From Verrucomicrobiota bacterium (lineage in GTDB: Bacteria > Verrucomicrobiota > Verrucomicrobiia > Limisphaerales > Palsa-1400): a DNA stretch of 64,000 nucleotides. The stretch's first letter is position 1. The number at the start of each line of letters is the position of its first letter. Positions 1 to 64,000 of the stretch are shown piece by piece. The DNA lies in NCBI GenBank assembly GCA_049510745.1, contig JBEKYR010000008.1, positions 32,001 through 96,000 on the forward strand, read 5' to 3'. Below the pieces are notes generated by a model. That model saw only the letters and a program-made list of their open reading frames with translations. It was not told the origin of the DNA and ran no database searches. The position numbers and the translations under genes were made by a program.

Positions 1-308
1 TCGGGTTCGGCACCACTCGCGCCGCCGCCCGGCAAATGGTCAATCACGGCCACGTCAAGGTCAATGGGCGCAAGGTCAACATCCCCTCCTATGGCCTGAA
101 GGTCAACGACGTGGTCGAAGTGCGCGACACCAATGTCTCCCGGCAGTTGGCCACCAAGAATCTGGAAATGTCCACCAGCAAGGTCGTCCCGGATTGGCTG
201 CTGCTCAACAAGGACGCCTTTAAAGGCACCGTCATGCGCATCCCGACCCGCGATGAAATCCAGCCCATCGCCAATGAACAGGCCGTGGTAGAATTTTATT
301 CCCGCTAA
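1..308 (+). CDS. rpsD: 30S ribosomal protein S4, C-terminal part (5' truncated by window)
   Basis: ARQMVNHGHVKVNGRKVNIPSY...NEQAVVEFYSR is the S4 C-terminus; lies directly upstream of rpoA. Confidence 0.97.
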   Translation, partial: GFGTTRAAARQMVNHGHVKVNGRKVNIPSYGLKVNDVVEVRDTNVSRQLATKNLEMSTSKVVPDWLLLNKDAFKGTVMRIPTRDEIQPIANEQAVVEFYSR

Positions 309-421
309 CCCAATGAACAGCGTCCCGCCCCGCGGGACAAAACAATTACAGGGGCCTCTCCGGCCGCGGGAATAAATCCCCGGGGAGGCCAGATTAAAAT
401 TGTTGAAAGGAACTGAAGTCT

Positions 422-1435
422 ATGCCAATGCGTCTCGGACGTTTTGAAATGCCCAAGCGGCTGTCCAAAGAGGACACCACCGCCACCGAAACCTACGCCA
501 AGTTCACGGCCGAACCGTTTGAAACCGGTTACGGCCACACGATCGGCAACTCCCTCCGCCGCGTCCTCCTCTCCTCCCTGGAAGGCGCCGCCATCACCTC
601 CATCAAAGTCGATGGCGCCATGCACGAATTCACCAGCATCGACGGCGTCGCCGAGGACGTGACCGACATCGTCCTGAACCTCAAGAAAATCCTCTTCCTC
701 GCCCATTCGCGCGACCCGCAGACCTTGCTCCTGTCTGTCAACAAGGAGGGACCCGTCGTCGCCGGCGACATTCAATTGGTTCAGAACCTGGAAATCGTCA
801 ACCCCAAGCAGCATATCTGCACCCTGGACAAAAAGAAAAAGTTCGAGATGGAACTCGAAGTCAAGGTCGGCCGCGGCTTCTGCCCCGGCGATGAAAACAA
901 AAAACCCGACCAGGCCATCGGGGTCATCGCCATCGACTCCCTCTTTTCGCCCGTGACCCGCGTGCGCTACGCGGTGGAAAACGCCCGCGTCGGCCAGCGC
1001 ACCGATTACGACCGGCTCCTGCTGGAAATCTGGACCGACGGGCGCATCTCGCCGGATGACGCGCTGACCCAGGCCTCCGCCATTCTCCAGCATCACCTGG
1101 ACGTGTTCGTCGGCTACGACAAGAACGCGGTGGAATTCGAGGAGACGGAGGCCAAGCAGGACGACGAAAAGGCCAAGATGAAGAAGCTGCTCAACATGAG
1201 CGTCAACGAAATCGAGTTGAGCGTGCGCGCCGCCAACTGCCTCAACAACGCCAACATCACCACCGTCGGGCAGTTGGCGATGAAGACGGAGGCGGAGATG
1301 CTCAAGTACCGCAATTTCGGCAAGAAATCCCTCAACGAAATCAAGGAGAAACTGGCCAGCCTGGGCCTTTCCCTGGGCATGAACCTCGATCCGACCCTGT
1401 TGGACACGCCCAAGGAAGAGAACAAAGTCGAATAA
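422..1435 (+). CDS. rpoA: RNA polymerase alpha subunit
   Basis: EPFETGYGHTIGNSLRRVLLSSLEG, RVGQRTDYDRL and alpha-CTD ELSVRAANCL...NFGKKSL. Confidence 0.99.
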   Translation: MPMRLGRFEMPKRLSKEDTTATETYAKFTAEPFETGYGHTIGNSLRRVLLSSLEGAAITSIKVDGAMHEFTSIDGVAEDVTDIVLNLKKILFLAHSRDPQTLLLSVNKEGPVVAGDIQLVQNLEIVNPKQHICTLDKKKKFEMELEVKVGRGFCPGDENKKPDQAIGVIAIDSLFSPVTRVRYAVENARVGQRTDYDRLLLEIWTDGRISPDDALTQASAILQHHLDVFVGYDKNAVEFEETEAKQDDEKAKMKKLLNMSVNEIELSVRAANCLNNANITTVGQLAMKTEAEMLKYRNFGKKSLNEIKEKLASLGLSLGMNLDPTLLDTPKEENKVE

Positions 1436-1445
1436 CCGGACTCCT

Positions 1446-1916
1446 ATGCGCCATCTCAAACGCACCGCCAAACTGGGCCGCACCGGCCAGCACCGCAACC
1501 GCATGCTGGCCAGCCTGGTTTGCAGCCTGATCAAACACCGCCGCGTCAAGACCACTTTGGCCAAGGCCAAGGCCGCCCGCTCCGTCGCGGAAAAAATCAT
1601 GACCCTGGGCAAGGGCGGCACCCTGCACAAACGCCGCCTGGCCTCCGCCCGCCTGCACCAGGACGAGGACGCCGTCAAAATCCTTTTCAACGAAATCGCG
1701 CCGACCCAAAAGGAGCGTCGCGGCGGCTACACCCGCATCGTCCGCCTGGGCCAGCGCCAAGGCGACGCCGCCGAGCTGGCCATCCTCGAATTTGTCGATG
1801 TGCCGGTGCCCCAAGCCCCTGCCGAACCCGCCAAAGCGGGCGAGAGCGAGGCCAAGACAACGGAGGCGCCGGCGGAAAAGAAGGAAGAACAGAAAGAGGC
1901 CGCCGCTCCGGCTTGA
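1446..1916 (+). CDS. rplQ: 50S ribosomal protein L17 with Ala/Glu/Lys-rich tail
   Basis: MRHLKRTAKLGRT...KTTLAKAK...GGYTRIVRLGQRQGDAA; follows rpoA. Confidence 0.98.
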   Translation: MRHLKRTAKLGRTGQHRNRMLASLVCSLIKHRRVKTTLAKAKAARSVAEKIMTLGKGGTLHKRRLASARLHQDEDAVKILFNEIAPTQKERRGGYTRIVRLGQRQGDAAELAILEFVDVPVPQAPAEPAKAGESEAKTTEAPAEKKEEQKEAAAPA

Positions 1917-1947
1917 TTTTCGTCCGGATTGGCGAGAATCTTCCGCC

Positions 1948-2418
1948 ATGCGCCGGCTTTTTATCCTGGCTCTTCTGACGCTCGCGCCCGTCGTCCACGC
2001 GGGCGAGGGGAAAGTTGTCAAAGTCTTGCCCCAGTTCCTGGACAAAAAGGGCGAGCACGCCCTCTCGCCCAGCCTCTACGAACGGGACGCCTATCAATTG
2101 TATCTGCGCACTCATCCCGCGCAACGCGCCGGCTTGCGCCTGGCCGTGCAGTGGAAGGCCAAAGGGGTGGATTGGACGCAGCTCAAATTGCGCGCCGAAC
2201 TGCGCGGTTTGACAGGCAACTCCCTCCACACCATCACCCTGGAGGAACCCGTCAAAAAAAACGGCCGCTTCAGCAGTTGGTCCGAGGTGAGAATCGAGGG
2301 CGCCGATTTTATCAACTTTGGCCAGTTGGCGGCCTGGCGCGTGACTCTTTGGGAGGGCGCCCGCCAATTGGGCCAACAGCAATCCTTCCTCTGGTCGGGA
2401 GTCGCCCCCGCCCGGTGA
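1948..2418 (+). CDS. secreted hypothetical protein
   Basis: ATG 1948 begins signal-peptide-like [18 protein letters not shown]; preceded by TTGATT-17-GAATCT; ends QQSFLW. Confidence 0.75.
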
Positions 2419-2476
2419 CGCGGGATTGACGGCTTGCGCAACCTTTACAATTGCGCCACATTTAACTCCAGTTGCC

Positions 2477-4486
2477 ATGGCTACCACGATAACCGCCGCC
2501 ACCAATATAACGTCCATGCTCCGCGAAGACCGGGTGTTTCCACCCGCCAAGGCCTTCGCCCAGCGCGCTCACGTCAAATCGCTCGACCAATACCGCAAAA
2601 TTTACCGCGAATCGGTCCGCCAGCCGGAAAAATTCTGGGGCCGCCAGGCCAAGGACGAGTTGGTCTGGTTCAAGCCGTGGAAAAAGGTCCTGCACTGGAA
2701 GCTGCCCAACGCCCAATGGTTTGTCGGCGGGCGGTTGAACGTGAGTTTCAATTGCCTGGACCGCCACCTGGGCACCGCGACGGCCAACAAAGCCGCGCTC
2801 ATCTGGGAAGGCGAACCGGCCGGGCCGGGCATCCCGGGGGAAGAGCGCACCTACACCTACAAACAACTTCATCACGAGGTTTGCCTCTTCGCCAACGTCC
2901 TCAAGCGCCACGGCATAAAAAAGGGCGACCGTGTCATCATTTATTTGCCCATGGTCCCGGAAGCCGCCATCGCCATGCTCGCCTGCGCCCGCGTGGGCGC
3001 GATCCATTCCGTCGTCTTCGGCGGCTTCAGCGCCCAGTCCGTGGCCGACCGCATTTTTGATTGCCAGGCCAAACTGGTCATCACCGCCGACGGCGGCTTC
3101 CGGCGCGGCGCGGTGGTGCCGTTGAAGAAAAGCGTGGACGAGGCCTTGACGCTCAAGGACGCCGCCGGCCGCCTGCTGGCCGGGTCGGTGGAAAAGGTCA
3201 TCGTCCTGCGCCGGACCAACCAGGAGATTCAAATCCAGGAAGGGCGCGACCTTTGGTGGCACCGGGAGCTGCAGCATGTCAACGCCGATTGCCCGGCCGA
3301 AAAACTGGAGAGCGAGACGCCGCTTTTTATACTTTACACCAGCGGCTCGACCGGCAAGCCCAAGGGCATCCTCCACACCACCGCCGGTTACCTGCTCCAG
3401 GCCAAGCTGACGGCCAAATACGTCTTCGACCTCCGGCCCGATGATGTCTATTGGTGTACCGCGGACATCGGCTGGGTGACGGGCCACAGTTATGTCGTCT
3501 ATGGCCCGCTGGCCAACGGCGCGACCAGTTTCATGTTCGAAGGCGCTCCCAATTACCCGGAGCCGGACCGGTTCTGGCGGATTGTGGCCAAGTACGGCGT
3601 GACGATCTTTTACACCGCGCCGACCGCCATCCGCGCGTTTATGAAATGGGGCAGGGAATGGCCGGCCAAACACGACCTCAGTTCCCTGCGCCTGTTGGGC
3701 ACGGTGGGCGAGCCGATCAACCCGGAGGCCTGGATGTGGTATCGGGAGGTCATCGGACACAACCGCTGCCCGATTGTCGATACCTGGTGGCAGACCGAAA
3801 CGGGCGGCATTATGATTACTCCCCTGCCCGGCGCGACCCCCACCAAACCCGGCACCGCCACGCTCCCGTTTTTCGGCATCGTGCCCGAAGTGGTCGATCA
3901 TCAGGGCCAGCCCGTCCCAAAAGGCGCCGGCGGCAAGCTGGTCATTCGCCAGCCCTGGCCCGGCATATTGCGGGGCGTCTGGGGCGACCCGCGACGGTTC
4001 GTCCAAACCTATTGGAGCGAAGTGGTGGGCAGCTATTTCACCGGCGACGGCGCCCGCCGGGACGAGGATGGCTATTTCTGGATCGTCGGGCGGATTGATG
4101 ATGTCCTCAACGTGGCCGGGCACCGCATCGGCACCGCCGAAGTGGAAAGCGCGCTGGTCAGCAACGCGAACGTGGCGGAAGCCGCCGTGGTGGGCCGGCC
4201 GGACGATATGAAAGGCCAGGCGCTGGTCGCGTTCGTCACGTTGAAAAGCGGCATTCTCGCCAGCCCCGCCATCCGGGAGGAATTGCGCGGGCACGTGGCG
4301 CGGGAAATCGGCCCGGTGGCCAAGCCGGATGACATTCGCTTTGCCGAGGCGCTGCCCAAGACCCGGTCCGGCAAAATCATGCGCCGCCTCCTCAAACAAA
4401 TTGCCGTCGGCGGCGACATCAAAGGGGATACCACCACGCTGGAAGATTTCGGCGTGCTGGCCAGGTTGGCCGCGGTGGAGGAATGA
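2477..4486 (+). CDS. acs: acetyl-CoA synthetase
   Basis: [14 protein letters not shown]-binding loop, [21 protein letters not shown] acetylation motif. Confidence 0.97.
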
Positions 4487-4495
4487 GTTTATTCC

Positions 4496-5746
4496 ATGTC
4501 GCGCCTTGCCCGAAACCTCGTCCTGGCCCTTGCGGTTTCGGGAACCCTGACCATGCGAGCACAGAGTTCGACCAATTTGTCGGCCACCGATCTGGCCCGC
4601 TTGAAATCCGTCCGCCAGATTCTTCGCCAGGTCCCGCTCATCGACGGACACAACGATTTGCCCTGGGAATACCGCAAGCTGGCTCACGATCAACTCGACG
4701 CCATCGATCTGGCGGGTGACACGAGCAAAATGGGGTTGGTGACCGATTTGCCGCGCCTCAAAGCCGGCGGGCTGGGCGGCCAATTCTGGTCCGTTTATGT
4801 CCCGTCAACGCTGGACAACGCGGACGCTGTCGTTGCCACCCTCGAACAAATCGACCTGGTCCACCGCCTCATCGCCCGCTATCCCGAAAGCCTGGAGCTG
4901 GCCCTGACCGCCGACGACATTGTCCGCGTCCATCGGAAAGGGAAAATCGCGTCGCTCATCGGGATGGAAGGCGGGCATTCGATTGGCAATTCGCTGGCGG
5001 TGTTGCGGATGATGTACGCGCTGGGGGCCCGCTACATGACCCTGACCCATACCAGCACCATCGCCTGGGCCGATTCCGCCACGGACCGGCCGTTGCACCA
5101 CGGATTGACTTCTTTTGGCGAGGAGGTGGTTCGGGAAATGAACCGCCTGGGCATGCTCGTGGACCTGTCGCACGTTTCCGACGAGACGATGACCTGCGCC
5201 CTGAACGTCTCCAAGGCCCCGGTCATCTTCTCGCATTCCGCCACCCGCGCCTTGTGCCATCACGCGCGGGATGTGCCGGACGATATTTTGAAAAGGGTGG
5301 CGGCCAATGGCGGCCTGGTCATGGTCACGTTTGTCCCCGAGTACGTGACGGAAATCGACCGGCATGACGAAGAAGCGGTCACGGCCGAAAGAGAGCGGCT
5401 GGCCAGGCTTTATCCGGGCGACGAAAGCCGTGTCAAGGCGGGCGTGTCCGAATGGCGCAAGACCCATCCCGACCCGCGCCATGCCACGCTGCTGGACGTG
5501 GCCGATCACATCGACCACATCCGCGCCGCCGTCGGCATCGATTATGCCGGCATCGGGTCCGACTACGAGGGATTCAGAAACCCGCCGGCGGGATTGGAAG
5601 ACGTCTCGTGCTACCCGGCCCTGCTGGCTGAGCTTCTCAAACGCGGCTACGGCAAGAGCGAAGTGAAAAAGGTGGCGGGAGAAAACCTCCTGCGCGTGCT
5701 GCGCGCCGCCGAAACGACCGCCGCGCGATTGCAGGGCAAGGAGTAA
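4496..5746 (+). CDS. membrane dipeptidase (peptidase M19), secreted
   Basis: [32 protein letters not shown]-terminal signal peptide. Confidence 0.92.
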
Positions 5747-5991
5747 ACTTTTTGAAACTTTTGTGCAACTTTTTGCTTCCCAACGGTAATGGAATCCCTT
5801 ACACTCTTCGGAAAAGTGAGGAATATCACTTAACGATCTTAAGGATAACGAGACAATGCCAGCGCCAATTCATGAGCGGGGGTTTCAGGGAGCGGTCGTC
5901 ACGCGTGAGATTTCCGATGCTTGGGCTTGCCGTTTCTGCGCTGCGGTTGCAACGCAGGGTGATGAAAAAACTCCAACTGGATTTTTAGATT

Positions 5992-6204
5992 ATGCATATT
6001 CTGGCGTATGTTGACCCCGGAACGGGAGCGCTCATTTGGCAGTCCATTGTCGCCGCTTTCGTCGGCACGTTGTTCTACTTGAAGAGAACGCGCAAATGGA
6101 TTGGCGGGTTGTTCGGGAAAGTTTCCGGGCGCAGGCCTAAACCCGGTAATGGCGTGGCGGACGTGGGCGTCCCACAAAGCGCGGTTGAAGAGGATCGTCG
6201 GTAA
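5992..6204 (+). CDS. small single-TM protein with AY(I/V)DPGTG motif
   Basis: AYVDPGTGALIWQSIVAAFVGTLFYL followed by basic residues; TAATG overlap with next gene. Confidence 0.8.
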   Translation: MHILAYVDPGTGALIWQSIVAAFVGTLFYLKRTRKWIGGLFGKVSGRRPKPGNGVADVGVPQSAVEEDRR

Positions 6205-7643
6205 TGCCCCGGCCCGCGCTATCCTTTCGCGACCCGGCGGGATGTTGTTGCGTTTTTGGCGGTGCGGTCTTGCGGTTCGTCGGAGCTGGGAACGTCGCTG
6301 AATTTGAGGGCTTCCTGAAAATACGCGCGGCGCGCGATTACGGCCGGCACCTTGTTTCCACTCGCCGGCTTACTGAAACGGAAATCGCCGCCCTTTCCGC
6401 GTCACCCGCCCTGAAATCCATTTTGGCGGCGCGGCCCGAGAGCGCGATCTTCGAGCATGAGCGCATTCCGTTTCCGAGTTATCCGCACGAATGGCCGCCG
6501 GAAATGCTCTGGGCCGCCGGGCGCCTGACCCTCGACCTGGCCACCGCCGCGCTGGCCGACGATTACGGACTGAAAGATGCGACGCCGCACAATGTTTTGT
6601 TTCGCGGCAGCGAGCCGGTTTTCATCGACGTGTCGTCCTTCGAGCGCCGCAATCCGGGCGATCCGATTTGGAAACCTCTCGCGCAGTTTATCCGCACGTT
6701 TCTTTTGCCCCTGCTGGCCAACCAGCGGTGGGGTGTGCGCCTGGCGGATGTGTTTATCACGCACCGCGACGGGCTTGAGCCGGAGGAGGTTTACCGCTTC
6801 TGCCGGCCGCTGGAGCGACTGCATCCAAGAATTCTGTCGCTCGTCTCAATGCCAACCTGGCTGTCGCGAAGAGCCAGTCCGGACGACCAGAAAATTTATC
6901 AGCACCGCATCCTGGCGGACACGGAAAAGGCGCGCTACATCATCGAGTCGGCCTTCAAGCGGCTGAGCCGCGTGCTGGACTCGCTCCGCCCGGCAACGCA
7001 AGAGAAATCAGCCTGGTCGGATTACATGGCCACGCACAGCTACACTGACCCGGCGTTTGCGGCGAAGGAAAAATTCGTGGATGAGGCGCTGGCCCAGTTC
7101 AAACCCAGGCGCGTGTTGGACGCGGGCGCGAATACGGGGCATTTCAGCACGCGGGCGGCGCAAGCCGGGGCGGAAGTTGTGGCGATTGACCTTGACCCGG
7201 TTTGCGTGGGCGAAATCTGGCGGAAAGCGCGCGAAAAGAAACTGGGCATTCTGCCCCTGGTGGTCGATTTGGCCCGTCCCAGCCCGTCGGTTGGCTGGCG
7301 AAACGACGAATGTCCATCGTTTCTTGACCGCGTCATGGGCGCCTTCGATGGCGTGTTGATGCTGGCGTTTGTGCATCATTTGCTGGTGGCGGAGCGCATT
7401 CCCCTGGAGGAGGTCTTGGGGCTTGCCGCGCAATTGACCACCTCGTTGCTGGTCATCGAATTCGTCGCGCCGCAGGATGCCATGTTCCGGCGGCTCACGC
7501 GCGGACGCGAGGAGTTGCACGCGGCGCTGGATGAAAAATGCTTCGAGCGAGCGTGCCTGGTCCATTTTGAAATCGTCAAGTCACTTGCGCTGCCGGGGAC
7601 CAAACGGACGATGTATTGTCTCAAAAAGAAAGGCATTGGTTGA
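6204..7643 (+). CDS. NoeA-like protein: kinase-like N-terminal domain plus class I SAM methyltransferase
   Basis: SFRDPAG start, YPHEW, LKDATPHNVLF...FIDVSSF (kinase-like), VLDAGANTG SAM motif, LAFVHHL. Confidence 0.82.
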   Translation: MPRPALSFRDPAGCCCVFGGAVLRFVGAGNVAEFEGFLKIRAARDYGRHLVSTRRLTETEIAALSASPALKSILAARPESAIFEHERIPFPSYPHEWPPEMLWAAGRLTLDLATAALADDYGLKDATPHNVLFRGSEPVFIDVSSFERRNPGDPIWKPLAQFIRTFLLPLLANQRWGVRLADVFITHRDGLEPEEVYRFCRPLERLHPRILSLVSMPTWLSRRASPDDQKIYQHRILADTEKARYIIESAFKRLSRVLDSLRPATQEKSAWSDYMATHSYTDPAFAAKEKFVDEALAQFKPRRVLDAGANTGHFSTRAAQAGAEVVAIDLDPVCVGEIWRKAREKKLGILPLVVDLARPSPSVGWRNDECPSFLDRVMGAFDGVLMLAFVHHLLVAERIPLEEVLGLAAQLTTSLLVIEFVAPQDAMFRRLTRGREELHAALDEKCFERACLVHFEIVKSLALPGTKRTMYCLKKKGIG

Positions 7644-9241
7644 ACCAGCCGCCCAATAATGCGCCCGCCCCGGGAGATTCCGAGGTTCCGGCTCTGCTTT
7701 CGTTCTCGCGCAAGCGGAGAATCAAGGAGGGGATCGTGGCTCTCTCGGTGGCCAACTGCTGTTTTGTCCGGGCGTGGTTCGACCTGCTTTTTGATGCCAA
7801 CCGTTACTTCAACAAGCTGCCCGTGCTGCGGGTGGAACTTTTGGCTTTGGCCGTGAATCTTTCTGGATTCGCGTTGTTGGTGTGGTTGGGCATGGCGGTG
7901 CGCAGACGTTTCCCAAGGGGGTTGCCGCGTCTGGTGTTGGATCTGTCATTCTTGAGTTTGCTGATCTTTCCGGCGGATTTTATCCGGGTGCAATACCTCA
8001 ATTGGACCGACAGCGAGCTGGTAGGTTTTTTGAAACAGCCGGCGGTGATGCTTTGCCTTCTGGCCCTTGCGGCCTTGCTCATATGGAAACACCGTCCGGC
8101 CGCGCTCGCCGTGGCCGTCGTCACGGGCATAACGTTTCCGCTGGCGCTTTTCATCGCCGCCAAAATCATTCTCCTCTGCCTCAACGTGATTCCTGTGAAG
8201 GAATGCATTTCTTCCCCCCCGCCAACGCCGCTTCTCCCCGTCCGGCAGGGACAGCCGCGGGTGGTGTGGATTATATTTGACGAAACGGATTACCGTCTGA
8301 CTTTCGATCAGCGGCCCGCCGGCCTGGAGTTGCCCGAATTCGACCGCTTCCGAAAAGAGTCATTGTGCGCCGACAAGGCCTATCCGCCCGGCGACAATAC
8401 ACTCTTATCCATGCCCGCCTTGATTTCAGGGCGGCGTCTTTCCGCCGTGGCCCAGGACGGCTGCGATCTCTCGCTCACCCGGAGCGACACGGGCGCGAGC
8501 GCGGAGTGGAGCGCGTTGCCGTCGGTCTTTTCGCAGGCGCGTGAACTGGGCCTTAATACGGCGCTCGTGGGGTGGTATCATCCCTATTCGCGCCTGCTCG
8601 GCGGGAGCCTCAATTATTGCTCCTGGTATGCCTTCCCGGCCTTCGAACCCGCGCGGGCGACGACTTTTGGCGGGGCAATCCGGCAACAGATCGCTTCCCT
8701 GGCGGGGCCTTTTCACGTGCGGCAACTCTTCATCGACATCTGCAAGGATAGTTTGAAAGAGGCTGTCTCCCTGGTGGCTGATCCGACTTACGGCTTGATT
8801 CTTCTTCACTTGCCGCCACCGCATGGGCCGGGTGTTTATTTGCCGGACAAGAACGAGTTCACACGGAGGGGCCTTCCCCAGCCCGCCAGCTATTTAAATA
8901 ATCTCGTGCTGGCGGATCACGAACTGGGCGCATTGCGACGGGCCATTGCAACGTCCGGCCAACAGGCCGACACCTGGGTCATCCTCAGCGCCGACCATTC
9001 ATGGCGGAACTCGAAAGTCTATGATGGGCGGCGGGACTATCGAGTGCCTTTCCTGGTCAAAGGCCCGGGTGATGGCGCGCCCCTGACCTACTCACGCCAG
9101 TTCAACACCGTCCTGACATCTGACTTGATTCTTGCCATTCTCCGCGGTGAGATTACCAATGAATCAAAGACCGCAACCTGGCTGGACGCTCACGGCAAAC
9201 CGGAGTTGCCTGTGGGCAACACCGGTGAAAGGTCTGACTGA
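7616..9241 (+). CDS. multi-TM alkaline-phosphatase-superfamily (sulfatase/LTA-synthase-like) protein
   Basis: about 5 N-terminal TM segments, WIIFDE, NTLLSMPA, HLPPPHGP, LSADHS; exact start uncertain. Confidence 0.78.
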   Translation: MSQKERHWLNQPPNNAPAPGDSEVPALLSFSRKRRIKEGIVALSVANCCFVRAWFDLLFDANRYFNKLPVLRVELLALAVNLSGFALLVWLGMAVRRRFPRGLPRLVLDLSFLSLLIFPADFIRVQYLNWTDSELVGFLKQPAVMLCLLALAALLIWKHRPAALAVAVVTGITFPLALFIAAKIILLCLNVIPVKECISSPPPTPLLPVRQGQPRVVWIIFDETDYRLTFDQRPAGLELPEFDRFRKESLCADKAYPPGDNTLLSMPALISGRRLSAVAQDGCDLSLTRSDTGASAEWSALPSVFSQARELGLNTALVGWYHPYSRLLGGSLNYCSWYAFPAFEPARATTFGGAIRQQIASLAGPFHVRQLFIDICKDSLKEAVSLVADPTYGLILLHLPPPHGPGVYLPDKNEFTRRGLPQPASYLNNLVLADHELGALRRAIATSGQQADTWVILSADHSWRNSKVYDGRRDYRVPFLVKGPGDGAPLTYSRQFNTVLTSDLILAILRGEITNESKTATWLDAHGKPELPVGNTGERSD

Positions 9242-9263
9242 TGCTTTGCGTCTAACTTTCTCT

Positions 9264-11957
9264 ATGAGACTCATCGTCCCGGCCTCCCGAATTTCAGTCC
9301 CGGCCCTCTTCGTCCTTGCGATCCTGACGGCGGCGTGTCCGCTGGCAGCGTCGCCCGACGAGGATTTTGCCGGCTCCTCCGACAAGGTGGGGCTCAACGG
9401 CGCGGGTCGGTTTGAGACACCGGTCAATCAAATGCTTGCGCCGGCCGGCCTCCAGGTTGAGCTGCCCGGCATGAGGCCGCAGGCCCTGGCGCTCAGCCCC
9501 GACAAACGGCTCCTCATCACGGCGGGCCAAACGCACGAACTGGTTGTTCTTGATCCCGCGTCCGGCCAAATCCTCCAGCGTGTCCCGTTCCCGGATACGG
9601 AAAAGAATCAACCGCAAGGACCCGTTTCCGCAGCCGAGCTGGGGCCGGATTTGAAAGCCCAAATCAGCTTCACCGGACTGGCCTTTTCGCCGGACGGCTC
9701 CCGCGTGTATATGGCGAACGTCAACGGAGACGTCAAAGTCTTCGCCGTGCAACAGGACCATAGGGTGCAGGGACTCTTTTCCATCGCGCTCCCGACGGAC
9801 AAAGGGCACGCGCGCGCGGCTGAAATCCCGTCGGGCCTCGCCGTTTCGGCGGACGGCAAACGGCTTTACGTTGTGCTCAATCTCTCAAATCGGCTGGCCG
9901 AATTGGACGCCGAGACGGGCCGCGTCCTGCGGCTTTGGGACGTGGGCGTCGAACCTTACGACGTTGTGCTGTCTCCGTCCAAGGCGTATGTGAGCAACTG
10001 GGGCGGACGCAGACCGGATGCGAACAGCATCACCGGTCCCGCCGGGCTGGGGCAACGGGTGCGGGTCGATCCGATCCGCCGCGTCCCCAGCGAAGGGTCC
10101 GTTTCAATCATCAAGCTCCATTCGGACGCGCCTCCGGCGGAGATTCTCACCGGGCTGCACGCTTCGGCCCTGGCGCTCTCTCCCAACGGACGATTCCTGG
10201 TCGTGGCCAACGCGGGCAGCGACACTCTGAGTTTCATCGACACCCGCACGGATGAAATCGCGGAGACCATTTCCGCCCGGCAGAACCCCGGCGATTTGCT
10301 CGGCGCCCAGCCCGACGCGGCGGCCTTCGACGAGACGGGGAAAACGCTTTTCGTGTGCAACGGAACGCAGAACGCGGTGGCGCTCTTCCATTTTGAGCCT
10401 GGAAAATCCAAGCTGCTCGGGTTGGCGCCGGTGGGCTGGTTCCCCGGCGCGATTGTTTACGACGCCAGACAGAAATCCATTGACGTGGCGAACCTCAAGG
10501 GTGTCAAGGAATACCCCGCCAATAACGGCGACCGGGCGCAATTCAATTCGACGCGCTGGCACGGGTCGCTCTCGCTGGTGCCCGTGCCGGACGCGCCCTC
10601 GCTGGAGACGCTGACCCGAACGGCCCTGGCCGCCATCCGTTTCCCCCTGCTGACCCAGGCCAGGCTGCCGGCGCGGCCCGATCAAGCGCCGCGCCCCGTC
10701 CCCGCGCGGGCCGGCGAGCCGAGCCTCATCCAGCATGTCATATATATCATCAAGGAAAACCGGACTTACGATCAGGTGCTGGGCGACGTGAAAGAGGGCA
10801 ACGGCGATCCTTCTCTTTGCTCGTTCGGCGGGCAGATCACCCCCAACCAACACAAACTCGTCCATGAGTTCGTCCTGCTCGACAACACTTATTGCTGCGG
10901 CAGCCGCAGTCCCGACGGCCATCAATGGGCCGACAGTGCCATCGCGACGGATTACATGGAGAGAATTTATGCCGGCTTTCCCCGCAGTTACCCCTTCGGC
11001 GGCGAGGCGGGCGGCGAGGACGCCATGGCCTATTCGCCCGCCGGTTTTATTTGGGACGACGCCATTGCGCACGGCAAATCATTGCGCGACTACGGCGAGT
11101 ACACCGACGCCCACAAACAGTGGAACGATCCGGCGCGCAAAGGCAGTCCGTCATTCCTCGATCTTTACCGGGAATGGACGGAGGGGACCAAGACCATCTC
11201 GCTCTGGAGCACGCCGAACATCGAATCCTTGCGCGATTACGTCGCCACGAACACGATCGGCTGGGATTTGGACGTGCCCGATGTCTTCCGGGCCGCTCAA
11301 TTCATCAACGACCTCAAGGAATTCGAGACCACGGGCCATTTCCCGGCCCTGGTCATCATCTCGCTGCCCAACGATCACACCAGCGGCGCCAGGCCCAATT
11401 CGCCGACGCCGGCTGCGCAGGTGGCGGACAACGATCTCGCCTTGGGCAGGATTGTCCAAGCTGTCAGCCACAGCCCGTTTTGGAAGGACACCTGCCTCTT
11501 TGCCATCGAAGACGATCCGCAATCCGGATGGGACCACGTCAGCGGGTATCGCACCACGGCGTACGTGGCGAGCGCCTTCGCCAAACGAGGGCAGGTGGTC
11601 AGCACGCAATACAACCAGACCAGCATCCTGCGCACGATCGAACTGATGCTGGGGCTGCCGCCGATGAATCAAATGGACGCCACCGCGACCCCAATGTTTG
11701 ACTGTTTCATGGACACCCCCGATCTGACGCCATTCGAGGCGGTGCCGAACACCGTGCCGCTGGACCAGATGAATCCGGCGCCCAAGAGGATTTCCGACCG
11801 TCTCCTGCGCAAGGACGCCTATGTCTCGGCGCGGCTGCCGCTGGGCAAGCCGGACCAGTGCCCGGACGATTTGCTCAACCGCATTCTCTGGCGCGCGACC
11901 AAAGGCCCGCGAACCCCGTATCCGGATTGGGCGGTCAAAGCGGGCGATGATGATTGA
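9264..11957 (+). CDS. YncE/YVTN beta-propeller plus phosphoesterase, secreted
   Basis: signal peptide, propeller repeats (LALSPDKR, LAFSPDGS, LAVSADGK), IIKENRTYDQVLGD, LPNDHTSG, EDDPQSGWDHV. Confidence 0.88.
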   Translation: MRLIVPASRISVPALFVLAILTAACPLAASPDEDFAGSSDKVGLNGAGRFETPVNQMLAPAGLQVELPGMRPQALALSPDKRLLITAGQTHELVVLDPASGQILQRVPFPDTEKNQPQGPVSAAELGPDLKAQISFTGLAFSPDGSRVYMANVNGDVKVFAVQQDHRVQGLFSIALPTDKGHARAAEIPSGLAVSADGKRLYVVLNLSNRLAELDAETGRVLRLWDVGVEPYDVVLSPSKAYVSNWGGRRPDANSITGPAGLGQRVRVDPIRRVPSEGSVSIIKLHSDAPPAEILTGLHASALALSPNGRFLVVANAGSDTLSFIDTRTDEIAETISARQNPGDLLGAQPDAAAFDETGKTLFVCNGTQNAVALFHFEPGKSKLLGLAPVGWFPGAIVYDARQKSIDVANLKGVKEYPANNGDRAQFNSTRWHGSLSLVPVPDAPSLETLTRTALAAIRFPLLTQARLPARPDQAPRPVPARAGEPSLIQHVIYIIKENRTYDQVLGDVKEGNGDPSLCSFGGQITPNQHKLVHEFVLLDNTYCCGSRSPDGHQWADSAIATDYMERIYAGFPRSYPFGGEAGGEDAMAYSPAGFIWDDAIAHGKSLRDYGEYTDAHKQWNDPARKGSPSFLDLYREWTEGTKTISLWSTPNIESLRDYVATNTIGWDLDVPDVFRAAQFINDLKEFETTGHFPALVIISLPNDHTSGARPNSPTPAAQVADNDLALGRIVQAVSHSPFWKDTCLFAIEDDPQSGWDHVSGYRTTAYVASAFAKRGQVVSTQYNQTSILRTIELMLGLPPMNQMDATATPMFDCFMDTPDLTPFEAVPNTVPLDQMNPAPKRISDRLLRKDAYVSARLPLGKPDQCPDDLLNRILWRATKGPRTPYPDWAVKAGDDD

Positions 11958-12070
11958 GAACCAGGCTTCCGCGCCGCCGGTGTCCTGTTTTGAAATCAAG
12001 GCGGCAAGACGACCGTGAGTTTATGCTTGGTCAGGGCTGCATACCCCTTGCTTTTCAAACTTCGAAGTTC

Positions 12071-12227
12071 CGCGATTTACCGCGATTCACCGCGATTTAG
12101 CACGATTTGGCGGGGGAAAGGATCAAGCATGGTTCATCAATCGTGGCCGAGATTTTCTTTTTTTGGCACGATTCGGCACGATTTGGCACGATTTACCGCG
12201 ATTCACCGCGAATTCCCGCGATTCGCC
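12071..12227. repeat. two blocks of degenerate 10-nt tandem repeats (C[G/A]CGATTYRS)
   Basis: cgcgatttac cgcgattcac cgcgatttag cacgatttgg at 12071-12110 and about six more units at 12167-12227. Confidence 0.85.
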
Positions 12228-12672
12228 ATGCGGCGGTCGTAAATGACGGCATTGCCGGCGGCATCGGGTTCCGTCCTGCGGCGAGTGAACAGGACCGCTG
12301 CCCGGCGACCGCGCTTTATGTCAAAGAGCGAGCACTCGCACGTCGCGAATATGACACAGAATTGTGCCTTTGCAAGTCTTTTTGTTTAGTAATTCAGGGC
12401 CGGGAGTGATGGCCGGGAAAGGCCGCTTCCGCCGCGGCAAGGCTTCCGCCTTCGTTAAAACTGTGGTGGGCAAGTTGGCGGACAAGACGGCGGGCAAAGC
12501 AGGCGGCATCGCCGGACAAGCTCGCGCCAGAGACACCCGATAACCTGGTGAAGGACGCGCCTCATAATCCGGCGCAGGCGGATGGGCTGGCGTATTCATT
12601 TGAATGGCGCCGCCGCACTCGGTATAAGAGAACGTATGGCAGAGACCAACTACACCAAGCCGTCGGGTGTCC

Positions 12673-12780
12673 GCGCTGCTGCCGAAGCAGCTGTCGGGCG
12701 AGTTGCGCGTGGCGGCGCAAATGCTACGGCAGGCAGGCGTGCCAGCCGCTTTACAAAAATTTGAGGAGGGAAAAACATGA
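12673..12780 (+). pseudogene. hsdS: type I restriction specificity subunit, C-terminal remnant
   Basis: reads ALLPKQLSGELRV (HsdS C-terminal LLPKLLSGELRV motif); the frame stops in an ATGA overlap with the rhuM start. Confidence 0.7.
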
Positions 12781-13802
12781 ACCAATCCTCCTCCCCTCTT
12801 CCCGCGCGCGCCGGGGGCAAGTTCGTGCTCTACACCGCGCCGGACGGGGCGGTGAAGGTGGAGGTGTTTTTCCGGGACGAAACGGTCTGGCTGACCCAAA
12901 AGGCGCTGGGGGAACTGTTCGGCGTTAAGCGCCCGGCCATCACAAAGCACTTGCTGAACATCTTCTCCACCGGGGAACTGGCCGAGGAATCAGTATGTTC
13001 CATTTTGGAACATACTGCCGGGGATGGAAAAACTTACTCCGCCAAATATTACAATCTCGATGCCATCATCGCCGTAGGCTACCGGGTGAACAGCTATCAG
13101 GCCACGCAGTTTCGCATCTGGGCCACGAAGACGCTGCGTGAGTTCATCGTCAAGGGTTTCGTGCTGGACGACGAACGGTTGAAACAAGGCAAGCAGGTTT
13201 TCGGCAAAGATTATTTCGATGAGTTGCTGGAGCGCATCCGGGAAATCCGGGCCAGCGAGCGGCGGTTTTACCAGAAGATCACGGACCTCTATGCGCTGGC
13301 GGTGGACTACGATCCGAACGCGCCGGTGACCCAGGGGTTTTTCGCCACGGTGCAAAACAAGCTGCATTGGGCCATCACCGGGCAGACGGCGGCGGAATTG
13401 ATTTACGCCACCGCCGACGCGACGGAGATTTACATGGGGCTGACGACTTGGAAGCACGCGCCGCGCGGAAAGATTTTGAAGTCCGACGTGACGGTGGCGA
13501 AAAATTACTTGAGCGAGGCGCACGTCAAGGAGTTGAACCGGATTGTTTCGGCGTATCTGGACCTGGCGGAAAACCGCGCCCAGCGGGGCATCGTCACACG
13601 GATGGCGGAATGGGTCACGTTTTTGAACCGCTTCCTGGAGTTGTCGAACTATCCGATTTTGCGGGACAAAGGCAAGGTCAGCACGCTGGAGGCGAAGCTC
13701 AAAGCGGAAGGCGAATACGAGGTCTATCGCCAGCGGCAGGACGCGGAATACATCTCGGACTTCGACCGGGAGATCAAACGCATCGAGGGAAAAAAACCGT
13801 GA
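12777..13802 (+). CDS. rhuM: RhuM-family protein
   Basis: ETVWLTQKALGELF, YYNLDAIIAVGYRVNS, ATQFRIWAT, ERIREIRASERRFYQK. Confidence 0.92.
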   Translation: MNQSSSPLPARAGGKFVLYTAPDGAVKVEVFFRDETVWLTQKALGELFGVKRPAITKHLLNIFSTGELAEESVCSILEHTAGDGKTYSAKYYNLDAIIAVGYRVNSYQATQFRIWATKTLREFIVKGFVLDDERLKQGKQVFGKDYFDELLERIREIRASERRFYQKITDLYALAVDYDPNAPVTQGFFATVQNKLHWAITGQTAAELIYATADATEIYMGLTTWKHAPRGKILKSDVTVAKNYLSEAHVKELNRIVSAYLDLAENRAQRGIVTRMAEWVTFLNRFLELSNYPILRDKGKVSTLEAKLKAEGEYEVYRQRQDAEYISDFDREIKRIEGKKP

Positions 13803-14023
13803 GCAACATCAACGAATCCGTCGTCGAAGAAGTTGCGCTCGGCTGGCTGAGAGGTTTCGGCTACGAAGTTTTGTCCGGGTTGGTGATTGCGCCGGGGGAG
13901 CCGGCGGCGGAACGTTCAGATTACAAGCAGGTTCTTCTTTTCGACCGGTTGCAAACGAAGCTGGAGGATTTGAATCCCGAATTAATATGCGCGGATGTGG
14001 CTGACATGGATAGTGCCGCGTGA
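13799..14023 (+). pseudogene. hsdR: type I restriction subunit R, N-terminal remnant
   Basis: GTGA overlap; INESVVEEVALGWLRGFGY...PGEPAAERSDYKQVLLFDRL...LNPEL resembles the HsdR N-terminus, then breaks off after about 62 aa. Confidence 0.78.
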
Positions 14024-14057
14024 CGGAACACTGACATGATTCGTTCTTTTAAGCGGC

Positions 14058-16109
14058 TCAATTTGCGGCGGGCTTGGCGGCGGCGGGCGGCGCGGTCTGT
14101 TCCAAGGGCAGGGAAATGCGCACCAGGCCGGGGAAACCGACGCGCGGGGGCGGGATTTCCATTTTGCCCGAGTGGGTCTGGATGATCTTGCTGGTCACGG
14201 CCAACCCCAGCCCCAGGCCGACTTTGCGCGTGGTGAAAAACGGCTCGGAGGCCTTGCCCGCCGCCTCGGCGCTGAAGCCGGTGCCGCTGTCCTGCACTTC
14301 GATCTGCGCCCAGCGCGAGCCGCTCGAATCGGTTTCCGACCGGGTCCGCACCTGGACCTGGCAGGAAGAGGTGTTGGCCTGGAGGGCGTTGAGGATGATT
14401 TCGGCAAAGGCATGTTGCAGACCCAGGCGGTCGCAGGAAATGCTCAACGGTTCGCCCAAGGACTCGTACTGCAAGAGGACGGTGGCCGAGGAATGATAGG
14501 CCCGCGCCTCGCGGAAGGCCTCCTCAATTAATTGTTTGACAGGAACGGATTCCATCTGGCTGACGTGGTCGCGGGCCAGAAACCGCATCTGATCGACCAG
14601 CCGGCTGACCCGTTTGACGCTGTCTTCCATGGCCGCCGCCAGCGACTGCTGGAATTCCGGGTCCGCCCCGCGTTCGGGCAACAGTTGGTGGTGGGTGGAG
14701 AGCGGGACGACGGCGTTGCCAATCTCGTGCGCGAGCCGTTCGGCCATTTGTTGCACCAGGCGCAGATTGGCCGTCTCGATTTCCAAGTGGCGCAGGCGGT
14801 CTGTCGCCGTGCAATCTTCCACCACCATCAGCACCGCCGTGGGCGTGGGCGACTTTTCCTGGCGGAAGGGCGTGATGGCGATTTGGTAGGAGCGCTCGGC
14901 CTGCTCCGGCGGATGAAACTTGAACTCGGAGATGGGCTTGCCGGTTTTGAGCACTTCAAAAACCTTGCTGCCGACGACCTGGGGCAGGTCGTTGAAATCG
15001 AACGCCCCGGCCGGGCGGTCGGTTCGCGGGAAACAAGCCCGCGCCATCTCGTTGGCATGCAGCACGTTCAACTCGCGTCCGATGACCACGCACCCCGTTT
15101 TGATGTGGCGCAAGATGTCGAACATCATTTCGTGCCGGGCGGCCACCTGGTCGTGCCACCAGATGTTCTTGATGGCCAGACCCAACTGTTCGAGCAAATG
15201 AAAGATCAGCGCCAGTTCGTTATTGCCCATCGGCTCTCCCGTCACCCGTTCGTCGAACACCGCCACCCCGACGAGCGATTCGCGGTCCAGCACCGGGATG
15301 GCGATGCGCGCCCCCAGCAAATCAAATTCCCGCTGCATCAACGGGTCCCGTTCCACCTCTTCGCTCTCCCGCCGCAGCACGCGTCCGGTGCGAAAGACGT
15401 GGCCGCCCAGGCCCGTGTCCAGCGACAATTCCAGGTGTTCCAGCACGCCGCTGGAAAGGCCAATGGCGCACCCCGGATACAACCGCTCCGAGCGGCCCGC
15501 CTTCCCCGCATCCCCCGGCGCGCGCGGCGCCTGCCGGAGAAAAATCGCCGCGCGGTTGACCCCCAGGATTTCGCGCAACAGCAGCAGAAACTCCCTGAGC
15601 AGCGCCTCCGCGCAGAGGCTGTGGCAAAGGATGGACGAATAATTGCGCAGCAACTCCAGCATGCGGCCGGCCAGCAAATCCCCTTCCGGCGCCCGCGGCT
15701 TCTCCATCCGGGGCCGCGCCGGCGCGGCCGGGGCCGCTTCCGCCGGGAGCCGGGCGGCGAAGAGACGGTCGAGGAGGGAATTGAGCAGGCGGCCCCGCAC
15801 CGGCTTGCTTAAAATGTAATTGACTCCAAGCAGATAGGCCTCTTCCTCCCAGTTCCACTGCGCCTCCGACGCATAGAGGATCATCGGGCACAGCGGCAGC
15901 ACCCGCCGCAAACGCTCGATGCCGCGGATCGGTTCCACCGTCGTCAGGTCCGCGTCGAACACGCACGCGTCGATCGACGCGGCCGTCAGGCGCAATTCAT
16001 CCTCGCGCAGCTCGCTGTGCTCGATGACGCGATAGCGGGTGGTGTCGAGCGCCGCGCGGACGGCGGCGGCCAGGGCGGGATTGGGGGCGATGACCAGCAA
16101 GGTTTTCAT
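14058..16109 (-). CDS. cytoplasmic histidine kinase (receiver-like, GAF, PAS, HisKA, HATPase)
   Basis: N-terminal receiver-like fold (CVFDADL, ILSKP), LAHEIGN H-box, NALQA, DSGTG, PFFTT, GLGLGL. Confidence 0.88.
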   Translation of the reverse strand: MKTLLVIAPNPALAAAVRAALDTTRYRVIEHSELREDELRLTAASIDACVFDADLTTVEPIRGIERLRRVLPLCPMILYASEAQWNWEEEAYLLGVNYILSKPVRGRLLNSLLDRLFAARLPAEAAPAAPARPRMEKPRAPEGDLLAGRMLELLRNYSSILCHSLCAEALLREFLLLLREILGVNRAAIFLRQAPRAPGDAGKAGRSERLYPGCAIGLSSGVLEHLELSLDTGLGGHVFRTGRVLRRESEEVERDPLMQREFDLLGARIAIPVLDRESLVGVAVFDERVTGEPMGNNELALIFHLLEQLGLAIKNIWWHDQVAARHEMMFDILRHIKTGCVVIGRELNVLHANEMARACFPRTDRPAGAFDFNDLPQVVGSKVFEVLKTGKPISEFKFHPPEQAERSYQIAITPFRQEKSPTPTAVLMVVEDCTATDRLRHLEIETANLRLVQQMAERLAHEIGNAVVPLSTHHQLLPERGADPEFQQSLAAAMEDSVKRVSRLVDQMRFLARDHVSQMESVPVKQLIEEAFREARAYHSSATVLLQYESLGEPLSISCDRLGLQHAFAEIILNALQANTSSCQVQVRTRSETDSSGSRWAQIEVQDSGTGFSAEAAGKASEPFFTTRKVGLGLGLAVTSKIIQTHSGKMEIPPPRVGFPGLVRISLPLEQTAPPAAAKPAAN

Positions 16110-18295
16110 GCCGGGATCATGTTCAGCCGCGGGTTGGAGGAGGGCGGCGCCGGGGTGTGGTTGACGCTCAACTTGCTGGGCAAATCGACCTGGACGGTGG
16201 TGCCGGCTTTCTCCTTGCTGGCGATGCTCAGGCTGCCGCCGTGAAGGTGGGCAATGTTGCGCGCGATGGCCAAACCGAGACCGAAACCGCGCTTGCCGTC
16301 GCCCGTGTTCTTGGTCGTGAAGTAGGGCGTGAAGACGCGCTGCAAATTCTCGGCATTGATGCCTTCCCCATGATCAATCACCTTGAGCCGATGCCAGTCG
16401 CGGCTCAATTCGGTTTTGGGCAGGGGGGACAGTTCCACTTCAATTTGCGCGCCGGGGGGCGAGGCGTCGATGGCGTTGGAGAGGAGGTTGCAGATGAGCC
16501 GTTTGATCAAGACGGCGTCCATCTCAATGGCCACTCCGGTTTCGCCCCGGTAAATGATCTGGGCGCCCTTTCTTTCCGCGGCGGGCTGCACCAGCGACAT
16601 GGCGTCGCGCACCGTGGCATCCAGCAGGCCGGACTTGCCGTGCAACTTGGACGAGCGGGAGAAAAAGAGGGCTTCGTTGACGTAGCTGCGGACGGTTTCC
16701 AGGTTGCGCAGGCACATCGGCAGCAACTCGTCGATCGTCTCCTGGTTCAAGCGCGATTCCCGGAACAACTGCAGCAACGTCTGCATCGGGGTGAGCAAAT
16801 TGTTCAGGTCATGCGCCAGGCCGCGGGACATGCGCCCCAGCAGGTCCTGTTCGTGGACGACCTGCAATTGCTGGCGCAGGCGGATTTGGTTCAACAACAG
16901 GCCCAGGTTCGAGGCCAATTCGGCCAGCAAACGCAGGTCATGCGGGGTAAAGAGTTCCCCGCTGGCTTTGGGCCCCAGCAACATCATCCCGATCAGATCG
17001 TCACCGACAAAAAATGGAAAACAGAACTCCGGCTCGAATGAGCGCAATTGCTGGCGGGCCGCCCGCTGCAAGAGCGATTCGCTGTCCGTCTCATAAATGA
17101 GGTTGCAGGACAAAAACTTCGCCCGGGTTTGTTGGAAATAGCGAAAGACCGGCGAGTCCACCCGCAGGTCCGGCAGCGCGCTCTCCGCCTGCTGGGGACG
17201 CGAGTGGAAGAGCTTGAACCCCCGCGTCGTGTCGTCCAGGAGGATGATTTGGTAGCTGCGCATCTTCATCGTGCTGGCCAGCAATTCCTCCAGCTCCTGC
17301 AACAGATACTGCGGTTCGGGATACGAGCGCATCGTCTGGATCAACGCCTGCACGCGGGCGTGGTATTCAAACCGGTCGCCCAGTATCTGCCGCTCCAGTT
17401 TGTCGCTCCCGCGGCCAAAGAATTGGGGAAAGAAAAGCCCCGCCAGCAGCGCGCTGGCCAGCAGCACCACCATGTCCGCCCCGAACGAAAAGGTGGTGAA
17501 CTTGTCCGGCGCCAGGCGCGACACCAGCAACAACAGCAGGAAGCCCACCAGCATCATAAAGAGCAACCGCACCATTTGCGCCGCGAACCGGCTCAGGGTG
17601 ACATGGATGTCCAAAAGCCGGTGCTGCAGCACGCTGTAACCAATGATGACCACGTAAAACACCGCCGCCAAACTGCCCAGCGGATAAAACCGGATGTGCG
17701 TGAGCGGATAGGTGTCGTGACCCAAAATCGGCATCAAATCATTGGTCCCGAACACCCACAGCCCGACAATGGCCAGCAAGAGCGCCCGCAAGCGCGTGCG
17801 CTGCATCGGCGGCACCGCTTTTTGCTTGCGATACAACAGCAGCACCAGGGACGCCGTGATGAACACGTAAGTGTAACCGAAGAGGGGGAAGACCGGTCCG
17901 GGCACCGACCAATACCCGACGTTGAGCATCCGCACGCCGATGATGAATTTGTTGAAAAACAGGCTGATCGCAAATCCGATATGGATCAGATACAACGCCG
18001 GAATGACCCACTTCAGCCGCGCCTTCGCGATGACCGCGCACAAATGAAAGAGGGTCACCGGCATGAAAATCACGCCCAACTGCAGCACCTTGGCCCAGGC
18101 AAAGGCCTCCTCCTGGCTGATGTTCTGGCTCAAATGGAACACTCCCAGGTTCCAGAGCGTCACCGAGACGCCCCAGGCCAGATAAACCCGGTGCAACGTC
18201 GAACGATAATCCCGGGACAAGACCAGAACCGTCAATACGACGTTGAAGAGCGTCGCCGCCAGCGCCGTGATTCGGATGACATCGAGCGTGTTCAT
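16106..18295 (-). CDS. membrane histidine kinase with N-terminal 7TM-type sensor and GAF domain
   Basis: many N-terminal TM helices, LGPKASGELFTPHDL GAF, LAHDLNN H-box, DHGEG, PYFTTK, GFGLGL. Confidence 0.9.
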   Translation of the reverse strand: MNTLDVIRITALAATLFNVVLTVLVLSRDYRSTLHRVYLAWGVSVTLWNLGVFHLSQNISQEEAFAWAKVLQLGVIFMPVTLFHLCAVIAKARLKWVIPALYLIHIGFAISLFFNKFIIGVRMLNVGYWSVPGPVFPLFGYTYVFITASLVLLLYRKQKAVPPMQRTRLRALLLAIVGLWVFGTNDLMPILGHDTYPLTHIRFYPLGSLAAVFYVVIIGYSVLQHRLLDIHVTLSRFAAQMVRLLFMMLVGFLLLLLVSRLAPDKFTTFSFGADMVVLLASALLAGLFFPQFFGRGSDKLERQILGDRFEYHARVQALIQTMRSYPEPQYLLQELEELLASTMKMRSYQIILLDDTTRGFKLFHSRPQQAESALPDLRVDSPVFRYFQQTRAKFLSCNLIYETDSESLLQRAARQQLRSFEPEFCFPFFVGDDLIGMMLLGPKASGELFTPHDLRLLAELASNLGLLLNQIRLRQQLQVVHEQDLLGRMSRGLAHDLNNLLTPMQTLLQLFRESRLNQETIDELLPMCLRNLETVRSYVNEALFFSRSSKLHGKSGLLDATVRDAMSLVQPAAERKGAQIIYRGETGVAIEMDAVLIKRLICNLLSNAIDASPPGAQIEVELSPLPKTELSRDWHRLKVIDHGEGINAENLQRVFTPYFTTKNTGDGKRGFGLGLAIARNIAHLHGGSLSIASKEKAGTTVQVDLPSKLSVNHTPAPPSSNPRLNMIPA

Positions 18296-18301
18296 CGCCT
18301 T

Positions 18302-19555
18302 TCAATACTTCTTCAACACCAGGCACGCGTAACGCCCCCCAAATCCCGCGTTGAGGTTGACCGCGACCCGCACCGGGTAGGAGCGCGCCCCGCCGGCGAC
18401 GTAGTCCAGGTCGCAGCCCGGATCGGGTTTGTGCAAATTGATCGTCGGCGGTATCTCCTGGCGCGCGATGGCCAGCGCGCAAATCATCGTTTCAATCGCC
18501 CCGGAGGCGCCCATCAAGTGGCCGGTCACCGGCTTGGTCGCGCTCACCGCCAGCCGCCGGGCGTGCTCGCGGAAGACCTTTTTGATGGCGCGCGTCTCGA
18601 TCGGATCGTTCAGCGGCGTGGCCGAGCCGTGGGCGTTGATGTAGTCCACCTCGCTTGGATGGACCCGCGCGTCGCGCAGCGCCTTCTCCAGCGCCCGCGC
18701 GTAACCGATCCCGTCCGGATGCGGGTCGGTCGCGTGATACGCTTCGCAACTGCGCCCGTGGCCGGCGACTTCCGCGTAGATGCGCGCCCCGCGCCCCAGC
18801 GCGTGCGACAACTCCTCCAACACAAAAAACGCCGCCCCTTCTCCGAGCAGAAATCCGTCCCGTGTCCGGTCGAAGGGCCGCATCGCCTGGGCCGGTTCGC
18901 AGCTTTGCTCGGTCATGGCGCGGACGCGGCAAAAGCCGACGTGCAACATCTCCATCGTTTCTTCCGAGCCGCCCGCCACCGCGACATCGACGTCGTCGCT
19001 TTGGATCATGCGGAAGGCGTAGCCGATGGCATCGTTGCCGGAGGCGCAGCCCGAACAATAGGTGACGGCGTGGCCGTGGATGCCCAGGTGCAGGCTGATG
19101 GTGCTGCTGCCTTCCCCGCAATAGCCGGCCACCACATTGTAAGGATGCAAGGCGCGGAAATTGCCGTCGTTGGCCGTGTAACTGTCGCGCGCTTTGATGA
19201 TGCTTTCGGCGCCGCTGATGGTCGTGCCCTCCACCACACCGACGCGGTCAGGCTCCACGCCCTGAATGTCCAGGCCCGAGTCCCTGACCGCGAGCGTGGC
19301 CGCCGCCACCCCGTATTGGATTGTCAGGTCAAACCGGCCGGGCTTGCGGCTGGTGATGTAATCGGAGACATCGAAATCCTTGACCTCGGCCGCGATCTTG
19401 ACCGGCAGCTTGCTGGCGTCAAACCGGCTGACCGGCCCGGCGGCGCTGATCCCGTCGCGGACGTTACGCCAGAAGGTGTCCAAGTCTTTGCCGCTTGGGG
19501 CAATGACTCCCATCCCAGTAATCACGACGCGTCGCTCGGGCAGGTCGATGTTCAT
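18302..19555 (-). CDS. FabF-like beta-ketoacyl synthase (stand-alone)
   Basis: RRVVITGMG, catalytic SGCASG, INAHGSAT, KPVTGHLMGA, GFGG; no ACP or other fab genes nearby. Confidence 0.92.
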   Translation of the reverse strand: MNIDLPERRVVITGMGVIAPSGKDLDTFWRNVRDGISAAGPVSRFDASKLPVKIAAEVKDFDVSDYITSRKPGRFDLTIQYGVAAATLAVRDSGLDIQGVEPDRVGVVEGTTISGAESIIKARDSYTANDGNFRALHPYNVVAGYCGEGSSTISLHLGIHGHAVTYCSGCASGNDAIGYAFRMIQSDDVDVAVAGGSEETMEMLHVGFCRVRAMTEQSCEPAQAMRPFDRTRDGFLLGEGAAFFVLEELSHALGRGARIYAEVAGHGRSCEAYHATDPHPDGIGYARALEKALRDARVHPSEVDYINAHGSATPLNDPIETRAIKKVFREHARRLAVSATKPVTGHLMGASGAIETMICALAIARQEIPPTINLHKPDPGCDLDYVAGGARSYPVRVAVNLNAGFGGRYACLVLKKY

Positions 19556-19718
19556 GGAATTGGAATTTGTCTCAATTGCAGCGTGTCGAAAGTTCCAAGG
19601 ATTGTCCCGGGAGGTGAAATGTCGCGGGCACGGTTTGTCTCCCCGAGATGTTGATCGCACCTTGTCTGCGCCGCCCCAATCTCCATCTCGACACCATATA
19701 CGCCCCTTTTTCGGACTA

Positions 19719-19733
19719 TTGGCAACGTGCCAA
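19719..19733. promoter_or_regulatory. palindromic candidate regulator site upstream of the ketosynthase-kinase operon
   Basis: TTGGCA-acg-TGCCAA perfect inverted repeat about 165 nt upstream of the ATG. Confidence 0.35.
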
Positions 19734-19846
19734 CCGGAGTCATTGACTAATATCTAATTCATTGCGGGCAAACGTTCAACAGCTAATTGAGCGCCGCCGT
19801 CTTGCATTTTTTGCGGTGCCGGCCACAATAATTGGCCTCCCCGTTT

Positions 19847-20785
19847 TTACAAGGCGAAAATCTCGTCCAATTTCCGCGAGACTTGCCCCAGGCGCGCCGC
19901 CAAATCCACCTCCTTGGGCCAGTAGGCCGGCTCGGCCGTGCCCCATCCTTTGTAACCCGTTTCGTCCAGCGCTTTCATCACCGCCGGCCAATTGTTGTCC
20001 CCTTCCAGGTACTCGACCTCGAACCCCTTCCACAACCCCTGGGCGTCCCGTTTCGCGCGGCTGAACTCCTTGATGTGCAACTTGTGAATCCGCCGCCCCA
20101 GAATTCGAATCCACTGCTCCGGCCAGCCGGAATTGATCACATTGCCCACGTCGAAATGCCAGCACAGCGCCGCGCTCCGCATCTCGTCGATATACGCCGC
20201 CGCCTCCAGCGGGCTGAGCAGGAATTGGTTCCAGACATTTTCAATCGCGATCTTCACCCCCAATTCTTCCGCCAATCCCACCGCCTTCCTCATCTCTGTC
20301 TGCGACCGGCTGTAGGCTTGATCGTAAGAAACCTGTTCATTGACAACCGCCGGCACCAGCAAAACCGAAGACGCCCCATAGACCTTGGCATCGTGCAAGG
20401 CCGTTCTCAATCCCTCCAGCCCCGCCGCGCGCGCCTCTGGATTCGGGTCCGCCAGCGTCTTTTGCCAATGCACCGAATCCACCACGCTGGCAATGGCCAG
20501 ACCGGTTTCCTCCCGCCCCTTCAAGACTTCGTCCCGGTCCATGCCGCTGTTGATTTCCACCCCCTCGAAACCCGCCCCCGCAATCAGCTTGAACCTCTCC
20601 ATCACACTCATTTGGCCGGGGATGGCCCCCCACATCATGCCCTTCTTGATCGCCCGCTTCTTGGTGCCGGCGGGCGCGCCCGATTCGGCGCGCAGCGGCA
20701 CCGCCGCCAGGGCGCCGAGCGCGCCGCCCGCCAAAGCCGACGTTTTGAGAAATTCCCGGCGAGTCGTCAAAGCAGATTTCATCAT
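19847..20785 (-). CDS. Tat-exported sugar phosphate isomerase/epimerase (xylose-isomerase-like barrel)
   Basis: TRREFLK Tat motif, IAIENVWN, HFDVGN, LHIKEF. Confidence 0.9.
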   Translation of the reverse strand: MMKSALTTRREFLKTSALAGGALGALAAVPLRAESGAPAGTKKRAIKKGMMWGAIPGQMSVMERFKLIAGAGFEGVEINSGMDRDEVLKGREETGLAIASVVDSVHWQKTLADPNPEARAAGLEGLRTALHDAKVYGASSVLLVPAVVNEQVSYDQAYSRSQTEMRKAVGLAEELGVKIAIENVWNQFLLSPLEAAAYIDEMRSAALCWHFDVGNVINSGWPEQWIRILGRRIHKLHIKEFSRAKRDAQGLWKGFEVEYLEGDNNWPAVMKALDETGYKGWGTAEPAYWPKEVDLAARLGQVSRKLDEIFAL

Positions 20786-20811
20786 AAGCGGCAGCAAATA
20801 CTTCTATTCTT

Positions 20812-22110
20812 TTAAACAAACTTCGTTTCGCCCGGCCTGGCCAGCGGCGGCACCGGGATGGGGGTGTCCCAGGCGATTTTCGCGGGCACCAGGCTTTCCT
20901 GCGAGTTCAAGGCCATTTCCCAGGTGATCTCCTGGCCGGTGTAAGCCGCCATGCGTCCCATGATGGCCGCCAGCGTGCTGTGCGCCATCCGCACCCCGTC
21001 GTTGATCGGCTGGCCGGCCCGGATCGACGCGAACATCTCGTTGTGTTCAATCTGATACATGTTCGGACGCGGGCCTTGATAGCGCCATTTGTTGTCGCCC
21101 TTGATAAACGGCATCCCGGCGAACGCCAGTTCCCGCCCCTCGCCCTTGGTCCCAAAAATGGTCGCGCTGTTGTCGTTGGCGCACCCGGCTTGCTGGCGGC
21201 TGCCCAAAAAACCGCGCGCCCCGTTCTCATATTCATAGTTGACTTCAAAATGGTCAAAGATGTTGCCGCCCTCCGCCGGGATTTGCCGCCCGCCCACCGC
21301 CACCGCTTTGAGCGGCGGGACATCCTTCATCGCCCAGCACATCCAGTCCACCGCATGAACGGCCTGCTCCACCAGGCCGTCCCCGCACAGCCAGCCAAAG
21401 TTATACCAGTGCCGCAACTGCCATTCCAGGTCGCCCATCCCCGCCGGGCGTTCGCTGGCGGGCGGCATGGGCCGGATCGAACCCGTGTAATAAGTCCCAT
21501 AAACCACCCGCACCTCGCCGATGTCCCCGCCGTGAATCCGTTCGAAGAGCGCCCGCTCCGCCAAGTTGTAGCGCCAGCAAAAGCCCGCCACCAGGGCCAG
21601 CTTCTTCTGTCTGGCCTGCTCGGCCGATTCCAGCACCGAACGCACTCCCGGCGCGTCCATGGCCATCGGCTTCTCGCAAAAAACATGTTTGCCCGCCGCG
21701 ACCGCCGCTTTCAGGTGCGCGGGCCGGAATCCCGGCGGCGTCGCCAGCAGCACCACGTCCACCCCGCTGTCAATCACTTTCTGATAGGCGTCCAGCCCGA
21801 CAAAACAATGGTCGGGATCGGCCTTGACCTTGTCGGGCGCTTCGTGTTGCAGGGCCTCCAGGCTGGCCTTCAATTTCTCCTCGAAAACGTCCCCCAATGC
21901 AGTCAATACTACATTGCCGTCCGCCTTCAGCGCCTCTCCGGCGGCCCCGGTGCCGCGCCCGCCGCAGCCGACCAGGCCGATCTTGAGGGTGGGAACCTCC
22001 TCCGCGGCGGAGGCGCGCCGGGGCAGGAGGGCCGGCGCCATGAGCGCGCCGCCGGCCAGGGCCGATGTTTTCAGAAATTGCCGGCGCGTCGTCGAAGCAG
22101 TGTTCATCAT
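20812..22110 (-). CDS. Tat-exported Gfo/Idh/MocA oxidoreductase
   Basis: TRRQFLK Tat motif, GLVGCGGRGTG, HVFCEKP, EQAVH. Confidence 0.92.
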   Translation of the reverse strand: MMNTASTTRRQFLKTSALAGGALMAPALLPRRASAAEEVPTLKIGLVGCGGRGTGAAGEALKADGNVVLTALGDVFEEKLKASLEALQHEAPDKVKADPDHCFVGLDAYQKVIDSGVDVVLLATPPGFRPAHLKAAVAAGKHVFCEKPMAMDAPGVRSVLESAEQARQKKLALVAGFCWRYNLAERALFERIHGGDIGEVRVVYGTYYTGSIRPMPPASERPAGMGDLEWQLRHWYNFGWLCGDGLVEQAVHAVDWMCWAMKDVPPLKAVAVGGRQIPAEGGNIFDHFEVNYEYENGARGFLGSRQQAGCANDNSATIFGTKGEGRELAFAGMPFIKGDNKWRYQGPRPNMYQIEHNEMFASIRAGQPINDGVRMAHSTLAAIMGRMAAYTGQEITWEMALNSQESLVPAKIAWDTPIPVPPLARPGETKFV

Positions 22111-22170
22111 AACTCAAGGAAATAGCCTTTTGCGTCGGGAAGCAATGCGCACTTTTCAGGAACGGCTCCC

Positions 22171-22262
22171 AATCTTAATCGTAATCTTAATCCTCATCCT
22201 AATCCCCCGTCTTGGCCTCGGAGAAAAGGATTAAGATTACGAGCAGGATTAAGATTACGAGC
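22171..22262. repeat. hexamer-repeat inverted element between divergent genes
   Basis: aatctt aatcgt aatctt aatcct catcct aatccc ... aggatt aagatt acgagc aggatt aagatt acgagc. Confidence 0.75.
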
Positions 22263-22376
22263 CGGAAACCGCTGCCCAAAAAAAACGCGCCCCCGAGGCC
22301 GCGCGGCCCTCCCGTCAATCGCAAATCGCAAATCGGACGTTGAATCGCCGCCGGACGCCGCCTAACATCGCCCGCC

Positions 22377-23492
22377 ATGACGCTGGATATCGCCTGGGCG
22401 CAAGCCGCCAACTTGTCGGAAGTCCCGTCTCCGGCTCTGTTGCTGGGCCTGGAACCGATCCAGCGGAATCTCCGCGCCATGATCCGGGTCGCTGGCGACC
22501 CGGCCCGGCTGCGGCCTCACGTCAAAACCCATAAAATGGGATGGCTGGTGGCGCGCCAGATGGCCCTGGGCATCACGCGCTTCAAGTGCGCCACCATTGC
22601 CGAAGCCGAGATGTGCGCCCTGGCCGGCGCGCCGGATGTTCTGCTCGCTTTTCAGCCCGTCGGCCCCAATGTCCGCCGCCTTCTGGCGTTGCGCGACACG
22701 TTTTCCGGGACGAAGTTCTCGACCATCGTGGACGATGCGGGGGCGCTGCGGGCGCTGTCCCGCGCCGCGGCGGCGGCGGGCGGGCGGCTGGAAGTTTTGG
22801 TTGACATGGATGTTGGACAGCACCGCACCGGCATTGCGCCCGGCCCCGGGGCCGTGGCTCTTTACCGGGAACTGGCCGGCGCGCCCGGCTTAATCGCGGG
22901 CGGCCTTCATGCCTACGACGGCCATTTGAGCCAAAGCGACCCAGCCGCGCGGGCGGCCGCTTGCGAAGAGGCCTTTGCGCCCGTGCGGTCCCTGCGCCAG
23001 GAATTGCTGGCCCTGGGGCTGGCGGTGGCGCGCGTCGTGGCGGGCGGAAGCCCGACCTTTCCCATGCATGCCGCGCGCCGGGATGTCGAGTGCAGCCCCG
23101 GCACCACCGTGTTTTGGGACGCTTCCTACGCCGGCAAACTGCCCGACCTGGATTTTCAAACCGCTGCCGTATTATTGACACGAGTGGTCAGCAAGCCGGG
23201 CCCGGAACGGCTCTGCCTCGATCTCGGCCACAAGGCGGTCGCTTCGGAAATGCCGCCGCCGCGCGTTGTTTTTCCGAGTCTGCCGGACGCCCGGTTCGTC
23301 ACCCACAGCGAAGAGCATCTGGTGCTGGAAAGCGCCGCCGCGCCGGGGTTCGCCCTCGGCGCCGAATTGCTCGGCGTGCCGTGGCACGTCTGTCCGACCG
23401 TGGCCCTGCACGCCCAGGCCACGCTGCTGGAGCGCGGCCTGGTGGCCGGCTCATGCCCGATTGAGGCCCGCGCCCGGATGATCACCCTATGA
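22377..23492 (+). CDS. D-threonine aldolase / D-serine dehydratase family PLP enzyme
   Basis: RPHVKTHK PLP lysine, CATIAEAE, HAYDGH, SEEHL, PWHVCPTV. Confidence 0.9.
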   Translation: MTLDIAWAQAANLSEVPSPALLLGLEPIQRNLRAMIRVAGDPARLRPHVKTHKMGWLVARQMALGITRFKCATIAEAEMCALAGAPDVLLAFQPVGPNVRRLLALRDTFSGTKFSTIVDDAGALRALSRAAAAAGGRLEVLVDMDVGQHRTGIAPGPGAVALYRELAGAPGLIAGGLHAYDGHLSQSDPAARAAACEEAFAPVRSLRQELLALGLAVARVVAGGSPTFPMHAARRDVECSPGTTVFWDASYAGKLPDLDFQTAAVLLTRVVSKPGPERLCLDLGHKAVASEMPPPRVVFPSLPDARFVTHSEEHLVLESAAAPGFALGAELLGVPWHVCPTVALHAQATLLERGLVAGSCPIEARARMITL

Positions 23493-24823
23493 CAGCCTCA
23501 GATTGGTTCCTCATCGCGGTCGCGCTGGCGGGGATTGGCGTTTTGGTGGCGCTGGTGACGGCGGCCCGCCTGAACGCGTTCCTGGCGTTGCTGGCCGCGG
23601 CCCTGCTCGTCGGGGCGGGCGCGGGCAAACCGATGCTGGAGATGGCGAAGGCTTTTCAGGACGGGCTGGGTTCGACCCTGGGCGGCGTTGCCGCCGTGAT
23701 CGGGCTTGGAACCATGCTGGGCAAACTGCTGGCCGAATCGCGCGGGGCGGAAGTGCTGGCCAAAGGATTCGTCGCCTTCTTTGGTCCGCGCCGCGTTGGC
23801 TGGTGTATCATGGCGCTGGCCGTGGTGGTTGGGTTGACCACTTGGTTCGCGGTAGGCTTGATTCTTCTCACGCCCATTCTCAACACCCTCACGCGCGAAA
23901 CCAACCGCCCTTTTCTGCAACTGGCGCTGCCGCTTTTGGCTTTCCTTTCCGTCATGCACGGGCTGATGCCGCCTCATCCCGGCCCCGTCGTGGCCATCAA
24001 CGTCCTCCACGCCAACCTCGGCATGGTGCTGGTCTGGGGCTTCGTCGTCGGCATTCCAACGGCAGCCGTCGCCGGCCCGCTCTTTGCCCGCCTGGCTTGC
24101 CGGCGGCTCAATATCACCTGCGCGGCGGCCGAACCCAGTCCGCTGCATCCCGGCGCGCGCTGGCCCGGATTTGGGCTGACGCTTTTCTCGATGGTGTTGC
24201 CGGTGGGACTGATGCTCGTGGCCACCGTGGCCGACCTGACGCTCGCCAAGGGCGGGGGGCGGGAGGTCGCTGACTTTGTGGGGAATCCTACGGTGGCTCT
24301 GTTCATTGCGGTTCTCTTTGCGCATTGGTCGCTCGGCATCAACTGCGGCCTCGCTCCGCTGCAATTGTTGAAATTCTCCGAGTCCGCCATCGCCGGCGTC
24401 GGCATGACCATTCTCATTGTCGGCGGCGGCGGCGGCTTCGCGCGCGTCTTGCAGGCCGCCGGGGTGGCCGACGCCTTGGGCGCGATGGCCGGCGCCGCCC
24501 ATCTCTCGCCGTTGCTTTACGGCTGGATGGTGTCCGCTTTCATTCGTGTCGCCACCGGGTCCGCCACCGTCGCGATCACCGCCGCTTCGGCCCTCCTGGC
24601 GCCCGTGCTGGCCCGCAATCCGGGCACCAATGTCGAGTTGGCCGTCATGGCCATCGGCTGCGGGTCGCTTTTCCTCTCCCACCTGAACGACGGCGGTTTT
24701 TGGATTGTCAAAGACTGCCTCAACCTGACCGTCGCGCAAACCTGGCGCACCTGGACCTTGTGCGAAACCATCGTCGGCCTGGTCGGGCTGATGCTGACGC
24801 TGCTGGCGGCCGCGCTGCTATGA
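23489..24823 (+). CDS. GntP/DsdX-family permease
   Basis: LNAFLAL, GLGTMLGKLL, PPHPGP, ATGSATVA, SHLNDGGFW. Confidence 0.92.
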   Translation: MTASDWFLIAVALAGIGVLVALVTAARLNAFLALLAAALLVGAGAGKPMLEMAKAFQDGLGSTLGGVAAVIGLGTMLGKLLAESRGAEVLAKGFVAFFGPRRVGWCIMALAVVVGLTTWFAVGLILLTPILNTLTRETNRPFLQLALPLLAFLSVMHGLMPPHPGPVVAINVLHANLGMVLVWGFVVGIPTAAVAGPLFARLACRRLNITCAAAEPSPLHPGARWPGFGLTLFSMVLPVGLMLVATVADLTLAKGGGREVADFVGNPTVALFIAVLFAHWSLGINCGLAPLQLLKFSESAIAGVGMTILIVGGGGGFARVLQAAGVADALGAMAGAAHLSPLLYGWMVSAFIRVATGSATVAITAASALLAPVLARNPGTNVELAVMAIGCGSLFLSHLNDGGFWIVKDCLNLTVAQTWRTWTLCETIVGLVGLMLTLLAAALL

Positions 24824-24839
24824 CCGCAAAAGAAGCGGA

Positions 24840-24868
24840 TTGACACGCCTGCCTTTGCAGCGCAAAGT
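24840..24868 (+). promoter_or_regulatory. sigma70-type promoter overlapped by a CTTTG-N5-CAAAG operator
   Basis: TTGACA-17-CAAAGT 6 nt before ATG 24875; palindrome CTTTGcagcgCAAAG at 24853-24867. Confidence 0.6.
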
Positions 24869-24874
24869 CAACCC

Positions 24875-25501
24875 ATGCAAACGGATTGGGCGGCGGAAAA
24901 TTTGCGGGTCATTCGCACCTTGATGGAGCGCGGCGCGGTTTACCGCCGCGCGCTCGCCCCGCTGGTGGGGGCGGTCGGGCTGGCCGGGGTCGCCGCCGCG
25001 GTCCTGGCGCCCTTCTTGGGGATGCAGTCCGCGCGCGCCTTTGCCGGTTATTGGATGGCGGTGGGGGCGATTTGCCTGGCGGGGGCTTTTTTGCTGATTC
25101 GACGCCAGGCCCTCAAAGACAGCGAACCGTTTTGGTCGCCGCCCACCCGCCGCGCGGCGCAGGCGATGTCGCCCGCGTTTTTCGCGGGGTTTGTGGCGGG
25201 ATTGATTTTTTTGGGCGAGGGACCGCCCGGCCCGCTGGCCGTCTGGCTGTTGGTGCCGGGCTGGATGGTGCTCTACGGCTGCGGCCTGCACGCCGCCGGG
25301 TTCTTCATGCCGCGCGGCTTCAAGCTCTTTGGCTGGGGCTTCATCGTGGGCGGCTGTCTGCTGGGGGCCGCCGTGCTCGGCCTCGGGCCGGCGCCCCCCG
25401 TTTCCGGGGCGCACTGGGCCATGGGCGCGCTTTTCGGCGGACCGCATCTGGCCTACGGCATCTACCTCTATTTCACCGAGCAGCGCGGGAATGCGACGTG
25501 A
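24875..25501 (+). CDS. multi-TM hypothetical membrane protein
   Basis: AENLRVIRTLMER N-terminus, about 6 TM helices, FGGPHLAYG; coupled to a wHTH gene. Confidence 0.8.
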   Translation: MQTDWAAENLRVIRTLMERGAVYRRALAPLVGAVGLAGVAAAVLAPFLGMQSARAFAGYWMAVGAICLAGAFLLIRRQALKDSEPFWSPPTRRAAQAMSPAFFAGFVAGLIFLGEGPPGPLAVWLLVPGWMVLYGCGLHAAGFFMPRGFKLFGWGFIVGGCLLGAAVLGLGPAPPVSGAHWAMGALFGGPHLAYGIYLYFTEQRGNAT

Positions 25502-25809
25502 ACCCAAAACCGTTCCTCCAGCTCGACCGCGTCATTCACGAGAAAGGCCGGCTGCCGATCATGTCGTTGCTGGCGGCCACGACCGGGATGTCCTTCACCG
25601 AATTGCGCGACGCCCTCCAAATGACTGACGGCAATTTGAGCATGCACATTAAAACCTTACAGGAGGCGGGCTTTGTCTCCGTGACCAAGTCCTTCCACAA
25701 ACAACGGCCCCTGACCACCTGCGCCCTGACGCCGGCCGGGCGCCGCGCCTTTGGCCATTACATTGATTTGCTCGAGCAAATCGTGCGGCAGGCGAAGGCC
25801 GCGCAATAA
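25498..25809 (+). CDS. winged-helix transcriptional regulator (HTH_34 / ArsR-MarR-like)
   Basis: GTG start; LDRVIHEKGRL, SFTELRDAL, TDGNLSMH, LTPAGRRAF. Confidence 0.88.
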   Translation: MNPKPFLQLDRVIHEKGRLPIMSLLAATTGMSFTELRDALQMTDGNLSMHIKTLQEAGFVSVTKSFHKQRPLTTCALTPAGRRAFGHYIDLLEQIVRQAKAAQ

Positions 25810-25822
25810 TTCTCATCAAAAA

Positions 25823-26734
25823 ATGAACACTTTTCCGCCCGCCGCTTCTAACTTTGTAATGCAAAGTGAATCCGCCACCCTCGCCCCGCCCCGCTCCGCC
25901 GTCACCATCCGCCGCGCCGCCCACCTCGGCCTCTGCTTTGGCGTGCGCGATGCCATCGCCCTGGCGCTGGAGGAATCCCGCCGCCAGCCCCTGACCGTCC
26001 TCGGCCAACTGGCCCACAACGAATCGATCGTGAGCGATCTGCGCTCCCGCGGCATCGGCCTGGAAGACCACGCCGCCGCCGTCAAAACGCCTGCCGTCAT
26101 GATCACCGCCCACGGCGCTTCGGAAAAAACCCTGCAACAGGCCCGCGCCCGCGGCTTGCGCGTGTTGGAGGCGACCTGCCCGCTCGTCCACTACGCCCAT
26201 CGCGCCGTGCAACAGCTCGCCCGCGAACAGTTTTATCCCGTCATCATTGGCCAGCGCGGCCACGTCGAAGTCCGCGGCCTGACGGAGGATTTGGACGCCT
26301 TCGACATCGTGTTGACCGACGAGGACGTGGAGCAATTGGCCGAGCGCCCCCGCTTCGGCATCGCCGCGCAGACCACGCAGCCGATCCAGAACGTGCGCCG
26401 CCTGGTGGAACTGATCCGGCGCCGCTTTCCGCGCGCCGAAGTGCGATTCGTCGATACCGTCTGCCAGCCGACAAAACTGCGCCAGACGGCGGCGGTGGAA
26501 CTGGCGGAGCAATCCGACGTGGTGGTGGTGGTGGGCGGTTTGCACAGCAACAACACCCGTCAGCTTGCCGCCACTTGCGCGCGCCATTGCCCGCGCGTCC
26601 ATCACGTTCGGGACGCCGGCGATCTGCGCCCCGAATGGTTCGCCGACGCCCGCGCCGTCGGCCTCACCGCCGGAACCTCGACCCCCGACGAGATCATCGA
26701 CGCCGTGGAGGACTGGCTGCAAACCAACCTGTGA
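25823..26734 (+). CDS. ispH: 4-hydroxy-3-methylbut-2-enyl diphosphate reductase
   Basis: three Fe-S cysteines (GLCFGV, ATCPLV, DTVCQPT), TAHG, GHVEV, SNNT; start could be 25859. Confidence 0.93.
   Translation: MNTFPPAASNFVMQSESATLAPPRSAVTIRRAAHLGLCFGVRDAIALALEESRRQPLTVLGQLAHNESIVSDLRSRGIGLEDHAAAVKTPAVMITAHGASEKTLQQARARGLRVLEATCPLVHYAHRAVQQLAREQFYPVIIGQRGHVEVRGLTEDLDAFDIVLTDEDVEQLAERPRFGIAAQTTQPIQNVRRLVELIRRRFPRAEVRFVDTVCQPTKLRQTAAVELAEQSDVVVVVGGLHSNNTRQLAATCARHCPRVHHVRDAGDLRPEWFADARAVGLTAGTSTPDEIIDAVEDWLQTNL
25851..25867. promoter_or_regulatory. second CTTTG-N5-CAAAG operator
   Basis: ACTTTGtaatgCAAAGT at the ispH 5' end matches the 24853 palindrome. Confidence 0.55.
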
Positions 26735-26830
26735 ATTAAAGTTTTCGTTGACTCCTTTTTCCCGGGCAACCCGCGGACCCCCAACCGTAATCGCCCACTT
26801 CTTCCTTCTTCCTTCATCCTTCTCACTTCA

Positions 26831-26933
26831 TTGACAGGGGGCGCGGCAGGGGGCATTCTCCGAGCATGGCGCGAAAGCTTCGCCTGCAATATCCGGGCGC
26901 GATTTATCACCTGATGCGCCGCGGCGACCACCG
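26831..26933 (+). mobile_element. RAYT (HUH transposase) 5' fragment, copy 1, with promoter
   Basis: TTGACA-17-CATTCT-6-ATG, then MARKLRLQYPGAIYHLMRRGDHR; homology stops at 26933. Confidence 0.82.
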
Positions 26934-26974
26934 TGTGGAGATGGGATCCTGGAAATCCGTCAATCGAAGACTCT

Positions 26975-29941
26975 ATGAACACCGACAGCAGAATCGACAT
27001 GCTAATGGGTGACCCCTTTATCGTTGCCCTTGCCTCGATTTCGCTGTGGCTGGCTGCCACCGGCGCGATCACCGCCGGCGCCGCGGAGCCCCCGTGGGAG
27101 GCACGCACCTACGACGTGCTGCCCGTCAGCGCGCGCGCCGAAACCGGCGATGAGGCGTCCAGCCGGCAGATGACGCTCGGCGGCCAGTGGGATCTGGCTG
27201 AGACCCAGGCGGAATCCGGGTCCGCCCTAGGAGACTTGGACAAGCTGAGTTGGACCCGCGTCGAAATGCCGGACGCCATCCAGCACGCCCTGTTTCTGGC
27301 CGGAAAGACGGACAACCCTTGGTATGGCGATAACTACAAAAAGCTCCAGTGGATCGCCGAGCGAAACTGGTACCTGCGCCGTCGCTTCCGCATCCCCGAT
27401 GCCTGGCAAGGCCGTCACATCCGGCTGCGTTTCGACGGGCTGAACTATGCCGGTGCCGTCTGGCTGGACGGCCGATTCCTCGGCGTTCACGAGGGCATGT
27501 TCGGCGGACCGACCCTGGATGTCACAGCCCTGTTGGGGCCGGGCCGAGAGCATGAGCTCGTTGTCCGCCTGATTGCCGAAAAGGACCCGAGCCGGTCCAT
27601 GAAGTCCAAGGCGATGGAAGGCGTGCCGTTTTTGTGGGGCAACAAGTTCCGCACAATCGGTCTCTATCAGCCCATTAGGCTGGTCAGTTCCGGAGCGGCC
27701 TATATGGAAGCGCCCTGCGTGCGCACCGACGCGATCGGAGAGAGGACGGCCCGCTTGTGGGCCCAGGCCACGATCATCCATAGCGGCGCCGCCCGGTTGG
27801 AGGGCACGATCCGGGCCCAAATCGTGGACCTCACGACCGGTCGAATCATTTGGAAGGAGGATGCCAGGCAATCCGTGCCTGCGGGCACGTCCTACTGGGA
27901 GCGGTCCATCGAAATCGGCGACCCGAAGCTCTGGTGGCCCGTCGGCCTGGGCGCTCAACCGCTCTACCGCTTGGAACTGGCGCTGGCCGTCGGAAACCAG
28001 GAATTGGACCGCATCGCTTCGCGATTCGGGATCCGGACCGTGGAGCTCCTGCGCAACCCCTATCTGGCGGACAAGCCGCGGGCCAATCCCGGCAAGCCGG
28101 ACTTCATGTCGGCCACGCCGAAGATTGGCGATCCGGCCAGCGCAAAGCTCTGGAACCGGCCGGACCTCTGGTGCGGCGATCACCCTGTGGAAGACGACGC
28201 CTTGCACAACGCCGATGAGTCGTACCGCTTCCTCTTCGCGGTGAACGGCCGGCCGTTTTTCATCAAAGGGGCGAGCTGGATGACCTCGGATGATCTGTTG
28301 GTGCTCTCGCCCCAGCGCGAGGACTGGCTGGTGCGCGCCGCGCGCTTCGCGGGGTTGAACCTCTTCCGCCTCAACGGGGGCAACAACATCTTCGAGACCG
28401 AGCGGTTCTACGATCTCTGCGATGAGAACGGCATCCTGGTGTGGCAGGAATTGCAGTTCAGCTTTGATCGGGGAAGCAAGGTCCCGCTGCGAACCTGGCG
28501 CGAACAGTTGAAGCAGTCCGTGCTGCGCCTCCGACAGCATCCGTCGCTGGCGCTCTATGTGGGCGGCAACGAGTACGCCCCCTACGTCGAGGCCTTGGCG
28601 CCCTACCTGGGAATCGCTCGCGAGATCATTGCCGCTTACGACAACCGGCCCTTCCGCATGTCCTCGCCGGGCGGCGGCGACTATCACGCCTACTACACGC
28701 CGGAGGGCGATTTCGGTGACTTGTGGATCGGCGATCCCAACTGGTATGCCCGCTACTTCGACGAGTCGGTCAACTTTGTCTCGGAATGGTCCCTCATGGG
28801 CTACGGCAATATGTCCATGATGAAACGCGTGTTCCCGCGCGAGGAGCTGGCAGGCGGGCCCGTCGGCAACGATTGTGCGAAGTTCGCACAGGCCCACCCT
28901 ATCCTGCACAGCAGCTTTCCGGAAGTGGAGCGGGCGCTGCCGCTGCTGTATTGCAAGGCCTCCATCTATGGGAACCTGGCCCGGGCGGACATGCCGGACT
29001 TCGTCGAATACAGCCAGATGGCTCTGGCCGACGTGTATGAATGCGTCTTCGAACAATGGCGCGCACAGTTCCCCTACAAGGGCGGGCAAATTGTCTGGAC
29101 CTACAACAGTCACGGCCCCATTTCTTCGTGGAATATCATTGACTGGTTCGGCCAGCCGCTGATTGCGTTCTATTCCACCAAGCGCGCGGATGAACCGGTC
29201 CACGTCATGGCGGACGCCGGCTTCTTTACCTGGGGTCCCGGTGATACGTTCAAGCCCTCGGTCTTCGCCCTGAACGACGCCCCGGAGCCGCTCAAAGGGG
29301 CGCGGGTCACGGCCCGCATCCTCGACCGCCGCATGCAGCCCGTCCTCACGGAATCATGGAGGCTGACCGTGCCTGCGGGCGGTCGCCACAGCGAGGCGCG
29401 CCAACTGCAATGGCCCATTCCCGCGGATACTCCGGATGGCTGCTTCTTCTTGGAGCTGACCTTGAAGGACGCGGCAGGACACCAACTTTCACGCCGAGCC
29501 TACTGGCTGAGGGTCGTCCAGTCGCTGGCCAACGCCCAAGCGCGGATGCGCTGGCAGGCCGGGGCCGTGAAGGAACCGCTGGCCACGCAGGGGCCTTGGC
29601 TGAAGCCCCAGTTGGAAGGCGTCCCCACAACCCTCTCGGCGGAAGTGACGTCTCTCGAAGCGTTCGCAACGGAGGCCCGTTTGACCTTGGTCGTGAAGAA
29701 CGCGGGGACGGCACCGGCTTATCCGGTGCGGATTGCGCTGCTTCCTGACTCCTGTTCCGCCGTGTGGAGCGACAACTACTTCTGGCTCGCGCCGGACGAG
29801 ACCAGGACGGTTACAGGCATTGTGCGGCTGGACATGCGCGGCTTGGATCCCCTCAGCCCTGCACTGGTCGCCAAGGTTTCGGACCTAAAAGTCGAGGTGT
29901 CCGCGTGGAACTCGAAACGCTTCGTCCTGACGCCGAAATGA
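26975..29941 (+). CDS. glycoside hydrolase family 2 (beta-mannosidase-like), secreted
   Basis: LRFDGLNY, WLDGRFLGVHEGMF, LWWPVGLGAQPLY, VNGRPFFIKG, CDENGILVWQE, VGGNE, FVSEW. Confidence 0.88.
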   Translation: MNTDSRIDMLMGDPFIVALASISLWLAATGAITAGAAEPPWEARTYDVLPVSARAETGDEASSRQMTLGGQWDLAETQAESGSALGDLDKLSWTRVEMPDAIQHALFLAGKTDNPWYGDNYKKLQWIAERNWYLRRRFRIPDAWQGRHIRLRFDGLNYAGAVWLDGRFLGVHEGMFGGPTLDVTALLGPGREHELVVRLIAEKDPSRSMKSKAMEGVPFLWGNKFRTIGLYQPIRLVSSGAAYMEAPCVRTDAIGERTARLWAQATIIHSGAARLEGTIRAQIVDLTTGRIIWKEDARQSVPAGTSYWERSIEIGDPKLWWPVGLGAQPLYRLELALAVGNQELDRIASRFGIRTVELLRNPYLADKPRANPGKPDFMSATPKIGDPASAKLWNRPDLWCGDHPVEDDALHNADESYRFLFAVNGRPFFIKGASWMTSDDLLVLSPQREDWLVRAARFAGLNLFRLNGGNNIFETERFYDLCDENGILVWQELQFSFDRGSKVPLRTWREQLKQSVLRLRQHPSLALYVGGNEYAPYVEALAPYLGIAREIIAAYDNRPFRMSSPGGGDYHAYYTPEGDFGDLWIGDPNWYARYFDESVNFVSEWSLMGYGNMSMMKRVFPREELAGGPVGNDCAKFAQAHPILHSSFPEVERALPLLYCKASIYGNLARADMPDFVEYSQMALADVYECVFEQWRAQFPYKGGQIVWTYNSHGPISSWNIIDWFGQPLIAFYSTKRADEPVHVMADAGFFTWGPGDTFKPSVFALNDAPEPLKGARVTARILDRRMQPVLTESWRLTVPAGGRHSEARQLQWPIPADTPDGCFFLELTLKDAAGHQLSRRAYWLRVVQSLANAQARMRWQAGAVKEPLATQGPWLKPQLEGVPTTLSAEVTSLEAFATEARLTLVVKNAGTAPAYPVRIALLPDSCSAVWSDNYFWLAPDETRTVTGIVRLDMRGLDPLSPALVAKVSDLKVEVSAWNSKRFVLTPK

Positions 29942-30143
29942 ACACGAGCCCGAAAGCTTTGCCTGCGATATCCGGGCGCGGTTTATCACCCGATGAGCCG
30001 CGGCGACCACCGGGAGCCGGTCTTCCTGGAGGAGTCCGACCGGCCAATGTTTCTCTCCACCCTGGGCGAGGCCTGCGCCAAGACCGACTGGCAGGTCCAC
30101 GCCTGCTGCCTGATGAACAACCACTTTCATCTGGTCGTCGAAA
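29940..30143 (+). mobile_element. RAYT 5' fragment, copy 2 (longest, includes HUH motif, start codon lost)
   Basis: RKLCLRYPGAVYHPMSRGDHREPVF...FLSTLGEACAKTDWQVHACCLMNNHFHLVVE; begins at the GH2 stop codon. Confidence 0.85.
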
Positions 30144-30410
30144 AGTGGTGGAAAGTGGCGTCACATCCAAACATTCTGCATTTCAAGTTCTTTTTGACGC
30201 CGCTTGAGCGCCGCGGATAACGCCGGGCTTTTTCGCACTCGCGCCGTCTCCCCGAAATCGCTAAACACTTGCCCCAACTGCGCACCCTTGGCCATTGGTC
30301 CATCCCCTTTCCTTCCCCACTCACTGACTCACTAATTCTTCCACTCACTGATTCGCTTGCAGCTCCGCACCCCTGGCCCTCGGTCCATCCACCTCCTTCG
30401 TTCCCCATCT

Positions 30411-30468
30411 GTGAAAATCTGTGTCCATCTGTGGCCCGCACCCTTGGCCAATTTTTCTCTTTTTTTTC
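30411..30468. repeat. 58-bp direct repeat, module B copy 1 (identical to 36949-37006)
   Basis: gtgaaaatctgtgtccatctgtggcccgcacccttggccaatttttctcttttttttc. Confidence 0.92.
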
Positions 30469-30517
30469 ACCTGAAAATACCAAAAGCGGCCAAAAGCATT
30501 GTTTGACCTCTTTGAAC

Positions 30518-32227
30518 TCATTCTTTTGTCCCATGAAGCGCGGCTTCCACTTTTTCCTCAATGGGCAGGGCGGCGGGATGTCCGGCCACGACGATCTTGC
30601 CTTGAGCGTCAATAAGGTAGGTCGTCGGCACGCCCGATACGCGGAAAGCCTTCGCGGGCGCGCTGCCCCAGCCGCCGTCGCCGGCCCAGACGTTGAAGGT
30701 GTTGGTCCAGCCCCGCTTGTTCACGTGGTGGCGCACGATGTCCAGCGTGTCGTCAATGCTCAATGGAACAACCGCGACCTTGTCCCCCCAGTCCGAATGA
30801 GCCTGCCGCAGTTTTTGCAGATCCGCCATCGGACCTTGGCAAGGACCGCACCAGGTGGCCCAAAAGTCCAGCACGACCACTTTGCCGCGCAGATCGGAGA
30901 GCTTCATTTTCTTTTCGCCGTCCAGCGTGGTGAATTCGATTTCCGGCACGGCGGCTCCGGGAGGCAAGGTATCATGTTCGGCGATATAATTCTCAACCTC
31001 CATCGCCGCGGCAGCCTTCTCGTCAAGGACACCGGCGGGAACTTGATTCCAACTCACATTTCCCACTGCCTTCCAGTCGTCTGTGAACCTCATCACCTGT
31101 TTGACGGCCAGAATGTAATCGCCCGACAATGAAGTTCCCGTCCTGGACTTTGCGCCCGTTTTCACCGCCAGCTTCAATTTAAACTGTTCACCTATCAGTC
31201 CTTCCACCGAGCCGGAAGCGCCTGTCAACTGAAGCCGGCCAATTGAGGCTTCCTGGATCTGGATTTGCGCGTCCTTAAAATCAATTCCCGCCGCCTCGCT
31301 TTGATTGAGCATGGCCCGGGCTATTTCGGTTTGTTCCTGCGTCCGTCGGTTGATCTCCTCGTCCAATTCCTTCCGGGAAGGTCCTTTCTCGCCGCGCTTC
31401 TGCATCATGGCCCAATACAGGTCGCTGTTCGCCAGAGCTTCCTTGGCGTAAATGTTCGTGTCCCGCTCTCGAATAAATCGAACCAGCGTCTGGCCCAGCC
31501 GCAACAGCGCCGGGTCATCCTTATCGGTCAGGCGGCTAAGACCTGGACTGGCGGCCTTTTCCAGGATCGCCATTTCGCGCGCTGTTTTTTCGTCGCCCAC
31601 GTTGGACGGAAACGATACCCACTGAATGCCGCCCGCGCAACGCCAGCCCTTCGGAAATTTATTCAGCCGGCGGAGCACGATCTTGTATTCACCGCCGGCC
31701 TGATTGTTCGTGCCCGCGTCGGGATTCAAAATGATTTCCACCTTTTGCGCATGGGGCAGGCTTTCGCCCTCGGCTTGGAGATTGGGATAATGGGCGGTTC
31801 CAAGAAATCTCGGATTGACCACACGCTCATGCAAATCGCCCTTCGAAAAATCCAGATGCAGCGAATCCGCCCGGGCCAGGAACGCCTTGGCCGCCGCCTC
31901 CGTCTCCGCGCGTTGACTGTCTGCCCCGTTGGCAAAACCCTTCAGATTCTCGGCGATCTCGGGCAAATTGGTGGAGGCAATCGCCTCCCAATCCTCCGCA
32001 GAGGCCGTGATTTCTCTGGCAAACCGCGCCGCGTCACGACTCCGGAGCAGCGCGACAACAGAACGGCTCACCGCCCCAAACTCGTCCTCGGCGGGCTTGA
32101 CTGCCTTCGGCGCCAAAGGAGTCGAACTCCCCGCCGGTGTTTGCGGCGCAAACAGACCAAGAGAAACGACAGCCAGACCAAGCGAAAGCCGAAGCTGAAG
32201 GCCGTGGCGAAACTTTTGCGGATTCAT
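30518..32227 (-). CDS. secreted protein with C-terminal TlpA-like thioredoxin domain
   Basis: signal peptide; LSDLRGKVVVLDFWATWCGPC, VPTTYLIDAQGKI; about 400 aa unrecognised N-terminal region. Confidence 0.88.
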   Translation of the reverse strand: MNPQKFRHGLQLRLSLGLAVVSLGLFAPQTPAGSSTPLAPKAVKPAEDEFGAVSRSVVALLRSRDAARFAREITASAEDWEAIASTNLPEIAENLKGFANGADSQRAETEAAAKAFLARADSLHLDFSKGDLHERVVNPRFLGTAHYPNLQAEGESLPHAQKVEIILNPDAGTNNQAGGEYKIVLRRLNKFPKGWRCAGGIQWVSFPSNVGDEKTAREMAILEKAASPGLSRLTDKDDPALLRLGQTLVRFIRERDTNIYAKEALANSDLYWAMMQKRGEKGPSRKELDEEINRRTQEQTEIARAMLNQSEAAGIDFKDAQIQIQEASIGRLQLTGASGSVEGLIGEQFKLKLAVKTGAKSRTGTSLSGDYILAVKQVMRFTDDWKAVGNVSWNQVPAGVLDEKAAAAMEVENYIAEHDTLPPGAAVPEIEFTTLDGEKKMKLSDLRGKVVVLDFWATWCGPCQGPMADLQKLRQAHSDWGDKVAVVPLSIDDTLDIVRHHVNKRGWTNTFNVWAGDGGWGSAPAKAFRVSGVPTTYLIDAQGKIVVAGHPAALPIEEKVEAALHGTKE

Positions 32228-32313
32228 AGAATCCCTCCTATAGCAGACAGCATCCTGACGCAAGGGAAATCCCGGCGTCGAACCCTTTGACCTCATTTAT
32301 CTCGTTCGAACAG

Positions 32314-32347
32314 AAAAAATGAAATTTCGTTGACGAGGCCGCCTTCC
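32314..32347. repeat. 34-bp direct repeat, module D copy 1 (identical to 37980-38013)
   Basis: aaaaaatgaaatttcgttgacgaggccgccttcc. Confidence 0.92.
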
Positions 32348-32391
32348 TTGCCCCACTCACTGATTCACTGACTCACTCATTCTTAAATTCC

Positions 32392-32566
32392 CTTTTTTTT
32401 CCTTCCGTAGGTTTTTCGCCTTGACGCCCCTGTGTTGTAATCGGGCCAGGATGACTACAAGCCATCTCATACAGGGGCATCGAGGGAGCGGCCGGAGAAC
32501 TGAGCCGGCCAACAGGCGCAAGCCGGGCCTGTTTGCCGTAGCTCGGTCCCGCCGGGCGAAGGCGGA
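32392..32566 (+). repeat. about 175-bp leader, module C copy 1 (paralogue at 36997-37180)
   Basis: ttccttccgtaggtttttcgccttgacgcccctgtg.tgtaatcgggccaggatgac.acaagccatctcat...cccgccgggcgaaggc shared by both copies. Confidence 0.9.
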
Positions 32567-34064
32567 TGCCTGTGAAAACCCACAATTTCAACTCCGCCAA
32601 CAGCTTCTCGGATACCAGAAAGATTGGGTTGACGACCTCTCCCGCTTCAAATTCGGCCTCATGGCCCGCCAAACCGGCAAGGACTTCTCCGCCGCCTACG
32701 AAGGCGTCTTTGACTGCCTCCTCCACGACGCCAAGGGCCAAAAAACAGACTGGCTTATCGCCGCCCCCTCCGAGCGCCAATCCCTCGAATCCCTCGAAAA
32801 ATGGAAAACTTGGGCGGCCACCTTCAAATCCGCCATCGCCAACTACGAAGAGGAGCGATCCGGCGCCGGAGAAAGCCTCTTATTATCCGCCGCCATCACC
32901 TTTCCCCACGGCAGCCGCGTCATCGCCGTCCCCGGAAAACCCGAAACCGTCCGCGGCTTCAGCGCCAACGTCTTACTCACCGAGTTCGCCTTCTTCGAGG
33001 ACCCCGACGCCACCTGGCGCGCCATCGCCCCCAGCATCACCAACCCGCTCCGTGGCGGCGAAAAAAAAGTCAGAATCATCACCACTCCCAACGGCATCGG
33101 CAACAGAGCTTACGACCTCTGGATTAAAAACTATAAGCCAATCAGTGAAGGGAGAATCAGTGAATCAGAGAATGCCCGGCAACTGACTTCCCAATTCACT
33201 GATTCACTGATTCAAACTTCAAAATTGTCTCCGATCTGGTCCTGCCACCTCATTGACATAGAAACCGCCAAAGCTCACGGCCTTCCCGTCGATCTGGACC
33301 AACTCCGCGCCGCCCTCGACGACCCGGACGGCTGGCCCCAGGAATTTGAATGCCAGTTCATCGACGTTCAAACCGTCCTCCTCACCTACGAAACCATCGC
33401 CAGTTGCGAAAGCACGGAGGCTACCAACACCGTCCCGCCCGATTTCTGGTTCGCCAACCGCCACGCCGCCCCACCCCTCGTCATGGGCATCGATTTTGGC
33501 CGCCGCCGCGACCTCACCGTCGCCTGGACCAACCAGCGGCTTGGCGACGTTCAGCAAACCGTCGAAGTCCTCGAACTCGATAATATGTCCACTCCCCTCC
33601 AGGTCGAAATCCTCCGCACCAGAATCAGAAACGTCCACCGAGTCTGTCTCGACTACACCGGCGCAGGCGTCGGCCTTGGCGATTATCTCGCCGGGGAATT
33701 CGGCGAGTGGAACCCCGCCCGGCACAAATTCGGCAAAATCGAGCTTTGCGTCTTCACCCAGCCATTCAAAGTCGAAATCTTTTCAAAACTCCGCATGGCC
33801 TTTGACCAGCGCCTGCTCCGCATCCCCATCTGCCGCGCCATCCGCGAAGACCTCCACACCGTCAACCGCGTCACCAGCCCTAGCGGCCATATCACCTACC
33901 GCGCTACGCACAGTCCGGACGGCCACGCCGACAGATGCACCGCCCTCGCCCTCGCCTGGCGCGCACATCCGGCAACCACCGTCATCGCAGCGTGCGCCGG
34001 CATCCGCCGCCTGCCACCCCACCCCGGAAACCTCTGCCTCGGAAAAGCCGACTACATCCTCTGA
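32451..34064 (+). CDS. Mu gp28-like phage terminase large subunit (orphan)
   Basis: LLGYQKDW, Walker A ARQTGKD, PSERQS, RGFSANVLLTEFAF, ITTPNG, QEFECQF, nuclease MGIDFGRRRD, LDYTGAG, HADRCTALALA; start uncertain. Confidence 0.88.
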   Translation: MTTSHLIQGHRGSGRRTEPANRRKPGLFAVARSRRAKADACENPQFQLRQQLLGYQKDWVDDLSRFKFGLMARQTGKDFSAAYEGVFDCLLHDAKGQKTDWLIAAPSERQSLESLEKWKTWAATFKSAIANYEEERSGAGESLLLSAAITFPHGSRVIAVPGKPETVRGFSANVLLTEFAFFEDPDATWRAIAPSITNPLRGGEKKVRIITTPNGIGNRAYDLWIKNYKPISEGRISESENARQLTSQFTDSLIQTSKLSPIWSCHLIDIETAKAHGLPVDLDQLRAALDDPDGWPQEFECQFIDVQTVLLTYETIASCESTEATNTVPPDFWFANRHAAPPLVMGIDFGRRRDLTVAWTNQRLGDVQQTVEVLELDNMSTPLQVEILRTRIRNVHRVCLDYTGAGVGLGDYLAGEFGEWNPARHKFGKIELCVFTQPFKVEIFSKLRMAFDQRLLRIPICRAIREDLHTVNRVTSPSGHITYRATHSPDGHADRCTALALAWRAHPATTVIAACAGIRRLPPHPGNLCLGKADYIL

Positions 34065-34068
34065 ATGA

Positions 34069-34179
34069 AAACCGCAGTCTGGTTCAGCAGAGTGTGCGTC
34101 CGTGTTTGTCCGTGCCCATCCTTTCCGTCCTTTTCGTCCTTTTCGTCCCATTTGTCCCATCGCCGTGACCGCCTGGTAC
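34069..34179. repeat. module E copy 1 (paralogue 36766-36877) with 9-10 nt GTCC tandem units
   Basis: aaaccgc...tcagcagagtgt...gtttgtccgtg...ttcgtccc...atcgccgtg.ccg.ctggtac present in both copies. Confidence 0.85.
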
Positions 34180-34283
34180 CCCAGCCCATCGCTCCAAAAA
34201 ACACGCCCACTTCATCCTTCATCCTTCATCCTTTCCCCCATTCATTGCCCCCCAAAATCCCAAGAACCGTCGCAGTACATCCC

Positions 34284-34333
34284 GGGGAGCGCGCGCGCCC
34301 TCGCGTGCAGCGGTCGGCGCCCCCGCCGACCGC
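34284..34333 (+). repeat. REP-like palindrome
   Basis: ggggagcgcgcgcgccctcgc plus perfect 10-bp stem gcggtcggcg/cgccgaccgc; related copy on the minus strand at 55674-55716. Confidence 0.65.
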
Positions 34334-34401
34334 TTCTTCGCTCATAGGCCATCGCTCGGCGGTAAGACCGCGTACGAGAGAGTTGGGCGCCCCATTCTGG
34401 G

Positions 34402-34516
34402 TTGACAGGGGGCGCCGCAGGGGGCATTGTCCGAACATGGCGCGAAAGCTTCGCCTGCAATATCCGGGCGCGATTTATCACCCGATGAGCCGCGGCGACC
34501 ACCAGGAGCCGGTCTT
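34402..34516 (+). mobile_element. RAYT 5' fragment, copy 3, with promoter
   Basis: TTGACA-17-CATTGT-6-ATG 34437, MARKLRLQYPGAIYHPMSRGDHQEPVF. Confidence 0.85.
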
Positions 34517-34596
34517 TTCCGGCGGTTGCGGCGGGAAACGATGATGCCGCTCAAATCAAGTTCAATACTTGTTGCTGGAGAACCCTAAGAAACATC

Positions 34597-35979
34597 ATGC
34601 AACCGGTTCGCAAAACAAAAACGCATTTTGGGATTCCTTACGTTTGGACTCCTGCTGATAAGTCCGCTCAAGCGGCGCTTGAAAAGCAGCGAGGATCAGC
34701 TAGCACGGCTTGGGATGATTATTTGGGGGATCACCAGCAGAATGACTATTTTGGCGACTTGCTAGCCGCTGGAGTTATTAATGGGAAACAGAAGTGGTCT
34801 CAGCGTCCAGAAGAACCTGAACAACGCTTGGCTTTGCTTCAAGCCGACGAACGGCTGTTCCGAAATTGCCAGTTGCGCCTTGATTCGTCTTTGCAGGACG
34901 GACTCTTGCGACTGATTCCAAACGGAATATCCAAACGCGGTGGTTTTCTCTACTACACAGATCGTTTGGATCGGTGCATAGTCTACGACTATCGTATCCC
35001 GCATCATTCACAAAGAGCAGCAAAGGTCATTTCTCTTGTGGACATTCCAGAGCCGGAGTTTCTTTACGATATTGCGACCGCGATTCCCAATGCAGACGAT
35101 GACGTGCGATCTGCGTTGAAAAATGCGCTTGTATATGGGCACAAAATCGTCGTGCATCGTAACACTTTTGTACACGTAGATCGTCGGCGAGACGAGGGAA
35201 CTGCCGGGCCATTTATCGACACACTTATTTTGAACGAGATGCTTCACAAATATGTTTATGAGCATTTTCAAGATTTTGCTGTCGAACGACAGTTTGAAAA
35301 GGCGATGGAGGTCGGAACGGGCAGCGGGATGCTCATTGCCGCGTGCTTCCAAAACCTTCCAGGCATTCGAAGAGTCGTTGCTTTGGACACGGTAATGGAA
35401 TCAGTTCATTGTGCCTACAGGAATGTTCTTGCCAACCATCCTGCATACGGAAAGCTCAGACCAAGCGAGTATTTTGTCTGCGGAAGATTTGATACTGACA
35501 CTTGGCACAAGTACGATGTGGTGTTGTGCAATCCGCCGTATATTCCTCTGAAACCTGGAGCAGAATTAAGCCCGAATGCTACAAGTGCTGTTGGAGGCAC
35601 AGATTTGATGAGTAGCGTTATTTCTGATGCCCCGCTACTCTTGAGTGACCGCGGTTTTCTGTTCATGATTTTTAGCTCGCTCGCGGATTCTGAATTCAAC
35701 CAAGCAATCAACAAAGCCGGCGTGGAATACGCGAACCTTGGACCGCCAACTGGATTCGAGGTGAGATTCGAGGTCGAGGAGGTTTTTGGGGATGGAGACT
35801 GGTTAAACTTTTTAGTTAACGAACGTGGCCTTGTGCATAAGAAGGGGCAATTTCTTCATACCCTTCGATGTGTAGCCATTCATAAGAGCAAAGAACAAGA
35901 ATTCGCCGACGACACCGCCTTATTGGAACGTATGAAACAACTGAACCAAACCTTCGCGGCGATAACGGATGCTAATTGA
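34597..35979 (+). CDS. AT-rich amino-methyltransferase (NPPY class) with unknown N-terminal domain
   Basis: MEVGTGSG SAM motif I, VVLCNPPY motif IV; visibly lower GC than the flanks. Confidence 0.85.
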   Translation: MQPVRKTKTHFGIPYVWTPADKSAQAALEKQRGSASTAWDDYLGDHQQNDYFGDLLAAGVINGKQKWSQRPEEPEQRLALLQADERLFRNCQLRLDSSLQDGLLRLIPNGISKRGGFLYYTDRLDRCIVYDYRIPHHSQRAAKVISLVDIPEPEFLYDIATAIPNADDDVRSALKNALVYGHKIVVHRNTFVHVDRRRDEGTAGPFIDTLILNEMLHKYVYEHFQDFAVERQFEKAMEVGTGSGMLIAACFQNLPGIRRVVALDTVMESVHCAYRNVLANHPAYGKLRPSEYFVCGRFDTDTWHKYDVVLCNPPYIPLKPGAELSPNATSAVGGTDLMSSVISDAPLLLSDRGFLFMIFSSLADSEFNQAINKAGVEYANLGPPTGFEVRFEVEEVFGDGDWLNFLVNERGLVHKKGQFLHTLRCVAIHKSKEQEFADDTALLERMKQLNQTFAAITDAN

Positions 35980-36505
35980 TATGAAAGATACAGTAATGTT
36001 GTGTTTTCGAGATCTTATCACAGCGCCTGGAGATTCTATCGCGCAACATAAGAGATTGATCGACGATTACGGGTATTGTTGGTGGGGATGGTGGATGAAG
36101 CCCATTGAGGACGTTCCTAATGAGCTGCTTCTCAAAATCGTTCGCACAAATTCAAACCATGGCAGTGATATATTCTTATACGATTGCGGCCAATATGGTT
36201 TATACCGTGCTACGCTCACCGATGTGGCAATTTCACCAACGAATGTGGGCATGTCTTCCCCCGGAATTGAGCAGACGCCGGAATATTATGTTCACGTCAA
36301 ATGTCGCGCTTGGTTCAAGCTTGAGGGAATAGATCTAGTGCCAGAAAGCGATGCGAAGCTACACCTCATAAAGTATGTAGATTTTCCAAGCTGGCGGCTT
36401 GAGGAGACTCACGACCATTTCAAGGGAAAGAATATCAGCAACTTTCAAGAACTCGACCAAATGGCGGTAACGCTTTGGCATATTGAACTTCCTGAAAATT
36501 TGTGA
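35969..36505 (+). CDS. AT-rich hypothetical protein with FRDL...WWGWW motif
   Basis: coupled to the methyltransferase; LCFRDL, QHKRLIDDYGYCWWGWWMKP, PEYY...AWFKL; start may be 35981. Confidence 0.8.
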   Translation: MLIDMKDTVMLCFRDLITAPGDSIAQHKRLIDDYGYCWWGWWMKPIEDVPNELLLKIVRTNSNHGSDIFLYDCGQYGLYRATLTDVAISPTNVGMSSPGIEQTPEYYVHVKCRAWFKLEGIDLVPESDAKLHLIKYVDFPSWRLEETHDHFKGKNISNFQELDQMAVTLWHIELPENL

Positions 36506-36582
36506 TTGCGTCTCCCGCGGCCGTGATTGAGTGAATGAAGGGGTCATGAAGGGGTCAGTTCCTAGCAATGCCGCATTGTGAG

Positions 36583-36745
36583 TTGACAGGGAGGAGCGGG
36601 AGGGTGCATTTCCGAGCATGGCGCGAAAGCTTCGCCTGCAATATCCGGGCGCGGTTTATCACCTGATGCGCCGCGGCGGCCACCGGGAGCCGCTCTTCCT
36701 GGAGAAGTCCGACCGGCCAATGTTTCCGTCCACCCTGGGCGAGGC
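36583..36745 (+). mobile_element. RAYT 5' fragment, copy 4, with promoter
   Basis: TTGACA-18-CATTTC, ATG 36618, MARKLRLQYPGAVYHLMRRGGHREPLFLEKSDRPMFPSTLGEA. Confidence 0.85.
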
Positions 36746-36765
36746 TCCTGCCGAGCCGCTTTGGC

Positions 36766-37180
36766 AAACCGCGCTGTGCCTCAGCAGAGTGTCCGTCCAT
36801 GTTTGTCCGTGTTTGTCCATGCCCGTCCATTTCGTCCTATTCGTCCTATTCGTCCCATCGCCGTGGCCGTCTGGTACGAGCTTATATTTTTTTTGTGATC
36901 TTTGTGATTTTTTGCGGCAATTCATCTTTGGTTGCGGCTTGCCGCGCCGTGAAAATCTGTGTCCATCTGTGGCCCGCACCCTTGGCCAATTTTTCTCTTT
37001 TTTTTCCTTCCGTAGGTTTTTCGCCTTGACGCCCCTGTGCTGTAATCGGGCCAGGATGACAACAAGCCATCTCATGCAGGGCCATCGAGGGAGCGCCGAG
37101 CGAACCGGGCCGGCCAACAGCCGCAAGCCGGGCCGCTCCGCCGGCCTGTCCGCCGTCGCTCGCTCCCGCCGGGCGAAGGC
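36766..37180. repeat. second copies of modules E, B and C in succession
   Basis: E 36766-36877, B 36949-37006, C 36997-37180 match the copies at 34069, 30411 and 32392. Confidence 0.88.
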
Positions 37181-37224
37181 CGGCAAATCCCGTCAACCCT
37201 CACGCACCAACGAAAGCACATAAT

Positions 37225-37971
37225 ATGTCACGCACTGGAAAAATAGCCCGCCTCCCAACCGCCATCAGGGAACAACTCAACGCCAGAATCGAACAAGGCG
37301 AGCCGTCAATTCACCTCGTCGATTGGCTTAACTCCCTGCCCTCCGTCAATGCCGTCCTCGACACATACTTCGCCGGCCGCCCCGTCACCGACGGCAACCT
37401 CTCTGACTGGAAACACGGCGGCTACAAGGACTGGAAGGCCGAACAAGCCGCCGCCGCCATGTTCGAGAAACTGTGCCAGACTCCTGCCGAAAAACTCACC
37501 GCTCTCCAAAGCGGCCTGATCGACCAGATGGCCACCCTCTACGCCGCCCAACTCCTCTCCGAGATGCAAAAACCAGCGCCCCACGCGGACGACGCCGCCC
37601 GCGCCAAAATTTGGCGCGAATTCCGCCAGGCCTTCGCCTCTCTGCGACGTTACCAGTTCGCCACCCTCGCCATCCAGGACCGCCTCAAGTTCCAGCCCAT
37701 CGAGACCGAAGCCACAGAATCATTCCAACTCACCGAAGACGACAAACGCCGTCGCGTTGAACATCTCCTCGGCGTCGCGGGCGGCCCCGACGCCAACAGA
37801 TTCGACGTAAAAACTCAAACCTGGTCCGGTCCAAACGCCGCTGTCATGAACCGGCAACACCGGAAACTGCTCCTGAAAGCCGCCAAAGAAGCCGGAATCG
37901 ACCTGGAAAACGAAACCCAAAACCCGGACAAATCCGGAGAAATCCGGCCAATTCCGGCCAAATCCGGCTAA
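37225..37971 (+). CDS. DUF3486 / Mu gp27-like (small-terminase-like) protein
   Basis: GKIARLPTAIREQLNARI...WLNSLP...NLSDWKHGGY N-terminal HTH-like region; family call from memory of the motif. Confidence 0.6.
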   Translation: MSRTGKIARLPTAIREQLNARIEQGEPSIHLVDWLNSLPSVNAVLDTYFAGRPVTDGNLSDWKHGGYKDWKAEQAAAAMFEKLCQTPAEKLTALQSGLIDQMATLYAAQLLSEMQKPAPHADDAARAKIWREFRQAFASLRRYQFATLAIQDRLKFQPIETEATESFQLTEDDKRRRVEHLLGVAGGPDANRFDVKTQTWSGPNAAVMNRQHRKLLLKAAKEAGIDLENETQNPDKSGEIRPIPAKSG

Positions 37972-37980
37972 ATCGGGCCA
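37921..37980. repeat. six 10-nt tandem repeats (AATCCGGCYA-like)
   Basis: aacccggaca aatccggaga aatccggcca attccggcca aatccggcta aatcgggcca. Confidence 0.88.
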
Positions 37981-38023
37981 AAAAATGAAATTTCGTTGAC
38001 GAGGCCGCCTTCCCGGCTAAAAT
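37980..38023 (+). promoter_or_regulatory. gap promoter containing module D copy 2
   Basis: TTGACG (37996)-16-TAAAAT (38018) upstream of gap. Confidence 0.65.
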
Positions 38024-38042
38024 TTGTGGCCAACTTCGGTGA

Positions 38043-39125
<1,083 letters not shown>

Positions 39126-39132
39126 TCCTCCC

Positions 39133-39717
39133 ATGCGCATCATCGCGGGCAGCGCCGGGGGGACGATTCTGCGGGCGCCCAAGGGCTTCGACGTGCGGCC
39201 CACGCCCGACCTGGTTCGGCAGGCGGTCTTCAACAGCCTGGGCCGGTGGGTGGCGGGGGCGCGCGTGCTGGAATTGTTCGCCGGCACGGGCGCGCTCAGT
39301 TTGGAGTGCCTGAGCCGCGGCGCCGCGCTGGCTGTTTGCGTCGAGAAATCCAGCCGCCACGCCCAATTCATCCGGCTCAACCTCGAACACTCCCGCCTGC
39401 CCGCCGCCGCGCTGCAAATCCAGGCGCGGGACGCCTTCGCCGCCGTCCGCCAACTGGCCGCCGAGAATCGACAATTCGATTTGGTCCTGGCCGACCCGCC
39501 CTACGGCGAAAAAAACGTCGGCCGGCGCTCGACCTCGTACGCCCAACAACTGCTCGACGATCCCGATCTGCCCAAATTATTGCGCCGCGGCGGCCTGTTC
39601 ATTTTGGGCCACACCAAGCGCGACACCCTGAGCCTTCCGGCAAGCTGGGAGGAAACAAAGATGCTAAAACACGGCGACACCGTGATGCGCTTTCTGCGGA
39701 GCCACTTTGAACCTTAA
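39133..39717 (+). CDS. rsmD: 16S rRNA m2G966 methyltransferase RsmD family
   Basis: MRIIAG, RPTPDLVRQAVFN, LFAGTGALSLECLSRGA, ADPPY. Confidence 0.9.
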   Translation: MRIIAGSAGGTILRAPKGFDVRPTPDLVRQAVFNSLGRWVAGARVLELFAGTGALSLECLSRGAALAVCVEKSSRHAQFIRLNLEHSRLPAAALQIQARDAFAAVRQLAAENRQFDLVLADPPYGEKNVGRRSTSYAQQLLDDPDLPKLLRRGGLFILGHTKRDTLSLPASWEETKMLKHGDTVMRFLRSHFEP

Positions 39718-39754
39718 ACTTTGAACTTTGAACTTTGAACTTTGAACTTTAAAC
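39706..39754. repeat. seven 7-nt tandem repeats (TTTGAAC)
   Basis: tttgaac cttaaac (tttgaac)x4 tttaaac spanning the rsmD stop. Confidence 0.9.
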
Positions 39755-39761
39755 TCATCCC

Positions 39762-40133
39762 ATGCAGTTCCAAATCATCTTCAATCCGACCAGCGCGGCC
39801 GAGTTGGCGAAAATGCCGCGGGAATTGCAGCTTCACATCTTGGGTGAATTCCGCGGCCTGCCGCACGAGGTCTTGAAAAGCGACCCGCATCACTTCGGCC
39901 GCCTGGAGCGCGCGGGCAAGACCCTCCATCGGTTTCGCCTGGGCGACTACCGCGTCTATTTCGAGCGGCACGAACTGGGGGTGGTGGTCCACCGCATCCT
40001 CAGCCGCAACACGCTCAAGGATTTCCTCTTTCGTTCCAGCCTGCCCACCGGCGAGGACGAAGCCTTGCAGGAAAACCCGAAGTTTTGGGAAATGATCGAA
40101 TCCGCCCGCCTGACCCCGCCCAGGAAAGACTGA
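39762..40133 (+). CDS. RelE/ParE-fold protein
   Basis: FQIIFNPTSAAEL...LHRFRLGDYRVYF...VVHRILSR. Confidence 0.7.
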   Translation: MQFQIIFNPTSAAELAKMPRELQLHILGEFRGLPHEVLKSDPHHFGRLERAGKTLHRFRLGDYRVYFERHELGVVVHRILSRNTLKDFLFRSSLPTGEDEALQENPKFWEMIESARLTPPRKD

Positions 40134-40158
40134 CAGGGCTTGTCAACGAAAGCCGCCC

Positions 40159-40776
40159 CTACCCGGCATCCTCGCCCAATTCGACGTTCCAATAGGCCAG
40201 GTCCAGGAAGTGTTTCCAACTGTCGTGTTGGATGCCCACGTTGACCTGGACAAACGGACGCCATTTGGGCCGCTTGGGTTTGCGCACCAGGTGCATGCCC
40301 GCCTCCTGCGGCGTGGAGTTGGCCTTCTGCGTGTTGCAGCGGATGCACGAGCAAACGATGTTTTCCCAGGTCGTCGGGCCGCCCCGGTCGCGCGGGATGA
40401 CGTGATCGAGGTTCAAATCCTTCCGCTCAAAAACCTCTCCGCAGTACTGGCAGGTGTTGCGGTCGCGCTCGAAGATGTTGTGCCGGGTGAATTTGACCTC
40501 CTTCTTGGGCAGGCGGTCGAACATGATCAACAGAATCACCCGCGGGACGCGGATTTTGAACGAGACGGTGGCGATGGTTTCCGGATGCGGCTCCTGCGCC
40601 GAGAAATCGCGCCATTGGCTGAAACTGAACGTCTGAAACACCCCGTCGCCGTCGCTCAACACCACCTGGGCATGGCCTTCGAAGAGAAGGGTCAGCGCGC
40701 GGCGGGCGGTGCAGACATTGACCGCCTGCCAGAGGCGGTTGAGCACCAGCACGTGTTGGTTGAGGAAACAACTCAT
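40159..40776 (-). CDS. HNH endonuclease (VLVLN family)
   Basis: VLVLN, RDRNTCQYCG, LNLDHVIPRDRGG..TWENIVCSCIRCNTQK. Confidence 0.93.
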   Translation of the reverse strand: MSCFLNQHVLVLNRLWQAVNVCTARRALTLLFEGHAQVVLSDGDGVFQTFSFSQWRDFSAQEPHPETIATVSFKIRVPRVILLIMFDRLPKKEVKFTRHNIFERDRNTCQYCGEVFERKDLNLDHVIPRDRGGPTTWENIVCSCIRCNTQKANSTPQEAGMHLVRKPKRPKWRPFVQVNVGIQHDSWKHFLDLAYWNVELGEDAG

Positions 40777-40872
40777 AACCAATAACTTCGACGCGCAGAA
40801 TAGCACAGGGCGTTCCCCGATGTCAACGCGCACTTGCCAACGCCCCCGCGGCGGAGTTAAGATGCCGGCCTT

Positions 40873-42339
40873 ATGAGATTGTTTGCAGTGCTGGCGCTGT
40901 CTCTGGTTTGCGCACTCGCGGCCCGCGCGGCCGGACCGGATGAACAGTATCTGGATATTTACAACGAGATTCTACAGGCCGACAGCCTCCAGCAAAACGG
41001 AAGATCGGCCCTCGCCGCCGAGAAATACGCCGAGGCCCAATCCACTCTGCAAAAGCTCCAGACGGATTACCCGCGCTGGAACCCGGACATCGTCCATTTC
41101 CGGCTCGATTACCTGGCCGAACGATTGCAGGAGCTGGCGAAGTTTGCGCCGCCTTCCAGTGCTCACGCGCCGGCCGCCCTCGCTCCCACCAACCTGCCGG
41201 CCGCCACGGCGCAGCAGGAGATTGCGGTTTTGCAGGAGCAACTTCGCGCTTTGACCGCGGCCAACGGCGAGTTGGAGAACAAACTCAAAGAGGCCCTTTC
41301 CGTCCAGCCCGCCGCTGTCAGCCCCCGCGAACTCATCAAAGCCGGCGAAAGAATTGTCGAGTTGGAAAAGGAGTGCGATTTGCTCAAGACCGATCTGGAG
41401 CAGGCCAAAGCCTCCAAGGCCGCATCCGGCGCGCCCGCCGAGGCGAAAGCCCTCGCCGCCGAGCGCGACAAATTAAAGGAGGAATTGGCGGCGCGAACGA
41501 AGGAGTTGGCCGATGCCAAGGCGCGTGGCAAGGCGGACTTGCTGGCGGCGCGCGCCGCCCTCAAAGATGCCCAGCGGGAGAGGGACGAATTGGCGAAGAA
41601 ACTGGCGGCCACCCAGCCCGGCGGGGACAACTCGAAGTCACGCGCCCCGTCACCCGTTGAGCCGGTCAAACCGGTGGCGCCGGCCAATCCGCCCCCACCG
41701 AACGACCCTCCCGCGCCCGCCGCGCCAGCCACGAACGCCGCGCCGGCACACGTCATTCACACCAGCAAGGATTTGCCGCCTGGCGCCGGCCCGTTGATGG
41801 CCGATGCCATGCGCGCCTCGATGGAGCGGGATTTCGCCAGAGCCGAGCAGAAGTACCAGGAGATCCTGCGCCAGGATGAGAACAATGTTTATGTTTTGGC
41901 CCACCTGGCCAACGCGCAGTTTGCCGGGGGCCACCTGGACCAGTGTGAGAAAACCGTGCTCAAGGCGCTGGCTTTGGACGCGGACGACGCGGCCAGTTTG
42001 TACTTGCTCGGCATCCTGCGCTATCGCCAGGAAAAACTGGACGCCGCTCTGGATGCCCTCAACCGCTCCGCCAAGTTCAATCCCACCAACGCCGGCACGC
42101 AGAATTACCTCGGCTGCGTCCTGGCCGACAAAGGATTGCGCTCCGCCGCCGAATCCGCGCTGCGCAAGGCGCTGCAACTGGACCCCGACTACGCCGACGC
42201 GCATTACAATCTGGCCCTTGTCTATGCGGGCGAGCAACCGCCCTCGCCGTCACTGGCCCGCTGGCATTACGACCGGGCGGTGACCCTGGGCCACGCCAGG
42301 AATCCCGATTTCGAAAAAACCCTCCCGGCCGCGAAATAA
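40873..42339 (+). CDS. secreted coiled-coil / TPR protein
   Basis: signal peptide, coiled coil, Pro-rich linker, C-terminal TPRs (ALQLDPDYADAHYNLA). Confidence 0.88.
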   Translation: MRLFAVLALSLVCALAARAAGPDEQYLDIYNEILQADSLQQNGRSALAAEKYAEAQSTLQKLQTDYPRWNPDIVHFRLDYLAERLQELAKFAPPSSAHAPAALAPTNLPAATAQQEIAVLQEQLRALTAANGELENKLKEALSVQPAAVSPRELIKAGERIVELEKECDLLKTDLEQAKASKAASGAPAEAKALAAERDKLKEELAARTKELADAKARGKADLLAARAALKDAQRERDELAKKLAATQPGGDNSKSRAPSPVEPVKPVAPANPPPPNDPPAPAAPATNAAPAHVIHTSKDLPPGAGPLMADAMRASMERDFARAEQKYQEILRQDENNVYVLAHLANAQFAGGHLDQCEKTVLKALALDADDAASLYLLGILRYRQEKLDAALDALNRSAKFNPTNAGTQNYLGCVLADKGLRSAAESALRKALQLDPDYADAHYNLALVYAGEQPPSPSLARWHYDRAVTLGHARNPDFEKTLPAAK

Positions 42340-42365
42340 TCTCAACCTCCCAAATTGTTTCACCT

Positions 42366-42809
42366 ATGAATGCACCTGACCTGACACAACGTCCGCCGCG
42401 CAGCCCGCGCGTGCGCCTGGGCGGCTACGCCATTTTGCCGAGAATGCTTGACAAAGGGCGGGCCACCGTTGCCGGCAAAAACGGCGAGTTTCACTACAAC
42501 TGCCCGCTCGACCAGCAATTCCTCAACTTCGCCGGCATTGACGCCGCCAATCTGAAAAAACAACTGGCCCAGGGCAAGGGCGACGGCCAAATCCTGGAGT
42601 GGATCGAGAAGAACGCCAAATTCAAACGGTCGCCGCTGGAAATTGCCGCCTGGTCGAAGTTCCAGGACCGGCGGGCGCCCACCGACGTTGAATCGCGCCA
42701 GTTCTTCCAGGAGTACCATACCAAACTCGCCCCCGGCCGAAACGACGTGGGGACGTGGTTTGACATACTTGACATCGACGACCACGTGACCTTCGGCGGC
42801 AAGGCCTGA
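42366..42809 (+). CDS. DUF5069-like protein
   Basis: DLTQRPPRSPRVRLGGYAILPRMLDKGRA...YNCPLD. Confidence 0.8.
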   Translation: MNAPDLTQRPPRSPRVRLGGYAILPRMLDKGRATVAGKNGEFHYNCPLDQQFLNFAGIDAANLKKQLAQGKGDGQILEWIEKNAKFKRSPLEIAAWSKFQDRRAPTDVESRQFFQEYHTKLAPGRNDVGTWFDILDIDDHVTFGGKA

Positions 42810-42815
42810 CGCGCC

Positions 42816-43121
42816 TCAACCGCCCTGGGCTGCCAGCCGCGCCAGGCACTCGAAAGAGAAGATGCCGGCGGCATGACCATCGGCCCAAACGGGCTGGATG
42901 CCGTAACCGCCCACCGGCGTGAAGCGGGTCATTTGAAACGAGCGGGGCGTCAGCGCAACCTCCGGCCCCTTGTGCAGATGGCCCATGACGTCGGTTTCCC
43001 CCATGCAGCCGGCGCACGGGCAAGCCCGCCGCAGTCTTTCCAGGGCAATGAAGCTTTCCCGGCCATCTTCCCATTTGATGGCCAATTCCGTTCCAATGAG
43101 TTGCAAGTCCGCCGGACGCAT
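42816..43121 (-). CDS. DUF971 / GBBH-like N-terminal domain protein
   Basis: LAIKWEDG, LRRACPCAGC, VGGYGIQPVWADGH..GIFS. Confidence 0.88.
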   Translation of the reverse strand: MRPADLQLIGTELAIKWEDGRESFIALERLRRACPCAGCMGETDVMGHLHKGPEVALTPRSFQMTRFTPVGGYGIQPVWADGHAAGIFSFECLARLAAQGG

Positions 43122-43213
43122 CAGGCAGTTTAGGCCAGGCGGCTGGCGAAAGAAACCGAAAAACAGCCGTTCCTCGCCCGAGTGCGCTTTGAATCCCAAT
43201 CCCAAGAAGTCGC

Positions 43214-43241
43214 TTGACAAAAGGTTAGTATTCACTAACTT
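43214..43241 (+). promoter_or_regulatory. tetR promoter with overlapping operator
   Basis: TTGACA-16-TAACTT; palindrome GTTAGT-attc-ACTAAC at 43224-43239. Confidence 0.65.
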
Positions 43242-43247
43242 GGCGGC

Positions 43248-43952
43248 GTGACAAAAAAAACGCGGCTCTCGGCGCAAGAGCGGAAGGCGGCCATCGTCCA
43301 AGCCGCGCTGCCGCTCTTTGCCCGCCAGGGCTACGCGGAAACGACTACCAAGGACCTCGCCCGCGCCGCCGGAGTTTCGGAACCGCTGCTCTACAAGCAT
43401 TTTCCGAGCAAGGAGGCACTTTACCTCGAGATCCAGAACCTCTGCTGCCAGGGAAATGATCCCGCCACCCGCAAATTCATCCACTTGATCACCGAGTTGG
43501 AGCCGTCCGCCTCGACCCTGGTCCATCTGGTCTATTATCTGGTTTGCGTCCAGGTGCTGGGCAAACCCGCCGGCTCTGTCGAGTGGGAGACCTGGCAGCG
43601 CCTGATGTTGAAAAGCTTCCTCGAAGACGGCGCATTCGCCCGCACCATGTATCAAAACAGGTTTGATTATTTCTGCGCCCGCATCGAGGCGTGCATCGAC
43701 GCGGCCATCGCGGCCGGAGAGGCGGTCCAGACGCCGTTGTCCCCCGGAAACCGCGCCCGCTTCGGGCATCATCTGGCCGCCTGGCTCGCGGTGGTTCATT
43801 TGCCGCCGAAGCCCGCCATCAATTACAAGGTTTCCCGCGAGGAACTCATTCACCAGGCGGTCTGGTTCATTCTGCGCGGCATGGGCATGACACGCAAAGC
43901 CATCGCCACTTATTTCAATCCCAAGGCGCTGAGCCTGTTTTTCAACGCCTGA
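43248..43952 (+). CDS. TetR/AcrR family regulator
   Basis: LFARQGYAETTTKDLARAAGVSEPLLYKHFPSKEAL. Confidence 0.93.
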   Translation: MTKKTRLSAQERKAAIVQAALPLFARQGYAETTTKDLARAAGVSEPLLYKHFPSKEALYLEIQNLCCQGNDPATRKFIHLITELEPSASTLVHLVYYLVCVQVLGKPAGSVEWETWQRLMLKSFLEDGAFARTMYQNRFDYFCARIEACIDAAIAAGEAVQTPLSPGNRARFGHHLAAWLAVVHLPPKPAINYKVSREELIHQAVWFILRGMGMTRKAIATYFNPKALSLFFNA

Positions 43953-43962
43953 TGGTTAGTAA

Positions 43963-45228
43963 ATGTTCACCATGTGGAAAATTGTGAAAACTCGATTTGT
44001 TCCGGCCGCGCCGGCGGCGGCCCGATTGGATCATCCTGATGTTTTTATCAGATGGAAGACGTTCCTGGCGGCACTTTTTTGCGGGCTGTCCATGACCGCC
44101 TGCAACCGCCAGGCCCAAGCTCCACCGGCCCCCGTGCCGGAAGTGGCGACGGTTACGGTGGCCCGGCAACGGGTGGCGCTGGCGACCGAACTGCCGGGGC
44201 GCACCGCGCCGTACCGCATGGCCGAGATCCGCCCGCAGGTCAACGGCCTCATCCAGAAACGCCTCTTTACCGAAGGTTCGGATGTCCAGGCCGGCCAGGC
44301 GCTTTACCAGATTGATCCGGCGCCCTTCCAGGCGGCGCTCGACAATGCCAGGGCCGCCCTTGGCCGGGCTGAAGCCAATCTGCCTGCCCTTCAATTGAGG
44401 GCGGATCGCTACAAGGAAGCCCTGGCCGACAAAGCGGTTGCCCAGCAGGACCTGGATGATGCCACAGCCGCCTTGAAACAGGCCGAAGCTGATATTGCGT
44501 ATTACCAGGCGATGGTGGAGACGGCCCGCATCAACCTTGGATACACGCGGGTGGTCTCACCGATCACCGGCCGGATTGGAAGGTCCTCGGTGACGGATGG
44601 CGCCATCGCGACGGCTTATCAACCCACGGCCCTGGCCACTATTCAGCAACTGGACCCCATTTATGTGGATGTGCCCCAATCCACCACGGAACTGCTCCGG
44701 TTGCAGCGCCGCTTGGAGGAAAGGCGGATGAACCGTGACGGGACAAACGCGAACCAAGTGGAACTCATCCTCGATGACGCCACCAAATATCCCTTGGAGG
44801 GGACCCTTCAGTTCCGCGACGTCTCGGTGGATCCGACAACCGCCTCTGTGATCTTGCGGATGGTGTTCCCCAATCCGAACGGAGTTCTCCTGCCGGGCAT
44901 GTTCGTTCGCGCGGTGGTGAAAGAAGGGGTCAATGAGCAGGGCATTTTGATTCCGCAGCAAGCCGTGTCTCGCGATCCAAAGGGCAATCCAGTGGCATTG
45001 ATTGTGAACGCTTCCGGCAAAGTTGAGCAACGGATGCTCAGTCTTGACCGGGCCATTGGCGACCAATGGCTCGTCTCCTCGGGCCTTTCGCCCGGCGACC
45101 GGGTCATCGCCGAGGGCATGCAAAGAGTCCAACCCGGCGCTTTGGTCAAAGAGGTCCCCTTTGATGACGGTCGGAAACCGGAGACAAAACCAGGGAACAT
45201 GGCCCAGCCAGCCTCGACCTCGAATTGA
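43963..45228 (+). CDS. AcrA/MexA-like RND periplasmic adaptor
   Basis: lipobox SMTAC, ELPGRT, AEIRPQVNG, SPITGRIG, LLPGMFVR; start uncertain. Confidence 0.93.
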   Translation: MFTMWKIVKTRFVPAAPAAARLDHPDVFIRWKTFLAALFCGLSMTACNRQAQAPPAPVPEVATVTVARQRVALATELPGRTAPYRMAEIRPQVNGLIQKRLFTEGSDVQAGQALYQIDPAPFQAALDNARAALGRAEANLPALQLRADRYKEALADKAVAQQDLDDATAALKQAEADIAYYQAMVETARINLGYTRVVSPITGRIGRSSVTDGAIATAYQPTALATIQQLDPIYVDVPQSTTELLRLQRRLEERRMNRDGTNANQVELILDDATKYPLEGTLQFRDVSVDPTTASVILRMVFPNPNGVLLPGMFVRAVVKEGVNEQGILIPQQAVSRDPKGNPVALIVNASGKVEQRMLSLDRAIGDQWLVSSGLSPGDRVIAEGMQRVQPGALVKEVPFDDGRKPETKPGNMAQPASTSN

Positions 45229-45240
45229 CGGAGGCCCGCC

Positions 45241-48200
45241 ATGTTATCGAGGTTTTTCCTGAAGCGTCCGGTCTTCGCCTGGGTCATCGCCATCATCCTG
45301 ATGGTGGCGGGTGGCTTGGCGATTTTCAGTCTGCCCATCTCGCAGTATCCGCCCATCGCTCCCCCTTCCATCGCCATCACCGCGTTTTATCCGGGTGCCT
45401 CGGCGGAGACGGTTGAAAACAGCGTGACGCAGATTATCGAGCAGAAGATGTCCGGCTTCGACATGATGCTGTACTTGTCCGCCACCAGCGATTCGTCCGG
45501 CAATGCCCGTGTTGAGCTGACGTTTGCTCCCGGCACCGATCCGGACCTGGCCTGGGCCCAGGTGCAGAACAAGCTCCAGCTCGCCACGGCCAGCCTGCCG
45601 GAGGTGGTACAGCGCCAAGGCGTGATGGTGAGCAAATCGACTCGAAACTACCTGTTGGTCGTCGGCCTGATCTCGGAAGACGGGAGCATGGATGGGAATG
45701 ACTTGCGGGACTATGCCCAGTCCAGCTTGGAGAAGGTGCTTTCGCGGGTGCCGGGGGTGGGTGAAGTGGACGAATTCGGCAGCCAGTATTCGATGCGCAT
45801 CTGGCTCAATCCGGACAAGCTGACCGAGTATAACATGACGATTCAGGATGTGACCGCAGCGCTGCAAGCCTACAACGTGGAAGTGTCCGCAGGGCAGTTC
45901 GGCGGAGCGCCGGCGGAGAAAGGCCAGCGCCTGAACGCCTCCATCATTGTCCAAAGCCTGCTCAAGACACCCGAGGAGTTTGCCTCCATCCCAATCCGCA
46001 CGAATCCCGATGGCTCCCGGGTGCGGATCAAGGATGTGGGACGGACGGAACTGGGGACTGAATCCTACGATGTCGAAGTCTTTCACAATGGCAAGCCCGC
46101 CGCCGGCATGGCCATCCGGCAGGCCGCCGGCGCCAACGCCTTGGACACGGCCAATGCCATCAGGGCCAAGCTGGTAGAGATGAGCCACTACTTTCCCCCC
46201 GGCATGAAGGTCGTTTATCCCTATGACACCACGCCCTTTGTCAGGGTGGCCATCGGCGAGGTGGTCAAGACTCTGTTCGAGGCGGTCGCGCTGGTTTTCC
46301 TGGTGATGTATCTGTTTATGGGAACCATGCGGGCCACGTTGATTCCGACCATCGCTGTGCCCGTGGTGCTCCTCGGAACTTTCGCGGTCTTGGGGCTTCT
46401 CGGCTTTTCCATCAACATGCTCACCATGTTCGCCATGGTGCTGGCCATCGGCCTTCTGGTGGACGATGCCATTGTCGTTGTGGAAAACGTGGAGCGCATC
46501 ATGAGCGAGGAAGGGCTTTCACCGTTGGAGGCCACTCGGAAGTCCATGGACCAAATCACCAGCGCCTTGATCGGCATCGGCCTGGTGCTCTCGGCCGTCT
46601 TCGGCCCCATGGCGTTTTTTAAAGGCTCCACCGGGGTCATTTACCGTCAGTTTTCCGTAACCATCATCGCTTCCATGCTTCTTTCGGTCGTCGTAGCCCT
46701 GGTCTTGACTCCGGTGCTGTGCGCCTCGTTTCTCAAGCCGGTGGCCAAGGGGCACGAAGCGGCTGAAGGGGGAGTCTGGTTTCTGCGGCCGTTCTTTCTA
46801 GGGTTCGACCGCGTCTTTTTTCGGACCAGAGACCGCTATCTGCAACTGGTGGGCCGGTCCCTTTTCAAGAAGGTCCGCTATGTGGTCATTTTCCTGCTGA
46901 TCGTGGTGGCCATGGGATTTCTCTTCAGGCGGATGCCCACGGCTTATCTCCCAGACGAAGACCAGGGAATCCTGATCGTGCAGGCCATGCTCCCGGCGAA
47001 CTCGACGCTGGAGCAGACCGAAACGGTGATGGATGGAGTCAATGACTATTTTCTCAACCATGAGAAAGACGCGGTTGAATCCTGCCTGACGGTCTCCGGG
47101 ATGAACCTCTCCGGCCAGGGACAGAATGGGGGCATGGCCTTCGTCAAACTGAAGGATTGGAATCTGCGCGAACGCGCGGATCTGAAAGTGGATGCCGTGG
47201 TCGGACGAGCCATGGGGAAATTTTCCCAGATCCGCAACGCCATGGTGTTTGCCTTCGCGCCGCCGGCGGTGGTGGAACTGGGCATCGCCAAGGGGTTTGA
47301 TTTTCAGTTGCTGGATCGCGGCGGTCTGGGCCACGCCCAACTGGTGGCCGCCCGCAACCAACTCCTGGGCATGGCGGCACAGGACCCGGTATTGGCCAAG
47401 GTTCGGCCCAATGGTTTTGAAGATGTCCCCGAGTATCGGGTGGACGTGGACTGGGAGAAGGCTGGCGCGATGGGGGTGCCGATCAGCGACATTCACAACA
47501 CGATCTCGACCGCCTTCGGCAGTGCGTATGTCAATGACTTCATCCAAGGCGGCCGTGTCAAGAGGGTATTTGTCCAAGCCGACGCCCCCTACCGCATGTT
47601 GCCCAAAGACCTGGAAAAACTTTACGTGCGCAACAACGTCGGCAGGATGGTTCCCTTTTCTTCCTTTGCCTCCGGGCACTGGACTTCCGGCTCTCCGAGG
47701 CTGGAGCGATTCAACAGCTTTCCGTCCATAAACATTTTGGGCGAGTCGGCGCCGGGGAGGAGTTCCGGAGAGGCCATGCAAGCCATGGAAGGATTCGTCA
47801 AAAAGTTGCCGCGGGGCGCCGGTTTTGACTGGAACGGGCTTTCCTACCAGGAACGACAAGCCGGTTCCCAGACGGCTCCCATTTACGCCTTTTCCATCCT
47901 TGTGATCTTCCTTTGCCTGGCAGCCCTGTATGAGAGTTGGCCGATTCCCATTTCGATCCTCCTGGCCCTGCCCCTGGGAGCCATTGGCGGCGTGATCGCC
48001 TCGTCGCTCCGGGGATTGCCCAATGACATCTATTTCCAGATCGGGCTGTTGACCACCCTTGGCCTGACGACCAAGAACGCCATCCTGATCGTGCAGTTTG
48101 CCAAGTCACGAGTAGATGAAGGGATGGGACTGATCGAGGCGACTCTGGAAGCCGCCAAACTGAGGTTGCGTCCTATTATCATGACCTCGCTGGCGTTCGG

Positions 48201-48414
48201 GTTCGGGGTCCTGCCGCTGGCCTTGGCAGGGGGGGCGGGTTCAGGCGCTCAAAAGGCCATCGGCACCGCCGTGCTGGGCGGAGTGGTCACCTCCACCTTC
48301 CTGGTCACCCTGTTTGCGCCGCTGTTCTATGTGTTAATCCAGAAGAACTTTGGCAAACGCCGTCAGCCTCCGGCGGCGGCGAATGCCGGGGCCGCTCCCT
48401 CCAGCGATCATTGA
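45241..48414 (+). CDS. AcrB/MexB-like HAE1 RND transporter
   Basis: FFLKRPVFAWVIAI, GLLVDDAIVVVENVER, KNAILIVQF, RLRPIIMTSLAF. Confidence 0.96.
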   Translation: MLSRFFLKRPVFAWVIAIILMVAGGLAIFSLPISQYPPIAPPSIAITAFYPGASAETVENSVTQIIEQKMSGFDMMLYLSATSDSSGNARVELTFAPGTDPDLAWAQVQNKLQLATASLPEVVQRQGVMVSKSTRNYLLVVGLISEDGSMDGNDLRDYAQSSLEKVLSRVPGVGEVDEFGSQYSMRIWLNPDKLTEYNMTIQDVTAALQAYNVEVSAGQFGGAPAEKGQRLNASIIVQSLLKTPEEFASIPIRTNPDGSRVRIKDVGRTELGTESYDVEVFHNGKPAAGMAIRQAAGANALDTANAIRAKLVEMSHYFPPGMKVVYPYDTTPFVRVAIGEVVKTLFEAVALVFLVMYLFMGTMRATLIPTIAVPVVLLGTFAVLGLLGFSINMLTMFAMVLAIGLLVDDAIVVVENVERIMSEEGLSPLEATRKSMDQITSALIGIGLVLSAVFGPMAFFKGSTGVIYRQFSVTIIASMLLSVVVALVLTPVLCASFLKPVAKGHEAAEGGVWFLRPFFLGFDRVFFRTRDRYLQLVGRSLFKKVRYVVIFLLIVVAMGFLFRRMPTAYLPDEDQGILIVQAMLPANSTLEQTETVMDGVNDYFLNHEKDAVESCLTVSGMNLSGQGQNGGMAFVKLKDWNLRERADLKVDAVVGRAMGKFSQIRNAMVFAFAPPAVVELGIAKGFDFQLLDRGGLGHAQLVAARNQLLGMAAQDPVLAKVRPNGFEDVPEYRVDVDWEKAGAMGVPISDIHNTISTAFGSAYVNDFIQGGRVKRVFVQADAPYRMLPKDLEKLYVRNNVGRMVPFSSFASGHWTSGSPRLERFNSFPSINILGESAPGRSSGEAMQAMEGFVKKLPRGAGFDWNGLSYQERQAGSQTAPIYAFSILVIFLCLAALYESWPIPISILLALPLGAIGGVIASSLRGLPNDIYFQIGLLTTLGLTTKNAILIVQFAKSRVDEGMGLIEATLEAAKLRLRPIIMTSLAFGFGVLPLALAGGAGSGAQKAIGTAVLGGVVTSTFLVTLFAPLFYVLIQKNFGKRRQPPAAANAGAAPSSDH

Positions 48415-48415
48415 A

Positions 48416-49849
48416 ATGAATAAGAACCTCTTTCTTCTTCTGCTTGGCCTGGCCATCGTCCCGGCCGGCTGCACGCTGGCTCCGAAATACACCCAGCCCA
48501 AAGCGCCGGTCCCCGCCGACTGGCCCACGGGCACAGCGTACCAGCGCATCCAGCCGACCAATGCGGAGGAGGCGCGGCCACTGCGCTGGCGGGAATTCTT
48601 CACCGACGAAAAACTGCAACAAATCATCGCGGCGGCCTTGACGAACAACCGCGATCTGCGGATTGCCGCCCTGAATGTGGAGATGGCCCGCGCGCAGTAC
48701 GGCATTCAAAGAGCCGAACTGCTGCCAACGGTCAATGCGACCGGCAGCTTTGCCAAACAACGGATTCCCGCCTATGTCGAGGGCTTCCCGGAACCGATGA
48801 CGATCAAAAGCTACGGTGTCAATCTCGGCGTCGCCTCCTGGGAGATCGACTTCTTCGGCCGCATCCGCAGCCTGAAGGATCACGCGCTGCAGGAGTACCT
48901 GGCGACGGAGCAGGCCCGCCGCAGCGCGCAGATTCTGCTGGTGTCGTCGGTCGCCCGGGCGTATCTGGCGCTGGCGGCGGATCGGGAGAGTCTGGCCGTG
49001 GCGGAAAACACACTGGCGGCGCAGCGGAGCACTTACAACATGGTCAAGCGGCGCCATGACCTGGGCCTTGCGGGAGATTTGGATGTCGAGCGCGCGCAAA
49101 CGCAGGTGGCCGGCGCTCGCCGGGACATCGCCAGCTTCCAACAACTGATCGCGCAGGATGAAAACGCTTTGAACCTTTTGGCCGGCTCACCGGCGCCGGG
49201 CAACCTCCTGCCGGCGGAGTTGGGGCAAGTCACGCCTCCCAAGGAACTCAGCGCGGGCGTGTCCTCCGACGTGCTCTTGCGCCGGCCGGACGTGGTTCAA
49301 GCCGAAGACCTGCTCAAAGCGGCCAACGCCGATATCGGCGCGGCGCGGGCGGCATTTTTCCCGCAAATTTCCCTGACCTCCGCCATTGGCACCGCCAGCA
49401 GCGATCTCTCCGGACTGTTCAAACCCGGCTCAAGCGCGTGGAATTTTGCGCCGCAGATTGTCATGCCGATTTTCGATGCGCGCACGTGGTCGGCGCACAA
49501 GGCCGCCAAAGTGCAATGTGAGATCGCCCTGACCCAGTACGAGAAGGCGATTCAGAGCGCCTTCCGGGAGGTGGCCGACGCCCTTGCCATCCGCGGCACC
49601 GTGGACCAGCAGATCGAGGCGCAACAATCCCTGGTTCAGGCCGTGGCGGAAACGTATCGGTTGTCCAATTCCCGTTACAACATGGGGATCGACAGCTACC
49701 TGAGCGTCCTTGACGCGCAACGGTCCCTCTACGCCGCGCAGCAGGGGCTGGTCTCCCTCCGCCTGGCAAAGCTGGCCAACCGGGTGACGCTTTACGCGGC
49801 GCTCGGCGGCGGCTGGGAGCCGCCGGCCCCGTCTGAAAAACGGAACTGA
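48416..49849 (+). CDS. OprM/NodT-like outer membrane efflux lipoprotein
   Basis: lipobox PAGC-TLAP, NNRDLRIA, WEIDFFG, RRPDV, LYAALGGGW. Confidence 0.95.
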   Translation: MNKNLFLLLLGLAIVPAGCTLAPKYTQPKAPVPADWPTGTAYQRIQPTNAEEARPLRWREFFTDEKLQQIIAAALTNNRDLRIAALNVEMARAQYGIQRAELLPTVNATGSFAKQRIPAYVEGFPEPMTIKSYGVNLGVASWEIDFFGRIRSLKDHALQEYLATEQARRSAQILLVSSVARAYLALAADRESLAVAENTLAAQRSTYNMVKRRHDLGLAGDLDVERAQTQVAGARRDIASFQQLIAQDENALNLLAGSPAPGNLLPAELGQVTPPKELSAGVSSDVLLRRPDVVQAEDLLKAANADIGAARAAFFPQISLTSAIGTASSDLSGLFKPGSSAWNFAPQIVMPIFDARTWSAHKAAKVQCEIALTQYEKAIQSAFREVADALAIRGTVDQQIEAQQSLVQAVAETYRLSNSRYNMGIDSYLSVLDAQRSLYAAQQGLVSLRLAKLANRVTLYAALGGGWEPPAPSEKRN

Positions 49850-49961
49850 GCGTATTACCCATACTAATTATCATTTTAAGACGCGCTCTTATGGCATGGC
49901 GGGGCCGCCGGAGACAGGCACAAACCTTGAATTCACGGCGGATTCTGGTTAAATCGCGGGC

Positions 49962-51032
49962 ATGTCTTCACGGATGGGAAGCCCTTATGAGGCCGGCGTC
50001 AAACCGGCCCGCCGCCAGTTCGCCAGCGACAACTACGCCGGGATTTGTCCCGAAGCGTGGGCGGCGATGGAACAAGCCAATCACGGCCATGCCGCCGCCT
50101 ACGGGAACGACTCGTGGACGCAAGAGGCCGCGGACCTGATCCGCGACATCTTTGAAACCCGCTGCGAAGTGTTTTTCGTCTTCAACGGCACGGCCGCCAA
50201 CTCGCTTTCGCTGGCGTCGTTGTGCCAATCCTATCACAGCATCATCTGCCACGAGTTGGCGCACGTCGAAACCGACGAGTGCGGCGCGCCCGAGTTTTTT
50301 TCCAACGGCACAAAGGTGCTCACCGTCGGCGGCGCCGGGGGCAAAATGACGCCCGACGCCATCCAACGCATCGTCGAGCGGCGGTCCGATATTCATTATC
50401 CCAAGCCGCGCGCCGTGAGCCTGACGCAGGCGACGGAAGTCGGCACGGTTTATTCGGCGGATGAACTCAAAGCCATTTGGGCGGTCGCCAAGTCGCTCGG
50501 CTTGCGCATCCACATGGATGGCGCGCGCTTTGCCAATGCCGTCGTCTCGCTCGGTGTCAAGCCGAAGGAAATCACGTGGCAGGCGGGGGTGGACGTGCTC
50601 TGCTTTGGCGGGAGCAAGAACGGGGTGGGCATCGGCGACGCGGTGGTGTTTTTCGACGTGAAGCTGGCCGAGGAGTTCGCCTACCGCTGCAAACAGGCGG
50701 GACAGCTTGCCTCGAAAATGCGCTACCTGTCCGCGCCGTGGCTGGGACTGTTGCGGGAGGGGGCCTGGCTGCGGCACGCCGCGCACGCCAACCGCATGGC
50801 CGCCCGGCTCGAAGCCGGCCTGCGCCGGAGCGCCGGGGTCAAATTCCTTTTTCCGCGCCAGGCCAACGCCGTCTTTGCCGAAATCCCCCCCGCCGCCGTG
50901 GATGGCATGTGGAAAAAGGGCTGGCTGTTTTACACGTTCATCGGGAGCGGCGGCTGCCGGCTGATGTGCGCCTGGGACACCACGGAGGCCGACGTGGACG
51001 CCTTTCTCGGCGACTTGAATTCGGTATTGTGA
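49962..51032 (+). CDS. ltaE: low-specificity L-threonine aldolase
   Basis: FASDNYAG, FVFNGTAAN, DECGAPEF, HMDGARFANA, FGGSKNG. Confidence 0.92.
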   Translation: MSSRMGSPYEAGVKPARRQFASDNYAGICPEAWAAMEQANHGHAAAYGNDSWTQEAADLIRDIFETRCEVFFVFNGTAANSLSLASLCQSYHSIICHELAHVETDECGAPEFFSNGTKVLTVGGAGGKMTPDAIQRIVERRSDIHYPKPRAVSLTQATEVGTVYSADELKAIWAVAKSLGLRIHMDGARFANAVVSLGVKPKEITWQAGVDVLCFGGSKNGVGIGDAVVFFDVKLAEEFAYRCKQAGQLASKMRYLSAPWLGLLREGAWLRHAAHANRMAARLEAGLRRSAGVKFLFPRQANAVFAEIPPAAVDGMWKKGWLFYTFIGSGGCRLMCAWDTTEADVDAFLGDLNSVL

Positions 51033-51122
51033 GTTTTGCGGTTTGCCGCCGCGATGGGGCCGGATGTGGTCAAATTTAGCCATCGGCGAGTGGTGGATAC
51101 CCCACCCCCCCCTGTTGTTTGG

Positions 51123-51173
51123 GGTTTGATTTGGTTTGATTTAGTTTGATTTGGTTTGATTTTCGCTTGATTT
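51123..51173. repeat. 10-nt tandem repeat (GGTTTGATTT) after a poly-C tract
   Basis: ggtttgattt ggtttgattt agtttgattt ggtttgattt ...cttgattt. Confidence 0.85.
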
Positions 51174-51426
51174 GCCTTGACCGAAATCTGCCGGAGGGGC
51201 CGGACGGGCAGAATCTGCCGGTGGACCGCCGGCCCGGATGCAAGCCGCCGGGTTGGCAGCGGATCGGCTGGAGCCGGACCGCGTCCTCCCCCATGTGATG
51301 ATTCCAGTTTTCATCGATGGATGTGATACCACAGGATAATGGAGTTTGGCAAGAACTTTTTCAGGAAAAGAGGATTTAACCGCATCCTCCTTCGCTGAAG
51401 CTATGGAGGACGGGGAGAGCGCAGCG

Positions 51427-51597
51427 CGGCCACTCAGCGCGTCGCTTATCAAGTATCTGGCCGATAAAAAAGCCGGCAAAGGCGTCTATCACGAGGCGTC
51501 TTGTCCGATGGCCGAGGCCAGTTGGCTGCAAATGAGCAAGGACATCCGAAACCCCTACATGGGCAAGGAAATGGCCGACTGCGGCGAGCTGAAGAAT
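51427..51597 (+). pseudogene. DUF3347-like metal-binding domain remnant
   Basis: PLSASLIKYL...CPMAEASWLQMSKDIRNPYMGKEMADCGE; no credible start, with a REP-like hairpin directly upstream. Confidence 0.55.
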
Positions 51598-51787
51598 CAG
51601 CCGGCGGATTTCCGCAACGGGATGGACGGCTTGGCGCAAGTGCTCCAGAGACAGTTCAATGACGGCCCAATGGCGGGCGTCTCGGTGGTTGTTTAGCCAT
51701 ATCTTGTCAGGCAGAGCGCAAATTCTGTTTGCTTTTTGGCGGTGGACACGGTATTTTTTTGCTTCCGATGCCAATAAATCAAATCCC

Positions 51788-54700
51788 ATGAAGAAATGCG
51801 TTTTAATCCTGCTCCCCTTGGTCCTGCTCACCATCACCCCCAGCCTGCCCGCCCAGGGCACGGCCTTCACCTATCAAGGCCAGCTCCAAAACAACGGCAG
51901 CCCGGCCGACGGCCATTACGACTTCACCTTCGCGCTGTTCGATAACAGCAGCACCAACACCGGCCAGCAGGTCGGCGTCACGAAGACCAACCTCGACGTC
52001 GGCGTGACCAACGGCCTGTTCACCGTCACGCTCGAGTTCGGCGAGAACTTTCCCGGCGCGAGCCGCTGGCTGGCCATTGGTGTGCGCACCAACGGCGGCG
52101 GCACGTTCACCCCGCTGGCGCCGCTCCAGCCGTTGACGCCCACGCCCTATGCCATTTACTCGCCCAATGCGGGGGCGGCGGCGAGCGCGAACTCGGTGGC
52201 GGGGTCGAACGTCGTGGGGAGCATCCCGGTGGGCGGACTGCCGGCCATTGTCCTGACCAATGGCGCGAGCGGGGTGAACATTTCCGGGGCGTTCAGTGGC
52301 AATGTCACTGCCACGAGCCTGCAAATGGCGCCCTTGACGGTGGTTTCCTCCACCAACTATGCCACCAATGGAACCTATACGTTCACCGTGCCCCCTTCGG
52401 TGACGGGCATGGTTGTCAAACTCTGGGGCGCAGGTGGAGGCGGGGGAGATTTTACTTCCGGCGGCGGCGGCGCCTTCTCGCAAGTATCGCTTAATGTGAC
52501 ACCCGGGGACACCTACGTGGTAGTGGTCGGCCAGGGGGGCGGCACCTATGCAGGTAACGATGCCGGTGGAGGAGCAGGATCTAATGATGGCAGTGGCGGC
52601 GCTGGCAATAATCTTGCCGGCGGCGGAGGCCAGGCCAGTTCGCTTTTCCATTACACCGGTTCGGCCTACATCATGCAAGCGGTGGCGGGCGGCGGCAGCG
52701 GCGGCTCAGATATAATCGCTGGCGCTGGAGGCCAGGCCAGCGGCTCCGGCGCCGGCTACGCTGCCGACGCGACGACGACTGGCGTAACCAATCTGGATTT
52801 GGTGGGTGGGGATGGACAGAGTCCGCCCAACCAAGCTACTGGCGGTGGCGGGGGCGGATACGGAGGCGGCGCGTCCCAGGGCTACCCCGGCAACTTTGTC
52901 TTTGGCGGTGGCTCGTATGGAGACGTAACTTTGGGCGGCGGCAACGTCACCCCCGGAAACACTGCTGATACCAACTATCTGGCCGGCTCGGGCATTGGCG
53001 GCAGCACAACGCCAACGAGCGGCGGGGACGGGTTGGCGGTAGTTCTCTTTGGCACAGGGGGTGGGTTGGGCGTCACCACGCTAACGGTGGGCGGCAGGAT
53101 CGGCATTGGCACCTCCGACCCCCAGCAAAAGCTGGATGTCAATGGGAATATCAATGCCAGCGGGGCCGTCACAGCCGCGAGCATTTCCGGCAATGTCGCA
53201 GCCGCGAGCCTGCAAATTGCGCCCTTGACGGTGGTGTCATCCACAACCTATGCCGCCAATGGAATCTATGCGTTCACCGTGCCGCCTTCCGTAACGAGTA
53301 TGGTCGTCAAGCTCTGGGGCGCAGGCGGCGGCGGAGGAGATTACACTTCCGGCGGCGGCGGCGCCTTCTCGCTGGTTTCGCTTAATGTGACGCCCGGAGA
53401 CACTTACGTGGTGGTGGTCGGCCAGGGCGGTGGCACCTATTCTAATAATGTTTCGGGAGGTGGAGCCGGAGCCAACGATGGCAGTGGCGGAGCCGGGTTT
53501 ATTAGCGGCACTGCCTATGCCGGCACTGGAGGCCAGGCCAGTTCGCTGTTCCTTTACAACGGCTTGGCCTACATCATGCAAGCGGTGGCGGGCGGCGGCG
53601 GCGCCGGCTCGGACTCTTGGGAGGCCACAGGGGGTCAGGCCGGCGGCTCCGGCAGCGGATACGCTGCCAACGCGACGACGACTGGCGTAACCAATCTGGA
53701 TCTGGTGGGCGGGGATGGACAGGCTGCGGATTTCATCGATACTGGCGGTTGCGGCGGCGGTTACGGAGGCGGCATCTTGTATGGTGAAACCAGCCAGGGC
53801 GGTGGCTCCTATGGGAACTTTACCATCGGCGGCAGCGTGGTCAGCCCCGGGAACACCGCTGATTCCAACTATCTCGCCGGCTCCGGCATCGGCGGCGGCA
53901 GCGGCGGTATCAACGCCACAGCCGGCAGCGACGGATTGGCGGTGGTTCTCTTTGGCACAGGGGGTGTCAATGGGAACCTCAACGCCAACGGGGCCGTCAC
54001 GGCCGCGACCTTTTCCGGCGACGGCGGCGGCTTGACGGACTTGAATGCGGCCAATCTCACCGGCGCACTGCCGGCCATCAGCGGGGCCAATCTGACGAGT
54101 TTGACGGCGGCCAATCTCCTCGGCCCACTGCCAGCCATCAGCGGCGCGAATCTGACGGACTTGAATGCGGCCAAGCTCACTGGCCCACTGCCGGCCATCA
54201 GCGGCGCGAATCTCACCGCCCTGCCCACCAACGCCGCGTTGCTCTCTTCCAACCAGACCTTTACCGGGCTGAATACTTTCAGTGCCGTGGCCGTCTTTAA
54301 TGGCGGAATTTCCAACAACAACGCAAACGGCTATGAGCAGAGTTCGCTGGGTGCGTTTAACATTGATGCCTCGGGCTTGACGGGCGGACGAATGACCGTG
54401 ACCACCGGCGGCCTGGTCGGCATCGGCACGAACAATCCTTCGACCCGATTGAATGTTGTCGGCACTGGCGTCACGGACGATGGCAAGTTGTTGATTCAGA
54501 CAACCGGCGGGTCTTTTGGGCCCCAGTTGCGCCTTAACAAGGGAGGAACCGGCGGGCAAGAATGGGTCTTCGTGGCAAATGGCACGGCCAATGGGGCGGT
54601 CGGCGCGTTGCAGATTGTTGAGTCCGGGCTCGGGACGCGCCTGATGATCGCGACCAATGGCGACGTGGGCATTGGCACGACCAGTCCCGACTCGCTCCTG

Positions 54701-55147
54701 ACCGTCGATGGCACGGCGGACAAACCCGGCGGCGGTTCGTGGAACACGTTTTCGGACGCGCGGTTGAAAGATGTCGGCGCTGCTTTCACCCACGGGATGG
54801 AGGCGTTGGCAGCGCTACAGCCCGTCCACTACCATTACAAGCCGGAAAATCCGCTGAATCTTCCTTCCCAGCCGGATTACATCGGCGTAGTCGCCCAGCA
54901 GGTGCAAGGCGTCATTCCCGAAGCCGTCCAGAAGAATCAAGACGGCTACCTCACCGTCAATAACGACCCGATTATCTGGACCATGGTCAATGCCATCAAG
55001 GAGTTGAATCAAAAGCACGAGGCCGAAGAGAAGGAAAAGGACGCGGAGATTGCCGCGCTGAAGTCCAAAGCCGACAAAGTGGATGCGCTTCAAAATCGTC
55101 TGGATGAACTGGAAACGACGGTAAGAGCGCTCGCTGAAAAGAAATGA
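51788..55147 (+). CDS. secreted tail-fibre-like protein with duplicated glycine-rich domain and C-terminal peptidase S74 chaperone
   Basis: signal peptide, AFTYQGQL domain, two VVKLWGAGGGGG domains, GRIGIGTSDP repeats, FSDARLK autocleavage motif, IGVVAQQVQ, coiled-coil end. Confidence 0.9.
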   Translation: MKKCVLILLPLVLLTITPSLPAQGTAFTYQGQLQNNGSPADGHYDFTFALFDNSSTNTGQQVGVTKTNLDVGVTNGLFTVTLEFGENFPGASRWLAIGVRTNGGGTFTPLAPLQPLTPTPYAIYSPNAGAAASANSVAGSNVVGSIPVGGLPAIVLTNGASGVNISGAFSGNVTATSLQMAPLTVVSSTNYATNGTYTFTVPPSVTGMVVKLWGAGGGGGDFTSGGGGAFSQVSLNVTPGDTYVVVVGQGGGTYAGNDAGGGAGSNDGSGGAGNNLAGGGGQASSLFHYTGSAYIMQAVAGGGSGGSDIIAGAGGQASGSGAGYAADATTTGVTNLDLVGGDGQSPPNQATGGGGGGYGGGASQGYPGNFVFGGGSYGDVTLGGGNVTPGNTADTNYLAGSGIGGSTTPTSGGDGLAVVLFGTGGGLGVTTLTVGGRIGIGTSDPQQKLDVNGNINASGAVTAASISGNVAAASLQIAPLTVVSSTTYAANGIYAFTVPPSVTSMVVKLWGAGGGGGDYTSGGGGAFSLVSLNVTPGDTYVVVVGQGGGTYSNNVSGGGAGANDGSGGAGFISGTAYAGTGGQASSLFLYNGLAYIMQAVAGGGGAGSDSWEATGGQAGGSGSGYAANATTTGVTNLDLVGGDGQAADFIDTGGCGGGYGGGILYGETSQGGGSYGNFTIGGSVVSPGNTADSNYLAGSGIGGGSGGINATAGSDGLAVVLFGTGGVNGNLNANGAVTAATFSGDGGGLTDLNAANLTGALPAISGANLTSLTAANLLGPLPAISGANLTDLNAAKLTGPLPAISGANLTALPTNAALLSSNQTFTGLNTFSAVAVFNGGISNNNANGYEQSSLGAFNIDASGLTGGRMTVTTGGLVGIGTNNPSTRLNVVGTGVTDDGKLLIQTTGGSFGPQLRLNKGGTGGQEWVFVANGTANGAVGALQIVESGLGTRLMIATNGDVGIGTTSPDSLLTVDGTADKPGGGSWNTFSDARLKDVGAAFTHGMEALAALQPVHYHYKPENPLNLPSQPDYIGVVAQQVQGVIPEAVQKNQDGYLTVNNDPIIWTMVNAIKELNQKHEAEEKEKDAEIAALKSKADKVDALQNRLDELETTVRALAEKK
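52298..53966 (+). repeat. internal about 770-bp duplication in the fibre gene
   Basis: units about 52298-53063 and 53189-53966, from GNV.A.SLQ.APLTVVSST to DGLAVVLFGTGG. Confidence 0.9.
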
Positions 55148-55190
55148 GGCAAGCCCGGAGAATTTATTCTCCCCGGCCAATCCCAGGGAA

Positions 55191-55586
55191 TCAGGCGGCC
55201 ACTTCCTCGTCGGCGAGTTTGCGGCAGAGGGTGGCCACGCTGAGGTTGAGGAGTTGGGCGGCTTTTTCCTTGTCGCCACCGGCCAGGGCCAGGGCGCGGT
55301 TGACGTAAAATTGCTGGGAGAGGGGATGGCCGGCGCTTTCCGCAGGGCCGGCGGGTGACACGGGCAGACCGGGGGTATCCCCGGGCGCGGTGTCGGGAAT
55401 TTCCACCAGTTCCTCGCTGTCGTCGCTGGGGGCCTGGCGGCGCACGGCGGGGGGCAGATCGGCCACCTTGATGGTGCCGGCTTCGCACAGGGCGCAGGCG
55501 CGTTCGATGGTGTTTTCCAGTTCGCGCACGTTCCCCGGCCAGTCATGCGCCGAAAGCACCTCCAGGGCGTTGCGCATCGCGGCCAA
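55191..55586 (-). pseudogene. C-terminal remnant of a sigma54 activator
   Basis: HDWPGNVRELENTIERA plus Fis-type HTH (AAQLLNLSVATL); AAA core absent. Confidence 0.75.
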
Positions 55587-55759
55587 TCTGGGGGTGGAAA
55601 GTCGCTGGCTGATCCCCGCCTACGAGGACGTTTTTTATTACACTTGGAAGGAACGCCGGCTGCCGTCCAACGTGGCGAGGCGCCGAACACGGCGGGCGAG
55701 GGCGCCCGCGCTCCCCAAAACCCCTACGCCTCAGCGGCTACAGTTTTCATGAAATTGCT

Positions 55760-57187
55760 CTAATCCTCCGCCCCTTCCTCCGGCCGCAGGCCAAAGGCAG
55801 TCAGTTTCTCGCGCATGGTGATGCGGGAGACGCCGAGCCAGCGGGCGGCTTTGGCCTGGTTGCCGTGGGCCAGGTGGATGGCTTGGGCGAATAACTCGCG
55901 CTCAAGAGCGTCAATGACTTTGCCATGCACGCGGTCCAGTTCGCCGGAGCGGGCTTTCATGAGGAAATCCGAAACCCACGCGGCCATGGAGGCGTCGGGG
56001 CTTTCGGGGGGGCGGCTCATCTTGGCGAGGACCTGGCGGACATGGTCCAGGGTGATGGTGTACTTGCGGGCCAGGAGGAGGGCCTGGCGGACGACGTTTT
56101 CCAATTGCCGGATGTTGCCCGGCCAGGGCTGCTCGCAGAGGAAGGCGATGGCCTCGGGCTGGATGGCGGGGGACTGCACGCCAAGTTCGGCGCCGTACTT
56201 GCGGAGGAAGTATTTGACAAGGCTGGGAACGTCCTCCGCCCGCTGGCGCAGGGGCGGCAGTTGCACCTGCACGACGTTGAGCCGGTAGAACAAGTCCTCG
56301 CGGAATTGCCTGTCGCGCATGGCCCCTTCCAGGTCGCGATGGGTGGCGGCGATGACGCGGACGTTGATGGGGATGGATTCCTTGCCGCCGAGGCGTTCGA
56401 GGGATTTTTCCTGGAGGACGCGGAGGAATTTCGCCTGGGTGTTCAGGCTCATGTCGCCGATTTCATCGAGGAAGACGGTGCCGTTGTTGGCCTGCTCGAA
56501 GCGGCCAATGCGCCGGGTCTCCGCCCCGGTGAAGGCGCCGCGCTCGTGCCCGAAGAGTTCGCTCTCCAGCAACGTCTCCGGGATGGCGGCGCAATTGACG
56601 GCGACAAAGGGAGCGGCGGCGCGGTCGCTGTGCTGGTAAATGGCGCGCGCGATCAATTCCTTGCCGGTGCCGGTTTCGCCGCGAATGAGGACGGTGACGG
56701 GGCGCTCGGCAATGCGGCCGATTTCCTTGTAAATTTCCTGCATGCTGCGGCTGTTGCCGATGAGGGCGTCGCGGGCGGAGTCGGCCGCGCCGATTTCGAC
56801 GACCTCGGACATGAGGCGGCTGCTGGCAACGGCTTTGGCGACCAGCTCGAGCAGTTCCTCCATCTCGAAGGGCTTGAGCAAATAATCGTAAGCGCCCAGC
56901 TTGGTGGCTTCGATGGCGATGTCGGTCGTGCCGTGGGCGGTCATGAGGATGACGGGCAGGCGGGGCTTGGTGGCGTGGACTTGGCGGACGACTTCCAATC
57001 CGTTGAGGCCGGGCAATTTGAAATCACTCACGACCAGGTCGAAGTCCTGGGCGCAGGCTTCGGCCAGGCCGGTGTCGCCGCGGGTGGCGATGTGGACGCG
57101 GTAATCCTCGTCGCGCAGGACGCGTTCCAGGGCGGCGGAGGCGCTGGGGTCGTCTTCAATGAGCAGGATTTTAGGCGCCGTTGTCAT
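55760..57187 (-). CDS. NtrC-family sigma54-dependent response regulator
   Basis: receiver (ILLIEDD, SDFKLPG), GETGTGKE, ESELFGHERGAFTGA, FLDEIGD, WPGNIRQL, HTH. Confidence 0.96.
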   Translation of the reverse strand: MTTAPKILLIEDDPSASAALERVLRDEDYRVHIATRGDTGLAEACAQDFDLVVSDFKLPGLNGLEVVRQVHATKPRLPVILMTAHGTTDIAIEATKLGAYDYLLKPFEMEELLELVAKAVASSRLMSEVVEIGAADSARDALIGNSRSMQEIYKEIGRIAERPVTVLIRGETGTGKELIARAIYQHSDRAAAPFVAVNCAAIPETLLESELFGHERGAFTGAETRRIGRFEQANNGTVFLDEIGDMSLNTQAKFLRVLQEKSLERLGGKESIPINVRVIAATHRDLEGAMRDRQFREDLFYRLNVVQVQLPPLRQRAEDVPSLVKYFLRKYGAELGVQSPAIQPEAIAFLCEQPWPGNIRQLENVVRQALLLARKYTITLDHVRQVLAKMSRPPESPDASMAAWVSDFLMKARSGELDRVHGKVIDALERELFAQAIHLAHGNQAKAARWLGVSRITMREKLTAFGLRPEEGAED

Positions 57188-58535
57188 GAGGGGAGCAAGT
57201 GGGAAGGATGACCCCGAAGGTGGTGCCGCGATGGGGGCTGGTCTGGAATTCGAGCAGTCCGCCGTGTTTTTCGACGATGCGGGCGGCGATGGAAAGGCCC
57301 AGGCCGGTGCCGGATTCCTTGGTGGAAAAGAACGGATCGAACAAGCGTTTCTGCACGTCGGCGGGAATGCCCTTGCCGTTGTCTTCGGTTTCCAAAAAGA
57401 TGGCGCGCCGGTGCTGTCCGCCCAGGCGGGCGGCGCCCTCGCGGGCGCGCAAGGTGATCTGGCCGTTGCGGCCGATGCTTTCGGCGGCGTTCTGCACCAG
57501 GTTGATGAGCACCTGTTTGAGCTGTTGCGGATCGGCCCGGAAATGGCCGGTGGATTGGATGTCGAGTTTGAGTTGGATGGCCAGCTTCTCGCATTGCGGG
57601 GCCAACAGATCGCGCACTTCCGCCAGCGTCTTTTCCGGCGTGAGAGTCGCCAGGCGCGGTTCAGAGGGGCGGGCGAATTGGAGGAAATCCTGGACAATGC
57701 GCTCCAGACGGTTGAGTTCGTTGCCAATGACCAGCGCATCGCGGTATTCGGGCGAATTGCGGTCGAAGGAACGCTGGTGGCTGAAGAGGCGCGCCTTGAG
57801 GGCGGTGAGGGGATTGCGGATTTCGTGGGCGACACCGGCGGCCAGCACGCCGAGCGAGGCGAGTTTTTCCTGGCGTTCGATGATTTCCTTGCTTTGCACC
57901 AGTTGCAAGCGCAGGGGCATGATCATTTCGCGGTAAACGGTCATCGAGAGCCAGGCGAGGGAGCCGAGCAACAGGAGGATCGAACCGAAGATGAGCCAGC
58001 GCAGGACGGAAACGGATTTTTGCGAGGCGAGCAGCGAATCCTCCAGCAGTTGGCGGTGGGCGTCCTCCAGGCGATAGCCCAGTTCCAGGAGCGGCTGGGC
58101 GGCTTTTTGAATGCCCTCGATGTGCCGCAGTTTGGCCTCCTCGCTTTGGGCGGCTTGATCGAGGCCGTTGGTGGCGGCAACCAAAAAGATGTCGTAAGCG
58201 CGGTCGATCTGGTTCAATACCTCCAACTCGGCCGGCCGCAGAACCGGTTTTTGGGCGTCAATCCAGTTATTGAGTTCGGCGCTTTCCAGGCGGTAGTTCT
58301 GCAATTCCTTTGCGTCCGGCTGCAGATCGTATCGGACCAGCCGGCTGTAGAGGCGCAGAGTTTCGTCCTGCACGTGGTCGGCAATTTCAAAACTGCGCAA
58401 GTGCCCCGTGCTCAGGCTGGCGCGCAAGCGGCTGACTTCCCGCCAACTGTCAAACGCCGCCCATCCAATCAGCGCCGCCAAGACCCCGATGGACAGTCCG
58501 AAAGCCGCCAGCCGGATTTTCAAGGCCCGGTTCAT
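57171..58535 (-). CDS. membrane sensor histidine kinase
   Basis: two TM helices around a helical periplasmic domain, AAGVAHEIRNPL, NLVQNA, DNGKG, PFFSTK, GTGLGL. Confidence 0.93.
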   Translation of the reverse strand: MNRALKIRLAAFGLSIGVLAALIGWAAFDSWREVSRLRASLSTGHLRSFEIADHVQDETLRLYSRLVRYDLQPDAKELQNYRLESAELNNWIDAQKPVLRPAELEVLNQIDRAYDIFLVAATNGLDQAAQSEEAKLRHIEGIQKAAQPLLELGYRLEDAHRQLLEDSLLASQKSVSVLRWLIFGSILLLLGSLAWLSMTVYREMIMPLRLQLVQSKEIIERQEKLASLGVLAAGVAHEIRNPLTALKARLFSHQRSFDRNSPEYRDALVIGNELNRLERIVQDFLQFARPSEPRLATLTPEKTLAEVRDLLAPQCEKLAIQLKLDIQSTGHFRADPQQLKQVLINLVQNAAESIGRNGQITLRAREGAARLGGQHRRAIFLETEDNGKGIPADVQKRLFDPFFSTKESGTGLGLSIAARIVEKHGGLLEFQTSPHRGTTFGVILPTCSPHDNGA

Positions 58536-58652
58536 TGTGGAAACCAAGTTACCAGCAGTGGAAAGCAAATGACAAGGGTGGCGTGGGCGGCGGAAAACCG
58601 CTTCGCAAATAATGCGTTGGAAATCAGGCACTTGCAGCTTTAGGCATCCTGC

Positions 58653-58668
58653 TGGCACACGCGCTGCT
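58653..58668 (+). promoter_or_regulatory. sigma54 (-24/-12) promoter for the heavy-metal-type efflux operon
   Basis: TGGCACAcgcgCTGCT with GG-N10-GC spacing, 90 nt upstream of ATG 58759, divergent from the NtrC pair. Confidence 0.65.
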
Positions 58669-58758
58669 TTGAAGGAAGGTTCATGGTTTTATTCGCAACC
58701 AAACGGCGGCTTGAACCGCGCTTGTCTGGATTGCGGAACGGGCCGTCCCGAATTTACA

Positions 58759-59970
58759 ATGAAGAATCCATTACCGATTGGCAGCCGAGCAGCCGCAGCA
58801 GCACTGACGGTTGGGATTATTGTTTTCGCAACTGTCCTTCTGAAATCCGGGTCCGGCCAGCCGGCGAACACGAACCCGGCGCCAAGGCCAGGTTCAGTTT
58901 CCAACGCCGTTCCCTCCGAAGCGACGGTGGATTTGTCGCCGGGCCAACTGAACGCGATCAAAATCGAGGCGGTTGGAACTTATCTTTTTCCTGTTGAGAA
59001 AGAGGCGGTCGGGAACATCGCTTTTGTCGATGATCTGTCGGTCCAGGTCTTTCCGCCCTATCAGGGAAAGCTCCTCAAGACTTTCGTCGAGCTGGGGGAC
59101 GACGTGCAAAAGGGACAGCCGCTTTATACAATTGACAGTCCCGACCTCATCCAGGCCGAATCGACCTTGATCGGGGCCGCCGCCACGCTTGATCTGACCA
59201 GCAAAGAACTGGCGCGCGCCAAGGAGCTTTATGGAACCAACGGAGTATCCGAACGAGAGAAGGAACAGGCGACCTCCGATGAACAGACGGCCGAAGGCGC
59301 CCTCAAAGCGGCCCGGGACGCGGTCCGGGTCTTCGGAAAAACCGAGGCCGAAATCGATCAGATTGTCGCCACGCGCAAGATTGACCCCGCCCTGGTCGTG
59401 CCCAGCCCGGTGACCGGTCAGATCACATCCATGAATGCGCCGCCGGGGCTATTGGTGCAGCCGGGAACCGCGCCGGCGCCCTATTCGGTCGCCGACATCT
59501 CGGTCAAATGGATGCTGGCCAGTGTCACCGAAAGCGACAGCCCGCTTTATCACGCGGGGCAGCCGGTTGAAGTCAAGGTGATGGCCTATCCCGGCCGCGT
59601 GTTCAAAGGCACGATTTCAAAAATATACGCGACAGTAGATCCGAGCACCCATAGAGTCATGATCCGCTCTGAAATCGCGGACCCCAGACATGAGTTGCGT
59701 CCCGGAATGCTGGCCAACTTCGCGATTCGAGTCCAGGAGCCGGTGGAGTCTGTCGCCCTGCCGATGAATGGGGCGGTTCGAAATGGCGATGGCACGATGG
59801 CGGCCTGGGTGACGACCGACCGCCACCGCTTTTCACAACGAATCATCAAGGTTGGTCTGCAACGAGACGGTCGCTATCAGGTTCTCGAAGGATTGCAGCG
59901 GGGAGAACTGGCCGTCACGGATGGGGCCGTTTTTCTCAGCAACATCCTATACGCGCCGCCGACCGACTAG
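58759..59970 (+). CDS. CzcB-like RND periplasmic adaptor
   Basis: N-terminal TM, VELGDDVQKGQPL, SPDL, SPVTG, LRPGMLA. Confidence 0.9.
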   Translation: MKNPLPIGSRAAAAALTVGIIVFATVLLKSGSGQPANTNPAPRPGSVSNAVPSEATVDLSPGQLNAIKIEAVGTYLFPVEKEAVGNIAFVDDLSVQVFPPYQGKLLKTFVELGDDVQKGQPLYTIDSPDLIQAESTLIGAAATLDLTSKELARAKELYGTNGVSEREKEQATSDEQTAEGALKAARDAVRVFGKTEAEIDQIVATRKIDPALVVPSPVTGQITSMNAPPGLLVQPGTAPAPYSVADISVKWMLASVTESDSPLYHAGQPVEVKVMAYPGRVFKGTISKIYATVDPSTHRVMIRSEIADPRHELRPGMLANFAIRVQEPVESVALPMNGAVRNGDGTMAAWVTTDRHRFSQRIIKVGLQRDGRYQVLEGLQRGELAVTDGAVFLSNILYAPPTD

Positions 59971-60006
59971 CTGACTCCCAAGCCAATGACTCAATAAAGC
60001 CCAGTC

Positions 60007-63000
60007 ATGCTCAAGTCTCTTATTTCAGCCTGCCTCAGCCGACGCGCGATTGTTGTGTTCGCGTTGCTGGCGTTTGCGGGGGCAGGCTGCTTCGCTTTCA
60101 AGAAGCTCAACATTGAGGCCTATCCAAACCCGACGCCGGTCATCCTGGAAATCACGGCGCAGGCGGCGGGTCTCTCCGCCGAGGAGATGGAGCGTTACTA
60201 CACGATTCCAATAGAGATCGGGCTTTACACGACGCCTGGCATTGAGGTCATCCGTTCCACTTCTTTCTACGGGCTATCGTTTATCCGTGTGGTGTTCAAG
60301 TATGGGATTGACTATCACTTCGCTTACGCCCAGGCGGATATAGCGATACAACAAAATGTCACCCTTCCCGGCAATCAGACACCTCAAATCCAACAGAACA
60401 GCTCGACCGGGGAGATCTATCGTTACCAGGTGGTCGGTCCGAAGCGTTTTGGGCTGACCAATCTCCGCACGGTGCAGGATTGGATCGTGTTGCGCCGGCT
60501 CTCGACCATACCCGGCATCGTGCAGGTCAACAGTTGGGGCGGCACGACCAAGGAATTTGACGTCGAGGTGGACCCTCAGAAACTGGAAGCCTACAACGTC
60601 ACCGTGCCGCAAGTTTTGACTGCGCTGGGCAACGCGAACATCAACGTCGGCGGGCGCGAGATTCGCATCGGCCAGCAGTCCATCAACATCCGGGGCGTCG
60701 GTTTGATTGATGACGGCGGCGGCGATGATCTGACCCAGGGCTACAAGGTGGATGACATCGAGAACGCTGTCCTGACCCAGGCAAACGGCGTTCCGGTGCT
60801 GGTGAAAGACGTGGCGAAAGTGAAGGTGGGCTATGTGCCGAGGCTGGGCATTTGCGGGCGGGACCAGGAGGACGACGTGGCAGCGTCCATTGTGGTGATG
60901 AGCCGGGTGGAGCAAACCGCCAAAATGCTGCCCAAGGTCAAGGCCGAAGTGGCCAAAATGAACAGGGATGGAAGCCTGCCGCCAGGAGTCAAGCTGGTTC
61001 CCTTTTATGATCGCGGCTCGCTCATCGCGCTGACGACCCACACCGTTCTGCACAATCTCATTTTTGGATGCCTGCTGGTGTTCCTAATCCAGTGGATATT
61101 CCTGGGAGACCTCCGCAGCGCGGTCATCGTGGGAGTGAATATCCCGTTTGCGTTGTTCTTTGCCATCATGCTGCTGGTGGCACAGGGAGAAAGCGCCAAC
61201 CTGCTGTCGGTCGGCGCTGTTGATTTTGGCATCATTGTGGATTCGGCTGTGATCCTGGTCGAGAATATCTTCCGAAATTTCCAAAGGTCCGCGGAAGAAA
61301 GGAAGGGCCTGCTGGCGCGTCTGACGGACGGCTTTTATGGGCCGGACCCGACGAACGAGCTGCATTCCCGGCCCGGCCACAGTTGGACCGAGCGCCTGCG
61401 GCTGATTCTGGTCAGTGCGCTGCAGGTGGACAGGGCGGTCTTCTTCTCGGCGCTCATCACCGTGGCCGGTTTCGTGCCGCTGTTCACCATGCAGGGAGTC
61501 GAGGGCCAGATTTTTGCCCCCATGGCGCGCACCTACGGATACGCGCTGGCAGGGGCCTTGATCGCGACCTTCACGGTCACGCCCGTGCTCGCCTCGTTTT
61601 TTCTGCCCCAGCGTGTGGAGGAAGCCGAGACGCTAGTCGTGCGCCTCCTGCACCGTGTCTATAATCCGACGCTGCGTTTCGCGTTGGGCCACCGCGCCCT
61701 CATGGTCGGCGTCGGAATTGTCTTTCTTGCCGCGACCGCGTTCCTGTCGCTGCGGCTGGGGAGCGAGTTTCTCCCGCAACTGGAAGAGGGCAATTTTTGG
61801 ATTCGCGCCTCGATGCCGATGACGCTCTCCCTGGAAGACGGGGAAGCGGCGACGAGAAAAATGCGGCTGATTCTTTTGAAATATCCGGAAGTGGTGACAG
61901 TCGTTTCGCAGCATGGCCGGCCCGATAACGGGAGCGACGCATCGCCGTTCTCCAATGTCGAGTTGTTCGTGCCGCTGAAGCCGTTGGACGAATGGCCGAA
62001 GGGTTTGACCAAGGAGAAGCTGACGGAGCAGGTGCAGAAGGAGTTCCAAAACGAATTGCCGGGAGTGACTTTCAATTTTTCTCAATACATCCAGGACAAC
62101 ATTGAGGAGGCGATCTCCGGGGTCAAAGGGGCCAATTCCGTCAAGATTATCGGTCCCAATCTCGGGATGTTGGAGAAGTTTGCCGCGCAAGTCAGGGACG
62201 AGATGAGCCAGGTTCGCGGAGTTGCCGATCTGGGAATCTTCCCGGTCCTTGGGCAGCCGAACCTGAATATCAAGGTGGATCGGGCCAAGGCGGCGCGATA
62301 CGGCCTGAACTCCGGCGACGTGACCGCAGTGATCCAGGCGGCGCTGGGCGGGGCGGCGGCCAGCACGGTCCTGGAGGGGGATCGCCAGTTCGGCCTGGTC
62401 GTCCGTTTTGCGCCCGAATACCGGGACAGCATCGAAAAGATTCGCAACATCAAGGTGGGCTATCAGACGGGCAGCGGCGCCAACGCCTATATCCCGTTGC
62501 GCGAACTGGCGACGATCACGTTGGACACCGGGGCGGCCTGGATTTATCACGAGAGCACGCAGCGCTTTATCCCGATCAAGTTCAGTGTGCGGGGTCGCGA
62601 TCTGGGGAGCACCGTGGCCGAGGCGCAGGCGCGCTTGGCGAAGAAAGTGAAACTTCCCAGCGGCTATCGCATGGTCTGGGCGGGCGAGTTCGAAGACCTT
62701 CAGCTTGCCAAAGAGCGCCTGGAACTGGTGGTGCCGGTCAGCTTGGCGCTCATCATTGGGTTGCTCTATTGCCTGTTCAATTCGCTGCTGGAGTGCGTCC
62801 TGACGCTTTCCGGCATTCCGTTCGCGATTGCCGGCGGCGTGCTGGCACTCTATGTCTCCGGCCTCAATTTCAGCATCTCCGCCGCCATCGGCTTCGTTTC
62901 ACTCTTTGGCGTGTCGGTCATGAATGGCATTCTGTTAATCACCTATTTCAACCAGGCAAGGCTTCACGGCTGGACGCCCGTGGAATCGATGTTTCACGCC

Positions 63001-63243
63001 GCCTCCACCCGCATGCGGCCGCTGCTGATGACGAGCTTCTCGGCCTGTATCGGCCTGTTTCCGGCGGCGATTTCCACCGGCATTGGAAGCCAGGTGCAGC
63101 GCCCGCTGGCCACAGTGATCGTGGGCGGCATGCTGGTCGGACCCATCATGCTGCTGATCGTTGTGCCGGCGCTGAAAATTGTGTTTCTGGGGCGTGGAGA
63201 CGATAAACCCCTGGCAGAATCTCAATCCCTGGAATCCATATGA
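60007..63243 (+). CDS. CzcA/CusA-family (HME) RND transporter
   Basis: LNIEAYP, AVDFGIIVDSAVILVEN, GSEFLPQLEEG, RMRPLLMT, QVQRPLA. Confidence 0.95.
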   Translation: MLKSLISACLSRRAIVVFALLAFAGAGCFAFKKLNIEAYPNPTPVILEITAQAAGLSAEEMERYYTIPIEIGLYTTPGIEVIRSTSFYGLSFIRVVFKYGIDYHFAYAQADIAIQQNVTLPGNQTPQIQQNSSTGEIYRYQVVGPKRFGLTNLRTVQDWIVLRRLSTIPGIVQVNSWGGTTKEFDVEVDPQKLEAYNVTVPQVLTALGNANINVGGREIRIGQQSINIRGVGLIDDGGGDDLTQGYKVDDIENAVLTQANGVPVLVKDVAKVKVGYVPRLGICGRDQEDDVAASIVVMSRVEQTAKMLPKVKAEVAKMNRDGSLPPGVKLVPFYDRGSLIALTTHTVLHNLIFGCLLVFLIQWIFLGDLRSAVIVGVNIPFALFFAIMLLVAQGESANLLSVGAVDFGIIVDSAVILVENIFRNFQRSAEERKGLLARLTDGFYGPDPTNELHSRPGHSWTERLRLILVSALQVDRAVFFSALITVAGFVPLFTMQGVEGQIFAPMARTYGYALAGALIATFTVTPVLASFFLPQRVEEAETLVVRLLHRVYNPTLRFALGHRALMVGVGIVFLAATAFLSLRLGSEFLPQLEEGNFWIRASMPMTLSLEDGEAATRKMRLILLKYPEVVTVVSQHGRPDNGSDASPFSNVELFVPLKPLDEWPKGLTKEKLTEQVQKEFQNELPGVTFNFSQYIQDNIEEAISGVKGANSVKIIGPNLGMLEKFAAQVRDEMSQVRGVADLGIFPVLGQPNLNIKVDRAKAARYGLNSGDVTAVIQAALGGAAASTVLEGDRQFGLVVRFAPEYRDSIEKIRNIKVGYQTGSGANAYIPLRELATITLDTGAAWIYHESTQRFIPIKFSVRGRDLGSTVAEAQARLAKKVKLPSGYRMVWAGEFEDLQLAKERLELVVPVSLALIIGLLYCLFNSLLECVLTLSGIPFAIAGGVLALYVSGLNFSISAAIGFVSLFGVSVMNGILLITYFNQARLHGWTPVESMFHAASTRMRPLLMTSFSACIGLFPAAISTGIGSQVQRPLATVIVGGMLVGPIMLLIVVPALKIVFLGRGDDKPLAESQSLESI

Positions 63244-63767
63244 AAGCGGCGCGTTTCCTTTTCACAATAATTGGCTTTGGCGCATTAACGCATGGGGTGG
63301 GTTTTGCCGGCGAACCATCCAGTCAACCATCCGAGCCGGTTTTCCATGCGAATCATACAACCGGTGATCGTTCGGCCAAGCCAGCGCATGGCAACCCAGT
63401 GCGCGCCAAAACAGATCAGACGGACGGAAATCATTCCAACCCCAAGGACGATGGCCACGCCTCCGCAAAGAGCAGCCAGGCCGGCCCGGTGAATGCCCAG
63501 ACCAAACCCACGTCGGGAAATGAGCTTCATCAACCCGGGCTGAAAAAAGCCGCCACCGCCGCAAACGATGCATTGATGAAGAACAGAATCGCAAACCACC
63601 GCGAACAACCTGCCAAGTTGCCGGTTGGCAGCGGGACCACCGCGTCTTTGCCCGGCGTAGTTCGCAGCCGAAGCGCCTCCACGGCCGTCGTCGGTGGAGC
63701 GGCGGCCACCAACGCCAAACACTCGGCGGCGGTGGTCAATGGCACCGACATGAGGAGGAAGCCTTAG
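63240..63767 (+). CDS. secreted low-complexity hypothetical protein
   Basis: ATGA overlap with the RND gene, signal-peptide-like N-terminus, disordered body. Confidence 0.6.
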   Translation: MKAARFLFTIIGFGALTHGVGFAGEPSSQPSEPVFHANHTTGDRSAKPAHGNPVRAKTDQTDGNHSNPKDDGHASAKSSQAGPVNAQTKPTSGNELHQPGLKKAATAANDALMKNRIANHREQPAKLPVGSGTTASLPGVVRSRSASTAVVGGAAATNAKHSAAVVNGTDMRRKP

Positions 63768-63780
63768 CTCATTTGAGGTT

Positions 63781-64000
63781 ATGACACCATCTCGCAAGCC
63801 GCACGTAATATGTTTGACGATGCTCGCCGCTTCGGCGCTTCTGACCAATTGCGCGGTGGGGCCTGACTTCAAGAGGCCTGCGGCGCCACAGGTCAATGGC
63901 TATACTCCGGGACCGGTTTCGACCACCGGCAGTGCGACCAACGTGGCCGGTGGAGAAGCCCAACGCTTTGTCACGGGTCAGGATATTGCGGGAGATTGGT
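63781..64000 (+). CDS. NodT/TolC-family outer membrane lipoprotein (3' truncated by window)
   Basis: MTPSRKPHVICLTMLAASALLTNCAVGPDFKRPAAP...AQRFVTGQDIAGDW. Confidence 0.85.
   Translation, partial: MTPSRKPHVICLTMLAASALLTNCAVGPDFKRPAAPQVNGYTPGPVSTTGSATNVAGGEAQRFVTGQDIAGDW

Follow-up and report, generated by a model that had tools for sequence, protein, structure and literature searches.

Among the closest described systems is PhcB-PhcS-PhcR of Ralstonia. In the part of the source that covers its architecture, PhcR is a receiver plus a kinase domain with no DNA-binding domain (PMC8578825), and an excerpt of a second source places the histidine of PhcS at position 230 (His230; PMC11960443), that of the membrane kinase described here being His495. 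Import of a long-chain AHL by FadL is reported in a section of PMC5977203, and in the passages of PMC9827899 on BpsB this ICMT-type enzyme methylates condensing-enzyme lipids.

Here, we analysed an operon of a Verrucomicrobiota bacterium, contained in a window of 64,000 nt (the whole stretch of DNA under analysis), in which a ketosynthase (KS) gene is followed by two histidine kinase genes. We consider this operon a candidate for a Ralstonia phc-like lipid cell-to-cell signal system with new enzymes and a new receptor, with a probability of roughly 0.58. Its features, in genomic order, were as follows:

14058..16109, minus strand: soluble pseudo-receiver-GAF-PAS-HisKA-HATPase kinase (second kinase), 683 aa, His461
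16106..18295, minus strand: HisKA_7TM-GAF-HisKA-HATPase membrane kinase (7TM kinase), putative receptor, 729 aa, His495
18302..19555, minus strand: FabF-derived KS, putative signal-forming enzyme, 417 aa, ATG at 19555
19552..19743, minus strand: 63-codon leader ORF, eroded 5′ relic of an ICMT-family methyltransferase gene
19719..19733, no strand assigned: TTGGCA-N3-TGCCAA palindrome, within codons 4-9 of the ICMT relic ORF
19751..19779, minus strand: promoter-like TTGAAC-17-TAGATA, 7 nt before the ATG of the ICMT relic

The gene order, the 6-nt gap between the KS and 7TM kinase genes (18296-18301) and the ATGA overlap of the two kinase genes (16106-16109), all noted in the initial annotation, were confirmed from the sequence, and from this spacing we infer that the three genes are co-transcribed. 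As had also been noted, none of the window's called ORFs was an ACP, fabG or fabZ gene.

A ketosynthase distinct from housekeeping FabF

The KS has all of the catalytic residues Cys170, His309 and His346, and its C-terminal loop reads LNAGFGG; the intact triad and the loop were both as first described. Where FabF carries V/I-GSGIGG the KS has VVEGT (Glu109, Thr112), GTTISG replaces the GSGIGG of FabF, and a Tyr/Gly/Glu set occupies pocket positions. The KS also carries Tyr145-Gly147, and Glu109 is near-invariant across the KS clade. Compared with FabF, the predicted acyl pocket of this clade is remodelled. The predicted structure, obtained with 137 sequences, showed a thiolase fold with a pLDDT of 95 and a TM-score of 0.96 to B. 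subtilis FabF (4ls7), while a 13-sequence input gave an unusable model (pLDDT 53). Basic residues are retained at the positions that we take to bind ACP. The KS scored 466.4 bits against the housekeeping FabF model TIGR03150, below its cut-off of 493.75, and exceeded the cut-off of NF005589, the broad KAS II subfamily model. When 50%-identity clusters were searched with the KS, multi-domain PKSs made up most of the matches, and 2 of the best 150 stood out as members of the KS clade.

The genome has a housekeeping fabF besides the KS gene; the KS is about 45% identical to its product, and this fabF sits elsewhere, in a fabD-fabG-acpP-fabF operon on contig C7. Phylogenetic analysis against housekeeping FabF placed the KS in a separate FabF-derived clade with support of 100/100.

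Among 28 orthologues found across the order, the nucleophile was Ser in 17, Cys in 9 and Gly in 1, with 1 unread. Both histidines were present in most of them and a catalytic His was lost in 2 of the 28. The Cys-His-His triad was intact in the family of the window genome, and Ser was the nucleophile in most other families. The KS of genome G549 carried Gly170 and Asp309, that of G085 had lost both catalytic histidines, and G044 held a KS-like gene without the Cys and with His309 replaced by Gln, adjoining the second kinase in a genome where a LuxD-like enzyme was also present. The Ser codon was AGY in 20 out of 20 Ser forms examined, with no drift. The trees did not demonstrate repeated independent switching between Cys and Ser: the 20 Ser forms tested can be placed in one clade (support 82), although in a second tree the Cys forms were nested within the Ser forms. 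A tally of the 90 proteins whose upstream DNA was long enough gave 20 with Ser and an ICMT, 1 with Ser alone, 4 with Cys and an ICMT and 65 with Cys alone, the 48% threshold used having overlooked one case of Cys with ICMT (L214). A Ser-ICMT link was not retained, as there were just 2 independent pairs and the association was not significant. Because Ser replaces Cys in many homologues and a few seem inactive, the KS may yet have a sensing role. The FabF scaffold, with its Ser or Cys nucleophile and Glu109, could be a pointer to unrecognised chemistry.

Conservation, longer operons and the upstream region

A spare KS gene directly before a membrane sensor kinase was found in dozens of Verrucomicrobia genomes. 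The KS lay immediately 5′ of the 7TM kinase in 23 out of 25 loci from relatives, in 77 out of 80 metagenome loci (the three exceptions have at most 32 nt of upstream sequence) and in all 28 strong orthologues that a search of 201 genomes of the order gave, so the linkage that the initial annotation had relied on is conserved. The genes flanking the unit differ between relatives. In other phyla, where five single genomes were checked, 2 of the 5 had a match belonging to the cassette. KS distances correlated with those of the second kinase (r 0.75) and of the 7TM domain (r 0.65). As the correlation with the second kinase is no weaker than that with the 7TM domain, these data show no special enzyme-sensor co-evolution, which could not be distinguished from inheritance of the whole operon.

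Elsewhere, the operon is longer and comprises an ICMT-type methyltransferase, the KS, the 7TM kinase, the pseudo-receiver kinase, a FadL lipid channel and a REC-kinase (REC-HisKA-HATPase). At 20 loci from other families, the ICMT was present in 10 out of 20, FadL in 11 out of 17 and the REC-kinase in 12 out of 17. In the window genome, orthologues of FadL and the REC-kinase are arranged in tandem on contig C17; the pair also occurred in 8 of 41 genomes with no 7TM-kinase match at the threshold used. Genomes of the Opitutaceae type have the same set of sensory genes behind a LuxD-like thioesterase-methyltransferase. Among 14 loci fetched for second-kinase homologues, 11 encoded this LuxD-like enzyme, a fusion of hydrolase and methyltransferase, in a gene coupled to that of a 7TM-GAF kinase; the second kinase and FadL adjoined. 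The Ser/Asp/His and SAM motif of the fusion were invariant (10/10), and it had no match in the window genome. Receptor clades sorted by enzyme type, KS or LuxD-like, and differed in their membrane motifs. As the receptor, second-kinase and FadL trees all split alike, the exchange between LuxD-like enzyme and KS seems to go back to one ancient split. Genome G023 (83% complete) had the receptor pair without a KS, as solo receptors do.

Regarding the kinases, PF16927 matched the 7TM kinase with 40.7 bits (cut-off 28.6), its sole match in the genome, and hydropathy showed 8 hydrophobic segments. The second kinase retained His461 in 21 out of 22 homologues. Its receiver scored 26.8 bits, under the Pfam cut-off of 30.2. 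In 15 aligned homologues, the phospho-Asp was kept in 12 and the Lys in 13, and the acidic pair after strand 1 and the switch Thr/Ser were absent from all 15. As aligned, this receiver is degenerate, which makes a simple phosphorelay within the operon doubtful. A plain phosphorelay through that receiver was not supported.

Upstream, the TGA of the ICMT relic ORF overlaps the ATG of the KS. The family of the window genome lost the ICMT while keeping the KS. An eroded gene can stay open as a coupling leader. The palindrome, noted earlier as lying upstream, does exist, yet its reading as an operator was not supported: palindromes with perfect 6-bp arms and spacers of 0-8 nt occurred at 0.93 per 250 nt (ten contigs counted), and of 56 homologous regions upstream, 1 contained the perfect form. 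The imperfect version TTGGC-N5-GCCRA was seen in 20 of the 56, and also where the coding sequence of an intact ICMT gene begins in a relative. The palindrome consists of codons of the ICMT relic and probably does not serve as an operator. The promoter-like pattern was matched in 25 of the 56 regions, and a generic promoter scan did not list this conserved site. Its position suggests a leaderless transcript.

A candidate lipid signal and its alternatives

The KS fills the slot that other Verrucomicrobia give to another lipid-releasing enzyme, and it therefore likely makes a lipid signal, which the 7TM kinase would sense. FadL and the methyltransferase in the longer operons, and the LuxD-like enzyme in the same slot, reinforced the earlier idea of a synthase with its receptor. 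In the mechanism we propose, the housekeeping ACP would hand an acyl chain to the KS, which would release a short- or medium-chain fatty-acid derivative; this product would be methylated to an ester in ICMT-bearing operons and released unmethylated in the family of the window genome, where the ICMT is lost. After crossing the outer membrane via FadL, the lipid would bind the 7TM domain and alter how His495 is autophosphorylated. For the second kinase we propose the part of a co-kinase or partner, not that of a phospho-acceptor, and phosphate would pass on to the REC-kinase on contig C17.

Alternatively, the KS-fold protein could be a sensing or scaffold subunit whose ligand is acyl-ACP, malonyl-ACP or the incoming lipid and which adjusts the activity of the kinase pair, the methyltransferases being the true synthases. 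Active-site decay in G044, G085 and G549, the dead-looking KS that G044 keeps beside the second kinase despite its LuxD-like enzyme, the closer tracking of the second kinase by KS distances and the retention of the KS after ICMT loss would fit such a role. However, the 11 LuxD-type loci and G023 have both kinases but no KS, the uniform AGY codons and the two histidines of most orthologues are as expected of an enzyme, and the triad of the window KS is intact, so that we regard this role as unlikely. Membrane-embedded sensor domains can read components of the bilayer, and the KS, with or without the ICMT, might make or edit a cell-envelope lipid that the kinases monitor within the same cell, with no intercellular signal. 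Alkylpyrones and alkylresorcinols of the membrane are methylation substrates of ICMT-type enzymes, according to the relevant part of PMC9827899, and the ICMT has a weak similarity to the lipid A methyltransferase model LmtA (27.8-30.1 bits, cut-off 325). We give this a still smaller chance, as a FadL-family outer-membrane channel travels with both the KS and LuxD versions of the module, a receptor-only genome (G023) exists, and no lipid-transfer or envelope genes were conserved near the module in the loci compared. That the KS is an auxiliary elongase setting bulk fatty-acid chain length under kinase control appears very improbable: its FabF fold, its score above the NF005589 cut-off and the intact triad in its family would suit an elongase, but the change from GSGIGG to GTTISG with Tyr/Gly/Glu at pocket positions, the Ser nucleophile of most other families and the thioesterase-methyltransferase occupying the slot in another lineage would not.

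The module offers the orphan receptor domain HisKA_7TM a candidate source of its ligand, which expression of a gene or two in E. coli could test, and the LuxD-like thioesterase-methyltransferase would be a second candidate synthase family. More tentatively, and at somewhat less than even odds, Verrucomicrobiota may own a phylum-wide lipid quorum sensing with a constant core (7TM-GAF kinase, pseudo-receiver kinase, FadL and REC-kinase) and interchangeable synthases, one being a FabF converted into a chain-release enzyme with a Cys or Ser nucleophile, together with an ICMT-type methyltransferase. The window family would then speak an unmethylated dialect, its ICMT reduced to a translational-coupling leader, and HisKA_7TM kinases would gain their first class of ligand. 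A literature search of open papers found no description of such a module or of a Verrucomicrobiota signal system.

Comparison with described systems

The KS shares its fold, its Cys-His-His triad and about 45% identity with housekeeping FabF (KAS II), and differs in its clade, its altered pocket motifs and the absence of acpP and fabG neighbours. The 7TM kinase has the 7TM-GAF-kinase architecture of PrsK from the PrsK/PrsR (PEP-CTERM) pair, and the PrsK model aligns over its residues 12-706. Its identification as PrsK was rejected, as it scored 107 bits against a TIGR02916 cut-off of 300, and the true PrsK and PrsR of the genome, at 368 and 606 bits, lie together on contig C7.

Similarly to PpyS and DarB of Photorhabdus (photopyrones and dialkylresorcinols), the KS is a stand-alone ketosynthase without its own ACP and a candidate signal synthase, and its clade-specific Glu109 recalls Glu105 of PpyS. 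In head-to-head ketosynthases of the PpyS/OleA type, a catalytic Glu extends into the pocket of the partner subunit. The analogy drawn in the initial annotation did not extend to membership, since those enzymes are FabH-type and the KS has a FabF fold, with 23.4 bits against the DarB model NF053539 (cut-off 550). PpyS, in the portion of the source describing it, is FabH-derived with Cys-His-Asn (PMC4578411), whereas the KS and its homologues have Cys/Ser-His-His. In addition, the Photorhabdus signals are sensed by a LuxR solo, while the sensor here is a membrane kinase. BpsA/BpsB and DquA/DquB likewise pair a condensing enzyme with an ICMT-family methyltransferase, as far as the cited passages describe them (PMC9827899). 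Their condensing enzyme is a type III PKS instead of a FabF-type KS, and here kinases and FadL are coupled; the ICMT is intact only in relatives and a relic in the window, which sets the operon outside the BpsA/BpsB type.

No PhcA-like regulator was conserved near the module, and the window held no PhcB-like soluble SAM methyltransferase, only the ICMT relic. Compared by architecture with the described part of the Ralstonia phcBSRQ system (3-OH fatty acid methyl esters), the module resembles it in coupling lipid-handling and methyltransferase genes to a membrane histidine kinase, and the REC-HisKA-HATPase protein of the relatives' operons and of contig C17 matches, in architecture only, the PhcR-type receiver-kinase without a DNA-binding domain. 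In contrast to Phc, the module encodes either a FabF-type KS plus an ICMT-type membrane methyltransferase or a LuxD-like fusion, its putative receptor includes a GAF domain, and a pseudo-receiver kinase and FadL are added.

The cassette and its ketosynthase

The operon consisted of the following genes.

Genes of the operon
18302-19555, minus strand: FabF-like ketosynthase (KS), 417 aa (window ORF)
16106-18295, minus strand: HisKA_7TM-GAF-HisKA-HATPase kinase (7TM kinase), 729 aa (window ORF and domains)
14058-16109, minus strand: REC-GAF-PAS-HisKA-HATPase protein (second kinase), 683 aa (window ORF and domains)
19552-19743: 63-codon ORF, eroded start of an isoprenylcysteine-methyltransferase-type (ICMT) gene (the relic), whose stop overlaps the KS start

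The 6-nt gap between KS and the 7TM kinase and the ATGA overlap of the two kinases, described in the initial annotation, were borne out in the sequence. The closest named relatives were Verrucomicrobiota MAGs. A RhuM-family gene (PF13310) and, behind it, a 74-codon ORF (together 12777-14023, plus strand) converge on the operon's end; the ORF presumably corresponds to the beginning of a type I restriction subunit.

The KS, described initially as stand-alone, proved distinct from the genome's housekeeping FabF. The source genome carries three FabF-like genes, the KS included: the one on contig C7 belongs to a fabD-fabG-acpP-fabF operon and is 44.6% identical to the KS, and the one on contig C5 lies in a biosynthetic-looking cluster. 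The KS scored 466 bits, under the fabF cut-off of 493.75, and formed its own clade of 42 rows in the tree (support 100/100); its predicted structure had the FabF fold (pLDDT 95, TM 0.96). The alignment gave Glu109 and Thr111 (in VVEGT), Tyr145 and Gly147 as clade residues. Every FabF row of the genome scan had a residue other than Glu at position 109, and one order-level KS orthologue has His there. Aligned with B. subtilis FabF, Thr112 replaces the Gly before Ile108, and these clade positions presumably line the acyl tunnel. Positions 70, 74 and 212, which presumably serve ACP docking, have largely retained their basic residues.

At the C5 locus (L002, 56000-68000), ORF translations showed that the third KS and its chain-length-factor-like partner are accompanied by a small ACP-like ORF, an SDR, a pair of radical-SAM-like genes and one glycosyltransferase-like gene, in a putative uncharacterised lipid or polyketide cluster. 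Separately, the FabF of L081, a record that carries the label Klebsiella, grouped with a Methylomirabilota FabF, which suggests a mislabelled or mixed assembly.

Linkage to the kinases and the upstream relic

The coupling of KS to the kinases also held beyond the window. The 7TM kinase was matched in 27 out of 41 related genomes (23 out of 24 within the family). In samples that overlap and whose kin are not independent, KS lay immediately upstream of it in 23 out of 25 loci listed for the relatives (the exceptions being G023 and a contig end) and in 77 out of 80 metagenome loci (the three exceptions have at most 32 nt upstream), and likewise in 28 out of 28 strong orthologues among 30 loci listed of 56 matching genomes (201 order genomes); the two weak loci of those 30 had no KS. 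Within the family, no further conserved gene was found around the three cassette genes. KS, 7TM-domain and second-kinase distances were all mutually correlated, and their comparison gave no special KS-7TM co-evolution signal. The second-kinase receiver had neither the acidic pair nor the Thr/Ser switch in any of 15 homologues, and the kinase His was kept in 21 out of 22.

Genome G023 (83% complete) kept both kinases and a similar promoter, and the clade KS was not found in it; a promoter-like motif stands directly before its 7TM kinase (L119, 7171-8060), and it is possibly a receptor-only strain. The second kinase of G005 is frameshifted (L120, 6569-8596) and the 7TM kinase of G027 is split (L123, 8221-10376), which may reflect sequencing error or decay. 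A MAG with the label Terriglobales bears the cassette on a contig of 3.3 kb (L033), which would represent transfer or mis-binning.

Of 41 genomes, 5 yielded ICMT orthologues (57-93%), and two of these belong to the window's family. Over its first 27 bases, the relic agrees at 20 positions with the ICMT start of G003; the alignment score of promoter plus start was reached by 1 out of 3000 shuffles and 21 out of 6000 random genome pieces. In G005, this leader still matches ICMT (E 2.9e-9). The relic frame had no stop over 50 codons or more in 46 out of 56 upstream regions versus 9 out of 56 in each other frame, suggesting that the frame may be retained to couple translation on a leaderless transcript. 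The upstream palindrome noticed initially does exist, inside relic codons 4-9, but it was perfect in only 1 out of 56 upstream regions and no commoner than chance.

Longer operons and exchange of the enzyme slot

In other families of the order, the genes run ICMT-family methyltransferase, KS, 7TM kinase, second kinase, FadL-family outer-membrane lipid channel and REC-HisKA-HATPase protein (REC-kinase). Twenty such loci contained KS in 20 cases and ICMT in 10; among the 17 whose downstream DNA reached far enough, FadL was found in 11 and REC-kinase in 12, and no ACP gene appeared among the ORFs listed. The source genome carries FadL and REC-kinase in tandem on contig C17 (45-60% identity to operon-linked copies). 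They were matched in 33 and 35 out of 41 genomes, respectively, eight of them without a 7TM-kinase match, which counts against tight coupling. In the genus, the pair comes after the gene of a PilT-like ATPase and an unnamed small ORF (L219, 6622-10566, on C17); two other genera checked did not keep this arrangement. A kinase fragment of 227 aa behind the REC-kinase of G037 (L226, 11314-11997) shares a GLAHDL-type motif with the 7TM kinase and is possibly the remnant of a lost module.

Among 401 genomes of the phylum, 20 matched a profile of the second-kinase N-terminus, 18 of them strongly, and 14 of the matching loci were examined. Eleven of the 14 presented a LuxD-like fusion (thioesterase-like hydrolase and methyltransferase) coupled to a 7TM-GAF kinase, with second kinase and FadL divergent alongside; one had a divergent KS before the kinase and two the second kinase alone. 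The fusion, whose named homologues are Opitutaceae-type, kept a SAM motif and Ser121, Asp220 and His248 in 10 out of 10 aligned sequences; with weak LuxD model matches, these residues form a putative LuxD triad. Receptors divided by enzyme type (support 98/98 and 92/90), even within one family. Since the second-kinase and FadL trees showed the same division, the swap was probably a single ancient exchange rather than many. In LuxD-type loci, the 7TM kinase is succeeded by a conserved protein of 450-480 aa with a GAF domain (L265, 13740-15080, and equivalents), which is absent from KS-type loci. At L306, kinase genes like those of the phc-like loci L227 and L228 (see below) stand immediately upstream of KS.

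The KS nucleophile also varied, being Ser in 17 and Cys in 9 out of 28 order-level orthologues. All 20 Ser-form KSs checked used AGY codons, and they may form one clade. One run in G085 (L269, 1583-10944) comprises REC-kinase, KS, membrane kinase, GAF protein and second kinase; this KS keeps Cys and has both His replaced by Trp/Asn.

Proposed signalling and known systems

We infer, with a probability of roughly 0.58, that KS takes an acyl chain from the housekeeping ACP and sets free a signal derived from a fatty acid. In ICMT-bearing operons, the parallel with the pairing of Ser hydrolase and methyltransferase suggests that the chain is released and then methylated; the Cys-His-His form of the window could add a condensation step and, without ICMT, its product would be left unmethylated. 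The product would cross the outer membrane by way of FadL and bind to the 7TM domain, and phosphate would reach the REC-kinase from the two kinases; we infer all these chemical and signalling steps.

A KS acting as a sensing subunit seems unlikely. A few KS homologues do look catalytically dead. In G044 (L217, contig C102), the KS lacks both Cys and His309; it is coupled to the second kinase, after which come a sigma-54 regulator and REC-kinase, and on the opposite strand a LuxD-like fusion lies divergently ahead of the 7TM kinase. We consider it somewhat less probable still that an envelope lipid is sensed within the same cell, and a role of KS as auxiliary elongase appears very improbable.

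The proposed signalling has parallels in known systems. The initial analogy with PpyS and DarB does not extend to membership, as the KS is neither (profile score; PMC4578411); PrsK identity of the 7TM kinase was likewise rejected. Titles and abstract beginnings, with few subscription journals covered, showed no description of the module, and the cassette is real, conserved and apparently undescribed. Its condensing-enzyme/ICMT pair recalls BpsA/BpsB (PMC9827899), and a FadL likewise acts in rhizobial long-chain AHL uptake (PMC5977203). The cassette would work like the Ralstonia phc system (PMC8578825 and PMC11960443). Two order genomes without the KS cassette carry FadL, an SDR, a 486-aa-type methyltransferase, a membrane hybrid kinase and REC-kinases (L227, 5207-14402; L228, 6773-17112), a layout even closer to phcBSR than that of the KS cassette.

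What the first reader, a model, noticed from the sequence alone, without database searches (positions are those of the whole stretch)
26735..38013. Integrase-free gene-cassette island built from shuffled repeat modules between ispH and gap
Seen: the order is F-R1-[GH2]-R2-A-B-[TlpA]-D-A-C-[terminase]-E-F-REP-R3-[MTase, WWGWW]-R4-E-B-C-[DUF3486-like]-10mer-D-gap. R is a RAYT 5' fragment, A is the CACTGA(T/C)T octamer run (30315, 32351), B is 58 bp identical, C is the ~175 bp leader, D is 34 bp identical, E is ~110 bp and F is the CTTCATC heptamer run (26793, 34205). All repeats are in the same orientation, and every cargo gene sits between repeat modules. The cargo genes are unrelated and differ in base composition. 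No integrase or intact transposase is in the window. Inference: an integron-like capture locus driven in trans, by an HUH/RAYT enzyme or by recombination between dispersed repeats.
Basis: partly seen in the sequence, partly recalled or inferred. Interest (0 to 1): 0.85.

Follow-up and report, generated by a model that had tools for sequence, protein, structure and literature searches.

The report
Orphan terminase modules stacked before gap
An 11-kb insertion in front of the gap gene is a pile-up of repeats found all over this peat bacterium's genome, not an integron, and two of its genes belong to an undescribed scattered family of phage DNA-packaging (terminase) genes that likely steer a host-kept, phage-derived particle system towards their own DNA.

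Summary
The repeats are real, and the 11.3 kb is a true insertion: a same-genus genome has ispH and gap 90 bp apart. It is not integron-like. The genome has no integron integrase, A, B, C, E, F, R and REP recur genome-wide with ragged ends, D is half host gap promoter, and the cargo occurs elsewhere without modules. The 'terminase' and 'DUF3486-like' genes are not unrelated cargo: they are Mu-type TerL and TerS. Their leader C carries the palindrome that heads the genome's two transposase-less Mu-like late operons, a candidate gene transfer agent (GTA) that this scan already noted in other Verrucomicrobia. New here: five intact orphan TerS genes each end in their own 10-bp tandem array (17 of 23 in relatives; controls 3/180, 7/400), each array type has 7-22 copies genome-wide, and one orphan keeps the resident TerS's last 17 residues unchanged despite 80% DNA identity. 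Best reading: integrase-free TerS/pac-like modules that likely bias packaging towards themselves, stacked with mini-RAYTs and foreign genes by homology- and microhomology-driven recombination. Particle production, DNA binding and packaging bias are untested.

The parts
26735..26752 (+). Left junction at the ispH stop, with a degenerate 10-bp copy of the target (TTTCGTTGAC)
   Evidence: G001 empty site joins the ispH stop directly to this target; positions
26792..26829 (+). F1, heptamer run, genome-wide family
26831..27016 (+). R1, internally deleted mini-RAYT: promoter-like start, RAYT 5' piece, RAYT 3' piece, right terminus GGTGACCCC
26975..29941 (+). GH2 glycoside hydrolase (cargo; start uncertain, overlaps the R1 right end)
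   Evidence: no DNA match in 30 family genomes at E<=1e-30
29948..30143 (+). R2, RAYT 5' relic
   Evidence: Y1_Tnp hit
30306..30468 (+). A1 and B1, pieces of the left arm of the TerS-element family
   Evidence: B-linker-A-C is one contiguous arm at C8:207801 and C11:134875
30518..32227 (-). TlpA-like redoxin-domain protein (cargo, lineage gene found at other loci in relatives)
32314..32347 (+). D1, 34-bp duplicate of element end plus gap promoter 5' half; ends in 9-bp microhomology CCGCCTTCC shared with the element arm
32348..32563 (+). A2 and C1 leader, with the palindrome CCTTCCGTAGG (32401-32411) shared with the Mu-like late operons
32451..34064 (+). Orphan Mu-type large terminase (TerL), open frame, motifs matching the resident copy; start uncertain
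   Evidence: (67% to resident C10 TerL)
34069..34395 (+). E1, F2 and REP-like palindrome (37 hits genome-wide)
34402..34556 (+). R3, mini-RAYT truncated on the right
34597..36505 (+). HemK/MTS-like methyltransferase (34597-35979) and PUA-like gene (35969-36505); low-GC cargo, candidate defence pair
   Evidence: inside a type I RM operon in G008
36537..36745 (+). R4, mini-RAYT left terminus, promoter-like start and 5' piece
36766..37180 (+). E2, B2 and C2 leader with the second palindrome (37006-37016)
37225..37971 (+). Orphan small terminase-like gene (Mu gp27/DUF3486 type), 248 aa, parent type of about 20 mini-elements
37920..37990 (+). Tandem 10-bp array (AAATCCGGNN) ending in an A-tract; candidate pac-like site
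37980..38023 (+). D2 and native gap promoter (-35 TTGACG at 37996, -10 TAAAAT ending 38023)

Best explanation
The island is an 11.3-kb insertion at the gap promoter built from genome-wide repeats, and its core is an orphan terminase module (shared late-operon leader, TerL, TerS-like gene, 10-bp array) that likely redirects a host-kept Mu-derived packaging system to its own DNA and was likely stacked with mini-RAYTs and foreign genes by homology- and microhomology-driven recombination, with no dedicated integrase. Shown: the insertion; the dispersed families; a three-locus Mu-like gene set lacking MuA; one leader shared by its two late operons and by two orphan TerS leaders; one array type per intact TerS. 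Inferred: (1) the Mu-like set makes DNA-filled particles (GTA-like); (2) the palindrome binds a late activator, so orphan modules are co-induced; (3) each orphan TerS binds its own array through its N-terminal domain and docks on TerL through its C-terminal helix, so DNA near the arrays is over-packaged; (4) over-represented fragments enter sibling cells (comEC and dprA are present) and integrate at short shared repeats or microhomologies, often just upstream of promoters; (5) once a locus holds repeats it attracts more insertions and local duplications. The 5.6-kb block from A2 to the 10-mers would have entered as one piece through a 9-bp and an 11-bp microhomology, duplicating 34 bp (D).
For: Empty site in G001. 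C palindrome 26 times in G000, 0 for the reversed control, including the heads of both late operons. Late operons hit portal, protease, adaptor and TerL families; early locus has repressor, MuB-like piece and Gam but no MuA between them. One close portal copy in each of 11 relatives of 4 genera; capsid candidate 68-92% identical; TerL tree groups genus g3 (support 97) and g10 (90), and puts the three orphan G000 TerLs with the resident G000/G002 copies (89, not starred). Both operons share a genome-specific leader in 8 of 8 genomes with both leaders in hand (7 with the CC..GG palindrome), and orphan TerS leaders in G002 and G004 carry their own genome's variant. TerS identity: Atlas cluster with PF11985 on 51% of members, score 0.95; hhalign to resident TerS genes, probability 51, E 1.6e-4; 9 of 10 homologues hit phrog_426 terminase small subunit, best E 5.8e-8; position next to TerL at C22, C70 and in relatives. 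Arrays: 5 of 5 intact G000 TerS, each a different unit; 17 of 23 in relatives against 3/180 and 7/400 control genes; 22, 16, 7, 8 and 15 arrays per type genome-wide, reversed-genome controls 0, 0, 0, 0, 4. Orphan TerS at C8:114422 ends in the same 17 residues as resident TerS at 80% DNA identity. TerL dN/dS 0.17 against resident. Ragged ends; island R copies 91-95% alike against 78-89% to copies elsewhere; microhomologies at D.
Against: No particle, binding or packaging evidence. The window TerS itself has no significant Pfam, PHROG, NCBIfam or Foldseek hit. Only 2 of the 4 intact G000 orphan TerS loci with a visible leader carry the palindrome (C22 and C70 do not; C29 is at a contig end), and it was seen in 2 of 4 relatives' orphan loci examined from genomes with a known motif. 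Orphan TerS genes are abundant in genus g7 and present in g4, where no portal was found (0/6 and 0/3 genomes). Arrays lie at TerS 3' ends and the resident operon has none, so they may not be pac sites. TerS dN/dS is 0.45-0.84. Kin genomes and tandem TerS pairs are not independent counts. Operon flanks are not conserved between genera. The order of events in the island is reconstructed from one genome and one empty site.
Confidence: 0.5

Rival explanations
1. Same repeat-driven accretion, but the orphan TerS/TerL copies serve the host: as specificity subunits that tune what the GTA-like particle carries, or as dominant-negative decoys that jam terminases of incoming Mu-like phages.
For: Open frames and purifying selection on TerL; conserved docking peptide; orphan TerS in genomes where no portal was found; terminase-targeting defence exists (10.1101/2025.02.27.640495, search listing and abstract start).
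Against: About 20 TerS-less mini-elements and dozens of orphan arrays have multiplied, which fits selfish spread better; no PADLOC hit.
Confidence: 0.2
2. Integron-like or RAYT-driven cassette capture: an HUH transposase acting in trans inserts cargo between R copies.
For: GH2 and MTase-PUA are each bracketed by R copies; intact RAYTs are in the genome; DNA downstream of R pieces is GC-poor in 9 of 15 cases against 11.6% of background windows; right-end/left-end pairs flank genes at C2 and C81.
Against: No integron integrase; R1 ends with its own terminus before GH2; most R copies are single; cargo lacks modules in relatives; TlpA, TerL and TerS are not bounded by R; the joints seen in 8 runs have short sides and match repeats elsewhere, with none showing an empty site.
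Confidence: 0.13
3. Neutral debris: remnants of repeated Mu-like prophage infections and simple repeats, with no current activity.
For: Broken TerS (C54) and TerL (C3) pieces exist; raised dN/dS in TerS.
Against: No other phage gene lies beside the orphan copies; orphan TerLs group with the resident vertical lineage; silent-only change in the docking peptide; leader tracks the host motif.
Confidence: 0.14
4. Mis-assembly of a metagenome bin across repeats.
For: No contig spans the whole island.
Against: Identical repeats are at most 58 bp; depth is even (23-32 in run X1 outside repeats); the same junction-bridging contigs occur in X1, X2 and X3; most copies differ by 5-18%.
Confidence: 0.03

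Closest known systems
Pac-type PICIs/SaPIs and PLE (satellites that supply or alter TerS to redirect packaging)
   Same: Own small terminase next to a candidate cognate site, relying on a helper's capsid genes (SaPI TerS role from my own knowledge; PLE paper PMC11417361 seen as listing and abstract start).
   Different: No integrase, att site, replication genes or defined ends; many dispersed copies; the helper is a domesticated host gene set; induction would come from a copied host leader.
Gene transfer agents (RcGTA and relatives)
   Same: Vertically kept, multi-locus head-tail, terminase and lysis genes without replication or transposase; competence genes present.
   Different: Mu-derived and in Verrucomicrobiota. 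[quoted passage not shown]
Lateral and generalized transduction from chromosomal pac/pseudo-pac sites
   Same: In situ packaging from chromosome-embedded sites recognised by TerS (PMC8575950 passages).
   Different: There the pac site belongs to a prophage; here site and TerS would be a free-standing module.
RAYT/REP(IN) systems and their non-autonomous derivatives
   Same: R is an internally deleted RAYT with termini; a REP-like palindrome is present.
   Different: R explains only 4 modules; it is not shown to carry cargo.
Integrons and CALINs
   Same: Genes in a row separated by repeats, no integrase in the array.
   Different: No IntI in the genome, no common attC-like site, one gene inverted, spacers of six unrelated kinds.
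Homology-facilitated illegitimate recombination (HFIR)
   Same: Short anchors plus microhomology junctions in competent bacteria (PMC6382021 passages).
   Different: Inferred from junction sequence only; a 34-bp target duplication is not a described HFIR hallmark to my knowledge.

Membership tests
Integron/CALIN | Integron integrase in the genome | tested here: not met
   TIGR02249: 0 of 9 matches over cut-off; genome 94% complete
Integron/CALIN | One attC-type site carried by each cassette | tested here: not met
   Spacers are six unrelated repeat families; cargo homologues elsewhere lack them. No attC covariance-model scan was run.
RAYT-derived mini-element (module R) | RAYT 5' and 3' pieces between termini, intact RAYT elsewhere | tested here: met
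RAYT-derived mini-element (module R) | Mobilisation of cargo between two copies | tested here: inconclusive
   Bracketing seen, no circle or empty-site joint in 8 runs kept as contigs
Mu gp27/DUF3486 small terminase | Sequence or profile homology | tested here: met
   Weak but concordant at family level; window protein alone has no significant hit
Mu gp27/DUF3486 small terminase | Binds TerL and a packaging site | not testable with these tools
   Needs biochemistry; sequence hint only
PICI/phage satellite | Integrase, att sites and own replication module | tested here: not met
   None beside the orphan copies; ragged ends
PICI/phage satellite | Redirects helper packaging to own DNA | not testable with these tools
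   Inferred from anatomy
Gene transfer agent (resident Mu-like set) | Vertical, single-copy virion genes without transposase or replication genes | tested here: met
   one weak Mu-transpos_C match elsewhere (E 7e-4, C15) is not linked
Gene transfer agent (resident Mu-like set) | Particles that carry host DNA and transfer markers | not testable with these tools
   No culture or virome data
Active Mu-like prophage | MuA transposase and contiguous genome with Mu ends | tested here: not met
   Three separate loci; no MuA between the Ner-position gene and the MuB-like piece
PUA-Cal-HAD / Metis defence systems (cargo) | PUA sensor fused or linked to phosphoesterase/HAD effectors | tested here: not met
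   Only the PUA-like domain matches (NF053862 positions 2-162 of 486); partner is a methyltransferase

The most novel reading that the evidence does not exclude
A new class of selfish element: integrase-free 'packaging drivers' made of a copied GTA late promoter, a small terminase with its own DNA specificity and a cognate 10-bp array. They parasitise a domesticated Mu-derived GTA, breed non-autonomous array-only copies, and turn their insertion sites into hotspots of gene capture and rearrangement across a Verrucomicrobiota family.
Probability: 0.33. Interest if true: 0.9.

Novelty: new variant of a known kind. Interest (0 to 1): 0.68.

Why it matters
GTAs are held to package DNA without sequence preference because their TerS lacks a DNA-binding domain (PMC11841831, passages). 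Modules that put a specific TerS and its site back would be cheaters of a shared transfer system, a class I did not find in the searched library. The prediction is directly testable from peat virome or transductomics reads: coverage steps starting at the arrays. It also offers five natural TerS/array pairs in one genome for studying how small terminases read DNA. The family is large: 2,835 representatives at 50% identity with E<=1e-10.

Tried and rejected
Complex prediction of window TerL with TerS residues 120-225: no verdict. Foldseek of the TerS model: no match at E<=0.001 in viral or PDB libraries; weak rows include a DUF3486 protein and phage small terminases. The wide structural search did not run. 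No RNA holder listed. No Mor-family activator found in G000, so the binder of the palindrome is unknown. Transposon model for the TerS mini-elements rejected: no fixed ends among 26 loci. Joints in read data have sides of 19-43 letters and several match copies elsewhere in the genome (C66, C8:207801), so they were not counted as circles or deletions. 'Same orientation' is weak evidence for an array mechanism: modules favour the locally C-rich strand genome-wide (F 18/21, E 10/11, B 8/9, A 19/27, C 17/25; the R pattern matched nothing). The generic promoter scan finds only the gap promoter among the modules (6 sites, 4.0 expected), so promoter calls for R and C rest on position and conservation. 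The TerL tree is the quick tree of 30 rows; the careful search did not finish. Scan look-ups for orphan TerS/decamer elements returned nothing.
Full report
1. Observation. All modules are at the stated places and in direct orientation. The island is the densest module cluster of the 5.6-Mb genome: 10 hits of 6 classes in 12 kb, at most 5 in other non-overlapping windows. It is an insertion: in same-genus genome G001, ispH and gap are 90 bp apart, and the ispH stop runs straight into the sequence that forms the right half of D. G001 was the only one of 60 relatives with the two genes adjacent, so synteny decays fast in this family. Contigs from public peat runs cover flanks and cargo at even depth and bridge module-to-cargo junctions in X1, X2 and X3; none spans the whole island, and X1 may be the source sample. 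One homologue is labelled Verrucomicrobiae and Atlas clusters are mostly Verrucomicrobiota.

2. The modules are genome-wide families. BLAST of each module against the genome gives 12 hits for R, 22 for C, 27 for the 10-mer end, 37 for the REP-like palindrome and 10-17 for F. R is an internally deleted RAYT: copies at C17, C20 and C41 show left terminus, 5' piece, 3' piece and right terminus, and R1 closes with its own right terminus before GH2. Intact RAYTs exist on other contigs. B, A and C form one contiguous left arm at other loci. D is the element's A-tract end fused to the native gap promoter. Across 26 C loci the repeat boundaries are ragged. Island R copies are 91-95% alike but 78-89% alike to copies elsewhere, which points to local duplication or conversion.

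3. Not an integron. No integron integrase passes the cut-off. MTase-PUA is 75% identical at DNA level to a pair inside a type I RM operon of G008, with no modules there (RM labels read from the translated sequences, not from a family scan). TlpA homologues in 7 relatives also lack the modules. GH2 had no DNA match in 30 family genomes. In favour of some RAYT link: GH2 and MTase-PUA are bracketed by R, and DNA after R pieces is below 55% GC in 9 of 15 cases against 11.6% of background windows.

4. What C leads to. The palindrome in C occurs 26 times in G000, with 0 for the reversed control. Two copies head phage late operons among housekeeping genes: C10 (small membrane genes, lipase, gp26-like, TerS-like, TerL) and C23 (portal, protease, capsid candidate, adaptor, tail candidates). 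A third locus on C3 has a repressor-like gene, a MuB-like piece and Gam with no MuA between them. One close portal copy was found in each of 11 relatives from 4 genera, and the portal family in 18 of 30 family genomes against 1 of 30 from other families. Gene order is conserved, while flanks differ between genera and showed no Mu transposase in the ORFs scanned. The quick TerL tree groups genera g3 and g10. In 8 of 8 genomes with both leaders in hand the two operons share a genome-specific leader; 7 carry the palindrome and G001 a different shared sequence. This is a candidate Mu-derived GTA. I reached this reading before the look-up (note); the scan had noted the same kind of gene set in other Verrucomicrobia.

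5. The orphan terminase modules. G000 has three orphan intact TerLs (window, C22, C70) and five intact orphan TerS-like genes. At C22 and C70, TerL is followed directly by TerS and an array; in the window the pair is split by 3.1 kb and each has its own C leader. TerS assignment rests on the Atlas, hhalign to resident TerS genes (probability 51), phrog_426 hits in 9 of 10 homologues and gene position; the window protein alone has no significant family or fold hit. The model has a confident N-terminal helical domain (pLDDT above 90 for residues 11-70) and long central helices. Each intact G000 TerS ends in a different 10-bp array; 17 of 23 TerS hits in 19 relatives' loci have one within 150-200 bp, against 3/180 and 7/400 control genes (tandem pairs share arrays and kin are not independent). 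Each array type has 7-22 copies in G000. Sixteen aligned TerS-less mini-elements of 288-444 bp are 69-93% alike. The orphan at C8:114422 ends in the same 17 residues as the resident TerS at 80% DNA identity, the region that binds TerL in characterised small terminases (PMC11841831, passages; PMC6854486, Discussion). Orphan leaders in G002 and G004 carry their own genome's palindrome. Homologues occur in 26 of 30 family genomes, up to 32 matches each, and 3 of 30 others.

6. Insertion pattern. For 5 mini-elements compared with G001 and G002, the gene on the 3' side is conserved; 4 of 5 abut its promoter region directly and one has about 670 bp between. In 4 cases the relatives' upstream neighbours lie on other G000 contigs; in one (C5) G000 has a few extra kilobases with the element, as at gap. 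In the island, D1 ends in a 9-bp microhomology shared with the element arm and begins with the 11-bp element end, so the block from A2 to the array can be read as one insertion that duplicated 34 bp. comEC and dprA are present. HFIR is the closest described route (PMC6382021, passages).

7. Results against this reading. Only 2 of 4 intact G000 orphan TerS loci with a visible leader carry the palindrome, and 2 of 4 examined in relatives with a known motif. Orphan TerS genes abound in genus g7 and occur in g4, where no portal was found (several of these genomes are 64-89% complete). The resident operon has no array. TerS dN/dS is 0.45-0.84 and orphan TerL pairs 0.40-0.42. Nothing here shows particles, binding or biased packaging.

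8. Literature. Ten library searches listed no paper whose title or abstract start describes a Verrucomicrobiota GTA or orphan TerS/array elements; I did not read most listed papers, and the library omits most subscription journals. Read: PMC6854486 (outline, Discussion), PMC11841831, PMC8575950, PMC12378983 and PMC6382021 (passages). SaPI TerS biology and Mu gene names are recalled.

9. Verdict. Observation largely right; integron-like reading not supported; recombination between dispersed repeats supported. The valuable result is the TerS/array module family tied to a domesticated Mu-like packaging set. Confidence in the full mechanism 0.5; probability of the selfish packaging-driver class 0.33; interest 0.68.

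Noticed in passing
window 32541-34061 and 37225-37968; G000 C22, C70, C29; loci L059-L097: Extreme strand skew at four-fold sites: orphan TerL copies have C 0.70-0.74 and G 0.08-0.10 (0 of 453 control ORFs below G 0.15); 31 of 39 conserved G sites are C in the window copy. Resident operon genes of some relatives are skewed the other way (G 0.71-0.76 in G009, G020). Possibly unopposed strand bias in rarely expressed genes; unexplained.
   Followed up: partly
window 34597-36505; L136:8081-14228: HemK-like methyltransferase plus stand-alone PUA-like gene; in G008 the pair sits inside what reads as a type I RM operon. Candidate undescribed defence pair.
   Followed up: partly
L060:7000-7500 (G002:C132): G002's resident terminase operon has no TerS between gp26-like and TerL, yet the genome has 32 matches to the orphan TerS family; orphans may have replaced the resident subunit.
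   Followed up: no
L060, L063, L069, L073: Restriction-modification and Fic genes repeatedly sit right beside the resident late operons in relatives.
   Followed up: no
L032 region, G020:C22:161350-165324: In G020 a TerS-like gene and a second, distant portal lie 3.6-7 kb upstream of gap: an independent insertion near the same gene.
   Followed up: no
G005:C1 (single-contig genome), L083-L085: Five distant TerL matches, three examined and each with a TerS-like neighbour, while no portal was found by two searches.
   Followed up: partly
G000 genome-wide; window 39965-39992: Hundreds of intergenic 7-, 8-, 9- and 10-bp tandem runs in a few families, biased to the C-rich strand; origin of the 7-9-bp families not addressed.
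   Followed up: partly
G000:C8:900-1500 and C6:130900-131400: Intact RAYT genes preceded by stacked partial copies of their own left end and promoter, resembling the stacked R copies.
   Followed up: no
P0030: A 343-aa protein made of four tandem TerS N-terminal domains.
   Followed up: no
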